Shown here piece by piece: positions 1-64,000 of a stretch of 64,000 nt of DNA. The stretch comes from Selaginella moellendorffii (taxonomy: Eukaryota > Plantae > Lycopodiophyta). Location: assembly GCF_000143415.4 (NCBI RefSeq), contig NW_003314301.1, positions 1,642,912 to 1,706,911 on the forward strand, read 5' to 3'. Every line of letters starts with the position of its first letter. The first letter of the stretch is position 1. Made by a program: the position numbers and the translations under genes. The notes under the pieces were generated by a model that worked only from the letters and a program-made list of their open reading frames with translations, made no database searches and had not been told where the DNA came from.

Positions 1-1160
1 TTCGAAAGAATGCCGCATCGCGACGTGGTCTCGTGGAATTCCATGATCCAGGCCTACGCCCAGAACGACTGCGTAGACGAAGCACTGGACTTGTTTGCGA
101 AAACACCCGAGCCGGACCTTGTGTGCTGCAATGCCATGATCCACGCCTTTCCTCGTAATGGTCTGCTCGACGACGCAAGATCTCTCTTTGACAGGATGGC
201 CACCAGGAATCTACTGACTTGGACTGGGATGATCGCCGCGTATGGTCAGCTTGGTCACGTCCAGAAAGCCATGCAAGTCTTCTCGAGCATTCCGGACAAG
301 AAGGACGTGGTTGTGTGGACGGCTATGGTGGCGGCGTATGCCAACAACGGAGACATGGCAGGAGCTCGAACGGTGCTGGACAGGATACCTTGCCGAGACG
401 TCCCGGCTTGGAATGCTGCGATCACGGGCTATGCCCTCAGCGGGTATCCCAGGCAAGCACTGGATCTCTTTGCCACAATGGACGTGGAAGGACTGAGAGG
501 AAGCGAAGTAACTTATATCGAGGTCTTAGATGCGTGCGGCAACATGTCCTCTATCCGGCACGGGACAGAGATTCACGAAGGCTTGGCTGCTGGCTGCTCG
601 GACAAAGTTGGCAATGCGTTGCTGAGCATGTATGGCAAATGCGGCCGGCTGGATCGAGCTTGGGAGATCTTCGTGTCCATGCAGCAGCAGCAGCAGCAGC
701 AGAAGCGTCATGGCTGCAAGCAGGAGGAGCTCGTGTCCTGGAACGCGATGGTGGCGGCGTATGCACAGAACGGCCACAACCCCGAGGCGGTGGAGCTGTT
801 TCGAGTGATGAATGTGGAGGGCGTGGAGCCGGACGAAATCACGTTTGTGAGCTTGCTGTCGGCGTGCAGCCATGGTGGGATGCTGGAAACCGCGAGGTGG
901 AGCTTTAAGTCGCTCCTCCAGCGAGACTACCAGTCGGCTCCCACGCACTACATGTGTGTGATCGACTGACTGGGACGAGCAGCCATGGCCGAGCAAGCCG
1001 AGGACTTGATCCGAGATATGCCCTTCCACCCGGATCCAGTGGCGTGGGCGACTCTGTTGGGTAGCAGCGGTGTGGATGTGGGTGGTGACTGGGTGATGGA
1101 GCTCGATCCGCTGCCGTCTACGTCTTGCTCGCAAACATCCACTCCCGGGGCGAGGAGTAA
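1..1160 (+). pseudogene. PLS-class PPR gene with E domain, probably disabled; 5' end lies outside the window
   Basis: ORF 10..969 has repeated DVVSWNxMI/AYAQNG motifs. An in-frame TGA at 967-969 interrupts CVID*LGRA, and the same frame resumes with MPFHPDPVAWATLLG. A frameshift near 1110 precedes the E-domain tail AAVYVLLANIHSRGEE* (TAA 1158-1160). Confidence 0.85.
682..702 (+). repeat. (CAG)7 polyQ microsatellite inside the PPR coding sequence
   Basis: Seven CAG units read directly; the paralogue near 11116 has four. Confidence 0.95.
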
Positions 1161-1194
1161 GCCAGTTGGATCTCCTTTCCAAAGCTTTCGGAGA

Positions 1195-2071
1195 ATGGAG
1201 ACGGGGCGCAGCCGCGTTTCAGAGCTCGCCATCTTTAAGTTGCAACGACGGTGAGTATAAACTCGCTTCTCCTTGCGCTACTACTGACTTTGTTTTCTTC
1301 TATCATGGCGACACTTTTGTCGCCGGGTGCAATCCATTCAACAGTCGTCGGCCAGGTCCCTCCCGATCAAAAGATCTCAAAACAAAAATCTCCACTGAAA
1401 AGCTTGTCTTTTTGGTGATTATTGCAGGCCGGAGTTGCGAGAAATGCGGCCGAGTGCATGGCCAAACTCGCCTTCGTTCTCATCAGTGTCGTAGGGGACG
1501 ACATAGATGGTAAAGGAGGCAATGATCTTTCCAAGTCTTCTAAACTTCGGATTTCTTCCTAGGAAATGCTGTGGTGGATCACTGGAAGGCTCTGGGCTTA
1601 CCGACAAACGGTAGTAGCTCTCTCTTCGTTTTGCTCGCAGTGGAGAAAACCAAAAAAAAAAAAGCCTTTTTGTGAGTCGTAGCTCATGAATTATTACGTT
1701 ACAGCCCTGACGATAGTGGAAACTGATGCTGGCTCGAACCACACTGGAACATTTGCTTGCTTCGCCACTGGAGTTTCTCCGTTAGCAATTGATGATCTAT
1801 GAGAATTGGATAACCACTTACACTTGCAAGCGGTTTCCAGTGACTCGGGAGTGAGGTTGGCATCCAGCAACACAGCCGGTGCTGCTTGGATGAGAATTGT
1901 GAGATCCATTCCGGGGTCAAGTGTTTCTCCTGGAAACTTGATCAGGAGAAGAAAGTACTGCGGACGAAACTGTTTAGTGTCCTCGCTTATATATCGCCAA
2001 ACGAGAAAGAACTGGCTGGTTTGGGAGAAACACTATCGAGTCTTGACACTGCTCTAGTTCCTAGTGGCTGA
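1195..2071 (+). pseudogene. pfkB-family kinase (pseudouridine kinase, PUKI-like) pseudogene with an internal inversion
   Basis: Plus-strand exons: GVARNAAECMAKL..ISVVGDD, GNAVVDHWKALGLPT and VLAYISPNEKEL. The exons EKHLTPEWISQF, APAVLLDANLTPESLETACK and VPVWFEPASV lie on the minus strand at 1642-1956. Frameshifts are present and one exon is missing. Confidence 0.75.
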
Positions 2072-2192
2072 CCAAGGAGCAGCACTACATCCATCTCCAT
2101 GTTAATGAATCACCCATTAAAATTTCAATTAGAGCTAAGTGGGATTGCCGCTTCTTATTAAAACAAAACAACCTCTCTTGTTGGCTGCTGAA

Positions 2193-3725
2193 TCAAGGAC
2201 ATGATTTTGCCAGTCGTGGGACGAGCATTAGGGGTTCTTCTCTGATTAAAACAATGCCAAAGTAAGCTTTCATATTGACCTCGTCCTTTCCATCTGGGAG
2301 GCTCCACTCAAATGTGTGCAGCATTGTAGCCAGAGCATAGTGCACCATAGTGAGACCCATGTTCAATGCGGGACACATTCTTCGGCCTGATCCAAAGGGT
2401 ATCAGCTCGAAGTTCTGACCTGTGACTTGCACATCAGACTTTGTCTCCAGAAAGCGTTTGGGATTAAACTTGTTGGCCTCGCTCCAAGTAGATTCATCTC
2501 TTCCAAGAGCATACGCATTAACCAGCAGCCCTGTTCCTGCAGGAATGTTGTATCCCCAGATGTTACAAGATTCCACGGATTCATGAGGAGCTAGCAAAGG
2601 TGCCGGAGGATGTAAGCGAAGTGTTTCTTTGACTATGGCCTGCAGAAACTCGAGCTTTGGGATATGCTCCTCCTCCACGGTACCATTACTTCCAACAATC
2701 TCCTCCAGTTCTTGTTTTACTTCTTGCATTAACTCGGGATTTCTCATGAGCTCGGCCAGAGCCCAATCCATTGTGACTGCGATGGCGTCTGTACCTGCTG
2801 CAAGCATATCCTGAGATGCGAAAACAACCAGTTAGTACTTCAAACTTCTCCCATGTCTTACCGAAGTCAACGCCTTGATTCTGGTATCATCTAGAACTCC
2901 ACCAGCAATCAAAACGTCCATGAAATCCTTCACCTCGTGATGAGACTCCCGGGTTTTCTTGTGCTCTTGAAGTTGCTCTCCAAGGTAGTTCACCAGTTGC
3001 GTTTGGAGCCACTTGATCCTGAAGACTTTGGGATCAGCCCAGCTGAGGCATGGGATAAGATCCCCGATTTGCAGACCATTCCCAACTTTGGAGGCTTCAT
3101 TGAGGTTGTTGAGGAATTCTTTCAGCTTTTCAGATTCACTACCTGAGGCGTCCGAAATGCTCTTGTTCAACACCATGCGGCTCATGGTGTTGAAGGCGAA
3201 TTGGAAAAACCTGGAAGTCAGATCTACAGGTCTTCTCTGGCTGCATGCTTCCACAAGTTCCGTGATGAGCATGGACATTTCCAGCTTCCGCACGGGCTGG
3301 AACATCTGCACGCGCTTTGTAATGAAAAACTCAAGAGTGCAAATCTTCCTCAAATGCCTCCAGTGATCACCGTAAGGAGCCCATACCAAATCCGTCGCCT
3401 CGTACCCAAAATACTTGGCTGCTGAGTTTGCAGGCCTGGAAGCAAATTCACGGTCATGAGTCTTGAGAACTTCTTCTGCAGCAGCTGGTGTCGAAGCTAC
3501 TAGTGTCTTGATTCTCCCCAGCTGCAGGTACATGAGCCCTCCATGCTGCTTTGCAAGCTGGAAAAGATACTCATGCGGAAGTTTCTTTCCTACCAAATGA
3601 ATGTGGCCTATGATGGGCAGCGCTCTTGGAGATGGTGGAAGACTTTGATTTCGCTTGTTAGTACACAAGAGCACAACTAGTATGAGAGCAAGCGTGAGCA
3701 CAATTGTAAGTATCATTTCTAGCAT
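2193..3725 (-). CDS. Cytochrome P450, CYP71 clan (A-type), two exons (3725..2862 and 2810..2193)
   Basis: N-terminal membrane anchor, LPPSP hinge, I-helix AAGTDA, ETLR, PKRF and heme motif PFGSGRRMCP. A 51-nt phase-0 GT-AG intron at 2861..2811 sits at the typical A-type position. Confidence 0.93.
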
Positions 3726-3869
3726 ACTGGCATGTGGAAGTAAGCTTAGTTCTTTATGTATACAGATTGGAATATACTGGATAGGTATCTTGCAACAAGT
3801 ATATAAGTATATACCTAAGTTATTATATGTAGTTATTATATGAATCGTCACTTTCAATATCTTTTGTAG

Positions 3870-6600
3870 GATCCCAATTGTGACAGACCATCAGGCACTG
3901 CAATGGCTTTAAACATGAATACATTATATTTTACATTACATATTCTGTCATATTTTAATAATGGAAGGCCCAATTTAGAGTAAACACTTTTTTAAAAAGT
4001 ATGTTTACCAAACACTTTTACTATTATGCCCTTTGTGTTAATCTTGTTTGATCCTAAATATTATTTATAGAAAGTGTTTAAATTTGTTTATTTGGCATGG
4101 AATGTAAAGATTGTGTTGAAGACAATGGTGTTAGTCCCACGTCCAAATTCACAATCTAGCACTATTCTATATTTAGTAAGTTTCAAATTTGTCCTAAAGA
4201 TTAACTCCTGGTACTAAAAGTGGCTAAGGGTGAAAGTTCCTCAACAGGGGGTTTAAATGTATAGTAGGAATAGTAGGTAAGTTAAGCATGGTTGATTAAT
4301 CTGAGGTATAATTTAACTCCCACTTACGTGTTTGTTTTTGTTTTACATTTGACTTGGGTCTAAGCCCAAGTTCCACATTATACTAGCTGGTGAAATACTT
4401 ATATTCTTGCGTTAGGCCACTGGAATACTAAAATAGTTCCAAATTTCATTTAGCTCCATTTGTGTGTTAGTCCTGACATTGGGATGTTGGATGCAATTGT
4501 TCCAAGTTATTTCGTGCTTCTATCCCTTTGCTCTTTGGGCTGTACGCTTAGAAGTCATTCTGTGCTCTAGTATTGTTGATGTTTAAATTTGAGTGAAATA
4601 GGATATTTATCCATAGAATTGATATTGAGTTTGATTAGACTCAATACATATAGTATTAATAATTTGGCTATAGCTTTATATTATTAGCATTCATGTATTT
4701 GCTAGTTAATAATTATATTAGCTTTCAAATGAGTTGAGTGGCAAGTTTGAGTTAGTTGTGTTCTAAATAAGATTATTTAGTAAGGGTTAAGCTTTTAGCT
4801 TTTCCTTGAAAAATAATTGAGTTGTGGACTATATTAGCTTTGCAAAAGAAAAAGATTTTAAAGTTATTGATTCCTTATTGGATTTGAGTTGAGAATATAT
4901 TGATCATTGATGATTTCTCTTGTGTTTGTTATGAAATGAATTATATTTTATTATGCACAAATAAATTTATGGAGGATTGTTTAGTGATCACTTATTAAAC
5001 ATAACTTTGTTGTGCTTAGCTTTGGATTGATGCAAATATACTCTTCTTTAGTTTTGGCATTATTAAGTGTAGCTTCTAGATGTGTTAAGAAGGATATTGT
5101 GGGTTGCACCATGATTTTTTGTTTAACATTAACATTAGTTTATATGAGACTTGTGATCATTGTTAGGTAGAACTTAAATATAAGCTTCTTTAAACTTTAT
5201 GTTCTTTGAGTTTTATACTTTATGGTCTATTTGTTAAAAGGTGTTAGGGAAGGCATTTTTGGTTTATTATCTTCGATGTTAAAGTTAATATTTACATCTA
5301 ACAATCATTGATAATGATTAATTATCATCTAGAATAGTTGATCATCCTTGTCAAAAGTTTTGCTTGATTATTATTGATATATAATGATTACTGGTCTTTT
5401 GGATGGTGGATTCTTTATTTAACAATTATGCATCTCTCTATTGATAGAATGATTGATAATCTTTCATGATAGTTAATTATTCAATTTGATGGCTTTTAGC
5501 TTTTCGCATTACCATATATTTTTGTGTGGATTGTTTTGGATTAGTCTCTTGAGTTTTAGACATCGGTAAAATGTTGCTGACACTTGCTTAAGCAACTTGA
5601 GTTCCTTCGTATTGTTGATTGAGATTTATTCAAGTTGGCTAATGTAATAATTAGCATAATTAAGTATTTATTGATCTTGCCACATTCATTTTGTTTTGTT
5701 TATTATTACTATAGTTACTTTTGATAAATTTGATGTTTTTTCCTTTGGGTGATATATTCATGAGGATTTTGCTCACTAGTCAATACGTTCTGTAAGTTGT
5801 CTTTCATAAGTTGTTTAGCATACTATTTGTAATTTTTGATAGCTAAATTTTATCATTGATTGTTCTTGATAGTATACTTGTTATTGAGTTTCGTGGATGG
5901 TTAATCTTATGTGTTCTAACTATAGTGATCTTGGTGGTTCCTATACTATAATTCTAGTTTATTGGATGAAAACTGCACTAGAATACTTAAAATTAGCTTT
6001 GATGTAGCTCTTCCATCATGAAGAAATATAGTCTATAAGCTTTGTCATAAAAAAAAATCAATTTTCACTTTATTCTTACAAGGATTGTGAGACTAATAAC
6101 TTTCCCACAATTCTAACCAAGAATGAAGTTTTGACTATCATAAACATCTATTGATAATTTCCATTCCATGATACTATAATCTTTGGCATGTTTGATATAC
6201 CAATAGTAATCATGAATACAAGATTGATTCAACCTTTAAGGTCTAAAAAAATTAAAAAATCTTTAATGAGATAAACAAAATCCTTGAACCTCAATAATTT
6301 AGCAACTTTGCCACATTAGAACATCATTAAAAATCTTGGCTATCACTTATGCCATACTCCTCATCAAGATCTATATCCCATTCATTTACCATCCTTAAAA
6401 GAATATATTGCTCCGATACTAATGAAACAAACAAAGAGTGAATCCTAGGCCAACCTCCCAACTTTTAAAGCATTACAACTTTAAATCCCACAATCCATAG
6501 AATAGTGTTAACTTTGGACTCATTATAACATCTGAATAAGTATATCCTAGCAAGAGCTCCTCAAGTGCCATTAGGGAAACCATGCACTAGCAATTCTTAT
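3870..6600. mobile_element. Heavily decayed LTR-retrotransposon remains (several pieces)
   Basis: VTDHQALQWL RNase H motif near 3880. The segment near 4405-4490 resembles LTR sequence at ~39520. A reverse-strand PBS-like GCTCCGATACTA sits at ~6410. Very AT-rich, no ORFs. Confidence 0.55.
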
Positions 6601-8069
6601 TCAAATCTTGAAGTGTCTTACATGAATCCCTATATTCATTTTCTGCCTTTTATTTTGATTTTTGGGCCAAGAAAGGTCAAACCTTGTTTTGTAAGAAGTT
6701 TTCACAGCCTTTGTTGGCCACAGTGTCATTCCCCTAATCTGTACTCTTGGGGGTCATTGGAAGACAATTGTCACATCTGCATACTTGCATTCCTTGCAGT
6801 GGGTGTTATATTGTGTTCACATATGATACACTTTATATTTTACAGGAGATAGGTTCACCAAAAAACAAGACACAATACTTTTCTTTTTTCTACTTTGGAA
6901 GTGTTCATCCTACATAACTTTTAGTGTGGGATCCTGTGGAGATACATCTAAATGGTACCATTTTGCTGCCATCACTTGTATAAAATCTCTAGCTGGATTG
7001 TCTTGCCATCTTAAGTTACAATTCTTAGCACTGTCCATTGTTTCTTTCAGTGATCTTTTGTTGAGAGGAAAAAAAATATCCCTGCTGAGAAATCGTGAGT
7101 ATGGGTCTGGAGGTATAGGACAATTGTGACAGATATGTATCCTTATGTTTATATTAATATAAATATGTATACAATACAATATCCTCTTGTCACCACAGTT
7201 ATATGTACAGCTATAGTGTACACTTTTATATTCTACAAGGGCTAACAAAGGATCTCACCAATCTTCCTTGCAACGAGCAAGTATTGACAACACGCACAAC
7301 AGGTTGCAGGGGATCGAAGACGAACAAAGAGAAGATGAGGGACCACAGAGAGAGAAAAATCCATGCATTGCATGATAAGTCCCATGCCTCCCAATACACT
7401 TTTTATATTTACTGACAATAAAGGTTTACTTGTTAAATAAGTTTATTTATCTGGTCCCACTTAGGAAATAAGTTTTTAAAAACTGTCCAAAACATTTGTA
7501 GCGGTCTATTGTCCCTTTCAATGATCTTTTGTGGGTCAGAAGGATCTAAATCCCTTGTATTATGATGTTTTGGACGAATATATATGCATTAAATCTGCAC
7601 CTTAGACAGACGAGCAGAAATAGCATATTACTGAGAATGTCACTATAAATTCTATCCTTAATTGCTTTGGAAATAACACTTTATGATTTAATAATCTTAT
7701 ATTTTCTTGACAAGATTCTATGACTTGCAAGAAACACATAATTCTTATTTATAATTTCGTACTGTGATCACTTCAACACATGCATCTGTGACATTATTTC
7801 CACATTATGGCATAGTCATATTAAAGCATACTTCTATTATTAAATTACAACTCAAAAGGACTTTGTCATGTGATCAAATCTAGGACGGAATAAAAATTAT
7901 ACATTGCTAGCAGAATGTAATGAAGATTTACTGCATCCACAATGAACAGTCCTGCCCTATTTTCTGTTTAGCTCATGTGATGAAAATTAGGTTAGGGTTA
8001 GGGCAACTGCCGGCATTAGAGTTTTACAGAAAATTGTCTTCACAGAAGTCCTTGTGAATCCCTGATTCA

Positions 8070-9350
8070 ATGAGTGTAAACGCAGTGATGCAGGCTAGCA
8101 CTTCCAGGAGTGGCTTAAGATTTTTAAAGCCTATCCATTCGTTCTCATCTCAAGGAGCCTTTCAGCTTGCAGCTCCACAGCAAAACCAAAACCTTGAGCT
8201 GCCTCATCGACTTCATGTTTCATTGGAGGCTTTGGAACGCTCCAGAACATCACTCCATGATTTTGTAAGATGTAGTTGCAATTGTCATGACTGACAAGCG
8301 CGTGCTTTTAGTACATCTCACATTTCATGTTCCATGGCCTGGATCCCGGCAACCACGAACACAACTTCAAGTACTTGCCAGTTCTTGCTTTCACGGAGGC
8401 TTATGTGTATGAGGTCTGTAATTCCAAGAGCCCTATGGAGTATCTGAATTGTTATGGGCACAGGTCGATGTAGAATACGAGAAAGCTCTCAAGAAAATGC
8501 AGGATATCCATGACCCAGTCAATGACGTGGATCCCTTTTATGGGCTTAAACTGGAACTCACGGCTCGAAATCTCTGGACGGATAGGTACGTCTGATGTCC
8601 ATTCAACTGGCTCAATCATTGCTTGAAACAATGCAGGATGGCAAATGAACTTTTGAAAGGATGCCATTACTTGAAACTAGAGCAATCCATTTGTCATTCC
8701 AGTCCAGAAGATCAAATTTCAATCCTAGATGCTCGCAGAGCTTTGGAGTTCAAATCATTCGACTACAAGTTGCTCAACCCCTTGCTTTACAAAATGAGGG
8801 GAGAAGAGGTGAATGAGTTCCACTTCGGCTTTCTAGAGTTGTCAAATCGTCTTGTGGAGTTAGCAGATAACTTGTAAGTGATCCCCGTGGATTTGTTGTC
8901 TGATTAACTTCCTTATATATATTTGCAGGTCTGATTACGAGGTGAGTTACAAAAGGCTTTAATGATTTCCCCTGCGGATGATGAATATAGGAGGACGTCA
9001 AAGACAACTCATTCAACATAGTGTGCGTGTTTTACAAAGTTTATGGACCAAAACTCGGTTCACAAATGCTGGTGCGTTGGCAACTGGCTTTGATTTTAAC
9101 TCGTATTGTCCTACAGGCTGAGTACATTTCCGCTGTTAAACTACGGTTTGAAGAAAAACTAAACAAGCTAGAGCCGGAGCTGAGAGAAAAGTTCCCAATT
9201 CGTTATCAAGAGGAGCTTTCGAGAGGTACTAACGAGTTTCGATATAAATCCTTAATTGGTTGTGTTCTAGGCAAAAGCATTGCGGAAACCTGGGAAGTGC
9301 CCCCATTTATCGATGAGACACCTTATAGCGCTTTGGTATCAAGCAAATGA
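8070..9350 (+). CDS. Conserved plant protein of unknown function (At5g10320-like), about 8 exons including a 13-nt microexon
   Basis: Splicing GT-AG introns gives an open product: FMFHGLD..FKYLPVLAFTEAYVYE..KSFDYKLLNPLLYKMRGEEVNEFHFGFL..LVELADNL/SDYE/EDVKDNSFNI..TWEVPP. Microexon at 8929-8941. Confidence 0.78.
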
Positions 9351-10149
9351 TACACTAAACCAGGAAATATGGGTTTGAAAGGTCGACAAAGCGAGTAAAG
9401 TCTCATACTAGAACATAAATTCTCTCTAGGACATTCTAGGACTCTTTTCTTGTCGAATAGGTGTGTCTTCCGTGGTACTCCTCTCCATCAGTCTCAAAGC
9501 TTCACGAAACAAATCTGCTGATGCTTCATTGTCGCCCGTGACGTGAATATTGTTCCGTATGAAAAAGGCTACAAAGTTAATACCCGTCATGTACTTTGCT
9601 TGCACCAATGCCGACATTACAGCTCCAACCTATCTATCGCTGGGTTTCTCCTTTGCAAGCTTAAGAGCCCTGAAGAAGAAACAAAACAAATGTGAGAGAC
9701 AACTTCAATCACAGTGACTCAACGTTTTGTCAACGTGAATGCCACGGTGAGCTGGAGCAGGAGAACCAAAATCTGGCTGTCCAACCAATACTGCAATCGC
9801 TGAATAAACGAACAATCACATTAAAGTGGAATTTTGAAAAATACCATAATCAAAATGATCAGACAATTGGTGGGGGCTAGGGCGGACGAAAACTGTTGAG
9901 ACTGACGTATTCACGGTCTGTATTCCTAAGGTGGCTGTTTCTGTGTATCAAGAGTCGTTTGTCGAACTCATTTCAGGTCCGAAACACAGCCAGCAGCGGA
10001 AAGAAGGGAGGCAAGAAGAAAATATAAGTTTTTTCAATTCACTTTGATCTGATTCCTTAGATAGGGATTGGACGACGGCAAATCGTGTTTGTGTAGCTTT
10101 TTCTACCGGACTCAATTTAATTCGATTCGCTCCTGTGCTTCTATGGTCT

Positions 10150-10216
10150 CGCAAAGATGAGGATCACGCCTTCCGCAAGGTCAAGTGAGGATCAGAACGT
10201 TCTCACGAACTTCTGG
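10150..10216 (+). pseudogene. RPS3a: Fragment of a 40S ribosomal protein S3a exon
   Basis: KDEDHAFRKVK...QNVLTNFW followed by a GTAAG donor; has an internal deletion. Confidence 0.6.
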
Positions 10217-10559
10217 GTAAGAGATGTTTTTGTCCTCCTTTTGTGCTAGCTTCAGTGTCTAGATTGCAGCATGCAGGAAGTGGCAGATGTAATGCAGCCT
10301 CAAGACGTAGGAGTCGTGACGAGAAGCTCAATCGCTGCCACGACGTGGTTTCCTGGACGAAATGCTTCTCAAAGGATGACAGGATCGAGGAGATAGCGAG
10401 ATCACATATTCTGATCCGGCGAGACGCCCAAGAGAGCAAGAGCATGGCGCGGGAGAGTGGGGGCTTAGGGTGAGGTGCCTGACCTCGGGTGTCCGAGCTC
10501 AGCCCGGGTACCACGATCATAATTCTTCCCAAAAGTCTTTGGATTCTCTCGAATTCTAA

Positions 10560-10980
10560 CAAAGTGAATTCCAGTCTGCTCCAATTGAAGTTTTGATGGA
10601 ATTTTTTACATGATCCCCCCAACTAAAGGTCCAATCGAACTCTCCATCCGGAAAATGAGAGGGTATACAAAAAGACTGTCACGATTATTGAGGTTCATAA
10701 TCCCATCCTCGAGGATACGTTTCCACTTGCTCATTGATCTAGTTACCTGCAAAGACAAAGTCAACTCCATCTCTAACTTCAGACAACCAAACCTTCTCAA
10801 ACTGCGTTAGTACGAGATGAGTTGTCTTTGGCTCCTCTCCAGCTTGATCGATGTCGTTTAACTCGTCCTCCTCATCGTCATCTTGTTCATTCAAGGGAGG
10901 CTCTGATCCTTCGGAGTCCACACCTTCCACTTGTGTTGCTGTCGCTACCAGAGTCTCGTTAGCCGGTTCTTCTGTAGGTT
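10560..10980 (-). pseudogene. 3' fragment of the TFIIA large subunit gene
   Basis: Acidic EPPLNEQDDDEEDE..HLVLTQFEK, an intron, then VTRSMSKWKRILEDGIMNLNNRDSLF. This matches the TFIIA-L C-terminal motif (VLAQFDKVTRTKSRWKCTLKDGIM). Truncated at the 5' side. Confidence 0.75.
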
Positions 10981-12410
10981 ACAATGAGCCTGGCGACGAA
11001 GGTTCACAGTCGGATCCATAGTATCGCTCGAAACAGCTCCACGCCGCGGGGTTGTGGCCGTTCTGTGCGTACGCCGCGGCCGTCTGGATCAAGCTTGGGA
11101 AATCTTCGTGACCATGCAGCAGCAGCAGCGTCAGTGCTGGAACGCGATGATGGTGGCATTTGCCATACATGCCGATCGAGTTTCCGTTGTTCGAGCAGCC
11201 AGCAGCCAAGGTTTCGTGAATCTTTGCCTGCCGGACAGAAGACACGTTACATCCCCCCAGCGCCGCCCATTGTCGCAGACATCTCCAGGCTTTGCCTGGA
11301 TCAAGCCCGTGATCGCAGCATTTCAAGCCGGGACGTCTCGGCAAGGAATCCTGTCCAGCACTTGTCCGGAATGCCCGAGAAGACTTGCATGGCTTTCTGG
11401 ACATGCCCGCGGCTATCATCCCAGTCCAAGCCACTAGTAGCCACCTGTAAGTCGTCAAGCAGACAATTGGCGTGATCATGGCATTGCTCGTGTGTAACAA
11501 TTCCAGTGCTTCGCGCACGCAGTCGTTCTGGGGTAGGCCTGGATCATGGAATTCCACGAGACCACATTCTTTCGAAACAAAGTCTCGCCTCCTTCACTTT
11601 CCAGCTCAGGCTCACCATCGCAGTAAAAGTTAGAACTTCTCTCGCGAGAACCGTCTCTTCAAACACGCTCCCGAACGCAGCCCAGGAAACACCATTCCGG
11701 AAGCTCATCCCCAATGGTGTTTCCTGGGCTGCGTTCATCAGCTCTCGTGCCCCCGTGATGCACATGAGCTTGGAATTCCAGGCCATGTCATTGTGTTGTG
11801 GCATCTTTCCAGCAAACCAACCGCCTCATCGAGAGCTTGCAGATGTAAAAGCCCCTCAAGCATAACCATTGTGAAGCTTTGCCACGATAACCTTTCTGAG
11901 CACAGCATACCCGTCCAGGACACGATATTCTTGTCCCGAGTGCCCTCAAACAAAAGCCATGCCTCGTAGAGAAATCCACCACCATTGTGTTCCAAGAGAT
12001 GGTGCTGGCATATCCTTAGCATGCCGTATGTGGTGATATCACAACCGTTCCAAGACACAACGTCCCACATGGCCATTGCATCCAACACCTTCTTTTCCTT
12101 TGAAACGGCGAGCACGCAGTCATGAGTCCCCGTCCATGAGTCAGGCATGGTCAGATTGCCCAGTCCGGGCATATGCTGCTATGAGAGGATTTGAGGCGTG
12201 CTCTTGTGTGGCATCTGCTCAAACAGTTGCCTCGCCTCGTCCATTGATCATATGAGACTGTGTCAAACACGAGTCAAACAATCCCTGGTGTAGCTGATGC
12301 ACCCATTGCAGACGAGCTCCACGATGATTGTGTTGTAGGAGAAGGAATTGAGCTGCTAAATGCTTTGATCCAGCCAATGCTGCCGCCTATGTCTTACTAG
12401 CAAACATCCA
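10981..12410. pseudogene. Degenerate, rearranged paralogue of the PPR gene at 1-1160
   Basis: The body is on the minus strand (MYGKC, AAYAQNGHNP and RDVPAWN-type DNA match 10-800). Segment 11078-11155 and the E-domain tail (~12360-12410) are on the plus strand. Confidence 0.8.
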
Positions 12411-12441
12411 GGTGGATCTCCTTTCCAAGCTCTATCAAGGA

Positions 12442-12501
12442 ATGGAGATGGGGTGCAGCCGCATTTTGGCCATAGCTCACCATCTTCAAGCTGCGATGAT
12501 G
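12442..12501 (+). pseudogene. Second copy of the first exon of the pfkB/PUKI-like gene, with a PTS2-like signal
   Basis: DNA similar to 1195-1250. Translates as MEMGCSRILAIAHHL (R-I-x5-H-L), followed by a GTGAGT donor. Confidence 0.55.
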
Positions 12502-12559
12502 GTGAGTCACTCTGCTGGTGTTGCTGGTTTAGACTATTAGTCTTTTTAATATTTCAGTT

Positions 12560-14347
12560 ATTAAAAGGATTTTTAAAGTTGCTTTGCTTATTAGCAAGAG
12601 TTCTTGTAAGAAATGTTTATTAAAATTTAATATAAGCATGATGCATTATCCAAAATAGTAAATACTATCTCATTCATGAAGCTATTTAGCGATTTTTTGG
12701 ATGAGTTTATGGAGTTTATTAATTTCAACTCTTTTATCACTAATATTTGAGCAAAGGTTTTGTTAAGGGATATCTTTACAGATATGAAGGGTGACAAATT
12801 TGCATCATTTAAGATACACGATGGAATTCTGGTGAAGAAGGGACATGTGGTGATTCCTTATGTTGACAAACTCATTAAATAAATTTTGGTTAAGTGTCAT
12901 GATGTGCTAGGTATTGGGCATTCAAGGGCACTAAAAATATATATATTGGTGAAGAGGCATTTTTTTGGCCTAAGATGAAGTCAAATATTAAAAAGTATAT
13001 ATATGATTGTTTGACTTATTAAAAGGTTAAAGTTAATCATCAAAAGTTTGCTAGTCTCTATCATCCTTTACATAAGCCACTCGTGGACAAGTTATTAGTA
13101 CCTTAGAGGAGCTGCATGACATAAACTCCCCCAAGGATGCTATTTGGGTTATTTTGGATCATTTAACAAAGATGGCTCTAGTGAAAATAACAATTAAAAC
13201 TTTTAAACTTGCTTAGTTTTTTATAAATTAATTATTCAGCCTCTATAGTTTGCCAAGTGATATTGCGAGTGATCGAGATCTCAAATTCACTTCTAAGTTT
13301 TGGCAAATAGTCTTTAAGAAACTAAAGACTAAGTTGAGTATAAATAGTGGTGAGCATCCACAATTAAATGAGCAAACAAAGCATATGAATCAGATGTTAG
13401 AAGATATAATAAGGTTTTTTATAGGAAACTTAACTCAACAAAGAGCACAGGAGTACTACTTGTCTTTGCTCATAATAGCATTCATTAATCAGTTATTGGT
13501 GTGTCTCCATTTATGGTGATGTATGGTTATAAGGCTAAATCTCCTATGAGTTTGACTTTGACTTTGGTTTGGGTACTTTATGCTTGTGATTTCTTTATGC
13601 AAGCCAAGCTTGAGTTGGCAAAACTGAATATGAGGCAAATTCAAGATTGAGACAAAAGATTGGTTGATAACTATCATCATTATCAAAAGTACAAAGTTAG
13701 TGACAATGTTTTTCTTAAATTATTAATTGCATAATGGTCTTTGAAAAAAGGTGGTAGTGTTAAGTTGTCTCCATAATATTGTGGGTCTTGGACAATTTTA
13801 CAATGTGTGGGGGATCTTGCTTACACTTTGGACTTGTTAGCTAGTTTAAAGATTCATTTAACATTCCATATAATCATGTTAAAAGTGTGTTTGCACTCTA
13901 ATGATCAATCCATCATCCAAGTCCCAAAGATTTATGTTGAGAAGGTTAGTCCAGCCAATATTCTTACTTAAAATATTGGTGAAAACTTGCCGTAAGATAA
14001 TTTGGGAATTATTAGTTTGTAGAATAGTAATTCCATAAACGAAGTTATATGGGAAATTGATGATGATGTGAAGAAAGTGTTTTCAAGTTTTAACAATCCT
14101 AAGGAAGGGGAAAATTGAGTTCTATAACCATATTGCTATATGATTTAATCCATTTGTTTTGTTCTCATTCTCTTGTTTTCATGACTGTATTATCATATAA
14201 AAAATTTATATTGCTTTTTTTCTTTCATGGCTATTTTGTTACCATTTGCACATCCTTTCTCTATAGCTGTATTGCATTGGACTCCCTTCCTGTAAAACTC
14301 ATTTAGCTTCTTGAGGCTGTTATATGTGGCTGGATCATAAAATGATA
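12560..14347 (+). mobile_element. Decayed 3' part of a Ty3/gypsy element (integrase, PPT, 3' LTR)
   Basis: LPSDIASDRDLKFTSKFW..HPQLNEQT integrase core. PPT AAGGAAGGGGAAAA at ~14101, followed by a TG...CA segment at ~14116-14347. Confidence 0.7.
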
Positions 14348-14389
14348 CAAACCACAAGAATATTCTAAGAATATTTTATGGCCCAGGGT

Positions 14390-15900
14390 TCACTCCAGGT
14401 GGGTTCTACTTAAGCTGCCAAAGGGGCATTGCAATTTTTTTGAGGATGAGCTGCCACCATGGTACACCAGCGGCAGATAGTTTGATGCTTGTGGCCGAGC
14501 CTTCCTCGTGCAAGGAGAGCCAGCTTTATGTGCAAGAAGCTCAGGTGTAAACCACAGCAATGACTCACTGCGACTCATGTTGCATAGCATGTTGGTGAAT
14601 TCCCTATCAGGCAGATTGATTGTCATGAGTTGGATCTTTCCAAACTATCCGTAAGAACTTCGGTAGTATAAGTGTTACTATGATCATACCTGGGGTATCT
14701 TGTGCTCGTAATCTGAGTAGGGAAAGTTTGGGCAGTTGTTCCCATGGAACTTGATATAAGCTCGATCATAAATCCTGTGATTAAACATCTTATAAAAAAC
14801 ATTTCTAGGAAACAAAGAAGAAAAACCTGGCTGCAGCTTCCTCATTGTTGCATGAGCTTATGTAAATCTGCTTGCTCTTTTCTCATCAGCAAAAAGAGAA
14901 AATCAGCATGACTGTCAAAGAACTTCTTTGAGAAAGCCAGAGATAAAGAGAATCTGACATCCTCACCAAATGTGTGTCTCCCACCGCTTGATTCGCTTGT
15001 AAAACAAACTCCAATGTAGAGGGACGACTTATTAGTGTATCTCCTCGCTGACTTCGGCGGGTTTCGCTTCCTTTTGCCTGATTCTTGTTGCTTGGATGAT
15101 GCCACGATCTCCCTGGTCTTCTTCATAGCACATCTCTTGATCTTAGAGCTTGGGCTGTGAGACGAAGTCTTCATCAAAGAAGTCAGGCTTGGACGTCTCT
15201 CCATCACTGAGGCTGGAAACGTTGGAGATGAGATCGACCTCTTCCTCCTCGAATACGTAATACACATCCTCCACGTCGTTGTGACCACAGCGCTCCTTTC
15301 CATGGAAGACATCGTATCTACATCTAAAGGTTGCAAGGAAGCTAAGTTGGCAGCCGCCTTGGTCGCAGCCCGAGTGGCCATGGAGGGGGCCTCCCTCTTC
15401 TCTGTGGCGATCTCACCGGATGATCATCATCACCAGACTCAACATCGGTGGATAAACTCGAGTTCGCTGGTTCTTCACTGCCATCTTCTTCAGTCTCCGA
15501 TTGGGCAGCCCATGATGACGAGGAATCCGAGCATGCAGCGCTTGCCAACTCTACTGCTGCCATTGCTGGTGATGGCACTGCTAGACAGCGTTGCTTTGTT
15601 CTTGGCGCCCTTGATGTTGCTGGAGGTACCGGGGGCAATGCAATAGGGGCTCAGGATCATCACCATGATCATGAGGAGGAGGTGTTAGCACTGGCATTGG
15701 ATCAGCTGGAGGGACTTCCAAACATGCTGGCTAGTTGGAGGTGGAAGACGATGGGGTGACGGCCATGGAAAATCTTTCGCTCTCACCTTTCGTGCCGAAC
15801 GCCGACAAAGAGTATGCTTGATGGTGGGATCCTGATCCGGGGACGTGGGCATGTCGTAATCATCTAGAAGAACCTGGAATCTCATTGCAAGAACCTCCAT
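14390..15900 (-). pseudogene. Divergent double-AP2-domain transcription factor, copy 1 (frameshifted, 3' truncated)
   Basis: SSLYIGVCF, a frameshift, then KRIKRWETHIW, KQIYISSCNNEEAAAR, YDRAYIKF..NFPYSDY and linker INLPDREFTNML; resembles euAP2 repeat 1. Confidence 0.65.
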
Positions 15901-15959
15901 TGCTAGGAGCTCTATCGACAGGCACAAAGAGGTGTGGGAAGTTTGGCGACTGGGTTCAC

Positions 15960-16360
15960 AACTACATGAGCTTGACTTAGTTTTAAGTTATTGCATTAAG
16001 TTGCAAGAAATTGGCTTATATAACTTAATTTTTTGTCATTAAGCTTGTTAATATTTTCAGTTGATATTTGTAACTACAATTTAAGATTCAATAGTTAGTT
16101 AGAATATGCAGTTATTATTAGTAGTCATTATTTGTGACTAGATTTAAAGTCAAAATTATCAATTATTGTTAGTTGGCATTTGTAGTTGCAAATTATGACT
16201 AAATTTTAAGTAATTTATAATGGTTATAAAACTTTCTAAAAAATATTCGATATGTTGTTATTTGTGACTAAATTTTAAGTCAATTATAATAGTTATAAAC
16301 CAGAAAATATGTCAAAAAATAAAGTTATAAATATAGTGGTAAATTTAAGTCATTATTTAT
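15960..16360. repeat. AT-rich degenerate repeat array (TTTGTGACTAAATTTTAAGTCAA-like), possibly DNA-transposon subterminal repeats
   Basis: At least four imperfect copies of the motif; no clear terminal inverted repeat found. Confidence 0.4.
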
Positions 16361-16729
16361 CACTGCTGGGCTTTGAGAAATAGTGCTGCACAATGATCAA
16401 ATATCAAAAATCAACTTCTTTAGCCAAGCATACTTGATTTGAAGAGTGATTCTGAGAATTACAAATTTGACTATAGAAACCATTGCTGTAGGCTGTTTTG
16501 ACTCTTGAAAGTAAAGTAAACACTTTATTGACGAGCACAAATCTTGTTCTTCATGATAACAAGAGGAGCTCAATCAATGACCAACAAATAGCTGGAACAA
16601 GAAGTTAGTATATATATATATATTCCAAAATACCTAATCCTTATGATGGCCAAAAGTGTCATAATAAAAATATAGAAGCCCTCGAATGAGCAGATATATG
16701 CAGCTTTTGTTGGCCACAAGAAAAGCGAA

Positions 16730-17035
16730 GAATATTTAGAGAGCTTGTAATGTTTTTCTAGAAAGAACTAAAGAACTCCCTGCAGGGTAATCAGACAGTA
16801 TTCAGGAAGTAACAAACTCAAAAACATCACATACTTGTAAGTGAGTACTCTTTTCTTGATCAATAGCAAGCAAAATTCTCCCATAACTTGTCTGTTCATA
16901 CTATGAGAAAGCTGTCTGCATTCACCAGCGACTACCCACTGCAAAGCCCTAATTGTTGTACACTTTCTTCACCTCTTCGATGTCCTTTTTGCCATAATTG
17001 CCCTCTAGTTTCGCTTTCTGGATGTCCCAAGTTTG
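16730..17035 (-). pseudogene. 3' fragment of farnesyl diphosphate synthase
   Basis: QKAKLEGNYGKKDIEEVKKVY, F.*YEQTSYGRILLAIDQEKSTHLQ, an intron, then GVL*FFLEKHYK. Matches the FPPS C-terminus; contains internal stops. Confidence 0.6.
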
Positions 17036-19340
17036 CAAACAAGCTTCCCCACCTTAGTTTTAGCAAGTATGTACAAGTTCTGGAAAAAAAATTATTAACA
17101 AGTTTTTGCTTGTTATTGATCAAGCAAACTGCGCCCAACGCAAAGTCCGAAGCATCCGTTTCTACCTCAAAGTCCTTACCAAAGTCTGGTAATGCCAACA
17201 CGGGAGCTTTCCTCAACTTCCCTTTGAGGTGGACGAATGCCGCCTCGCATTCCGCTGTCCATACCATCTTCCCTTTTCCTGTTTGGTCCGTTAAGGGCAT
17301 GGCTACTCTCAAATAGTGTCTGATAAACTTTCGATAGTAGTTGCGTAGCCCCAAGAACGCCCTCAACTCATGTACATTTGATGGTCGCTCCCATTCCTGG
17401 ATCGCTTGGACCTTCTCCGGGTCCACCTTAAGCCCGTCCTAGCCCACCACATGCCCGAGAAACTTTACCTTTGAAGCAAGACAACCATCCAGTAGCGTTC
17501 TTCTCGAAGAAGTTAAACAAGGCTCAAAGGAAGTGGCCTGCCCACGAGAAGGAATTATTTGTGGTGGTCAAGGCACTCAAGGAGTGGCGACACTACGTTA
17601 GGAGACACTTCAAGGTTTACACGGACAATGTGGCAATGAAACACTTCTTGTCACAGCCTGATCTGAGAGGGAAACAAGGTCAGTGGGCCAATGCCTTGGC
17701 CGAGTTTGATTGTGAGATTCTGTACAAGCATGGGAAGAGCAACATCATGGCTGATGCCCTAAGTCGAAAAACGAGCTTGAGGTTGGCGCTATCCAGCGCA
17801 ACAGCAACCTTCTGGGACGATGTGCGGATAGCATATGAGAACGATGGTCTAGCACAAGAAGTGCTGCTGAGGAATCTAGAGGCACGGGAAGCTCACCAGA
17901 GAGGTGAGCTGCCAACGGAAGAGAAAACAGGCTATGAGGAACGCAACGGACTCATTTATTACAAGCAAACGAGGGTGTATGTTCCAGAAGGGGAACTAAG
18001 GAAGGTAGCCTTAGAAGAGTGTTATGACGGACCTCTTGCGGGACACGGCAGAGTGCCCAAGACGATGGGCTTACGCAAGAGGAAGTACCATTAGCCAGAT
18101 ATAGCAAAGGACGTCCAAGACTATGTAAAGACATGTCCAACATGTCAGCAGGTCAAAGCCGTGACTAAGGCTAGGGGGGGCTTGTTGCAAAGCATCCCAA
18201 TTCCAGATCGTTCGTGGAAATGTCTTATGATGGACTTCATCACGGAACTTCCCCCAAGCGAGGGGTTTGATGCGATATTCGTGGTGGTGGACCGATTTTC
18301 GAAAATGACACATTTCATACCCACCACAACGGAAGTGGATGCGGAAGGTGTGGCGAAGCTATTCTTCGAGCAAGTGGTTCGAATGCGGGGAAGGCCGGAA
18401 GAGATTATCTCAGATCGAGATAAGATCTTCACTAGTAGGTTCTGGAGGACTCTCCTGAAATAGTATCGCACCAAGTTGAAATTCAGCACAGCCTATCACC
18501 CACAGACAGGTATTGGGTATTAAGTCAAGTTTGATGGCACTAACACTTTTTGACAGACGGACAAACGGAAAGGGTGAATAGGCAGCTGGAGGATTATTTG
18601 CGATGCTACGAGGATTGACCTAAGGTTAGGATACTACCAGATCAGGGTAGCTAAGGAAGATGTCGAGAAGACAACTTGTCAAATGAGGTATGGGAGCTTT
18701 GAGTTTCTGGTGATGCCCTTTGGGCTATGCAATGCGCCGGCAACGTTTTCGGCGTTGATGAACCACATCTTTGTACCCTATCTGGATCACTTCGTGGTTG
18801 TCTATATCGACGACATTCTGATCTATAGCGAGACGCTAGAGGAGCATGCCGAACACTTGGAGAAGGTATTTGAGAAACTAAGGGAACACAAACTGTATGC
18901 TAAAGAGAGCAAATGTGACTTTGCTCTCTTCATTTACCTTGCTCTTTCGGCAGAATTCAGGATCAAACCAGCAGCTCTCATCAATGATTTGATCCGGAAG
19001 TCAAAAAGTATGGCAGCTCCAAAGGAGGTGAACACAACATGCTTGATATTCCCCTTCTGGCAAGCTTCCATTACATTTCAAGTGCCATCTATAGCAGGTT
19101 TTAACACAGCCTATCAATGACAGTTGTATTGTCAATAAGAACAAAAAATCCCCAAGAAAGAAGAAAACTCACATTTGGATCCTCAAAGTTTAGAGCAACC
19201 GGACAAGCTGTATGGAAGACAACATCACAGCCACAAACAGCGGGCGCAAGAGAGTCATAGTCGAGAACATCAGCTCTAAACAGCGATAATCTCCCCAGCT
19301 CCAAGGAGCTTCTTCAGATGCCCATACTTCTCATTGTTAT
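17036..19340 (-). pseudogene. Cinnamoyl-CoA reductase/DFR-like SDR fragment, split by a gypsy insertion in an intron
   Basis: [54 protein letters not shown] and NLYILAKT (YxxxK motif). Stop codon and frameshifts present. Confidence 0.8.
17120..18929 (+). mobile_element. Ty3/gypsy pol fragment (RT, RNase H, integrase), circularly permuted, with an inversion at 17124-17470
   Basis: [30 protein letters not shown] at 18611-18928. RT end and ETDASDFALGAV on the minus strand. RNase H and integrase (zinc-binding region, [24 protein letters not shown]) at 17471-18610. Confidence 0.9.
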
Positions 19341-19410
19341 CTGGAATCCAAAGGAATCAAAAGCCAAGAATCGATCAATACATAATTGTAACTTTTTTCT
19401 AGAAAGAACG

Positions 19411-20175
19411 ACAGACATAGCCATTCCCACCTAGGCATTGGATAGCCTGGACATGATTTGAGAATTAGGAACAGACTAGAATTATGAAAGAGCTTGCCTG
19501 CAAAGCCATTTGAGTTGCATTCTCTAATGAAATAGCTGCAGCACAATCCTGTAGACAAGGCTTTAGTCTAGAAATCCACAGCATTTTGTCAGTTGAATAT
19601 TACCTTTCTAAATATGTGACCAGCATCACAGCTTCGAGCAACAGAATGAACTAGAGCCCTGTTAAAACCAAATTGTAGACAATTCAGGAAACAAATGCTG
19701 GCAAATCGACATTCTACCTGGAAGCTTGCATCTTAGTGTACATATCAGCTAGCTTTCCCTGTAACATCAAAGCTCTTGAAAAGTGTGTATGAGAAAGGAG
19801 AAAAATACCTATATAAGTTGAAACTCTCCTATAGGCTTTCCAAATTGTTCCCTTTGGCACACATAGGGAAGAACCACGTCCATGCAAGCTTGCATGAGAC
19901 CCAAAGGACCAAATGCCAATAAAAGCCTCTTCAAATCCAGCCCAAACATCATCACATAAACACCTGTTAGTAACAAGTTCAATCTTGAAACCTAGCAAGC
20001 TCACCTCTTCCTTCCTGACCAAGAATGTTCTTCAGAGGCACAAAGCAGTCCTGAAACACCAACTTGCACCTAAATAAAAATGTTAGGACATGTGTTCTTA
20101 CAATGTAGAAGATTGACAACCTAAGTATCACGTCCACACAATCCAAGTTTGTCTAGTTTTTGAGCTGTTGTGAAT
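19411..20175 (-). pseudogene. IVD: Internal fragment of isovaleryl-CoA dehydrogenase, introns retained
   Basis: [69 protein letters not shown] and AIQCLGGNGY, in the order expected for IVD. Confidence 0.85.
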
Positions 20176-22178
20176 CTGGAAGGAGTTAATTGTTAGACTA
20201 GCAGGGCTCATCATCGGACTTGAGTAGCACCAAGCTGTTGATCACTGAGAGACCTCGATTTAATTTTCTTCATACCTTGGAGGGCAAACTCCAGCAGGCT
20301 GTGGATCATGAGTACCTCCTCATTGATCAATGCTATGGAAGAAAAGGATCTAAAAATATTTGGGAAGCTACACCTTTGAACCTAAACAAGCCAGTGAGGA
20401 TCCTTGTGACTTGTTCCTGCCCTCTCCACATCCTGGCACCCCCACGTTTGTAGAGGATCTCCATTGCTCCAACAATTCTGATCCATGCTACAGTCCGTCC
20501 CCTACTAATTCTAGGGTAATCTAACCCAAGCTTTTATTTTAATCATGATTTATATTTTTGCTCTCCACAAAATTTTCATACCCATTGCTTCTACCTTCAA
20601 CTTTATCATAGCTATAATTTTCAGCCTAAAATTTTTTTTGTTATAACCTCATTAGAAAAAATATAAATAAAATATTTACAAACTTGTTTTGAAGACTTTG
20701 AATTCCTCCTAAACTAATTTTGTTCAAATTTTTTACCTTTTGTCATGTAACAACTTACTTCAAATTACTTTTCCCAACTTGATTTTCTACATACCTTTTA
20801 ACAGCTTCAATTCTTTGCACACCTTGTTAGATCGTATAGGGTAGCAGTGGAACCTAGGATTGCAGCACTGCCGCAACATTGCAGTATGGTTCTGCTGCTC
20901 CTCTATATGATCTAACAGGATTGAAGTGAGGCATGATGCAAAACAAGAAAGCAAAGGAACTAAAGAACTAGAGAAACAAAGGTTGAGCAAATTAGAAGAG
21001 ATTCTCTCCTTTTTCTTCTACTGGAAAGAGACCACGAACTAAGGACGATCTTTTTCTTAAAGGTTCTGAAAAATCGTGGCCGTCCACAATGCGCAGCCGC
21101 CCATTAAAGCTTTACGTATCAGTGCACGTCCGTATGCAGTGTCGCGTACGTTACTCGTTTGACACCTGTGTAAGATAAGTATCGACACTGATTCAGTGGA
21201 GTCCTAGTCAGCGAATTGTTACTCCTTATTCCTCCAAAGTGCATGAATTCTGGTGAGACAACAAGAAATCTTGAGCATGTGACAATGTGCGTCAAATGCG
21301 CGGCATGCATCAGAGGTCAATCGGAATGCAACACGTACCTCTTGAAAGTTATTGTGTGTTGGTGAATGGGAGCTAACAGATATGAACATTTGAAAGTATC
21401 CACCTGAAGAATGCATTGAAAATCACATTTTACTTGTGTACCAAAGCTGAGGAACTATAATTTGCATCTAAATCCTACCATGAAGAATTACTTGCATAAC
21501 AAAACTGGAAATCACTTCGTCACAGATCAAAGGGAGCAGCCTGAATTTTTACAAAAGAATTGCGGGCAGTTCTTTGTGGAAATTTAAGAAGGATTTTCAT
21601 TGCGGATTTGGTATTGTCATTGTGGAAGGAAGTAAAATATGTAGAAGCCTATAAAACCTTTTTCCTAATCCTCATTCCTCACGAGCCACAAGGAGATCAA
21701 TTTCCATGTCCACCATACCTTGATTAGCTGCGGCACCCATTATTGCTGCATTACATTCAATTTCGAAACAGAAATGCACTTGAAATATAAAAATCCCCAA
21801 AGAGAAGCGGCAGATTCCAGTCAAGTAGCTACTCTTCGGCTCTTTGGTTATTGGCAATATGGTCAAATTGTAAATTGTGGGACCCACCATTCCTGGACCG
21901 TTGAATATTTCGAGCTAAGTGAGAGGCTTTCCCTCTTTTTTAAGCAACAGAAATGTGATGCCCCTCCAAGACATCAACAGTTACTTCCTTCGCGCTCCTT
22001 GAGAATGTTATTAAAATTCAAATTTGTTTTCTGCTTTTATGTACGACTTGCTCACTCAACATTCGGACTCACGACTGGGATATTTTATTCCGGTCACCGT
22101 CCCCTTGGGATGTTATTGTAAAGCACTCACGAGAAAAAAGTAATGGCACTGTCATGGTGAAGCACTCACGCAAGAAAA

Positions 22179-23880
22179 CTAGTGATCATCTAGTTTCCTT
22201 GCTGCCCTCCAAGCCCTTCGAAACATGGCTTTGAGGTCTCCCCAAACCTCCCTCGTGAGACTTGACTTGGGAGCTGCTGGTGGATCATAGTTGCTGCTTC
22301 CTCCACCCTAACTGTGGCAGCATTTGTCTTCTGCTTGACCTTCCTATCATGAACGCTGTACGCTCCCTTTTCTGTTCAGACCGTGCAGATTTCTTATGTA
22401 CTGAATGAAGTCATTCTCAGCCAAGGTGATCCACTGTAATATCGTTAGATGGTAAATCAATCAGAACATGCAAACACAATCACCTGTGGCATCTCGTCAG
22501 TGTAGTTTTCATATGTGAAGTGGAGGTTTTTCTCCCCACTGAAGAATCTGATAGCCCCTCAATCAGTTCCTGTCAAAACAATGTGTTAGAAACAAGTGGA
22601 GTTTTAGTTTTTATTGAACCTTGCTGCCTCCTCTTGTGTCTCATATGCCCCTGCGCTTGGAAATTCAAACATAAACAATGGCTCTTTAAATATATAACAA
22701 AAAGCTCACGCAGTCGAATCGTACGACGCCTCAGCCTGCGGCAAAGATGAAAACCACAGTGTTAGAATGCTGAAGGTCTTTTGTTGGCTTAGATCAAATT
22801 TTACACTCAAGTAATGCAACTTGAGTCTGATCTTGGCATCATCCAAGTAGCTAGTGCTTACGTTATGGAAGCCGCCCAAGGGGCTTTGCGATTTTTGAGA
22901 AGATACACTCCGTTATGGTTTGATGCTCGAGGCTGAGTCTCCTTCGTCCCAGCGCCATATGCAAGAAGCTCCGGTGTATAGCAGAGCAACGACTGGCCAC
23001 ATGTTGATGAACTCCTTGTTGGGGAGATTGATCCACTGCAGCGAAAATCCAAGTGTTACATCGATCTTTAGAACTACCTGGAAGAACTAGTCTATAAGCG
23101 TTCCTATGATCATACCTGGGGTATCTTGTGCATGTAGTCTGAGTAGGGAAAGTTTGGGCAGTTTGTCCCACGGAACTTGATGTAAGCTCGGTCATAGATC
23201 CTATTACTTATCAAAAAGTTTCTAGGAAAGAAAGAAGAAGACGAAGAACCTGGCTGCGGCTTCCTCGCTGCTGCATGAACCTATATAAATCTTCTTGTTG
23301 CTTTTGATGATCAGGAAAGAGAGAGAAAAAAAAAACCAAGTGTTTCTCTTCCTTGTAAAGGTTCTTCTCACTTGGATGTATGCCACGATCTCCCTGGCCT
23401 TCTTCTTCGCACCCTTAGACGTTTTGATCCTAGAGCTCGAGCTGCGAGATGAAGCCTTGATCGCAGTCGAGGTTGGGAGTCTGTCCGTCGCTGAAGGTGA
23501 TAGCAGACCTGTTCCTCCTCGAATACGTAGCACACATCCTCGGGGTCCTCGGGATCAAAGTGGAAGTCGTATCTAAATCTAAAGCTTGCTTGGAGATCCT
23601 CAAAGAAGCCCGAGTGAATCGCTTGGTGGCAGCCTTTGTTGCGGCCCAAGTGGCTATGGAGGGCACGTCCTTCTCCTCCATGGCAATCGCTGGATTATCA
23701 TCACCACCCGACTCACCAGCGATGGAAGACAAGCTCGCTGGTTCTTCACTGCTATCTTCTTCAATATTCTCCAATATAATGATGAAGAGGTATCCAAGCA
23801 TGCAGACAACTCCATTGCTTCCATCTCTAGTGCTAGACAGTGTCGCTTTGTTCTTCAATGCTGCTAGAGCTACTGGGGGC
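22179..23880 (-). pseudogene. Divergent double-AP2-domain transcription factor, copy 2 (5' end lost at the LTR nest, internal deletion)
   Basis: KKIYIGSCSSEEAAAR, YDRAYIKFRG..NFPYSDY, RASNHNGVY, GAYETQEEAAR and HFTYENY. DNA is clearly paralogous to 14390-15640. Confidence 0.7.
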
Positions 23881-24434
23881 TGTAAGGGGTTCCAAAAGTA
23901 TAATAGAAATAGTGAGGTTTAGGATAGAGTCTTGAAAGAACTCTCTAATGGTGCTTTTAAATTAACTTGATATTGGGAATTAGGGTTAATAACTTTGGGT
24001 GGGAGTGAGTATAGACTTGGGTGGTGTTAAAAAAGCCACCTAAAGAAATGCTCAAAAGTAACTCTCACTTTTGGAAAGGAAACTGATTGCGGTGCTCCCC
24101 GCTCATATAGAGTGGTGCCCCATTTGAATATCATGTGGTTTATTAGTCCTCACTTGTTCTGCATTACCATTATTTATAGTCTTTTGCTTTTTTTTTCGCT
24201 TCTCATCACATTTTAACTTACATATGAGGGTCTATTGGTATATGCCAATTGTCCTTCTAGAGTGTTCAATCGAGCCTTGGATGACAAAACTTCACCACTA
24301 GACTATTGTTTCGTGCCTTGACTCAATGGTGGTGTTAGCAAGTATAACTATAGATGGAAAGGGACTTAGTAAAGACTGAAGAAGGGATATTGGGGAAGGG
24401 TATTCCTCATGTCTCTGAACATCCCAAAGATGTT

Positions 24435-26056
24435 TGTGAGACACAAAATCCTTAGGCCCCAAAGTGGAGCCGGAAGGGCGCCACATAGTAGTGGCCGAAG
24501 CGAGAGCCAAATGAGCGTAACATGTTTGGACCAAAAGCTCCGACTTGAAAAGTCAAGAGCGGGAGTGGAACTCCCAACGAAGTGCTCGAGGAACGAGCAC
24601 GAAACGAGCAAAAGGCGAGGCTCCAAAAAGGGACCCAAAAGGACCAACACATGACACGTGGGAGTGTCCGAGATGGACTCGAGTTGGAGTTCGAAGTGGA
24701 GTCCAAGATGGACCCGAGTTGGAGTCCGAAGTGGAGTCCAAGATGGACCCGAGTTGGAGTCCGAAGTGGAGTCCGAGATGGACCCGAGTTGGAGTCCGAA
24801 GTGGAGTCCGAGATGGACCCGAGATGGAGTCCGAGATGGAGTCCGAAGTGGAGTCCGAGGTGGACCCGAGATGGACCCGAGTTGGAGTCCGAAGTGGAGT
24901 CCAAGATGGAGTCCGAGATGGAGTCCGAGATGGAGTCCGAAGTCGAGACCGAGACCGGGACCGAGACCGAGACCGAGACCGAGCCTGAGCCCGAGTCCGA
25001 GTCTGAATCCGAGTCCAAGTCCGAGTCCGAGTCCGAGTCCGAGTCCGAGTCCGGAGCCTGAGAGGGTGAAAGCCCAAAGCGTTCGTCTCCCAGGCCCTGG
25101 GGGGTTTGGTGAGCTCCAAAAGTATAGTAGGGGGAGGACTGCAGTGGAGCCAGTTTGGCCAGGAAAGGCCAGTTTGGCCCAGGAAGGCCGGACCCAGTGT
25201 TGGGTGATGAGCTGCCCACTGGGAAGTCCAAGACTAGAGTGAACACAGACCGACAAGCGGGGTAGCTTGGTGAAGTGTTCAAGAGCCGGCTCTAGTTCCC
25301 CCGGGAGATTGACTGGCCGATGCTCCTAGTCCAAGTGTGGGTGGCACTACCTACTTGGATACCTGGTGTGGCTCAACGGAACCCGCTCTAAGCCCATGGC
25401 TAGAGCACCCAAGGGCAGAAGGCGAGGAGAGTACCCAGGTGGCTCGCGTAAGGCCACGGTGTTCCGAAATGTTGTCCCAAAGGCCCAGACTGTGGAAAGG
25501 AAGAGGAGCAGTCCTCTGGGGTAGTGACCAAGGACACAGTCGTGTGGTGAGGAAGTCCCAGAGGACCGTGGGACTTAGTGGTCGGGCCTGTGGGTCTCGA
25601 TCCAGTGGCAGTGTTGGCAAACACGGCCAGGGGCAGAAAGGGACTTAGTGGGGACTGACAGAGGGATATTGGGGAAGGCTATTCCCCTTGTCAGTGGGCA
25701 TCCTAAGGATGCTAAGGAGTGGATCTGAGATGACCACTCACGGATGGTTTGCCTAGTCTTGGAGAGCCAAGACAGTGATGCAAGTGGTATTGGACTACCA
25801 GTGTGGCAAAGGTGATTGGGCATGGCCTTAGCGTAACGGGCTGCTATGTCGGTGGTACCTTTGAGTGTCGGTCATGGGATCGGACACGTGGAGCACTTGG
25901 ACCAAGTGCAAATATTGAGTGGCATGGATGCCATTCTCGGGGCTAGTAAGTCCCAAGTCCTGGATTGGACTTATGGAGGTTGTGAATGAGACTCCTCCAA
26001 GTGGTCAGAGGTGTGGTTAAGTGACTAAAGTAGAATGGAAAATTTAGTCGCTTACA
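24435..26056 (+). repeat. 5' LTR (1622 bp)
   Basis: Near-identical to 30157-31791. Confidence 0.95.
24668..25055 (+). repeat. Hexamer-based minisatellite in the 5' LTR (GAGTCC/GAGATG/GAGACC/GAAGTG units)
   Basis: Directly visible tandem units. Confidence 0.92.
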
Positions 26057-29000
26057 ATTTGGTATCGGAGCTGTTCCTTAGTCCGACTTTTATTGGTGCT
26101 CAAGTATATCACCACTAGTGTTGGCATCGGAAGGTCCGAGGAGTGGGCCTATCCTTGAGGAGTAGCAAGTCGGGAAGACATGGCTCTCCATTACAGTTCA
26201 TGTGTGAACTTGTAGACGAGGTGGTGGATAGAAAAGGGCCAATAATGGAACGACTTTGGGATCTTGGGAACAGTATATGGTTTTCCTCAAAGAGTTGAGG
26301 ATGTGATCCAGATGAGCGTTTGACTTAGCAAACTGGCTAATGTAGTTGTGGTAAACAACTACAGTTGGGATCACGGGAAAGATAAAGACTCCAAAGCAAT
26401 AAAGGAGTCACAAGATTTTCCTCATATAATTGAGGTTGGTGCTCATGAATGTGAGACCAGAAGTAATGACCGTGGGAGGTCAAATACGGAAGAGGACTCA
26501 AGTCCTTGAAAAGGTAGCCGGGGCTACCTCTAATAAATGCTGGAACAACCCAAGGAGTTGGGGGTGTATTAAGTGGATGAGTTGGTGTTCTCATCACATG
26601 GACAAGTAGTCCTAAGGGGCAAAGGTTGCCCCCAGAGAACAAAATCAAGTGTCGGAGTAACACTTGTGAAAATAGTTCTTTTGAGTAGGACAGGAATGCA
26701 AGAAGTGTATTCCAGTGAGGTAGTGCCTCACAAGTAGGACCTTACGGGTCTGTGGATTAACCAAGTCCAAAACTGCTGGATGACTCAAGTAGAGTCAACG
26801 GATGGTCCTAAAAGGACTGATGGAAGCATTTGGACTGAGGTGTGTTGTACCCCACAAAGGATGGGGGGGGATCATAGGATCCAAGGATGAGAACAGGGGG
26901 TATCTCATCGATGGCAAAATGTGCCATGCTAAAGTTATGGGAAAGGTGTTCCCAGAAGAAAACAACTTTGACATAAAGTTGTGTGTGACCTCTATGGTGC
27001 AGTGTTAACGGATGGTTGGCATGAGAAAGAGCGGTGTTGGTCTTGGCAAAGACTTAGACACGAAGGGGAAATGTCATAGAGGTAGGCTCGTGGAGCCGAT
27101 GGTGTGGAGATACCAAATGTGCCAAGGTGTGATACCTTGAGGCTATGTTGGTGGGTTCATGAGAACCCCTTGCCAAAGGAATCCCAATGGAAATGGGAAT
27201 AGCATAGCCTAAGCTGCAGAGCATGCAGTTGGAGTGTGGTGACCCAGATAATGATGGAGGTGTGAAAGCACCAAGCAATGAGTTGTAGGACTTGACAACT
27301 ATGAGGCAACTAAGCAAGAGGTGCAAAATAACTGGTTAAACGGGTAGAATGTAGCTACCCAAGACTTCTTAATAGCATAGGGAAGTTGGATATACCCTTA
27401 CGGGGGATAAGTTGCTTGTGTTGCGATATAGTAAGTCAATGTCATAAAAGGAAATACTCATTGTCAAGAAAGCCATCATTGGGACACCCAAACACTCTAA
27501 AACACCAGAAGGTGGTGTTTGATGTCGCGAGGGCAATGGATAAAGCCCAAGGGACTAAGTCCCTAGCGAATGATGGATAGAAGGTGCTATCCAAATGTCC
27601 AAGGTTGCGGAGACAGGAGAGGACTGTCTACCCGAGTTGGACAAAGCCAAAAATAGAATTTTGGCAAGGTTAGTGATGGGCATGTAAAGGCCCATAAGCA
27701 ACAATGTAATCCCAGTGTGTGGGATTATAAGGTGAGCATACCCGGATTGAGGAACCACTCCCTAGGCTATTAGGTAGGTTCATCCTTAAGAATATTTGCT
27801 AAAGCATGATAGAAAGTGCAAAGCTATCCTCCTGGTCTGGAGGAGAATAACCAAAGGAAACGTGTGAAGCCAAAAAACAAGAAGTAAGGGGATAGAACCA
27901 AACCGTAGGAATCAAAGGGCATAACCAAGGTTGGTTATGCCAGCTGGGAGTGGAGAATCAAGTGGGGGCTCGAGGGTGTTGCCGCTAGCAACCGTGATGC
28001 CATGGAGAGTCTAAAATATGGAATTGTCCATGTTAGACTATGTGGCATTTGGAAGGTTTGCAAAAAGGGAGGCCTTAGCAAGCTGAGGGACAGAGTTCCT
28101 TCAAGGTTCCCAAAGACGATTCTAGGTAGCTTAGTACCTAGAAAGGCCAAGTGTAAATGGTTCATGGAACACGCGAAATCAGAGTGGCGCAGCAGAAGCG
28201 TGGTCTTGAAGCTTGCCATGAGGCAAGGCTATCAAGGTTAGGGAAGTAGTTCCCGAGTGTTCAAAGAGAGGGCTTTGAACGAAAGTCGATGGTCAAGGAC
28301 TTTCACGCTTATGCAGGAACCATGTTACAGTGGTCGGAGGACTTGCCAAGCGAGATTGGCACGTCGGGGGAACAAATACCCTAGTTGAAGGTGATAACTT
28401 CAAAAAGGGTGGGCCATGGGGTTGAGCATGGAGGAGTCCATGCGTGATCACAGACATGTCAAGTGAGAGGACTTGGCAGTGTGGAGGAACTAGGTTCCTA
28501 AGCTGTGATCTGTAGCGCGCTTTAAAAATAAGTTGGTGCACCGGCGTGGGGAGTCACGCCAGGCATCTTGTGTGATGCCGTCCGTAGATGCATATACGGA
28601 GGTTGGGTTCGAGTCCCGACCCTCTAGTGCTTGGGTTCGAGTCCCAAATCACTAGGGCGTGGTGATGGTTTGGAATATGAGGACACTCATATTTCGGTGG
28701 TCATGGACTCTCAGTGGGGAGACTGGTTTGGGCACACCGCCAAGCGAGGGATGCCTTGGAGTCGTGATGTACGGTTAGATTGCTTAGTGTGAAAGCTCAG
28801 CATATCTAACTTGAACGCTTTGGTGCAAGTGGCACCAAGGTCGTGGTGAGTGAGATGGGGACACCTAATCTCAGTTGCTATGAACCCTTGGCCGTAAGGG
28901 CTAGCTTGGGTGCACCGCCAAGTGTAGGGGATGCCCCCGGGGTTATAGTCAACAACTTGGAGGTCTAGAAGACCAAGTACCTCTTGGCAACTCTGTTAAG

Positions 29001-30156
29001 GTGCCAAGGTGAGATCACTAGGTGATTTTATGGCCAGATAAGGACAAGGTCCTTGGTTGGCTAAGGAATGAAGTTCCTGGTTCAAAATGTTGAAATTGAA
29101 CTGTTTAAGGTGGTGTGGCTGGGTCGTGATGACCAAGTGGGAAGAGCACCTAAGGGAAATAAACTATGTCCGTGCGATGGCATAGTGAGTCCGAGGAAAG
29201 TAGTCTCTATAAAAGACCCATGGGAGGGTCACGAAGTTGGGCCGTGGATAGAGCCCATAGCAGAAGATGCTAAAGAGACGTATTAGGGGTGAACATCCTC
29301 TGGACTTGGCAAAGAAGAGTCTTTGCTATGGAACCGAAACAATACCTCAAGGAGGGAGGTAGAGATTCGATGTTACTTGGTGCAACAATCAACGGATAGG
29401 AGCAAAAGATGAGTGGCCAAGATAGGGCCGTGGAATCCTTTGGAAGGAATCCAAGTGACAAAGTTAGGCGAGGAACACTAATGTGTTGGACGCTAACAAG
29501 TTGCGGGAAAGGAAGTGTGTTTCCAAAGAGCGATTCTGAAATGCTCCGATTTGGCGAAAGTGGAAGCTCCAAGGGAGGGAGCGGTAAGGTAGCCAAATGA
29601 TGGGGCCATGAACAGCCCTAGCACAAAGTATGATAACTGGAACTTTGGCACGAAATAGAAGAGAGGATGATGGTGCCCTCGAGTAGAGAACTTCCTAGGA
29701 TGGGAAGTGGAGATGCACAAAAGGTGCAAGGCAAGGTGTCGGAGACACCTAGGAAATTGACTCCAAGAAGTCAAAATTCAAAATTCCAAAGTGCAAAGGT
29801 TATATCGATGGAAATTGAGACTACTTGAGAAGGAGTAGTGGGATTGACTTAGAGAAGGGTCTCTAAGAGGTTTAGCAAGAACTAAACCAATAAAATGAGA
29901 GAACCACTATATGTGGTCCAATCAGTCTCTAAGTTGGAGAGACTACCCTCCTTAGAGGATATGCAAAAGGCATGGTGAGCCTTCAATGTCCAACCATTGA
30001 CGAATATGGAAAAGGTATGGTGAGCCTTCAATGTCACACCATTGACAAATATTGGCTACGCGCCAAGGATGGAAATGGTAACACATGCGGGTGTTACTTT
30101 ATAAAATGGTTCACCGTTCGATGAGGACATCGAACTTCGTCTATGGGTGGTGGAGT

Positions 30157-30633
30157 TGTGAGACACAAAATCCCTAGGCCCCAAAGTGGAGCCGGAAGGG
30201 CGCCACATGGTAGTGGCCGAAGCGAGAGCCAAACGAGCGTAACATGTTTGGACCAAAAGCTCCGACTTGAAAAGTCAAGAGCGGGAGTGGAACTCCCAAC
30301 GAAGTGCTCGAGGAACGAGCACGAAGCGAGCAAAAGGCGAGGCTCCAAAAAGGGACCCAAAAGGACCAACACATGACACGTGGGAGTGTCCGAGATGGAC
30401 TCGAGTTGGAGTTCAAAGTGGAGTCCAAGATGGACCCGAGTTGGAGTCCGAAGTGGAGTCCAAGATGGACCCGAGTTGGAGTCCGAAATGGAGTCCGAGA
30501 TGGACCCGAGTTGGAGTCCGAGATGGAGTCCGAGATGGACCCGAGATGGACCCGAGATGGAGTCCGAGATGGAGTCCGAGATGGAGTCCGAGATGGAGTC
30601 TGAGATGGAGTCCGAAGTCGAGACCGAGACCGG

Positions 30634-30665
<32 letters not shown>

Positions 30666-31791
30666 TCGGGACCGAGACCGAGACCGAGGCCGAGGCCGAG
30701 ACCGAGCCCGAGCCCGAGTCCGAGTCCGAATCCGAGTCCGAGTCCAAGTCCGAGTCCGAGTCCGAGTCCGAGTCCGAGTCCGAGTCCGGAGCCTGAGAGG
30801 GTGAAAGCCCAAAGCGTTCGTCTCCCAGACCCTGGGGGGTTTGGTGAGCTCCAAAAGTATAGTAGGGGGAGGACTGCAGTGGAGCCAGTTTGGCCAGGAA
30901 AGGCCAGTTTGGCCTAGGAAGGCCGGACCCAGTGTTGGGTGATGAGCTGCCCACTGGGAAGTCCAAGACTAGAGTGAACACAGACCGACAAGCGGGGTAG
31001 CTTGGTGAAGTGTTCAAGAGCCGGCTCTAGTTCCCCCGGGAGATTGACTGGTCGATGCTCCCAGTCCAAGTGTGGGTGGCACTACCTACTTGGATACCTG
31101 GTGTGGCTCAATGGAACCCGCTCTAAGCCCATGGCTAGAGCACCCAAGGGCAGAAGGCGAGGAGAGTACCCAGGTGGCTCGCGTAAGGCCACGGTGTTCC
31201 GAAATGTTGTCCCAAAGGCCCAGACTGTGGAAAGGAAGAGGAGCAGTCCTCTGGGGTAGTGACCAAGGACACAGTCGTGTGGTGAGGAAGTCCCAGAGGA
31301 CCGTGGGACTTAGTGGTCGGGCCTGTGGGTCTCGATCCAGTGGCAGTGTTGGCAAACACGGCCAGGGGCAGAAAGGGACTTAGTGGGGACTGACAGAGGG
31401 ATATTGGGGAAGGCTATTCCCCTTGTCGGTGGGCATCCTAAGGATGCTAAGGAGTGGATCTGAGATGACCACTCACGGATGGTTTGCCTAGTCTTGGAGA
31501 GCCAAGACAGTGATGCAAGTGGTATTGGACTACCAGTGTGGCAAAGGTGATTGGGCATGGCCTTAGCGTAACGGGCTGCTATGTCGGTGGTACCTTTGAG
31601 TGTCGGTCATGGGATCGGACACGTGGAGCACTTGGACCAAGTGCAAATATTGAGTGGCATGGATGCCATTCTCGGGGCTAGTAAGTCCCAAGTCCTGGAT
31701 TGGACTTATGGAGGTTGTGAATGAGACTCCTCCAAGTGGTCAGAGGTGTGGTTAAGTGACTAAAGTAGAATGGAAAATTTAGTCGCTTACA
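30157..31791 (+). repeat. 3' LTR (1635 bp)
   Basis: Near-identical to 24435-26056; its minisatellite (~30390-30790) is 13 nt longer. Confidence 0.95.
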
Positions 31792-32329
31792 ATGTTAAGA
31801 TGTGGTCATGGGATGACTACTCATGGATGGATGGCCAAATCTTTGGTAGACAAGACGATGGTATAGGTGGTCTTGGACTACTAATGAAACAAAGGTGAAT
31901 GGACATAACCTTAGTGTGATGGGGTGATATATTAATAGTATTTTTGGGTCTATTATAGGATTGAATATTGTGGAGCATATGGACTAAGTGCAAAGGTTAA
32001 GTGGCATAGATGCTATAACAAGTTCCCAAGTCAAGAATAAAATTTATGTAGGTGGTGAGTGAGACTTTTCCAAGTGGTTAAAAGTGTGAATAAATGATTA
32101 ATGTAGAATGGAAAATTTAGTTACTTACACCATAATCTTAAAGTAAAAGATGCACTCAAAGCTTGGGATTTAAAGGGCCCCATGATTAAATTTTGTTATA
32201 CCAAAGAATGTTAAAAATCTAAAAGTTTAGTGGGTTTTGCTATAGGGAGTATAACCAAATTTTAAGTCCAATTTAACCTAGAGAGGGGGATTAGAAAAGA
32301 ATTTGAGAATCCATGGATAGATGGGTAAT

Positions 32330-32686
32330 ATTCCATTGCTCTTGCAATGAGTTCTCCCCACCTTCATTCTTTGGGTGCTCTAGTTATATGGCTAAAGTGA
32401 GGTTTTGATGAGCCACATCAAGTATCTAAGCAAGTAGTGTTACCCACACTTGGATTGGGGGTATCAACCATTCAATCTCTTGGGGGAGCTAAAGTCGACC
32501 TTTGAACACTTCACCAAATTACCCCATTTGTTCGTTTGTGTTCACTTTAGCATTTCATTCCTTAGTAGTTATATAATTACCCACCATGTGGGCATAACGT
32601 TTTTATGTCACACTAGCTTTTCCTAGCCAAACTAGTTTCATTGGCTCCTTACTATACTTTTGGAACTTTGGAACCCCCTATTTCAA
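32330..32686 (-). mobile_element. Inverted, decayed LTR fragment related to the young LTR family
   Basis: TTTGAACACTTCACCAAATTACCCC..GTGTTCACTTTAG is the reverse complement of LTR sequence near 25235-25285. Confidence 0.65.
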
Positions 32687-32689
32687 ATG

Positions 32690-34900
32690 CAAAAGGGTTA
32701 AAGAAATATTATAAAGAATTATAGACAAAGTTGTCATTATATGAATATTACAAAGCTAATTATCCACAACTGTAGAATAAACACTAAAGCAAGAAAAATG
32801 GTCAATCTTCTAATGATAATAAGTTAGATATTAAGAAGTTGCAAAATTTGTAGTGTGAGGATAAAAAGGAAGACTATTGCAATTAGAGGAAGAGACTCTT
32901 AATCATTGCTCATCAACTCAATTGTGTATGGAATATAACTTGGAGACATAAAGATGGTGGAAAGTGCAATTATTTTTAAACAATATTTCATTGTTTGTGT
33001 AAAGGTATTAAAAGTGTTAGTTGGCAAAACCACACTTATAAAGGTATTTTATCTTATGGAAATCCATATAGATATTATTCTTAGGATGCTATTGTTACCA
33101 AAGGTGAATCTAAAGATAAAGTGGAGTATTAAGTGTGTCTTACTAAAGTATTGTTATGTTAAATATATGTGGTTTGGAGAGGGAGTTCAACCTTTAGTTG
33201 TTATGCTTTCTACTACATCTTTAAAACAAGTTTCTCATAGAAAAAAACTTTCAAGTTACTTATTTGTTTGTGACTTGGGGGACCAAAATTCGTCTAAGGG
33301 AAAGGTGGTAGTATAAGATGTACTTGAAAAGTTTTTTCCATGTCTTTTCATCTAAACTTCCTCATTGTCGCGAATGTGACTTCGGGTATCGAAAGATACT
33401 TGTCAACTAGTCCTTACGGGCACTCTTTCCTTACTACCATGACGGCAGGAGGTTGGTACTGCTGGTTCCCTTTATTGGCCCCTCTTGTCCAAGTGTTAGT
33501 AAACTGGGTTTAGCATCTGTACTTGGCCGGATGAGCATAAGGAAGGAATTCCTAAGTGTCTATTTAGCCAAGCATACTTGGCCCAGCTTGTTAGTTCTCT
33601 TTTGCTTTGTCTTGCACTGGCTTGGCAAGAACCCTCACATATTGAGACTAGTCCCTCAATATCGCTGGATGATAGCTTACCGTGTTTGCCAAACACCCTC
33701 GCTATCACGCCCTTTGTGTTGGTCTCATTTTGGTGCAGGTGCTGGATACGGGGAGCTGGTGCTTGTGGGATTGTACCGGACCCTTGTTTCGTAGCGCAAC
33801 GGGCTTGGAGTTCGGCTCCAAATTCAAGTGCGCTACAGTTGGTATTGGAGCAAATGGCACGGGTTCGATTCCCATTGATTAGTGGCTACTTAAAAATATA
33901 ATATACCCTTGAGCAAGGTATATTCCTACCCCTAAATTTGAAATCGTATATATTGGGCATTCATGCGTACGTCCTTCCTCTTGTGTAGAGTATCCACGGA
34001 CGAAAGTATCCACTGTGGGACTGCGGTACGGGTGGATGACTAGTTGCCTCACATGGAATAACTAATCTACACAATAGAAAGATTGGTAGATTCAGTGCGA
34101 TAATGGAGGTGCTGGTTCCCCTTGGCTTAATAGGGGTTATTAGTCAATAGTCAATAAGGATATTGACATCTTTAAAGGGGGGGGTGAGTGTAGCACATGT
34201 GATCATGGGATGAGATTTGGATATACTATCACCGTGGATCCTTGGAACCTTGGGGGATAAATGGGGATAAAATAGCCACTAAGGGCTCTCTCATCAAGCA
34301 ATTACCCCTTTTCCAGTTGGCTTAAGGGGAGAGAGATAAGGTGCACTACACTCATAGATTGCCTTCATTATGAGGTGTGGAGCATGAAATTACAAAAGCA
34401 TTAGATATGACTAATTGACTGGTGTTTATTTCAGTTGAGCTATATAAAGGAGCAAGAAATCGACAGCAAGTCAAAAAGTTATTTGAGTTTGGATTTATTC
34501 AACTAAATAAATTTTTATTTGGCACATTAGTTTTACTCATGAAGAAGGATGGCTCAATGCAGATATGCATTGATTACCATGCCTTGAATAAAATGATGGT
34601 GAAGGATAAAATGTTAATGCTAATACCATATGTGAATGATATTTTAAACAAACTTGGCGTAACTTGAATATTTATATAAGGGGTGGATATTATTGGTTCG
34701 TGATGGATAAGGTATTTACTTCCAAGGTGGCAAGTTTTGGACATTTTGAGTTTATAATTATACTATTTGATTTGAAGAATGCATTGATGATATTTACTTG
34801 GTTGATAATAAAGGTATTGAATTTAGGCATTATCTACATGAGTTTATGAAGATATTTTTGGATGATATTATTTTTTTAAGCAAGAATATAAACAATAATA
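32690..34900 (+). mobile_element. Decayed gypsy protease/RT region interrupted by another LTR element (LTR 33366-33837, PBS 33840-33851, PPT ~34175)
   Basis: KKDGSMQICIDYHALNK RT motif near 34545; LTR end GCTACA followed by TGGTATTGGAGC. Confidence 0.65.
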
Positions 34901-34949
34901 AATGGCTCTATTAAGGATATCAACCTTCAAATTTTTGTATTAAAATTGT

Positions 34950-37900
34950 GCTTAATTTTCTTGTCTTCTTCCCCTTAAATTATCTAGCATCTAGATGATC
35001 ATAATAGTGGAATTAAAATGTATCTACTTGTAGCAAATACATATGGCTATTGTAATAAAGATTCTCATCCACCAATAAGAAAGGTGCTTTCATTTAGGTT
35101 TACAAAAATACCACTTTAGCATTCTAACCATGCTCAATTAATTGCTCAAACTTGTTAATCATGCTTATGAGCTCAACAAACACAATTCCTTTCATTTGCT
35201 TGCAACTCAACCTTACTTGGATCAAGATGTTCTAGCTGAGGAGGTGGAGAGAGGAATATCTCATGCTACACATGCATAATTTATGGAGGATCAGCCTGTT
35301 GAACATCATCTTGAACCTCAAAAACTTGTAGTCTAACTTACCACAACACCTCATATAATCATTTCCATTAAGCAAGGAGCCCCTTAAAAAAACCATCTAC
35401 TGTAAAATTGAGAAAATGGATTAACACAAAGTCATCCATTTTATATGCCGCAAATGGTTAATGATGGGAGTTGTAGTTCTATCATTGTCCCACTTGTATG
35501 CAGCTTAAGTGTTTAGTAAACTCTTCTCGGATAAGTGGAAGAATACTTGTCAAATACTAATCTTAAGATCTAATATCGGCAGATCATGGCAATTACCAAG
35601 GTACACTCAACTTCATTGATAATATTAGATCATGAATTTATATGGTGAAACATCAGTGGAACTGTATACCCCTATGATATATGCATATCGAAAAGATGAC
35701 AAATAATTATCCTAATTCAAATGCTAAAAGTTCATGTACTTCACAATGAGCTATTCCACCAAACCATTTATTTGTGGATGATAAAAACTTGTGAAAGTGT
35801 GGCGTATCCCTAACTGAGATGTTAAAATGTGAAATGTATTAGTCATAAATGTAAGATCATCGAAAGAATCCGCTTTGAACAAGAATGTTGAAACACTACT
35901 TGATTGAGAAGAAAGTATCTAATAACATTTACACACACATTAGCAAGGGCACCAACTTCCACCCAGTGAGTCAAATAATCAGAAGCAATAATGATATACT
36001 CATTGCCAATAGTCAACCATGGAAAAAGCCCCATTAGATCAAACATAAGTAATTCAAATAAATAAGAAACTACAATTTATTCCAACTGTACTTTTACAAC
36101 ATATGGGAGAATATTATGAGCATAGCATCAAACACAATTATGCATATATTAGATAACATCATGTTACATCTTTGGCTAATAGAAAGACCTGTGCAACTTC
36201 TTAAATATATGATGATGTCCTATATACCCACCTAGAATATAGTAAGTATAAAGAAAGCATGGAATAAAGATCATAAATAATCATTAAAATCCATTCTTTT
36301 AAGATAAAGAAGGTTATCCTCAAGTTAATATTGAGGCCTCATAAATCTTGTTAAAGAAAGATAAATCTTGCTTTGCACCTTATGGATATTGAATATTAAA
36401 TACATCAACTACCAATGCTATAGAATCCTCATTTAGAAAATCCACAAATGCTAGAATAATAGGTTCATCAAGAATAGGAAAAGAGAGTGAAAAAAGGAGA
36501 AGAACTTGAGAAAGGGTATCAGTATTAGCCATAAACTTTTTTGGGTGATAAGTAATATCAAAATTATATATTTGAAGCTTAAGAGCCCATTGAGCAGTAC
36601 AATCAACTAAGTTATTCCGTTTTAATAATGAAGTAACTATAGTATGATAATCTTTTAGTAACATCTAAGAACTATGCAAATATGTATTAATATCAACCAT
36701 AAAAGTTTTGGATGATAAGTAATATCAAGCTTATATATTTGAAGCTTAAGAACTGAGCAGTACAATCAACCAAGTTCTTTCGTTTTAATAATAAAGTAAC
36801 CATAGTATGATAATCTTTTAGTAACATCTAAGAACTATGCAAATATACATGAAACTTCTCAAAACCCTAAACTACTACTAAACACTCTTTTATCATAGAG
36901 TAGTTCACTTCTATTAGTTGTAATATATAGCTAATATATGCAATGGAATGATGTTGACTAGGCACATTTGTGCTCTCTTGCATAAAGACACCCTGAGACC
37001 AATATCACAAACATCCACACACAAAATAAAAAGTTGAGTATAATCAAGATATACTAAAACTGAAGGAGTTATCAATAACTCTTTGAAATCTGTAAATGCC
37101 TGTTCGCAATCCTCAAACCAAATGAAAGATGATGTTAATGACTTTAATAACACTTGCAATGGTGCAGTATAATCAGAAAGATGATCAACAAAATGACTAA
37201 GATATTACACTTTACCTAAGAAGCATTACACATCAAAATAGTTACAAGTTTGTCATGATCAATTTGTAAAAGGTAATGTAAGCTCCTAATTTTTAACTCA
37301 GTTTAATATTATTCAAAACCCAAAAACATTTAACCCTAAATATCCCAAGACTTTTAACTGATTAAAAAAGGGGGTGCACTCTTGTTCATAGACCCTTTCC
37401 CTTTATATTTAAACCCATTTTGATCATCTCTTGAATTGTTTTTTTTGTTGATTATAGATAAGTCATGTCCTTAGATCTAAAAATGTGCTTCAATCACTTT
37501 AAGTTTAAACCAACTTCCTGTAGTTGATCTAACACCTTATGAACATCATAAGTGTGTTCCTTCTATATTCCCTTTGAGTGAATCAAAACATCATTAATGA
37601 AGTCAACAATCACTTTCAATATATTGCAGAGAATCTTATCCATCATTTGCTAAAAAGTTATTATAACATTATTCAAACCGAACGGCATCACCAAGAACTT
37701 ATATAAACTAAATGGTGTATAAAAAATAGTCTTAGAAACATCTTCCTCAGCTATCGGCACTTGCTAGTACCCAAAAACAAAATCTAACTTGTTGAACCAA
37801 CAATTTCTCCTTATGTAATCTAGAAAATCAACAGTGTGAGGAGAAGGGTATATATTTAGGATAAGTCAATGTAAAAGTGAATACTCCCTTAGGCTTTGTT

Positions 37901-38600
37901 ATAAGATGAGGTTCACATGCTCAAGAACTTTGAGATTTTAGGATAACACCCTTGTTTAATATTTCCTTGATATTTGTGTGTAAAATCTTGATCTTCTTTA
38001 GTGATTGATGCTAAATAAGAATTTTGATTAGACGAGCATCCCCAGTTAGAATAGGATGATGTATTACAATCTTAGCCTTAGATGACAAGTTAGAGTTAAA
38101 GAGATTAGCATAATTCTTTTTAAGTCAGTCCACCACAACAATACAAAGACTATCTAGGGGATCTTGAGAAGGAGTAAAGGAGCAAGATAGAGATATAGTA
38201 AGAAGTAATGGGAGACAAAATAATAGAAGCAGAGGTAGGAGCAAAGGGATGAAAAGAAACAAAAGTTTAAAAAATGAAAAAAATGTAAAGAAGTATGAGA
38301 TAAAGGGGAGAAGCTAAGGTCAAAAACTTGACTTGGCACCACCCATAACAATTAAAATTTAAGCTTGAGATCACCCACATGCATAGTTAGGTCCATCTTA
38401 TCTCGTGTATATGCATATGTATACTCATTGCTATAAAGAATGAAGACTGACTTTACCATATAATACAACTTTAGATGGCAATGTGTGGCAACAAGCTGAG
38501 GAATAAAAGATAAACTCAAGTTTATATCAACAAATACAGAGAGAAAAATATAAGACCTTTTATTATAAAAACATGCTTAGAAAGTAAACACAGATAAACT
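34950..38600 (-). mobile_element. Decayed Ty3/gypsy pol (protease, RT, RNase H, integrase)
   Basis: IIIASDYLTHWVE (integrase), WALKLQIYNFDITY and ILCVDVCDIGL (RNase H) and VMPFGL-like DNA near 37690. Many stops; a ~170-bp tandem duplication at ~36545-36846. Confidence 0.75.
37277..37456 (-). mobile_element. Solo LTR of the Cassandra-like TRIM family
   Basis: Shares GGGGGTGCACTCTTGTTCATAG..CCCTTTCCC with 38814-39395; near-TSD GGTAA/GATAA. Confidence 0.7.
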
Positions 38601-38813
38601 AGTGTCGAGTGAACCCCTTGATAATACTTCCAAAAGAAAGATGGAGGGATTATTAACTTATTTGCACAAAGACTCTCTATAACTTGTGTGACTCTTTGTT
38701 TCCCAGAAAAATCCCTATGTCAAGATATTCCATTGTAGCAACACCAACAAATCATTGTTGATACCAAGGCCTCCACTTAGAAAATGGAGGATGTCAATCT
38801 AAAAAATGCCGTC

Positions 38814-39395
38814 AGTAAGCTCTTGAGTTTGGACTTCTTGGGAGGTCACCCAGCCTAGTACTATTCAAACCCAAGGCCTAGTACTATTTAAACCCAAGGA
38901 CGATTAACCCCAAATATCCCAAGACCCTTAACCAATTGAAAAAGGGGGTGCACTCTTGTTCATAGGCCCTTTCCCTCTATATTTGAACCCCAACGGATCA
39001 TCTCTCAAGTTGCTCCTTTTGGTTGCTTATAATGCACTATGCTTCCCTACAAGTTCACGCCCTCGTAAACAAAAGCTGAGAGCCGCAGCTCTCTCGAAAG
39101 CCCTGCTCTCTTGACACCCTACCCCTCGGATCGAGCCTAGCGGGAGCAAATTGGACCAACTAAATGTCAATCAACATATAGTGCGATTCCTATACCAAAT
39201 GTAAGCTCATGAGTTTGGACTTCCCAGGAGGTCATCCAGCCCAAGTACTATTCAAACCTAAGGACACTTAATCCCAAATATCCTAAAACTCTTAACCAAT
39301 TGGAAAAGGGGGTGCACTCTTGTTCATGGGCCCTTTCCCTCTACATTTGAACCCTAACGAATCGTCTCTCGAGTCGTTCCCTTTAGTTGCTTACA
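38814..39395 (-). mobile_element. Cassandra-like TRIM: two ~200-bp LTRs with a 5S rDNA-derived core and a short interior with PBS
   Basis: LTRs at 38814-39031 and 39200-39395. The reverse complement of 39217-39271 (TTAAGTGTCCTTAGG..TAGTACTTGGGCTGGATGACCTCCTGGGAAGTCC) matches the 5S internal control region. PBS TGGTATAGGAATCGC on the minus strand. Confidence 0.85.
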
Positions 39396-39477
39396 ACAAC
39401 ATCAACCTCCATTAGAATAGAACCATCTCCCACAAGAATTAGAGCTGAAGGATGTATAGTGGAAGCAGAAGAGGTAA

Positions 39478-39686
39478 TGTCAGTGGGGTACCCGTTGCTC
39501 TAGTTAGTGGGGTACCCTCCTCCTTGCGTTAGGCCACTGGTATGCCAAAATTGTGCCAGACTCCGTTTGATACCATTTTGCGTGTAGGTGCTGAATATGA
39601 GAAGCTGGTGCTTGTCGGATTGTACTGGACCCTCATTTCGTAACGCAACAGGCTTGGAGTTCGATTCCAAATTCAAGTGTGCTACA
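39478..39686 (+). mobile_element. LTR fragment related to 33366-33837
   Basis: Shares the 3' end GCTGGTGCTTG..GGCTTGGAGTTCG..AAATTCAAGTG.GCTACA. Confidence 0.65.
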
Positions 39687-40911
39687 AAAGAGCATCATCA
39701 AGGGTGACTAGAATGAATGCATGCACAATTACCATAAGATCTTGATGAAAATGATAGCCATAACATTTTGAAATTGATTCACTTCGACATATTTAACTCC
39801 ACATAAAGCACTAATTCAAATGGCCCTTGACAAAATTGATGTAATTGTTGAAAGGTATTATCACAATCATCAGCATATCTGAAGATGTCTGGAAAAATAT
39901 TTCAATTTGTATGAGTGGTTGTGCTCAAACCATTATACCATTGTAATGCCGTCTTTTGGAGACATAAGGAAAACTCATATAAACACTAAGCATCATCCCA
40001 AGAATGATAAGTGGCTATTACCATAAAGTGATTAAACCAATTAAATAAAAAGAAAAAAAAACAAAAGAGAATAAAAAAGTTATAAGGAAAGAGATCTAAA
40101 CAATACAAAAATTAAATTTAAACCAAAATACTAAATTCAAGCACTCCTTAGGGACAATCAAAATTGTCCCTCTCTTCCACCAATGTGAGTGCATGGAATA
40201 TGAAAAAGGAATATAGAAATATGAAGGGGTTATATGATAAAAAATTAATAGAGGTGGTCAATGGGGGATATAATTGGCCAACTGGGCTGGGGCTGTAGAA
40301 GAATAAGGATTCTTCAAAATGTTGAAATAATAGTTATGGGAGATGACATGCTGTTTATTAATGCAATGTTTATGAATGCAATAATGAAAGCGTTGTAGAG
40401 GATCTTGTTCAGTCAACTTCTTCTTCTTCTCCTTTTTGATCTGTCCCAGAAGAGGATACATTCTGGGACCATGACTTTTCAGGCAGAACCAGATGAAGAA
40501 ACCAACACTGGAAATCACTAAAGTACCCTGCTCCATGTCTCGTGGCCAGAGCACTGAAAAGTAAGCGTCTCCTGACTCAACTTCCAAGGAATACCAAGAG
40601 TTGCAAAATGAGCATAGCTAGAATGCAGCGTTGTTCCTTTCTGCATCTCACACTCTGGACACTCAAAATTGCTCAAAAAGTTTGGTTCTTGGCCAATTCC
40701 ATTGATTGAGAAGCAGCGATTAGATCTCCACGATTTTCTATTTCCTATTTTTTATTCTCTGAAGCTGTAAGAAAATTATGTTGTTTGTAAAGCTGAATAA
40801 ACCGTTGACCATGTCACTAGCAGAAATCGATGTCTAATACCCTGCTGGTCTCGTTCCACAGACCTGGGTTCGTTGGAGAATGTTATATACACAAGTCAAA
40901 TACATACGCTC

Positions 40912-42732
<1,821 letters not shown>

Positions 42733-43366
42733 TTCTTGTGAAGAACAAGCGATGGTGGAGTTCCTATCTTTTGCTAGCAAAACGCCCACGCTTGAATACA
42801 AAGCTCTCCTCCCACCATAAAAGCCCCGGCCGGGCAACAAACACGCGCGCGCCAGGGATCGAACCCCCGACCACCTCTCTCTCTTTCGGATCGATTGAAT
42901 GCTACACAACGAGCCAAAACGAATCACAATGAATGGATTTAAATGAAGACAGTCAAAAGTATATTAACCCAGCCTAGCGTGAGACAAGTATATTCTCCTC
43001 CTCCTCCAATCTTCCTGGGGCCATCTCTCCAAGTTTTTTAAAGCCTTTGCTAAAGTTTATAGCATTTGCCCAGCACTGCGATTCTTCCAACATAAACTTC
43101 TCAAGATCACATGGTCTCACCGGAAGATCTAGCACAAAGATTTGTCTCGTCAGTGTGATTCTCAGCAAGAAAAGCTTACCTCTCGCAATCGTATGGTTGG
43201 CCGCAATCATAGAACGAACAAGCGCTGTTGATATGTTATGAGGCCCTCCACCGGCCGTACAAGACCCACCGCCCTGACAGATCGTCCACTTTGTATACTT
43301 TTTTTTTTTTCTTTTTTGCCGATTAAACTGTAAAGTGTACACACAACCCAATTATTTCTCGAGGGA

Positions 43367-44930
43367 CTAACCGAGACCGCTTGTTCCAGCACCGTAAGTC
43401 ATGGGACGCTCCACTGCACGAATTCCTGCTCGCTTGTCCCATTGCTCGGGGGAGAGCGTCTCTCCCATGGCCTCTTGTCCTCTCCAGAGTATCTATGAAG
43501 AATGTCAGGCTTTAGTTGTCTGTGAGAATTTGTCTACCTTGTCCACGACGCCAAAATCCATGGCCTTCTTAGGACTCATGTAGTAAGGTCTTCGCATCAC
43601 CTTTGCAACCTTCTCTACGGGCTGTAGCAAACTTAAGTCACAACAAAAACGAAGAGAAAAAGCCAAAGCTTACGTTTCCAGTGTGTTCAGCCAGTAGCTC
43701 CACAAGTGTATCCCTGTTATGAATCACCTAAAAGAAGGAAAAAGACGTAGAGGTTAACTCTTCTTCCTAAGATAAGATGGACGAACAAACCTCCTTGGCT
43801 CTTAAGTGCAAGTCAATCGCAGGCATTTGTCCCATTGAGGGCATACGAGGCTGCTGGATCATGGCTGAAGAACACGATTGTCAAAATTAAAGATCAATCG
43901 TAATGAGAAACACCTGTGGCATGAGGAAGCATGTAACGCTTTCCCTTTGTTCCCGCTGCAAGAAGCAAGCACGCTTGACCAATTGCGGCACCGACGCCAA
44001 CTGTATGAATCTACAAAGAAAATGCAAGACACCTCTCATTAAGGAAGGAAGAAAAAAAGGCTTTTGAATTAAATTACCTCGTTTTTCACTAGCTGCATGG
44101 TGTCATGAATGGCAAAGCCCTCGGTTTCCATCCCAACCTGAAGAACACGATAAGGAAACGCTTGTTTCTCACCATTTAAAGCACAACGTACCGTCTCACC
44201 ATCCGCCCTGGAAGTTCCTGTTGAGTTTATGTACATGTAAATTGGAAGTGTCGGATCTGAATATTGCAAGTATAGAAGCTCTGCTATTACAAGTTCCGTC
44301 ACCGCTGGTACAAGCTAGCAAAGAAATCACAAACATTAAGAACAATACTTCGCGAACAAAAATTGAAGGCACATACTGGCATGCCAACGTAGACGATTCG
44401 ACTGTTTAGTAGCAGCGAAGGCAAATCCGGAGGAGGCTTGCGAGGCCTGTGTTCATTGTATGATGTTTCGACCTGATGAGAAAAAAAAGAGAGATGAAAA
44501 AAAAAAGATTAGAAGAAAGTTTGGAGCGAGCAAAGTAGAAACTTACGTGAGCTGGAGCGGCCATCAAAACTGGATCACTGAAGTTCCGGACACTGCCTGG
44601 AGTAACCATGTTGCTCACAATGTCTAGCAAGGGCGGGGAAGCTTCATCTCTTTTCTCGTCCCTGGATTCCTGGAGCTGCGCTTCGCCAAGTGGAGTTCTA
44701 GCAGCTGCTGCTAAGGTCTCTACAAATGGATCGCCGGGTTGCGAGGCTCCAAATGCCATTGCCAAAACCACAGGCCTCTTCTTGCATGAAATCCTAAAAT
44801 GCGGCATCCTAGAGTGGAAGCACAACGCCCTGCATGGAAAATTCGTCCTCTTCTATCCAGCGATTGATCGATCTTACCTCGGTGTCTTGTGGAGCTGTGG
44901 CGCCACGAAGCACTCCACCGCCAAGGCCAT
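43367..44930 (-). CDS. CLPR3: Chloroplast Clp protease non-catalytic subunit, ClpR3-like, multi-exon
   Basis: PPDLPSLLL..RIVYVGMP, VTELVIAELLYLQY..YINSTGTSRADGET/VGMETEGFAI and GQACLLLAAGTKGKR. Confidence 0.85.
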
Positions 44931-44949
44931 AGCTTAGCCCTGGAAATAT

Positions 44950-44958
44950 AAACCCTAA
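44950..44958 (+). promoter_or_regulatory. Telo-box (AAACCCTAA) in the 106-bp bidirectional promoter between ClpR3 and the P-loop gene
   Basis: Motif read directly, just after a TATA-like AATATAAA. Confidence 0.55.
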
Positions 44959-45036
44959 AAAACAGAGGAGGAGTGATGGGAATCGAGCTTGGGCCGATTA
45001 TTTAAGCAAAGAGCTGCCAGGTGGTGTGTTTTCTTC

Positions 45037-47232
45037 ATGGCGGAGCAGCAAGAGATCGAGAGCAGCGATGGCGGCGGCGGTGGATCATCCAAGGACAAGG
45101 CAGCGGCGGCACCGCTTCCTCCCGCCGATGGATCGCGGCCGCCGCGCCACGCCACATCCAAGTACGATTTCGTCAAGGTACCGGGAAATATTTCGCGCTT
45201 GCGCACGATCTAGGTCTCAAGAATCCCTCTCGTGATCGGCATTGCGGCAGCTCGCGCGCTTTGCTGCGAAATCTTGCCTGCTTGTTGACTTGCCTCGGAT
45301 TTTCTTGCCAGAATCACTTGCATTGGAGGTCTCTGGGCGTTTCTCTTTGAGATTTGGAGTGATTTAGTGTTCTAGAGCGCTGCATGTATTGGCTTGGAGT
45401 TTCTTTCAAGCATCTCGCCTTTGGATTTTCTTTTTTTCACGCTTCTCTCTGGCTACCAGGTGCGAGTTTGGCTGGGTGAGAACTCGGATCACTACTACGT
45501 TTTCTCGCGATTTCTACTCAGCCGCATGCTTACTGTGACGAAGGTAAGCCATAGATTTCTCTTTTTCTAACTATCGTGGCAAACCGTGTTGAACAGATTC
45601 CACATCATGTTGCCATTAAAATTGCCCTCGAGCTGAAAAAACTGCTGGTTGATAATAGCTTGCTGGATGTGTACGCGACTCTTCTCTCTTTTGGATGTGG
45701 AATCGCACTTAACGTTTTTCTTTTGACTTGGCAGCTCACAGACTGATCTAGAGGCAAATGTTTTCAAGGTAAGTGACACGCTTGCGTTTTTCCTGTTTCA
45801 CGATTCTTCTTTTGCTGTTTAATGATACTTATTTTATTGCGGTTTTCTTGTTTAATCTACATGGTGCTGCGAACAATGCAAAAGTTGATGGAGAGACGGG
45901 GATATGGGACAGATTACATTAATCGTTACAAGATGATGACAAGGTGATAGTTTTTACTTGCATTGGGTCCTAGTAACTAACGTCTTTGTGCTTCAGGTTT
46001 CATCATCAAAGGATTCCTCTTATTATTCTCGTTTGCGGGACTGCATGTGTAGGAAAATCGACAATTGCAACTCAGCTAGCCCAACGGTTGAATCTTCCGA
46101 ATGTGCTTCAGGCAAGCTATTTGTCCTTAAGAGTTTTAGTTGTTCGTCTTCACTTGGCTTCGCAGACTGACATGGTTTATGAGCTACTTCGGAGCTCAAC
46201 AGAGTAATTTCAGAATACTTGTCTGCATGAAAATAATTTTCTTGTTCTCTATTTTTGCAAGGGCGCCGCTGACCTCAACGCCGATATGGGAGAGGCATTT
46301 TGAAACAAAAGAAGAACTTATCACGGAATTTTGCCGGGAGTGCCGAATTGTTCGTAAAGGTGGAAATGTTTTTCTGCTCATGTTTTCTGTCTTCCTAAAA
46401 TGCTCCTTCAGGTCTAGACGGGGACTTGACTAAAGCAATGAAGGATGGAAAACCTGTCATTATTGAGGTAAGCAGTGACTGCTGCTCGGTACTTGTTGAT
46501 CGCAATTCTGCTATCTCAGGGCATTCACTTAGATCCAAGTATATATCTCATGGAGGAGAATGGGCGAGCAAGTCCAGTAAACAAAGCTGAGGACGGAGAT
46601 TCTGAGAAGTCACCTGCTCAGTGTGGTGAGAAATTGTAGACCTCAAGTTGATTTACACGCGCTTACCTGTCTTATGTGCTGTAGATGGAAAACAGCAACT
46701 CAATGAGCATGAAAACGGAAGCGCTGCCAAGCCCAAGGCGATTATTGTGCCAATAGTTCTTAGCATGGCAGATATTGATCATCAGGTACGGATTTTCCTT
46801 TTGTGAAGCTGCAAAATCTGAGGCCGGCTTTGACTATCAGATGTTACTGGAGGAATGGATCGCGTCTCGTTCCGAGAGTTCCATCACCGAGGTTGGCTAT
46901 TCATGTTAATATTGGGAATAGAAAGTTGTGACAAGTGCGCTTTCAGGAGGAAGAAGCAGCGCTTATTGTTAAACTGCGAACCATACAAGATTATCTTACT
47001 TCATTCGAGTCCCAGGTAAAGTTTATCAATCGTCATTCTAGGTTTGACCAACCTTGATCCCTCTTTTCAGGGCGTGGGAGTTGTTCCAATCTCAGCGACA
47101 ACATTTCCTCAAACTCTCGACTGGCTTCACGGCTATCTGTTGCAGGTTTTTGCTGCGCATGTTTCTTAAAACATAACTTATATCGTTGTGTTTGTGTTTT
47201 AGCGCATCGAACGGGACTGTCAGGAGGCATAG
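45037..47232 (+). CDS. P-loop NTPase, 2-phosphoglycerate-kinase/LPA1-like, multi-exon
   Basis: SKYDFVK/VRVWLGENSDHYYVFSRFLLSRMLTVTK, Walker A GTACVGKST, IIEGIHLDP. Ends RIERDCQEA*. Confidence 0.85.
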
Positions 47233-47297
47233 GCTTCGAAGCGTCCAAAGTAAAGCATTTGCCCAGAATGGGCATTTTTTTGTAGCCACTGTGGAGG

Positions 47298-49511
47298 ATG
47301 GCTCGTGCAATTGCCCGAGGATTCTTGCGCCCAACGCAAGATGTAGCGGAGATACTGCTGGGAATTTTGAAACCGGGGCCTTACCTATGTCGAGACTTGG
47401 CTGGCTATGCGTCAACTGTGACACCAGAAGTAGCCGGCAGGGTCCTCCAACAGGTAGAGGATCCAGATGTGGCGTGGACATTCTTCCAGTGGGCTGGTAA
47501 CAAGCCCGGTTTCCAGCACAACGCTTACACCTGTGCCGTTCTTCTCAACGCATTCGTCAAGGCCAAGAGGCACGAGGAAGCACACAGGCTACTCAAGGAA
47601 GAGCTCGAGCCGCTGTGCTTTCCCAACGAGATCATGTACACTACTGTCATCAACGGCTTTTGCAAGGCAGGACAAGTCGACCAAGCTTTCGAGCTTCTGG
47701 ATGAGATGAAAGAACGAGGGGTCAAGATGGACGTGCTCTTGCACAGCACACTGATCCAGGGGCTCTGCAGGAAAGGCAGGATAGATGAAGCTCTGGAGCA
47801 GTTTAAGAGCATGGGCGAGGAGTGCTCTCCCAACGTGATAACTTACAACACAGTCGTGAATGGGCTATGCAAGGCAAACCGCATCGACGAGGCACTGGAG
47901 CTGTTCGACGACATGGAGAAGAGATACGAGGCTTCTCACGGGTGTGAGCCGGACGTGATCTCCTACAGCACAGTCATCGACGCTCTTTGCAAGGCCCAGA
48001 GGGTGGACAAAGCTTACGAGTACTTCAAGCGGATGCGGGCTGTAGGCTGTGCTCCAAACGTCGTCACTTACAGCTCTCTAATCGATGGCCTCTGCAAGGT
48101 GGACAGGGTGGACGAGGCTTACTCTCTCCTCATGCAATTGAAAGGCGAAGACATGGTTCCGAGAGCCATGTATTACAATGCGGTCGTCAACGGGTTTAAG
48201 AGGCAAGGGAAGCCGTCGGAATGCCTGGAGCTGTTGCTCCACATGAAGGAGAAAGGCTTTGGGATCAACATCATCGACTTCAACGCTATGCTCCACGCGC
48301 TGTGGAAGAACGACGAGCAGGAGAAAGCCTGTCAGTTTTTCGAGAGGCTCTTGAAGAGCGGGAAGAAGCCCAACGTGGTCACTTACAACGTAGCGGTTCA
48401 CGGGCTTTGCAAGGCCGGGAGAGTCGACGAGGCGTACAGGATCCTCCTGGAGATGGTAGAGAGCAAAGTGACTCCGGACGTGATCACTTACAGCAGCATC
48501 ATCGACGGGTTTTGCAAGGCGGGCAGGATGGACAAGGCCGACGACGTTTTCACCAGGATGATGGTACACGAGTGCATCCCCCACCCGGTGACGTTCATGA
48601 CGCTACTCCACGGTTTCAGCGAGCACAAGAAGTCGAGGGAGGCTTTCCGGGTCCACGAAGACATGGTGAACGCCGGCTTCATTCCCGGCCTCCAGACTTA
48701 CAACGTCCTCATGGACTGCGTCTGCGGTGCCGACAGTGTGGAGTCGGCTCTCGAGATCTACCACAAGATGAAGCGGAAGAAGCGGCAGCCGGATTGCAAC
48801 ACTTACGCTCCGCTCATCCAGTGCCTGTGCCGAGCTCGCCGGGTGGACGAAGCCAAGGAGTTCCTAGACGTGATGGAGGCGGACAACGTTGTGCCAAACG
48901 GGGCGATTTGCCACGCGCTGGTGGAAGTTCTGTGCAAGCAAGGGGAAGTGGACGAGGCCTGCAGTGTTCTTGACAACGTTGTGGAGGTGGGATGCCAGCC
49001 ACTGGGTGAAACGTTTAAGATCCTCGTAGAAGAGCTCTACTTGAGGAAAAAGTGGGAGGCGGCCTCGAAGCTCTTGCGCAGCCCGGGATTTGTCGCGGAC
49101 GCTGCGACGTACAGCCTTTGCGTCGCGGAGATTTGCAAGGCCGGCAAGCCGGACGAGGCAGTGGAGGTGATCGAGCAGATGGTGCTCAAGGGCGTGAGGC
49201 CGGACGAGGGAACTTACGTTGCGGTTCTTCGGAGCTTGTGTGGATTGGATAGAGTGGAGTCGGCCATCGCGGAGTTTGAGAAGATGGCGAGCAGAGGCTG
49301 CGCTCCTGGGCTCGTGACATACACGCTGCTGATCGGGGAGGCGTGCTCGGCGGACATGGCGGACGAGGCTTTCAGGATCTTCGAGGCGATGGTGGCGGCG
49401 GGGTTTACTCCACAGGCCCAGACGATGAGAACTTTGAGCTCGTGTCTCAGGGACGCGGGCTACCAAGATCTTCTTGTGAGGCAGAGAATCATGACTATGG
49501 CAATCTCATGA
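47298..49511 (+). CDS. P-class pentatricopeptide repeat protein (737 aa)
   Basis: Tandem 35-aa PxVxTYxxxIxGLCK repeats, intronless. Confidence 0.93.
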   Translation: MARAIARGFLRPTQDVAEILLGILKPGPYLCRDLAGYASTVTPEVAGRVLQQVEDPDVAWTFFQWAGNKPGFQHNAYTCAVLLNAFVKAKRHEEAHRLLKEELEPLCFPNEIMYTTVINGFCKAGQVDQAFELLDEMKERGVKMDVLLHSTLIQGLCRKGRIDEALEQFKSMGEECSPNVITYNTVVNGLCKANRIDEALELFDDMEKRYEASHGCEPDVISYSTVIDALCKAQRVDKAYEYFKRMRAVGCAPNVVTYSSLIDGLCKVDRVDEAYSLLMQLKGEDMVPRAMYYNAVVNGFKRQGKPSECLELLLHMKEKGFGINIIDFNAMLHALWKNDEQEKACQFFERLLKSGKKPNVVTYNVAVHGLCKAGRVDEAYRILLEMVESKVTPDVITYSSIIDGFCKAGRMDKADDVFTRMMVHECIPHPVTFMTLLHGFSEHKKSREAFRVHEDMVNAGFIPGLQTYNVLMDCVCGADSVESALEIYHKMKRKKRQPDCNTYAPLIQCLCRARRVDEAKEFLDVMEADNVVPNGAICHALVEVLCKQGEVDEACSVLDNVVEVGCQPLGETFKILVEELYLRKKWEAASKLLRSPGFVADAATYSLCVAEICKAGKPDEAVEVIEQMVLKGVRPDEGTYVAVLRSLCGLDRVESAIAEFEKMASRGCAPGLVTYTLLIGEACSADMADEAFRIFEAMVAAGFTPQAQTMRTLSSCLRDAGYQDLLVRQRIMTMAIS

Positions 49512-49717
49512 TCATTCTATCTTCGAGATCAAAGCTAGAAACCAAGAGATGTTGATGTAACTGCCTATGCAACTTTCCAAGATCTAAAATGTGAGATATC
49601 AAACAACTAGATTCGAGTCTATCCAATTATGATCATTCTATCAAGCTAGAAACCAAGAGATCTTCTTCCTAAAAGGTGGATAAAGCTAAGTTTCCAAGAT
49701 CTAAAATGTGATGAGAT

Positions 49718-51949
49718 TTAAGAGTTACTTTCAAAATATATAGTGGACAACAACACGTAAGTTGCAGATGTTTCTGGATCAAAGCTGGCCAGCTCTGCAG
49801 CTGCTTTTGCTCCAATTGAAGGATCATTGTGGATCTTGCAAGATCCAAGGAGTGATGCCCAAGCTTCACTGTAGCCCATGCTTTGAATCAAGTCTTGAGC
49901 TCTCTTCGTCCATCCAGATTTTCCAAGGATGTCAATCAAACACAAGTAGTGCTCCCTCACGGCCCTCAAGCCAAGATCCTGCTCCAAGTATCTAAAGATC
50001 CGCAGTGCATCCTCGGTGTGGCTGCACAGATCCAAAACGCTGGTCATGCAAACTTCGTCAGGCAAGATTCCTTCCAAGATCATGTCACGAAACAATTGAA
50101 ATCCTTCCTTGGACATGGCGTTTTGGGCATATCCGGAGATCAGCAGTGACCATGAAACAACACACTTTTCAGGCAATGCATCAAACAGGCTTTTGATTTG
50201 ATCCAGGCCAGTGTCCTGCAAAAGTGCCGCGAGCATCTCATTGAACGTCACCCTGCTGTGCTCCGGCATCTTTTGGAATGTACTTCGTGCCTCGCTTAAG
50301 CCTCCATGCAAGACATAACACGACGCGAGTGTGTTCCAAGTATAAATGTCGCGGCTAGGCATCTTGTCAAAGAGGTTTTTGGTTTCCAGCAGGTGCCCAC
50401 AGCGGGCATATGCAGAGTACATGGCGGTCCACGACAGGATATTCCTTGCCGGAGCCTTCTCAAACAAAACTTCTGCCTGGAGCACATAACCAGTGGTTCC
50501 GTAGAGTTTCATTAGCACATTCCATGAAACGAGATCCTTGCACGCTTGATCGAATATAGTTTTCGCCAAGTCTGTACAGCCATTTTGAGAATATACCCGG
50601 ATCATGATTGTCCAAGTGGGAATCGACCTCACGGGCATCTTCTCATAAAACTCCAGTGCCTCGCATAGAAGCCCGTTTGCCACTTTCGCTTGCAAAACCG
50701 CATTGGCAGCTACAACATCTTTCCTGGGCATAGAATCATACGTTTCTAAAGATTCCCGGAAATGCCCGTGTCTGCCGTACACCGAGATCATTGTCGTACA
50801 TGGGACCTCGCAATGCATTGGCATTTTCTTGAAAACTCGCTCCACACATTCGAACAAATCGGCATTAGCATAGGACGTAAGCAATGTGTTCCAGCACGTA
50901 AAGTTCTTCTCTGGCATTTCAGCAAAGATTCCCTTCGCTGCATGGAGATCCCCCTCGTGAGCCTGCAAAATCGCAGCCATGCACACGAGATTCCTCCGCG
51001 GCATCCTGTCCGTCAAAACCCCCGCTTCGCCAAGATGCCCAGTGCGGGCATATCCCACAGCGAGAGCCGTCCACGTGTCCTCCGATCTCGCGGGCAATCC
51101 ATCAAAGAGTGCTTTCGCCTCAGGAATATACCCGTTTTGGGTATAACACTGGACGAGGCTCGAGCACGAGACCACTCCCACCACAGGCATCTTCTCCAGC
51201 ACAGCCACGGAATCTCTCAGACTCCCCTGCGTGGCATATCCCCAGAGCATCGCGCTCCAAGAATCCTCGTTCCTCTCAATCGCTTGATCGAAGAGGGCTT
51301 TTGCGTGATCAAGCTCGCCACTCCTGGCACACGCCTGGAAGATCGCCATCCAAGTCGCAAAGCTCATTCTTGCGGGCGATCGATGGAAATAGAGCCTCGC
51401 ATCGTCGAGATTCCCTGACAGAGCAAGAGCCCTAGTGATGGAGTCCCAAGAGATTTCGTTCGTAGAAGGCATCTTGTGGAATAGCTCCATCGCCCACACC
51501 AGATGCCCATTTCGGGCACTTGCAGCAATCGCCGCCGTCCAGGACACGGCATTCCGCCCTGGCATCGCTTGGAACATTCTGGCGGAAAACTCCAGCCGCC
51601 CGGAATCTGCCAGTGGCGCGAGCATCGCGTTCCAGCACACGACATTCCAGGCGGGCATCTTCTCGTGGATCGCGGATGCTTCTTCCAGATGCCCTCTCTG
51701 GGCGTGCGCCGCCACCATGATCGACCACGAGAAGAGTGTCCGCTCGCGCATGCCATCGAAGAGCTCGCGCGATCCATCGAGGCTTCCACAGTGGGCGTAC
51801 GCGCGGATCAAAAGATTGTCAAGCCGAGAGCCAGAGGATGATAGACCGATCGATTTTTGGATCTCTTTCACTTCCGCGAGAGATGGAGTGGAAGACTTCA
51901 GCACGGATTCCAGGAGGAGGTGAGCGTTCTTGAGAGCTAAGTTGGTCAT
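49718..51949 (-). CDS. PLS-class PPR protein with E domain and no DYW (743 aa)
   Basis: Runs of 31-aa motifs, then HYLCLIDILGKSG..WASLLGSCKIH..ATYVLLSTIY. Confidence 0.9.
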   Translation of the reverse strand: MTNLALKNAHLLLESVLKSSTPSLAEVKEIQKSIGLSSSGSRLDNLLIRAYAHCGSLDGSRELFDGMRERTLFSWSIMVAAHAQRGHLEEASAIHEKMPAWNVVCWNAMLAPLADSGRLEFSARMFQAMPGRNAVSWTAAIAASARNGHLVWAMELFHKMPSTNEISWDSITRALALSGNLDDARLYFHRSPARMSFATWMAIFQACARSGELDHAKALFDQAIERNEDSWSAMLWGYATQGSLRDSVAVLEKMPVVGVVSCSSLVQCYTQNGYIPEAKALFDGLPARSEDTWTALAVGYARTGHLGEAGVLTDRMPRRNLVCMAAILQAHEGDLHAAKGIFAEMPEKNFTCWNTLLTSYANADLFECVERVFKKMPMHCEVPCTTMISVYGRHGHFRESLETYDSMPRKDVVAANAVLQAKVANGLLCEALEFYEKMPVRSIPTWTIMIRVYSQNGCTDLAKTIFDQACKDLVSWNVLMKLYGTTGYVLQAEVLFEKAPARNILSWTAMYSAYARCGHLLETKNLFDKMPSRDIYTWNTLASCYVLHGGLSEARSTFQKMPEHSRVTFNEMLAALLQDTGLDQIKSLFDALPEKCVVSWSLLISGYAQNAMSKEGFQLFRDMILEGILPDEVCMTSVLDLCSHTEDALRIFRYLEQDLGLRAVREHYLCLIDILGKSGWTKRAQDLIQSMGYSEAWASLLGSCKIHNDPSIGAKAAAELASFDPETSATYVLLSTIYFESNS

Positions 51950-52089
51950 CCACAGGGAAAACCATTAGAGCCAAATGACGAAAAGAATTTCTTAGCTTCA
52001 GAACTGGAACTGGATGATCGTCCTGTGGCTAAAATCTCGTTGCTTGGGATCTAGATACCTCTAAACTTCCAAGGTTCTTAGTTTTTGTT

Positions 52090-54078
52090 CTAGGATGGCC
52101 CCTTCCTGCTCAGAGTGGAATTTAATGTTTTTACCGTGCTATTTAGTATTGTTCTGACCTTCTTCTCCCATGACCATTTCTCCTCGAGCAAGCTAATCTC
52201 CTCCTCGTCACCATCATCGTAAAGTATCTATGTACAAGCATGCACAAGAAAAATTTAAGAGGCATGTACATGCACAGTAGGAGCATGTACAAGCAATGTT
52301 TAATAGGCATGACAAAAACGACACTCACCTGATGTTTGCCAATCGAGGCGTTGTAGCGTATGATCCGTCCGCTGTAGTATCTACAAGATTTATAAAGCTT
52401 TCAGTAGCAGAAAAAGAATAGGCAGCATCACGTACTTTTGGTCGAGAGGCCACCATACTCGTACTCTGTGTCCGACAGAGTTTCTCGAATGCGCGAAAGG
52501 AGACACAGCTGTAAAAGCAAACAGTGTTCAAGCAAACGAAAGAAAGAGAAATGAAAAGAGAGAAAGAACCTTCCATACATGGTGCATCGGAGATTATCTG
52601 CTTGAACTCCTTTGGTTTAGAAAAGTTCTGCGTTTCTGGAGCATCCATCTTTTCCTGTTCTGGAAAAAACTACGCAACGGAAAAGCCTGTCAAAAACCTT
52701 AAGTTTCGTATTTACCTGAACCATTTCTCCTTGCACATTCTGATTCTGTAGCTTAGTTGGCCTAGAGCCGCCAAGTATCCCTTTGCAATTTTTGGATCCG
52801 CAGTGACACTGCTGCTCCGTCCCGAATTGAATGTACCTGCACGAAAGATTAGCAGTGTCACGAAGGTAGTTCCACTTACTTGTAATCGTATGTTATTTCC
52901 TGACCCTTCAATATACGAGATACTGCGAACACGCCAATTCTAAGCTCTCCATCGCATTGCCTGGAAATAGTAATTTGCTCGTAAGTAGATTGTAGAAGAA
53001 TTTGGCAGACCATTTTCGCAATTGTGCGTTGGGATCGCAACTGTGATTGATAAATCGAGACATATTGCCCTTGAAGGTCGCGTCGATCACCTTGTCGTGA
53101 CCGACTTCACAGAGGTAGAAGTTATTCTCGCCACGTTCTTTCAGATCCCATAATCTTTCTTCACACGTCTTGTCGTCAATTACTGCAGAAAGGAAAATGA
53201 GAACATTTAAACTGAAAATCTAAATTACCTTCGCCAATGTACTCGATCAAAAAATCGCCTCGCTCAATATTTTCATCCGCAAAAAGACCCCATCCACAAT
53301 TCTCCGTCTGCCAGAACCACATTCTTAAGGACACAAATGAGATTACAACGGTACCTCTTTAAGTCTTAGCCTCCGGCCATCACGCTTTTGAAAAGGAAGA
53401 TTCTCGCATTTGCCTTCACAAGCGCAGCTGGATGAACAACTAGTGTACAGTAATCTAAAACCACCATCAAAGAAAATTAACAAACAAAAGAGTGAACGAA
53501 GACAAATACCTGCAAATGCAGTCTGACGAGCAGATTTTTGATCCTTTGCAAGAGCACTGCATTCCATCGTCTTTGGAGACTTTCGGCGTTTTCTTCGTGA
53601 GATAAACATCTAAAATGTGAGAGAGAATAAAATATATAAGACAAGAGAAATAGAAGTCTTACTGCGTCTTATGTGAATATATGGAGGACTTTCTTGGTCC
53701 AGGCGCTTGATCCAAGAAGAAGGTAGACGAAAATCGCAAGGCCGGAGTGGAAGACGCTCGAATGCTACCTTTGGATCACTCGTTTGTTCTACATTCCAGA
53801 ACTTGAAAGAAACAGAAACCAATCAGCATTTTCCTATACTCACAAGCGATGCACTGACCTCGAAACCGACGAGAGCTGCTCCATTGATCGTCTCTCCGCC
53901 GGCGAGTGACTGGAGGACGCACTGCGATGCCTCTGATCGAAGAAAATCTCCTTCTATAGACCTTCGTTCTTGGATCCGCGGCCATGTCCTTCTCTGGATC
54001 TTCCGCTGCTGCCGATAGAGGAGAATGCTGGTGATCGCAGCGCTGGCCAAGCTCCAGCCCTCTCTGCTGGTTCGCCAT
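52090..54078 (-). CDS. SET-domain histone lysine methyltransferase, ASHH3/ASHH4-like, multi-exon
   Basis: PPYIHIRR, cysteine-rich AWS region, CGWGL, IEYIGE/VID, IDATFKGNMSRFINHSCDPN and post-SET CHCGSKNC. Start and end are approximate. Confidence 0.85.
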
Positions 54079-54085
54079 CGCTGCT

Positions 54086-54170
54086 AAAAACCCTAGCTTT
54101 TGCTCTTCGCTATGGCAAGAGAATATTTCAAATATGAGCGGGACAATGTATTTTAGGTTTAGGTTTTAGG
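54086..54170. promoter_or_regulatory. Telo-box motifs in the 119-bp bidirectional promoter between the SET gene and TFIIIA
   Basis: AAAACCCTAG at ~54087 and TTTAGGTTTAGGTTTTAGGG at ~54151-54170. Confidence 0.55.
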
Positions 54171-54197
54171 GCTCCAAGAAAGGCTGCGCGACCCGCG

Positions 54198-55668
54198 ATG
54201 GACACCAGCTCCAGCGATTCTGATCAATCCGATAGCAGCTATGGGAGCGAGGATTGCGAGAGCACCAGGTATGAGAGCGAGGATTTCGAGACCGGCAGCG
54301 CCAGCGCGAGCAGCAGCGATCAAGAAGAGAAAAAATACGAGTGCCGTGAGTGTGGAAAGAAGCTGGGAAAGCCTTCCTTGCTCCGGCAGCACCTCCTCTG
54401 TCACTCGAACGAGGTAGAATTCTATCGCTTTCTCCTCCGACTGATCGAGATCCTTTCACGCAGAGGAAATTTTGCTGCCCTGTCGATTCTTGCGGCGCCA
54501 AATACAAGTGGGAGAATCACCTCAAGCGTCACATAAATGACAAACACGATGGAAAGGTCCATGCCTGCTCGCGGCCGGGATGCATTTTCACCACCAGGAT
54601 TTTACACGACTTAAAGCGACACACGAAGCTTCACGAAAAGAAAGGAACGCTCCAGCGCCACCGAGACAAAGGCTTGGAGGAAGCAAAGGAGCACGCTTGC
54701 AAGGAGGAGAAATGTGGCAAAGCTTTCCGGTATCCATCACAGCTTCGGTATCATGAGGAGACATGCCATGGTGAGGCTTGTTTATATACTTCTTAGGTGA
54801 GCTTCGACGTCAACACCGGATCTCGATGGAACTCCGAAGTGGAAAAGCTACTCCAGAGTAGTATTGAGGCGGGTGACTGCCTCAAGAAGTCCCGGATAGG
54901 AGGTGAGAGCCAATCCAGGGTTTTGGGATGGGTGACCTCTCCGATTTTTCTAGACTTGATATGCTCTCAGTATGAGGTACTTGTATATTATCGGTTCGGT
55001 CTAACCATGTGTTCTTTTCTGCAGCAGGAGAAATCTACGTTGATATAGTCTGTTCCGAGCCGGGTTGCAACGAGCGTTTTGATCACCCTTCGGACTTGTC
55101 CGAGCACACAAGGAACGCTCACAAGTACGTGTTCTGCGAAGTATGTGGCAAGCAGTGCATGCGGTCGAAAATCAAGAGGCACTATGCGACTCATGACAAA
55201 GCGGGACTCTTGAATCGGGAACGTATAAAATGTCCCTATCCGGACTGCCCGCTCACCTATCTACAGGTCTTTTGTTTTATGACCACATTGTTTGCCTGCT
55301 CATCTTTCGTCACGTGTCTCGCAGGAAAATAACCTTCGAAAGCATATCAAGGTTGCCCACCTGAAATTCAGACCGTATCCATGTTCCAACCCAGAGTGCG
55401 GAAAGTCCTTTGCTTACAGGCACGTCAGAGATAACCACGAGAGATCAGTTCACCTTCCCGTACGTGAAACTCCTCCCATTCCTCTCACAATCCCTCATTT
55501 CCGCATCGGTTTGACTGTCTCCAGGGCGATTTCGTAGCGGAGGATCTCCGGAAGAAGCCGAAGGCGAGCAGTAAAAAGCGAAAGATTGTAGAGCGCGTGG
55601 AGGATATTTTTACGAGGCCCGAGAAGAAGAAACGGCGCAAGGGTAACTATTTGGAATTCACCGCCTGA
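54198..55668 (+). CDS. TFIIIA: Transcription factor IIIA (C2H2 zinc fingers); exons 54198-54413, 54464-54770, 55025/55028-55266, 55325-55459, 55525-55668
   Basis: Eight C2H2 fingers matching plant TFIIIA in order (CGKAFRYPSQL, CSEPGC, CEVCG..IKRH, FAYRHVRDNHE, then GDFV and a basic tail). A 5S-like element sits in intron 2. An alternative 3' end near 55733 is possible. Confidence 0.88.
54788..54904 (+). ncRNA. 5S rRNA-mimic cis-regulatory RNA (P5SM-like) in TFIIIA intron 2
   Basis: CACCGGATCTCGATGGAACTCCGAAGTG..AGAGTAGTA..GGGTGAC..GAAGTCC aligns with plant 5S rRNA. Helices I-V can be paired by eye, with compensatory changes. Confidence 0.88.
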
Positions 55669-57246
55669 TTCATTGTTTGTTTGTGTCGTGACTCTTTATT
55701 TTTCTTTTTTTCTTTTTTCCAGGCCATCAGCAGTAGCACCAGCAACAATAACCAATGCAGACGAATTCACCAGGAAAATTCACGCACAGGGTTCTTGGCG
55801 GTCGCGCCTGGGAAGAAAAATTTCTGGCGGAGAGCGAAGGTAGGTGGACCTGGGCTGGATTTTATCCCGTGGAGAGAAGGCTGCCACGCGGGCGGGGGAT
55901 TTATGAGGCGATAACTTCCAGGGAAGGCTTCACGTGGGCGTTTGGCGTACTGAGGGCGGTCGTATAATGCCTACGGCAGCAGGTGTGCGTCACATCGGCT
56001 ACTTTGAAAACAAGTGGGGCGGAGCGAAAGATTTGCGAATCTTTCACTTCAGGTACAAAGCCTTGGATGGCGGTGATCGATACAGGTGTCTAAGGACAGG
56101 GAAAGCAAGAAAAATTCTTTTTTTTCCACTCTTTTTTCCTGGCCTTGGGAGGAACAGCTTACCTAGTTAGTGTGGAATCACGGAGCGAAAGGGACAGGGG
56201 AACGAAGACGTGGTGCTCGGGCCAATTTTTCTTTCGGCGAGCCGACGGGAAAACATCGTCCAGACGGGCGAATATGCCGTGTCAAACTTGTCGCGTTTAG
56301 GGTGGGTTTGACTTTGGGGAGGCGCTGCTGCGAGCGCGGTGGTATTCAGGGGCGGCGGCGGCCCGGCTTCCTGGCTTCTACCTTTCGATCGGTAATGAAT
56401 TTCGTTTTGAGGCTATGCTCTCAATCGTAGATTTTGCTTTGCAGCTTGTCACGTGAAAATTTTTGATGATTCATCGAGCCCGGTACTGGTTACTGTCCTT
56501 CTCTTTAATTTCCTGATTGCCTTGAGGCGTTTGTGTGTGGGTGTGAGTGAGCTCTTTAGCTGGTAACTCCAGCGGCAAGGGAGCGCGAGAGCGCGATCAT
56601 TGCCCAGTCCCTGCTATGTATATTATTATTGCTGAGGTACTATGAGCGGTAGAGCCTTGCGTACTTTGTGCCTTCCGTGGCTTATCTTCGAGCACGGAAT
56701 TTGCTTTGAGTGTGATTCCGCTTGTCCGGGTTTGAGAGTTAGTGTAGCCTCTTCTCTTCCGGTGGATCCCAGTCTAACTCTGAGAGGAGTTTCTTCCTTG
56801 TGCCTTGTGTTAGTGAGTGTAAGTTAAATCACGGAGTTCGAGGTGGTGATTGTGTTTATTCGCTGGGTCTGGGTTAACCAACGTTAACAAACCAGTGTAG
56901 CTATGAGTGCTTTGTGTCGTCGCCTGAAAATACGAGCTGTTTCGTAGAGAGGAGAAGTGTGCGATTCAGTCTGGCCCTCTTTCAAGTTGGTCCAGCTCAA
57001 GCTTTTACTCGGCTCAATTTGGTGTACCCGGGCTTCTGCTTATCTCTTGTTAAGCATATGAAACACAACGGACTGGGAGAGGGCTGCAAAGAGCAGAGCC
57101 GAGAAAGCAGCAGCTCACAAGCTCTACTGGACGGTTGGTTTCTGTTCCTTTCTTTCTAGCTTTCTTTCTCTGTGTGTGCTTCTCAATCTCTTTCCCGTTT
57201 GTTGCAGGGGCGATCCAGATCAAACCTTCTGGATAGCGATCGAATC

Positions 57247-58825
57247 ATGCAGCAAGCTGGAAGTGACAAGCATACTATATCCATGGAAGCTCCGTGTGCG
57301 ACAACTTCGGAAAATATTTCCGACTACGACACACTGTCGCCTGCTCCATTGTCTCCTTACGACGGGTCAACTCCTGATCCTGGATTTGTGACACCTCGAA
57401 CACCCCAAACAACGTCTCCGGTTTCTCCATACGTCAATGTGGCTTTCGAAGACCTCATACAAGCGGGACAAATGCTGGATGCAGTCCCTGTTAACAAGAA
57501 CGACCCTGATGAAGTATGCTTTCCCAGGCGCTCATCATTTTTTTTTTCTTCTTCGTCTTCAGTTTCGTTGTTGCTTAAAGCTTTTCTGATGTGCAGCAGC
57601 CGCCCAAGAAGTTTTGCTCGCTACTGGAAAATACCTCTGTTCTCGCTCATCTGGCGACTTTTGGAGTTTTAGGCGTGAGTAAAGTGGATGCTTCATGCGC
57701 TTCTAATCACATGTCCTTTGTCCCCTTTGCAGGTTCTAATCCGGTACAGCCTCGGGCGGCTGTTTGACAATGTTGGACATGTCACAAACGCTCAAGAAGC
57801 TCTTTTTCATGATCTTGCGGCAAATATGGTAAGAGAACCGAAGGCCCGGAGCTCATACAAGAGCTAAATCTCTTTCTTTTTTGCTTTTGTAAGTTCGGTT
57901 CATTCTTCATGGGATGGGTGGGCTGTGTGCTCAAAAAGGATATCTCACACTTTTCGGAGCATTTAGCTCTTGGGCTCTCGACCGGACTCATGGGTAGCAT
58001 CACAACCTTCTCGTCGTGGATCGTCAAGCTGGTCGTTGTTATGACCAAAGGTTTATGGTTAAGAGGTGTCATCGGCCTTCTTGTCGGTAAGGCGCTCTTG
58101 CTTACTCTATAAACATCTCGTAACTCCTCGGTTTGATCTTAAATACAGGCATGGAACTGTCGATGATGTCTTTACTGGTGGGAATGCAGTCAGCAGAATG
58201 GTTTCGCTCTCTCCTGATCTGGCTAAAGCTCACAGAAGTCGCGGCTGATAATGTCCAGAGAAAGCTCAAGGGCCTCTTGATTTTTCTGACAACGGCTCTG
58301 GTCTTGTGGACACTGTTCCTGTCTCTGGGAGTCGAGGACATTAACAATTTGGAGAGACGGACTTTGTGGCTTGCCTGCGTTTTGAGCCCGCCAGGCGTTT
58401 GGCTGAGATGGCTACTCGCTAGACACAACGGCAAAGGACTCGGACATTCGAAGACACTGAGATGGATCCCGTGGGGTACGCTGGCAGCAAATCTCCTGGC
58501 GTGCCTCACAGGTGCCACTCTCTCGGCTGTCCAGCTCGCAGTACGTACCTCTCGCTTTAAAACTTTGGTCAGAGCTGATTCTTTCTTTCTTCAGGCAAGG
58601 AACAACCACGAGTCGACGCTGTGGATCGGAGCACTCCATCTGGGAACTTTGGGATGCCTCAGCACAGTGTCAACGTTTGTTGTCGAAGTTCACACACTTG
58701 CCAAGGGAGACAAGCCGTGGAGAGCTTACGCCTACGCTATGGCATCGATCGGCCTGGGAGTTCTAGTTTGCATCGTCTTCTTCGCCACAGTCGTTTGGGT
58801 CAGAGGCTACGACATCGTTCTATAG
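57247..58825 (+). CDS. FEX: Fluoride export protein (CrcB/Fluc tandem-domain, FEX), multi-exon
   Basis: HLATFGVLG/VLIRY, DLAANM/FGSFFMG, GLMGSITTFSSW, PPGVWLRW, GTLAAN and GTLGCLSTVSTF: two CrcB signatures. Confidence 0.88.
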
Positions 58826-60694
58826 CAGGGAAGTTCCAAGAAACTTTCTTTCTGGAAGAACTTTACTCGTCAAAAAGCTTCTCTTTTTCTTCTTACACGT
58901 GCTTACAGTACTATCGTTGTAGTTAGAGTACAGATTCGCAAGCAAGAGACAAGCCGAGGCGGCGAAGCCATCGCCACCGCGAAGCTCGAGCACCGCATTC
59001 ACAGCTTGCGAGGTATGCTGGAGATCACTGTGGCTCTTACACGAGCTCAAGAAGCACACCCATTCCAGGGCCTCGGGAACGAACGGCATGTTGGCGATGA
59101 GATCCCTGGCCTCGTCCAGGTGCCCGGCTCGCGAGAAGAGATCGATCATGCAGCAGTAGTGATGCTTGCTCACCGTGATCTCAAAGTCGGAGATCATGGA
59201 AGAGAACCAGTTTATCCCGAGCTCCACTTTGCCAGCGTGGCTGCAAGCGAGCAAGGCGAGCACGAAGCAGACTTGGTCGGGAGTTTTGCTCAGCTTTCCT
59301 GCGTGGAAAGCTTCCATGGCCGTGAGGGGATGCCCGTTTTGGGTATAAGCTGCGATCATAGCCGTCCAGGAGACCAGGTCTCTCTCCGGCATGGAATCGT
59401 AGAGGCTCTTTGCCTTGCAAAGGTGGCCGCTTTGCGAATATGCCGTGAGCATCGCGTTCCAGGATTCCGGTATCTGCTCGGGCATGCTGGAGAAGATTCG
59501 TGTGGCTAGTGATAGAAAGCCGTGCTGGTAAAATGCTGCCATTATAGTCGTCCACGAGACAAGATCCCTTTGTGGCATCACATCAAACATGTGCTTTGCG
59601 TGCTCTAGATGCCCGTTTCGGGAATATGCCGCGAGAGTGGCGTTCCAGGATGCTAGATTCCGCTGGGGCAGTGCGTGGAACAGGGCTGTGGCTGTGGTGA
59701 GGCGGCCGGATTCTCCATATGATGCTATCATTGTGTTTGACGACACTAGATTCCTTGTTGGCATTTTGTAGTATATCCTTTCTGCGTCAGAATGATTCCC
59801 ATTATGAGCATATGCTGTAAGCATTGACGTCCAAGAGATGATGCTACGTCGCGGCATCTTCTGGAATATTTCCTCTGCTCGCTTAAGATGCCCGTGCTGC
59901 GAATAAACATATAACATGGAATTCCATGAGATCAAGTCGTGCTCAGGCATGTTTTCAAATAGATTAATAGCTAATTGCAGATTTTTGCTTTGGCCAAATG
60001 CAGCCAGCATGGAATTCAAGCTGACGAGATTCATTTGTGGCATCTCATCAAAACTGCGTCTGGCATCGTCAAATAATCCGTTTTGTACATATGCAGCTAG
60101 CATGGCATTCCAGACCACAATATCGTGCTCAGGCATCTCATTGAAAATTCTTTTCGCATCCACAAGATGCCCAGTTTGGGCATATGCCACAAGCATTGCG
60201 GTCCATGCAACAAGATTCCTCTGCGGTATTTGCGAAAACAGGTGCTCACTTTGCAGTAGATGTCCATCCTGAGCATGTGCGTCAATCATAGCCGTCCACG
60301 ACACTAGATCTCTCTCAAGCATGGAATCAAACAGGAATCTAGCCTCTTGAAGATCCCCAACTTGGGAATATAAACTTAGCATCACATTGCAAGCTACAAC
60401 ATCCAGCATGGGCATCTTTGTGAAGCATTCTTTTGCTTCATCACTGAGATCGCGTCTCACGTACGCAGTGATCATCAGGACCCAACTGAAGGTGTTCTTA
60501 GTGATTATTCCATCGAATATTTCCTTTGCCATCTCGAAGCTCCCACACTTGCTGTAGAGCTCCAGCATCTTGTTGCACAGAAACACATCGTCAAAACTCC
60601 ACACTTCTTGGAGCTGGCGGTGAATTTCTTGGGCTGCTGCCAGTGACTTGCAAGATTGGATCAAACGGAGGCAATCAGATCGAAGATTTTTCAT
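58820..60694 (-). CDS. PLS-class PPR protein with E domain
   Basis: Long array of MPxxxLxSW 31-aa motifs, then HYCCMIDLFSRAG..ACLLLANLY. First ATG at 60694. Confidence 0.9.
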   Translation of the reverse strand: MKNLRSDCLRLIQSCKSLAAAQEIHRQLQEVWSFDDVFLCNKMLELYSKCGSFEMAKEIFDGIITKNTFSWVLMITAYVRRDLSDEAKECFTKMPMLDVVACNVMLSLYSQVGDLQEARFLFDSMLERDLVSWTAMIDAHAQDGHLLQSEHLFSQIPQRNLVAWTAMLVAYAQTGHLVDAKRIFNEMPEHDIVVWNAMLAAYVQNGLFDDARRSFDEMPQMNLVSLNSMLAAFGQSKNLQLAINLFENMPEHDLISWNSMLYVYSQHGHLKRAEEIFQKMPRRSIISWTSMLTAYAHNGNHSDAERIYYKMPTRNLVSSNTMIASYGESGRLTTATALFHALPQRNLASWNATLAAYSRNGHLEHAKHMFDVMPQRDLVSWTTIMAAFYQHGFLSLATRIFSSMPEQIPESWNAMLTAYSQSGHLCKAKSLYDSMPERDLVSWTAMIAAYTQNGHPLTAMEAFHAGKLSKTPDQVCFVLALLACSHAGKVELGINWFSSMISDFEITVSKHHYCCMIDLFSRAGHLDEARDLIANMPFVPEALEWVCFLSSCKSHSDLQHTSQAVNAVLELRGGDGFAASACLLLANLYSNYNDSTVSTCKKKKRSFLTSKVLPERKFLGTSLL

Positions 60695-60714
60695 TAGATG
60701 GAAGCTACACAAAG

Positions 60715-62130
60715 TTACAAAGAAGTATGCAACTTGTAAGCTCCAAGAACAGCATTCTGAGCCACCTGGTTTGGCTCGAATGGCATTCTCTCAATCAATT
60801 CTTCCACATCCTCAACTCTCCCGATCTTACACAAGAGATCGACAATGCAAACGTAGTGATCCAGTGCTGGCTCAATCCAGAAATCCGAGATTCCAGTTCG
60901 CATATAATCGATTCCATCAGCGAACAAGCCTCCATGGCTGCAAGCCAGCAATATCCCAAGGAAAGTCACCCCGTTTGGCTCGATTCCCTCCAAAACCATT
61001 CCTTGGAAAGCATCTATCGCCCCTTGAGCCTCTCCATTCTGCGAATATGCCGTGATCATCGTGTTCCAAGTCACGTTGTTCTTCCGTACCAAGGTTTGAT
61101 CAAAAAAGTTCTTTGCCAGATCCACCTTGCCACACCGGCCATAGAAATTCACGATTGCATTCGTAGTCACGTCGCTAGCTCTAAAATCACATTCCTCGAG
61201 GAGTAACTTACCCATGGTAAATTCCGAGACATCCGCGCAGGCATCAAGGATGGTAACAAAGATAAACTTGTCGTAACAATGCCCGCTGCCCTCGAGGTCC
61301 ATTACCCGGAAGAAATCAATGGCTTTCCTGCATTGCCCGTTTTGGGCATATGCCCCGAGAATGGCCGCCCACGTAACAGGATCTTTGAATACCAAGGAAT
61401 CAAATGCTTTCTTTGCACTTTCAAGCTCTCCACACTTCGCGTATGCGGCGATCATGCTCGTCCACGAGTAAAGTTCGTGGCAAGGCATCAAGTCAAGAAC
61501 AAATCTTGCATTTTGCAAATGCCCGTTTTGGGCATATGCCGTTAGTAACGTACTCCACGAAACACAACTTCGTTCTGGCAAGCGGTCGAATTCGAACCTG
61601 GGACCAGACAAACTACCCGTCCGTACTTGAGCCAGCAAGCCCGCATTTGAAGAATGTACGTTTTGGGCCGGCATTTTGTTCAAGACATCATACGCTTTCC
61701 GCAAATGCCCAACTTTGGCATAAGCAGTAACAAGGCTGGTCCAGGACGCAATGTCCTTTGCTGGATTCTTGTCGAAATAATGTTTTGCTCGATCATATAA
61801 AAGCTCGCGGGAAAACACACTTATAATCCCGTTCCAAGAAACGATATCTTTCTCTGGCATCCCATCAAACAGCGCTTCCGCGTTTTGCAAATGCCCAATG
61901 TCGGCATAAGCAAGAAAAAGCGCGGTCCACGAAACAGCATTTCTCTGAGGCATTATTTCAAAAGCTCGTGTCGCTCGATCGATTAGCCGCGCTCGCAAAA
62001 GCCCAGTAATCAGTATGTTCCAGGAGAAAACGTTTCTGTGCGATCTCTTGGAAAACTCGAGCTCTGCTTCAAGAATTCGCCCATGAAGAAATAAGTGCTG
62101 GATAAGCAGATTAGAGTGATAAGTAGTCAT
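60715..62130 (-). CDS. PLS-class PPR protein with a short (partial) E domain (471 aa)
   Basis: PLS motifs, then HYVCIVDLLCKIG..MPFEPN..LGAYKLH and a stop. Confidence 0.88.
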   Translation of the reverse strand: MTTYHSNLLIQHLFLHGRILEAELEFSKRSHRNVFSWNILITGLLRARLIDRATRAFEIMPQRNAVSWTALFLAYADIGHLQNAEALFDGMPEKDIVSWNGIISVFSRELLYDRAKHYFDKNPAKDIASWTSLVTAYAKVGHLRKAYDVLNKMPAQNVHSSNAGLLAQVRTGSLSGPRFEFDRLPERSCVSWSTLLTAYAQNGHLQNARFVLDLMPCHELYSWTSMIAAYAKCGELESAKKAFDSLVFKDPVTWAAILGAYAQNGQCRKAIDFFRVMDLEGSGHCYDKFIFVTILDACADVSEFTMGKLLLEECDFRASDVTTNAIVNFYGRCGKVDLAKNFFDQTLVRKNNVTWNTMITAYSQNGEAQGAIDAFQGMVLEGIEPNGVTFLGILLACSHGGLFADGIDYMRTGISDFWIEPALDHYVCIVDLLCKIGRVEDVEELIERMPFEPNQVAQNAVLGAYKLHTSL

Positions 62131-62159
62131 TCCATTGCTAAATCTTACTAACTTCCCGG

Positions 62160-63764
62160 ATGGCTATAGCTCCACCAAAGGATACTTTCTCGTGGAATTT
62201 GATGCTCTCAAGGTCATCTAGCATCGAAAATGCCGAGAACATCTTTTATTCCATGCCAAATCGTGACATTGTGTCATGGAATACCATGCTATCGCTACTT
62301 GCCCGGCACAGCCACCATGACAAAGCCATGTCCACATTCCAGGCTATGCCGTACCACAACCAAATCTCATGGACCACGATGCTTCTAGTATATGCCGAGG
62401 GTGGGAATCTTCTCCAGACGCAGCGCCTCTTTGTGCAGATGCCACATCGGGATCTTATTTCCTGGAATGCCCTGCTCGGAGCATATACCCAAACCGGGCA
62501 TATTCTCGAGGCTATTAGACTCTTTGAAAGAATGCCTCTGTGGAATCTCGTGTCGTACACAAGCATCTTGACATTGTATGGGCAGAGCGCGAATCTTTTC
62601 CAAGCCAGAGACGTGTTTGAGAATATGCCCGAGCATAACATCGTGACGTGGAACTCTATGCTAGCGGCATATGCCCGTATCGGGCATCTAGACGATGCGT
62701 GGGCCACGTTCGAGAATATGCCCCAAACGGATCTCTTTACGTGGACCACCTTGTTAGTAGCCTGCTGCGAAAGTGGGAACATAGAGTATGCCAAGAAAGT
62801 CTATGAGAAGATGCCAGAGGGATGCGTTGTGGCCTGGAATGCGATGGTGTCGGCCCTTGCCGAGAACGGGCATCTGGAAGACGCCGCGCGCGTGTTTGAG
62901 AATATGCCCGAGCACAGCATCGTTTCTTGGACCGCTATGGTTACGGCTTATTCTCGCAATGGCTTGCTAGAGCACGCGACAAGGGTTTTCGATCTAATGC
63001 CGCATCACAACACTGTGGCACTCAATGCCATGCTGGATGCCTACTCGTCGAGCGGCCACTGCGATCACGCCAAGCGCTTCTTCGATCGCATGCTACAGCG
63101 GAATCAGGTCTCCTGGAACACGATTCTGTGCGCGTTCTTGCGGAGCGGGCAGATCGACGAGGCCAGATCGCTGTTCTTCGGCATGCCGCGGGACGAAATA
63201 TCGTGGACGGCGCTCCTCGCCGCCACTGCGCAGCTAGGTCGTCTCGCCGCGGCCAAGAAGCTCTTTGATTCCATGCCGGAGCCGGGGATTGTGTCACAGG
63301 GGGCAATGCTGGCCGGATTCGCGAGCAGCGGCCATTCCACCGCGGTGATCGATCGATTTCATGAGCTCCAGATGGTGCTGGAGCCGCGCCCGCTCTCCTT
63401 CCTCGCCGTGCTCATCGCTTGCAATCACACAGGCAAGACGTTCGAAGGGAGGAGCTACTTCGTGTCGATGGCGATGGATCACGGCCTTCGGCCGAGCAAG
63501 CAGCACTACTGCTGCGTGGTGGATCTCCTGGGCCGGGCAGGGCATCTGGATTTCGCCGAGGAGCTCATCGCGAGCATGCCATTCGAGCCAAATATTCTCG
63601 AGTGGACGTGCTTGCTGGGGGCGTGTCGAAGCTACAAGGATTCTTGCCGTGAATCGCGTGTGATGCAGCGAGTGATGGAGCTCGATCCACGGACGGGAGG
63701 CGGAGAGGCAGCGTCGGTGCTTCTCTCGAGCATCCATTTCATGGCTGGGAGGCTTAAATCTTAG
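62160..63764 (+). CDS. PLS-class PPR protein with E domain (534 aa)
   Basis: 31-aa motif array, then HYCCVVDLLGRAG..WTCLLGAC..ASVLLSSIH. Confidence 0.9.
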   Translation: MAIAPPKDTFSWNLMLSRSSSIENAENIFYSMPNRDIVSWNTMLSLLARHSHHDKAMSTFQAMPYHNQISWTTMLLVYAEGGNLLQTQRLFVQMPHRDLISWNALLGAYTQTGHILEAIRLFERMPLWNLVSYTSILTLYGQSANLFQARDVFENMPEHNIVTWNSMLAAYARIGHLDDAWATFENMPQTDLFTWTTLLVACCESGNIEYAKKVYEKMPEGCVVAWNAMVSALAENGHLEDAARVFENMPEHSIVSWTAMVTAYSRNGLLEHATRVFDLMPHHNTVALNAMLDAYSSSGHCDHAKRFFDRMLQRNQVSWNTILCAFLRSGQIDEARSLFFGMPRDEISWTALLAATAQLGRLAAAKKLFDSMPEPGIVSQGAMLAGFASSGHSTAVIDRFHELQMVLEPRPLSFLAVLIACNHTGKTFEGRSYFVSMAMDHGLRPSKQHYCCVVDLLGRAGHLDFAEELIASMPFEPNILEWTCLLGACRSYKDSCRESRVMQRVMELDPRTGGGEAASVLLSSIHFMAGRLKS

Positions 63765-63769
63765 GGTTT

Positions 63770-64000
63770 ATGGGCAAGAACAGGTTCTACGCTGTGCGCC
63801 AAGGCCGCCAGCCGGGAATCTACACATCGTGGATGGAATGCCGGAAACAGGTGGGGATTTTGGAGAGAAATCGTTTCGCGATGCTCATGAGCGATGCTTT
63901 CCAGGTCGATGGATTCGCCATGGCCGAGTACAAGAGCTTCTCTTTGAAAAGCGAGGCCAAGCTTTATCTTTCATCTCTCCAGCCCCAGCAAAACTCTAAG
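63770..64000 (+). CDS. RNase H1-type protein, N-terminal hybrid-binding domain (partial, runs off the window)
   Basis: MGKNRFYAVRQGRQPGIYTSWMECRKQ, intron 63851-63904, then VDGFAMAEYKSF..EA, matching the FYAVxxGxxxGIYxxWxxC..V.GF..A.YK.F motif. Confidence 0.82.
   Translation, partial: MGKNRFYAVRQGRQPGIYTSWMECRKQVGILERNRFAMLMSDAFQVDGFAMAEYKSFSLKSEAKLYLSSLQPQQNSK

What the first reader, a model, noticed from the sequence alone, without database searches (positions are those of the whole stretch)
54771..55027. Complete 5S rRNA mimic in a non-canonical TFIIIA intron, burying alternative splice donors
Seen in the sequence: 54788-54904 (117 nt) folds like 5S rRNA. Helix I is ACTTCTTA(54788-95)/TAGGAGGT(54897-904). 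Helix II is GT-g-AGCTT(54797-804)/AAGCTAC(54845-51). Helix III and loop C are CAC-CGGA..TCCG-AA-GTG. Loop E (AGTA/GAA) is intact. Helix IV is TTGAGGC/GCCTCAA with a GTGA tetraloop, compensatorily changed relative to 5S. Established knowledge: angiosperm TFIIIA has a P5SM cassette exon after finger 2 that is skipped when ribosomal protein L5 binds. Here the equivalent intron (54414-54463) is a plain 50-nt intron, and the mimic instead follows the finger equivalent to angiosperm finger 5. The nearest AG upstream of the mimic core (54795-96) is only 26 nt from the productive donor (54771), too close for a cassette exon that includes the whole mimic. An in-frame TAG (54794-96) is followed by donor-like sites at 54797 (GTGAGC, inside helix II), 54903 (GTGAGA, inside helix I) and 54977. 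Inference: a separately acquired or relocated autoregulatory switch that works by alternative 5' splice-site choice and NMD. Because loop E and helix V are retained, it may sense TFIIIA itself as well as L5. Whether this arrangement has already been described for lycophytes needs a literature check.
Basis: partly seen in the sequence, partly recalled or inferred. Interest (0 to 1): 0.92.

Follow-up and report, generated by a model that had tools for sequence, protein, structure and literature searches.

The report
5S rRNA mimic in spikemoss TFIIIA
The Selaginella moellendorffii TFIIIA gene (TFIIIA switches on 5S rRNA genes) carries a folded copy of 5S rRNA in an intron, as in other land plants, but in a different intron, and the unproductive mRNA retains the whole intron instead of including a small extra exon.

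Summary

- **Gene and element:** Window 54198-55736 (+) is Selaginella moellendorffii TFIIIA. It has six exons, eight zinc fingers and 343 aa. Intron 2 (54771-55024, 254 nt) holds a full-length 5S rRNA-like element at 54787-54906. The Rfam 5S model scores it 26.5 bits, below gathering, and all 35 proposed pairs are standard.
- **Position:** In three liverworts, a moss and an angiosperm checked here, the element lies one intron upstream. At that site Selaginella has a plain 50-nt intron.
- **Constraint:** Helices II and IV differ from the liverwort copies on both strands yet stay paired. The L5-binding arm is nearly unchanged. The two haplotypes show no difference in the 110-nt core against 9 in the rest of the intron.
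- **RNA:** Contigs show intron 2 either spliced (54771 to 55024) or wholly retained in otherwise spliced mRNA. Retention brings in the in-frame TAG at 54794-96. RefSeq's 182-aa model is exactly that product.
No junction from donors 54797, 54903 or 54977 was seen, so the alternative-donor mechanism is unsupported.

My reading is a re-sited P5SM that works through intron retention. L5 binding, the direction of control and NMD are inferred. The 2009 P5SM papers are not held, so prior description cannot be excluded.

The parts
54198..55736 (+). TFIIIA coding region. Exons are 54198-54413, 54464-54770, 55025-55266, 55325-55459, 55525-55642 and 55723-55736. The product is 343 aa with eight C2H2 fingers.
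   Evidence: Translation and GT..AG introns of 50, 254, 58, 65 and 80 nt. RNA contig joints. Named TFIIIA of Selaginella moellendorffii. Aligned with land-plant TFIIIA.
54414..54463 (+). Intron 1, 50 nt, at the E|R junction. This is where other land plants carry the P5SM cassette. Here it holds no element.
   Evidence: Joint 'skips 50' in all four runs. Position mapped in alignment A1. The Arabidopsis cassette is bordered by Glu and Arg codons (PMC3378873).
54771..55024 (+). Intron 2, 254 nt, phase 1, after finger 4 (seed-plant finger 5). It is either spliced or wholly retained.
   Evidence: Spliced joint in X13 and X2. Contiguous through the intron in X1, in X2 record 9 and partly in X12. The interior of the intron is held by at least 10 RNA-labelled runs.
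54787..54906 (+). 5S rRNA mimic: helices I-V, loop C, loop E and a GTGA-capped helix IV.
   Evidence: Rfam RF00001 at 26.5 bits over model 1-120. 35 of 35 standard pairs. Compensatory changes against bryophyte elements. The core 54797-54906 is identical in the two haplotypes.
54813..54841 (+). Helix III / loop C arm, which is the L5-binding part of 5S rRNA. The sequence is almost unchanged from the liverwort elements.
   Evidence: All eight helix III pairs are identical to Marchantia, Riccia and Calypogeia. Alignment A3. That this arm binds L5 is established knowledge of 5S rRNA.
54794..54796 (+). In-frame TAG, read when intron 2 is retained. The product is 182 aa with four fingers.
   Evidence: ORF 54350..54796. 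The retained-intron translation equals XP_024540073.1 (P0229) exactly.
54797..54802 (+). Donor-like GTGAGC inside the 5' strand of helix II. Not seen used.
   Evidence: Sequence. No joint from here.
54903..54908 (+). Donor-like GTGAGA inside the 3' strand of helix I. Not seen used.
   Evidence: Sequence. No joint from here.
54977..54982 (+). Donor-like GTACTT, 48 nt before the acceptor. Not seen used.
   Evidence: Sequence. No joint from here.
54925..54939 (+). A second, isolated 5S-like piece (GGGATGGGTGACCTC, the helix IV / loop D box), 19 nt after the mimic.
   Evidence: Matches the same box of Calypogeia copy 2 (13 of 14; 0 of 500 shuffles reach the score) and of Marchantia. Its meaning is unknown.
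55001..55027 (+). Branch-point-like CTAAC (55001-05), a pyrimidine tract and a tandem CAGCAG acceptor (AG at 55023-24 and 55026-27).
   Evidence: Sequence. The joint goes to 55024/25. The protein records differ by one Ala here: HAGEIY in P0232 and HGEIY in P0001.

Best explanation
[quoted passage not shown] It has been re-sited and re-wired.

The mimic lies in the ancient phase-1 intron after finger 4, starting 17 nt behind the productive donor. The ancestral cassette site is reduced to a 50-nt intron.

The switch is between two fates. Removing the 254-nt intron gives productive 343-aa TFIIIA. Retaining it whole puts a TAG 24 nt into the intron and yields a four-finger stub or an mRNA that is degraded or held in the nucleus.

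Shown here: gene identity, the fold-compatible and selectively constrained element, its shifted position, coexistence of both RNA forms, and the stop codon.

Inferred by analogy with angiosperm P5SM: L5 binds the conserved helix III / loop C arm, and binding favours the productive outcome. A plausible route is that the folded particle loops out about 117 nt of an intron that is three to five times longer than its neighbours, and pairs away the decoy donors at 54797 and 54903. NMD of the retained form is also inferred.
For: - **Gene identity:** The best protein hit is 'Transcription factor IIIA, Selaginella moellendorffii' (ACI25365.1 / B6DCI8). The next hits are plant TFIIIAs at about 40% identity.
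- **Element:** Rfam 5S match over the full model. All 35 pairs are standard.
- **Compensatory change:** Against the liverwort elements, all five inner helix II pairs and four to five helix IV pairs are changed on both sides and still pair. Helix III is unchanged.
- **Haplotypes:** The two haplotypes differ at 9 intron positions and at none of the 110 core positions. The chance of that is about 0.006.
- **Canonical position elsewhere:** Marchantia (59.9 bits), Riccia (62), Physcomitrium (40.5) and Calypogeia (86 and 88) carry the element between the finger 1 exon and the finger 2-4 exon. Trema carries it between fingers 2 and 3.
- **RNA:** In X1 a 1654-nt contig has introns 1, 3, 4 and 5 removed and intron 2 kept. 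In X2 the retained form has depth 16.3 and the spliced joint 7.2. X13 has the spliced form. The intron interior is present in at least 10 RNA-labelled runs of four studies.
- **RefSeq model:** RefSeq's 182-aa model equals the retained-intron product.
- **Known mechanism:** L5 binding to P5SM induces exon skipping, which activates TFIIIA expression; inclusion of the exon brings a stop and the included form is subject to NMD (PMC3378873; PMC3355732).
Against: - No binding or splicing-response data exist for this species.
- The Rfam score is below gathering, and a second 5S-like hit of similar score lies in the same window, so the score alone is weak.
- Helix I loses two pairs in the other haplotype.
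- Retention could be plain inefficiency of an over-long intron in a genome of 50-80 nt introns.
- A protein bound 17 nt from a donor could just as well block splicing, as yeast L30 does. The direction of control is therefore open.
- The runs are only guessed to be RNA, and contig depths are rough.
Confidence: 0.68

Rival explanations
1. The mimic hides alternative donors at 54797, 54903 and 54977. When it is unfolded these donors are used, giving exon 2 extensions that carry the TAG and are removed by NMD.
For: The three donor-like sites exist, and two of them lie inside helices II and I. The TAG is in frame and lies 470 nt before the next junction. NMD could keep such forms too rare to be assembled into contigs.
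Against: No joint from any of the three donors appears in four runs, whereas whole-intron retention is abundant. Retention already explains the unproductive form and the RefSeq model.
Confidence: 0.12
2. A passive 5S-derived relic with no regulatory role. It could be a 5S pseudogene or a piece of a 5S-bearing Cassandra-type retrotransposon that landed in the intron. Retention would then be a side effect of intron length.
For: This genome is rich in TRIM elements (PMC4717578). A Cassandra-like TRIM with 5S-derived LTRs lies in this very window and scores 24.9 bits. The Rfam score of the mimic is sub-threshold.
Against: The TRIM's 5S piece lacks helix III / loop C. It resembles the mimic only in the loop E / helix IV core, with no flank similarity. 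The mimic is full length, in sense orientation, and in the one gene known to use such a mimic. Its stems changed compensatorily. Its core is invariant between haplotypes while its flanks vary. The ancestral cassette is gone, so the gene would otherwise lack this control.
Confidence: 0.1
3. The element senses TFIIIA itself, alone or together with L5. Free TFIIIA binds the retained loop E / helix IV-V part next to the donor and blocks splicing, giving negative autoregulation.
For: Loop E, helix V and a well-paired helix IV are kept. The element starts 17 nt from the donor, a geometry suited to blocking. The logic is homeostatic. TFIIIA binds 5S rRNA (established knowledge).
Against: Nothing tested here speaks to it. 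The most conserved arm is the L5 site, not the TFIIIA site. In angiosperms the published effector is L5 (PMC3378873).
Confidence: 0.1

Closest known systems
P5SM, the plant 5S rRNA mimic in the TFIIIA 'suicide exon' (Hammond, Wachter & Breaker 2009; Fu et al. 2009; described in PMC3378873 and PMC3355732)
   Same: Same host gene. Same 5S-like fold with a conserved L5-binding arm. Sense orientation. Carrying the element into mRNA brings an in-frame stop. Productive and unproductive forms coexist.
   Different: The element sits one intron further downstream, after seed-plant finger 5 rather than finger 2. No cassette exon is possible because the upstream AG is 26 nt from the donor. The unproductive form is whole-intron retention. 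The proposed angiosperm mechanism, in which L5 displaces an exon-defining factor, cannot apply as such.
Yeast RPL30 (L30) autoregulation of its own pre-mRNA splicing (from my own knowledge)
   Same: An rRNA-site mimic sits close to a 5' splice site, and the regulated outcome is an unspliced transcript.
   Different: There the ribosomal protein regulates its own gene and binding blocks splicing. Here the target is TFIIIA and the direction of control is unknown.
Cassandra TRIM retrotransposons carrying 5S-derived LTR segments (Kalendar et al. 2008, cited in PMC4717578)
   Same: 5S-derived sequence outside the 5S rDNA. Present in this genome and in this window at about 38815-39400 on the minus strand.
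   Different: The TRIM copy lacks helix III / loop C, has LTR flanks and is repeated. The TFIIIA element is complete, single-copy in the window and shares no flanks with it.

Membership tests
P5SM (plant 5S rRNA mimic of TFIIIA pre-mRNA) | Lies in the TFIIIA gene, in sense orientation | tested here: met
   gene model
P5SM (plant 5S rRNA mimic of TFIIIA pre-mRNA) | 5S rRNA-like three-way fold that keeps the helix III / loop C arm | tested here: met
   Full-model Rfam 5S match at 26.5 bits. 35 of 35 pairs. Helix III identical to bryophyte elements, with compensatory changes in helices II and IV.
P5SM (plant 5S rRNA mimic of TFIIIA pre-mRNA) | Resides in a cassette ('suicide') exon between the exons for fingers 2 and 3, at the E|R junction | tested here: not met
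   That site is a 50-nt intron here. The element is in the next intron and cannot be a cassette exon. The canonical site was confirmed in five other plants.
P5SM (plant 5S rRNA mimic of TFIIIA pre-mRNA) | Carrying the element into mRNA introduces a premature stop, and both RNA forms occur | tested here: met
   TAG at 54794-96. Retained and spliced forms. The route is intron retention, not exon inclusion.
P5SM (plant 5S rRNA mimic of TFIIIA pre-mRNA) | Ribosomal protein L5 binds and shifts splicing to the productive form | not testable with these tools
   Needs binding and reporter assays
Genuine 5S rRNA gene (Rfam RF00001) | Score at or above the curated gathering score of 38 bits | tested here: not met
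   26.5 bits in the window and 21 bits in the other haplotype
Cassandra-type TRIM LTR | LTR flanks shared with other copies of the 5S-derived segment | tested here: not met
   Similarity to the TRIM in the same window is confined to 38 nt of the loop E / helix IV core. The TRIM lacks helix III / loop C. No other copy of the intron is in the window.

The most novel reading that the evidence does not exclude
The TFIIIA-5S mimic coupling survived a move to another intron and a change of splicing mode. In the Selaginella lineage the cassette exon was lost, and a complete mimic in the next intron now gates a retained (possibly nuclear-detained) intron. It may read TFIIIA as well as L5. This arrangement may not have been described before.
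Probability: 0.3. Interest if true: 0.72.

Novelty: new variant of a known kind. Interest (0 to 1): 0.55.

Why it matters
P5SM is one of very few structured RNAs known to control splicing in plants. It is also used as an engineered 'suicide exon' switch. A natural version in a different intron, acting through intron retention, would show two things. First, selection keeps the mimic-TFIIIA link itself, not its place or its splicing mode. Second, the published model of exon-definition displacement is not the only way an L5-bound mimic can steer splicing. It would also give a compact element, 17 nt from a donor in a genome with tiny introns, for comparing mechanisms and for design.

There is also a practical point. 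Two public protein models of this gene are isoform artefacts. The 182-aa 'zinc finger protein 208' is the retained-intron product. The 317-aa and 318-aa 'TFIIIA' records end in retained intron 4.

Tried and rejected
- **Rfam at gathering:** nothing in the window.
- **No P5SM model in Rfam:** no model answered, even on a bona fide angiosperm locus. Trema gave no hit at E<=1.
- **Free-energy folding:** z is -1.67 and the minimum-energy fold is not the 5S fold. Accessibility of the donors in a 300-nt fold was uninformative. I did not use either.
- **Primary papers:** Hammond 2009, Fu 2009 and Barbazuk 2010 are not held under DOI, PMC id or PubMed id where tried. No searchable paper discusses TFIIIA in Selaginella.
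- **Other vascular non-seed plants:** Adiantum has no DNA served. P0065, P0100, P0159, P0160 and P0271 are not on record. No other lycophyte TFIIIA appeared in any protein search. The age of the shift is therefore unknown.
- **Cassandra-LTR origin:** tested and rejected for the family present in the window.
- **Partial second mimic downstream:** local alignment to the mimic itself is not significant (383 of 2000 shuffles). Only the 14-15-nt box at 54925-39 stands out.
- **Own covariance model:** I did not build one from the bryophyte elements. The MAFFT columns of helix II were inconsistent, and such a model could not separate P5SM from 5S.

Full report
**What is there**

The region 54198-55736 on the + strand encodes a 343-aa protein with eight C2H2 fingers in six exons. 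The introns are 50, 254, 58, 65 and 80 nt, all GT..AG.

A profile search with exon 2 and a word-based search with the best hit identify it as 'Transcription factor IIIA' of Selaginella moellendorffii. The records are ACI25365.1 / UniProt B6DCI8 and XP_024523610.1. The next relatives are plant TFIIIAs at about 40% identity.

The genome holds two haplotype copies. The window must be the 1.74-Mb scaffold, since the only other scaffold carrying the gene, GL377778 (L001), is 45 kb.

**The element**

The Rfam 5S_rRNA model aligns 54787-54906 to the whole model (positions 1-120) at 26.5 bits. E is 0.002 in 401 nt, 0.024 in 5 kb and 0.31 in the whole window. This is under the gathering score of 38, so the default scan is empty.

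All 35 pairs of the proposed helices I-V are standard pairs. Thermodynamic folding alone is unconvincing, with z of -1.67.

The stronger evidence is comparative. I mapped helices pair by pair onto the elements of Marchantia, Riccia, Calypogeia and Physcomitrium.
- Helix III / loop C, the L5-binding arm of 5S rRNA by established knowledge, is unchanged.
- All five inner pairs of helix II are changed on both sides and still pair.
- Four to five pairs of helix IV are likewise changed on both sides and still pair.

Between the two Selaginella haplotypes, intron 2 has nine differences. None falls in the 110-nt core 54797-54906, which has a chance of about 0.006. Three fall in the 5' strand of helix I, and two of these break two of its eight pairs without compensation. 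The core is therefore constrained and the outer part of helix I is not.

**Position**

A protein alignment shows that ferns and seed plants have one extra N-terminal finger. Selaginella fingers 1-8 therefore correspond to seed-plant fingers 2-9.

I located the 5S-like element in other TFIIIA genes:

| Species | Locus and coordinates | Rfam 5S bits |
|---|---|---|
| Marchantia polymorpha | L003:2548-2671 | 59.9 |
| Riccia sorocarpa | L004:2208-2331 | 62 |
| Physcomitrium patens | L002:2406-2522 | 40.5 |
| Calypogeia fissa (two tandem copies) | L006:1451-1569 and 1603-1721 | 86 and 88 |

In all four it lies between the exon of the first finger and the exon of fingers 2-4. In the angiosperm Trema orientale the element lies at the homologous site, between the finger 2 and finger 3 exons. 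I found it there by eye at about L005:1790-1920.

This matches the published Arabidopsis cassette, which is bordered by Glu and Arg codons (PMC3378873). Selaginella intron 1 splits exactly such an E|R junction, but it is 50 nt long and empty.

The Selaginella element sits in the next intron. That intron has the same place and phase (CAT G|GT) as a plain intron of Physcomitrium, and the same place as one in Marchantia. The other haplotype has the element in the same place (L001:2595-2704, 21 bits). No other 5S-like hit lies in or near the gene, and no second Selaginella TFIIIA appeared in the protein searches. The shifted position is real and is derived relative to bryophytes and angiosperms.

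**RNA evidence**

I laid the contigs of four RNA-labelled runs on 54000-56000.
- Intron 1 is removed in all four runs; introns 3 and 4 are removed in X1, X2 and X12.
- Intron 2 is removed, 54771 to 55024, in X13 (depth 8.5) and in X2 (7.2).
- Intron 2 is kept whole in a 1654-nt X1 contig that has introns 1, 3, 4 and 5 removed (depth 9.45).
- It is also kept in X2 (record 9, depth 16.3), and an X12 contig runs 56 nt into it.
- No joint starts at 54797, 54903 or 54977.

A search with the intron interior alone finds it in at least ten RNA-labelled runs from four studies.

Retention places the TAG at 54794-96 in frame, 470 nt before the next junction. The predicted 182-aa product is identical to RefSeq XP_024540073.1, 'zinc finger protein 208'. 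That RefSeq model appears to be built on the retained form.

Three caveats apply. The runs are only guessed to be RNA. Contig depths are rough. Contigs drop rare isoforms.

**Mechanism**

A cassette exon containing the whole mimic is impossible, because the only upstream AG is 26 nt from the donor. The unproductive form that is seen is intron retention.

By analogy with angiosperm P5SM, L5 binding induces skipping of the mimic-bearing exon and so activates TFIIIA (PMC3378873; PMC3355732). I therefore propose that L5 binds the conserved helix III / loop C arm and favours removal of the intron. The folded particle would loop out about 117 nt of an intron that is three to five times longer than its neighbours. 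It would also pair away the decoy donors in helices II and I. Without L5 the intron stays in.

This step is inference. A protein bound 17 nt from the donor might instead block splicing, and that could suit sensing of TFIIIA itself. The direction of control and the fate of the retained RNA (NMD or nuclear detention) are open.

**Rival origins**

Earlier notes of this scan on other pieces of the genome mention Cassandra-type TRIMs with 5S-derived LTRs. That led me to test whether the mimic is such a fragment.

The whole-window scan gives a second 5S-like hit at 39204-39297 on the minus strand, at 24.9 bits. It belongs to a TRIM-like element with two LTRs at about 38815-39030 and 39195-39400. Its 5S piece lacks helix III / loop C. 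Its similarity to the mimic is limited to 38 nt of the loop E / helix IV core, and the flanks share nothing. The intron has no other copy in the window. The mimic is therefore not an LTR of that family.

The hit also shows that sub-threshold 5S-like sequence is not rare in this genome. The Rfam score alone would not carry the case.

Whether the mimic descends from the ancestral P5SM or from a second capture of 5S sequence stays open. The tandem, very 5S-like pair in Calypogeia would fit either duplication or renewal of such elements, which is inference.

**Comparison and novelty**

The element works like P5SM and shares its host gene, its fold and its stop-codon logic. It fails one defining feature, the cassette exon at the finger 2/3 junction.

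I file it as a new variant of a known kind, with a caveat. [quoted passage not shown] The presence of a mimic in this species is therefore probably already published. The primary papers are not held, and no searchable paper discusses TFIIIA in Selaginella. I could not check whether the shifted position or the retention mode was described.

Noticed in passing
window 38815-39400, minus strand: Cassandra-like TRIM. It has two roughly 200-nt LTRs, each carrying a 5S-derived segment with the loop E / helix IV-V part but without helix III / loop C. The Rfam 5S score is 24.9 bits at 39204-39297. The second LTR has an internal duplication of about 22 nt.
   Followed up: partly
L006:1451-1569 and 1603-1721 (Calypogeia fissa TFIIIA): Two tandem 5S-like elements sit in the canonical TFIIIA intron. 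Both score well above the Rfam gathering score (86 and 88 bits) and are far more 5S-like than those of Marchantia, Riccia or Physcomitrium. This would fit duplication of the mimic or its renewal from 5S rDNA.
   Followed up: no
window 55020-55028: Tandem CAGCAG acceptor of intron 2. RNA contigs and XP_024523610.1 use the first AG (…CHAGEIY…). The cDNA-derived ACI25365.1 lacks the Ala (…CHGEIY…), as if the second AG were used.
   Followed up: partly
window 55460-55524 and L001 (other haplotype): The public 'TFIIIA' proteins of 317 and 318 aa end in read-through of intron 4 (…HLPVRETPP…). RNA contigs X1, X2 and X12 splice this intron. The spliced reading continues with the conserved C-terminal GDF…KKRK… motif shared with other plants. 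The public models therefore look truncated. The X13 contig retains introns 3 and 4.
   Followed up: partly
window 54925-54978: After the mimic there is an isolated 5S box (GGGATGGGTGACCTC, 54925-39). There is also a 32-nt stretch (54946-54978) that aligns 24 of 32 with part of the Trema P5SM region (1 of 500 shuffles reaches the score). It may be the remains of a second unit or chance.
   Followed up: partly
P0009 (Ginkgo biloba Gb_35789), alignment A1 columns 302-362: The Ginkgo gene model has a roughly 60-aa insertion exactly at the canonical P5SM site. It may be the mimic exon translated by the annotation.
   Followed up: no
window 55723-55745: RNA contigs of the other haplotype lack 12 nt here, including the TAG stop of the window copy. 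The two alleles would then end differently (…GHQQ* in the window).
   Followed up: no
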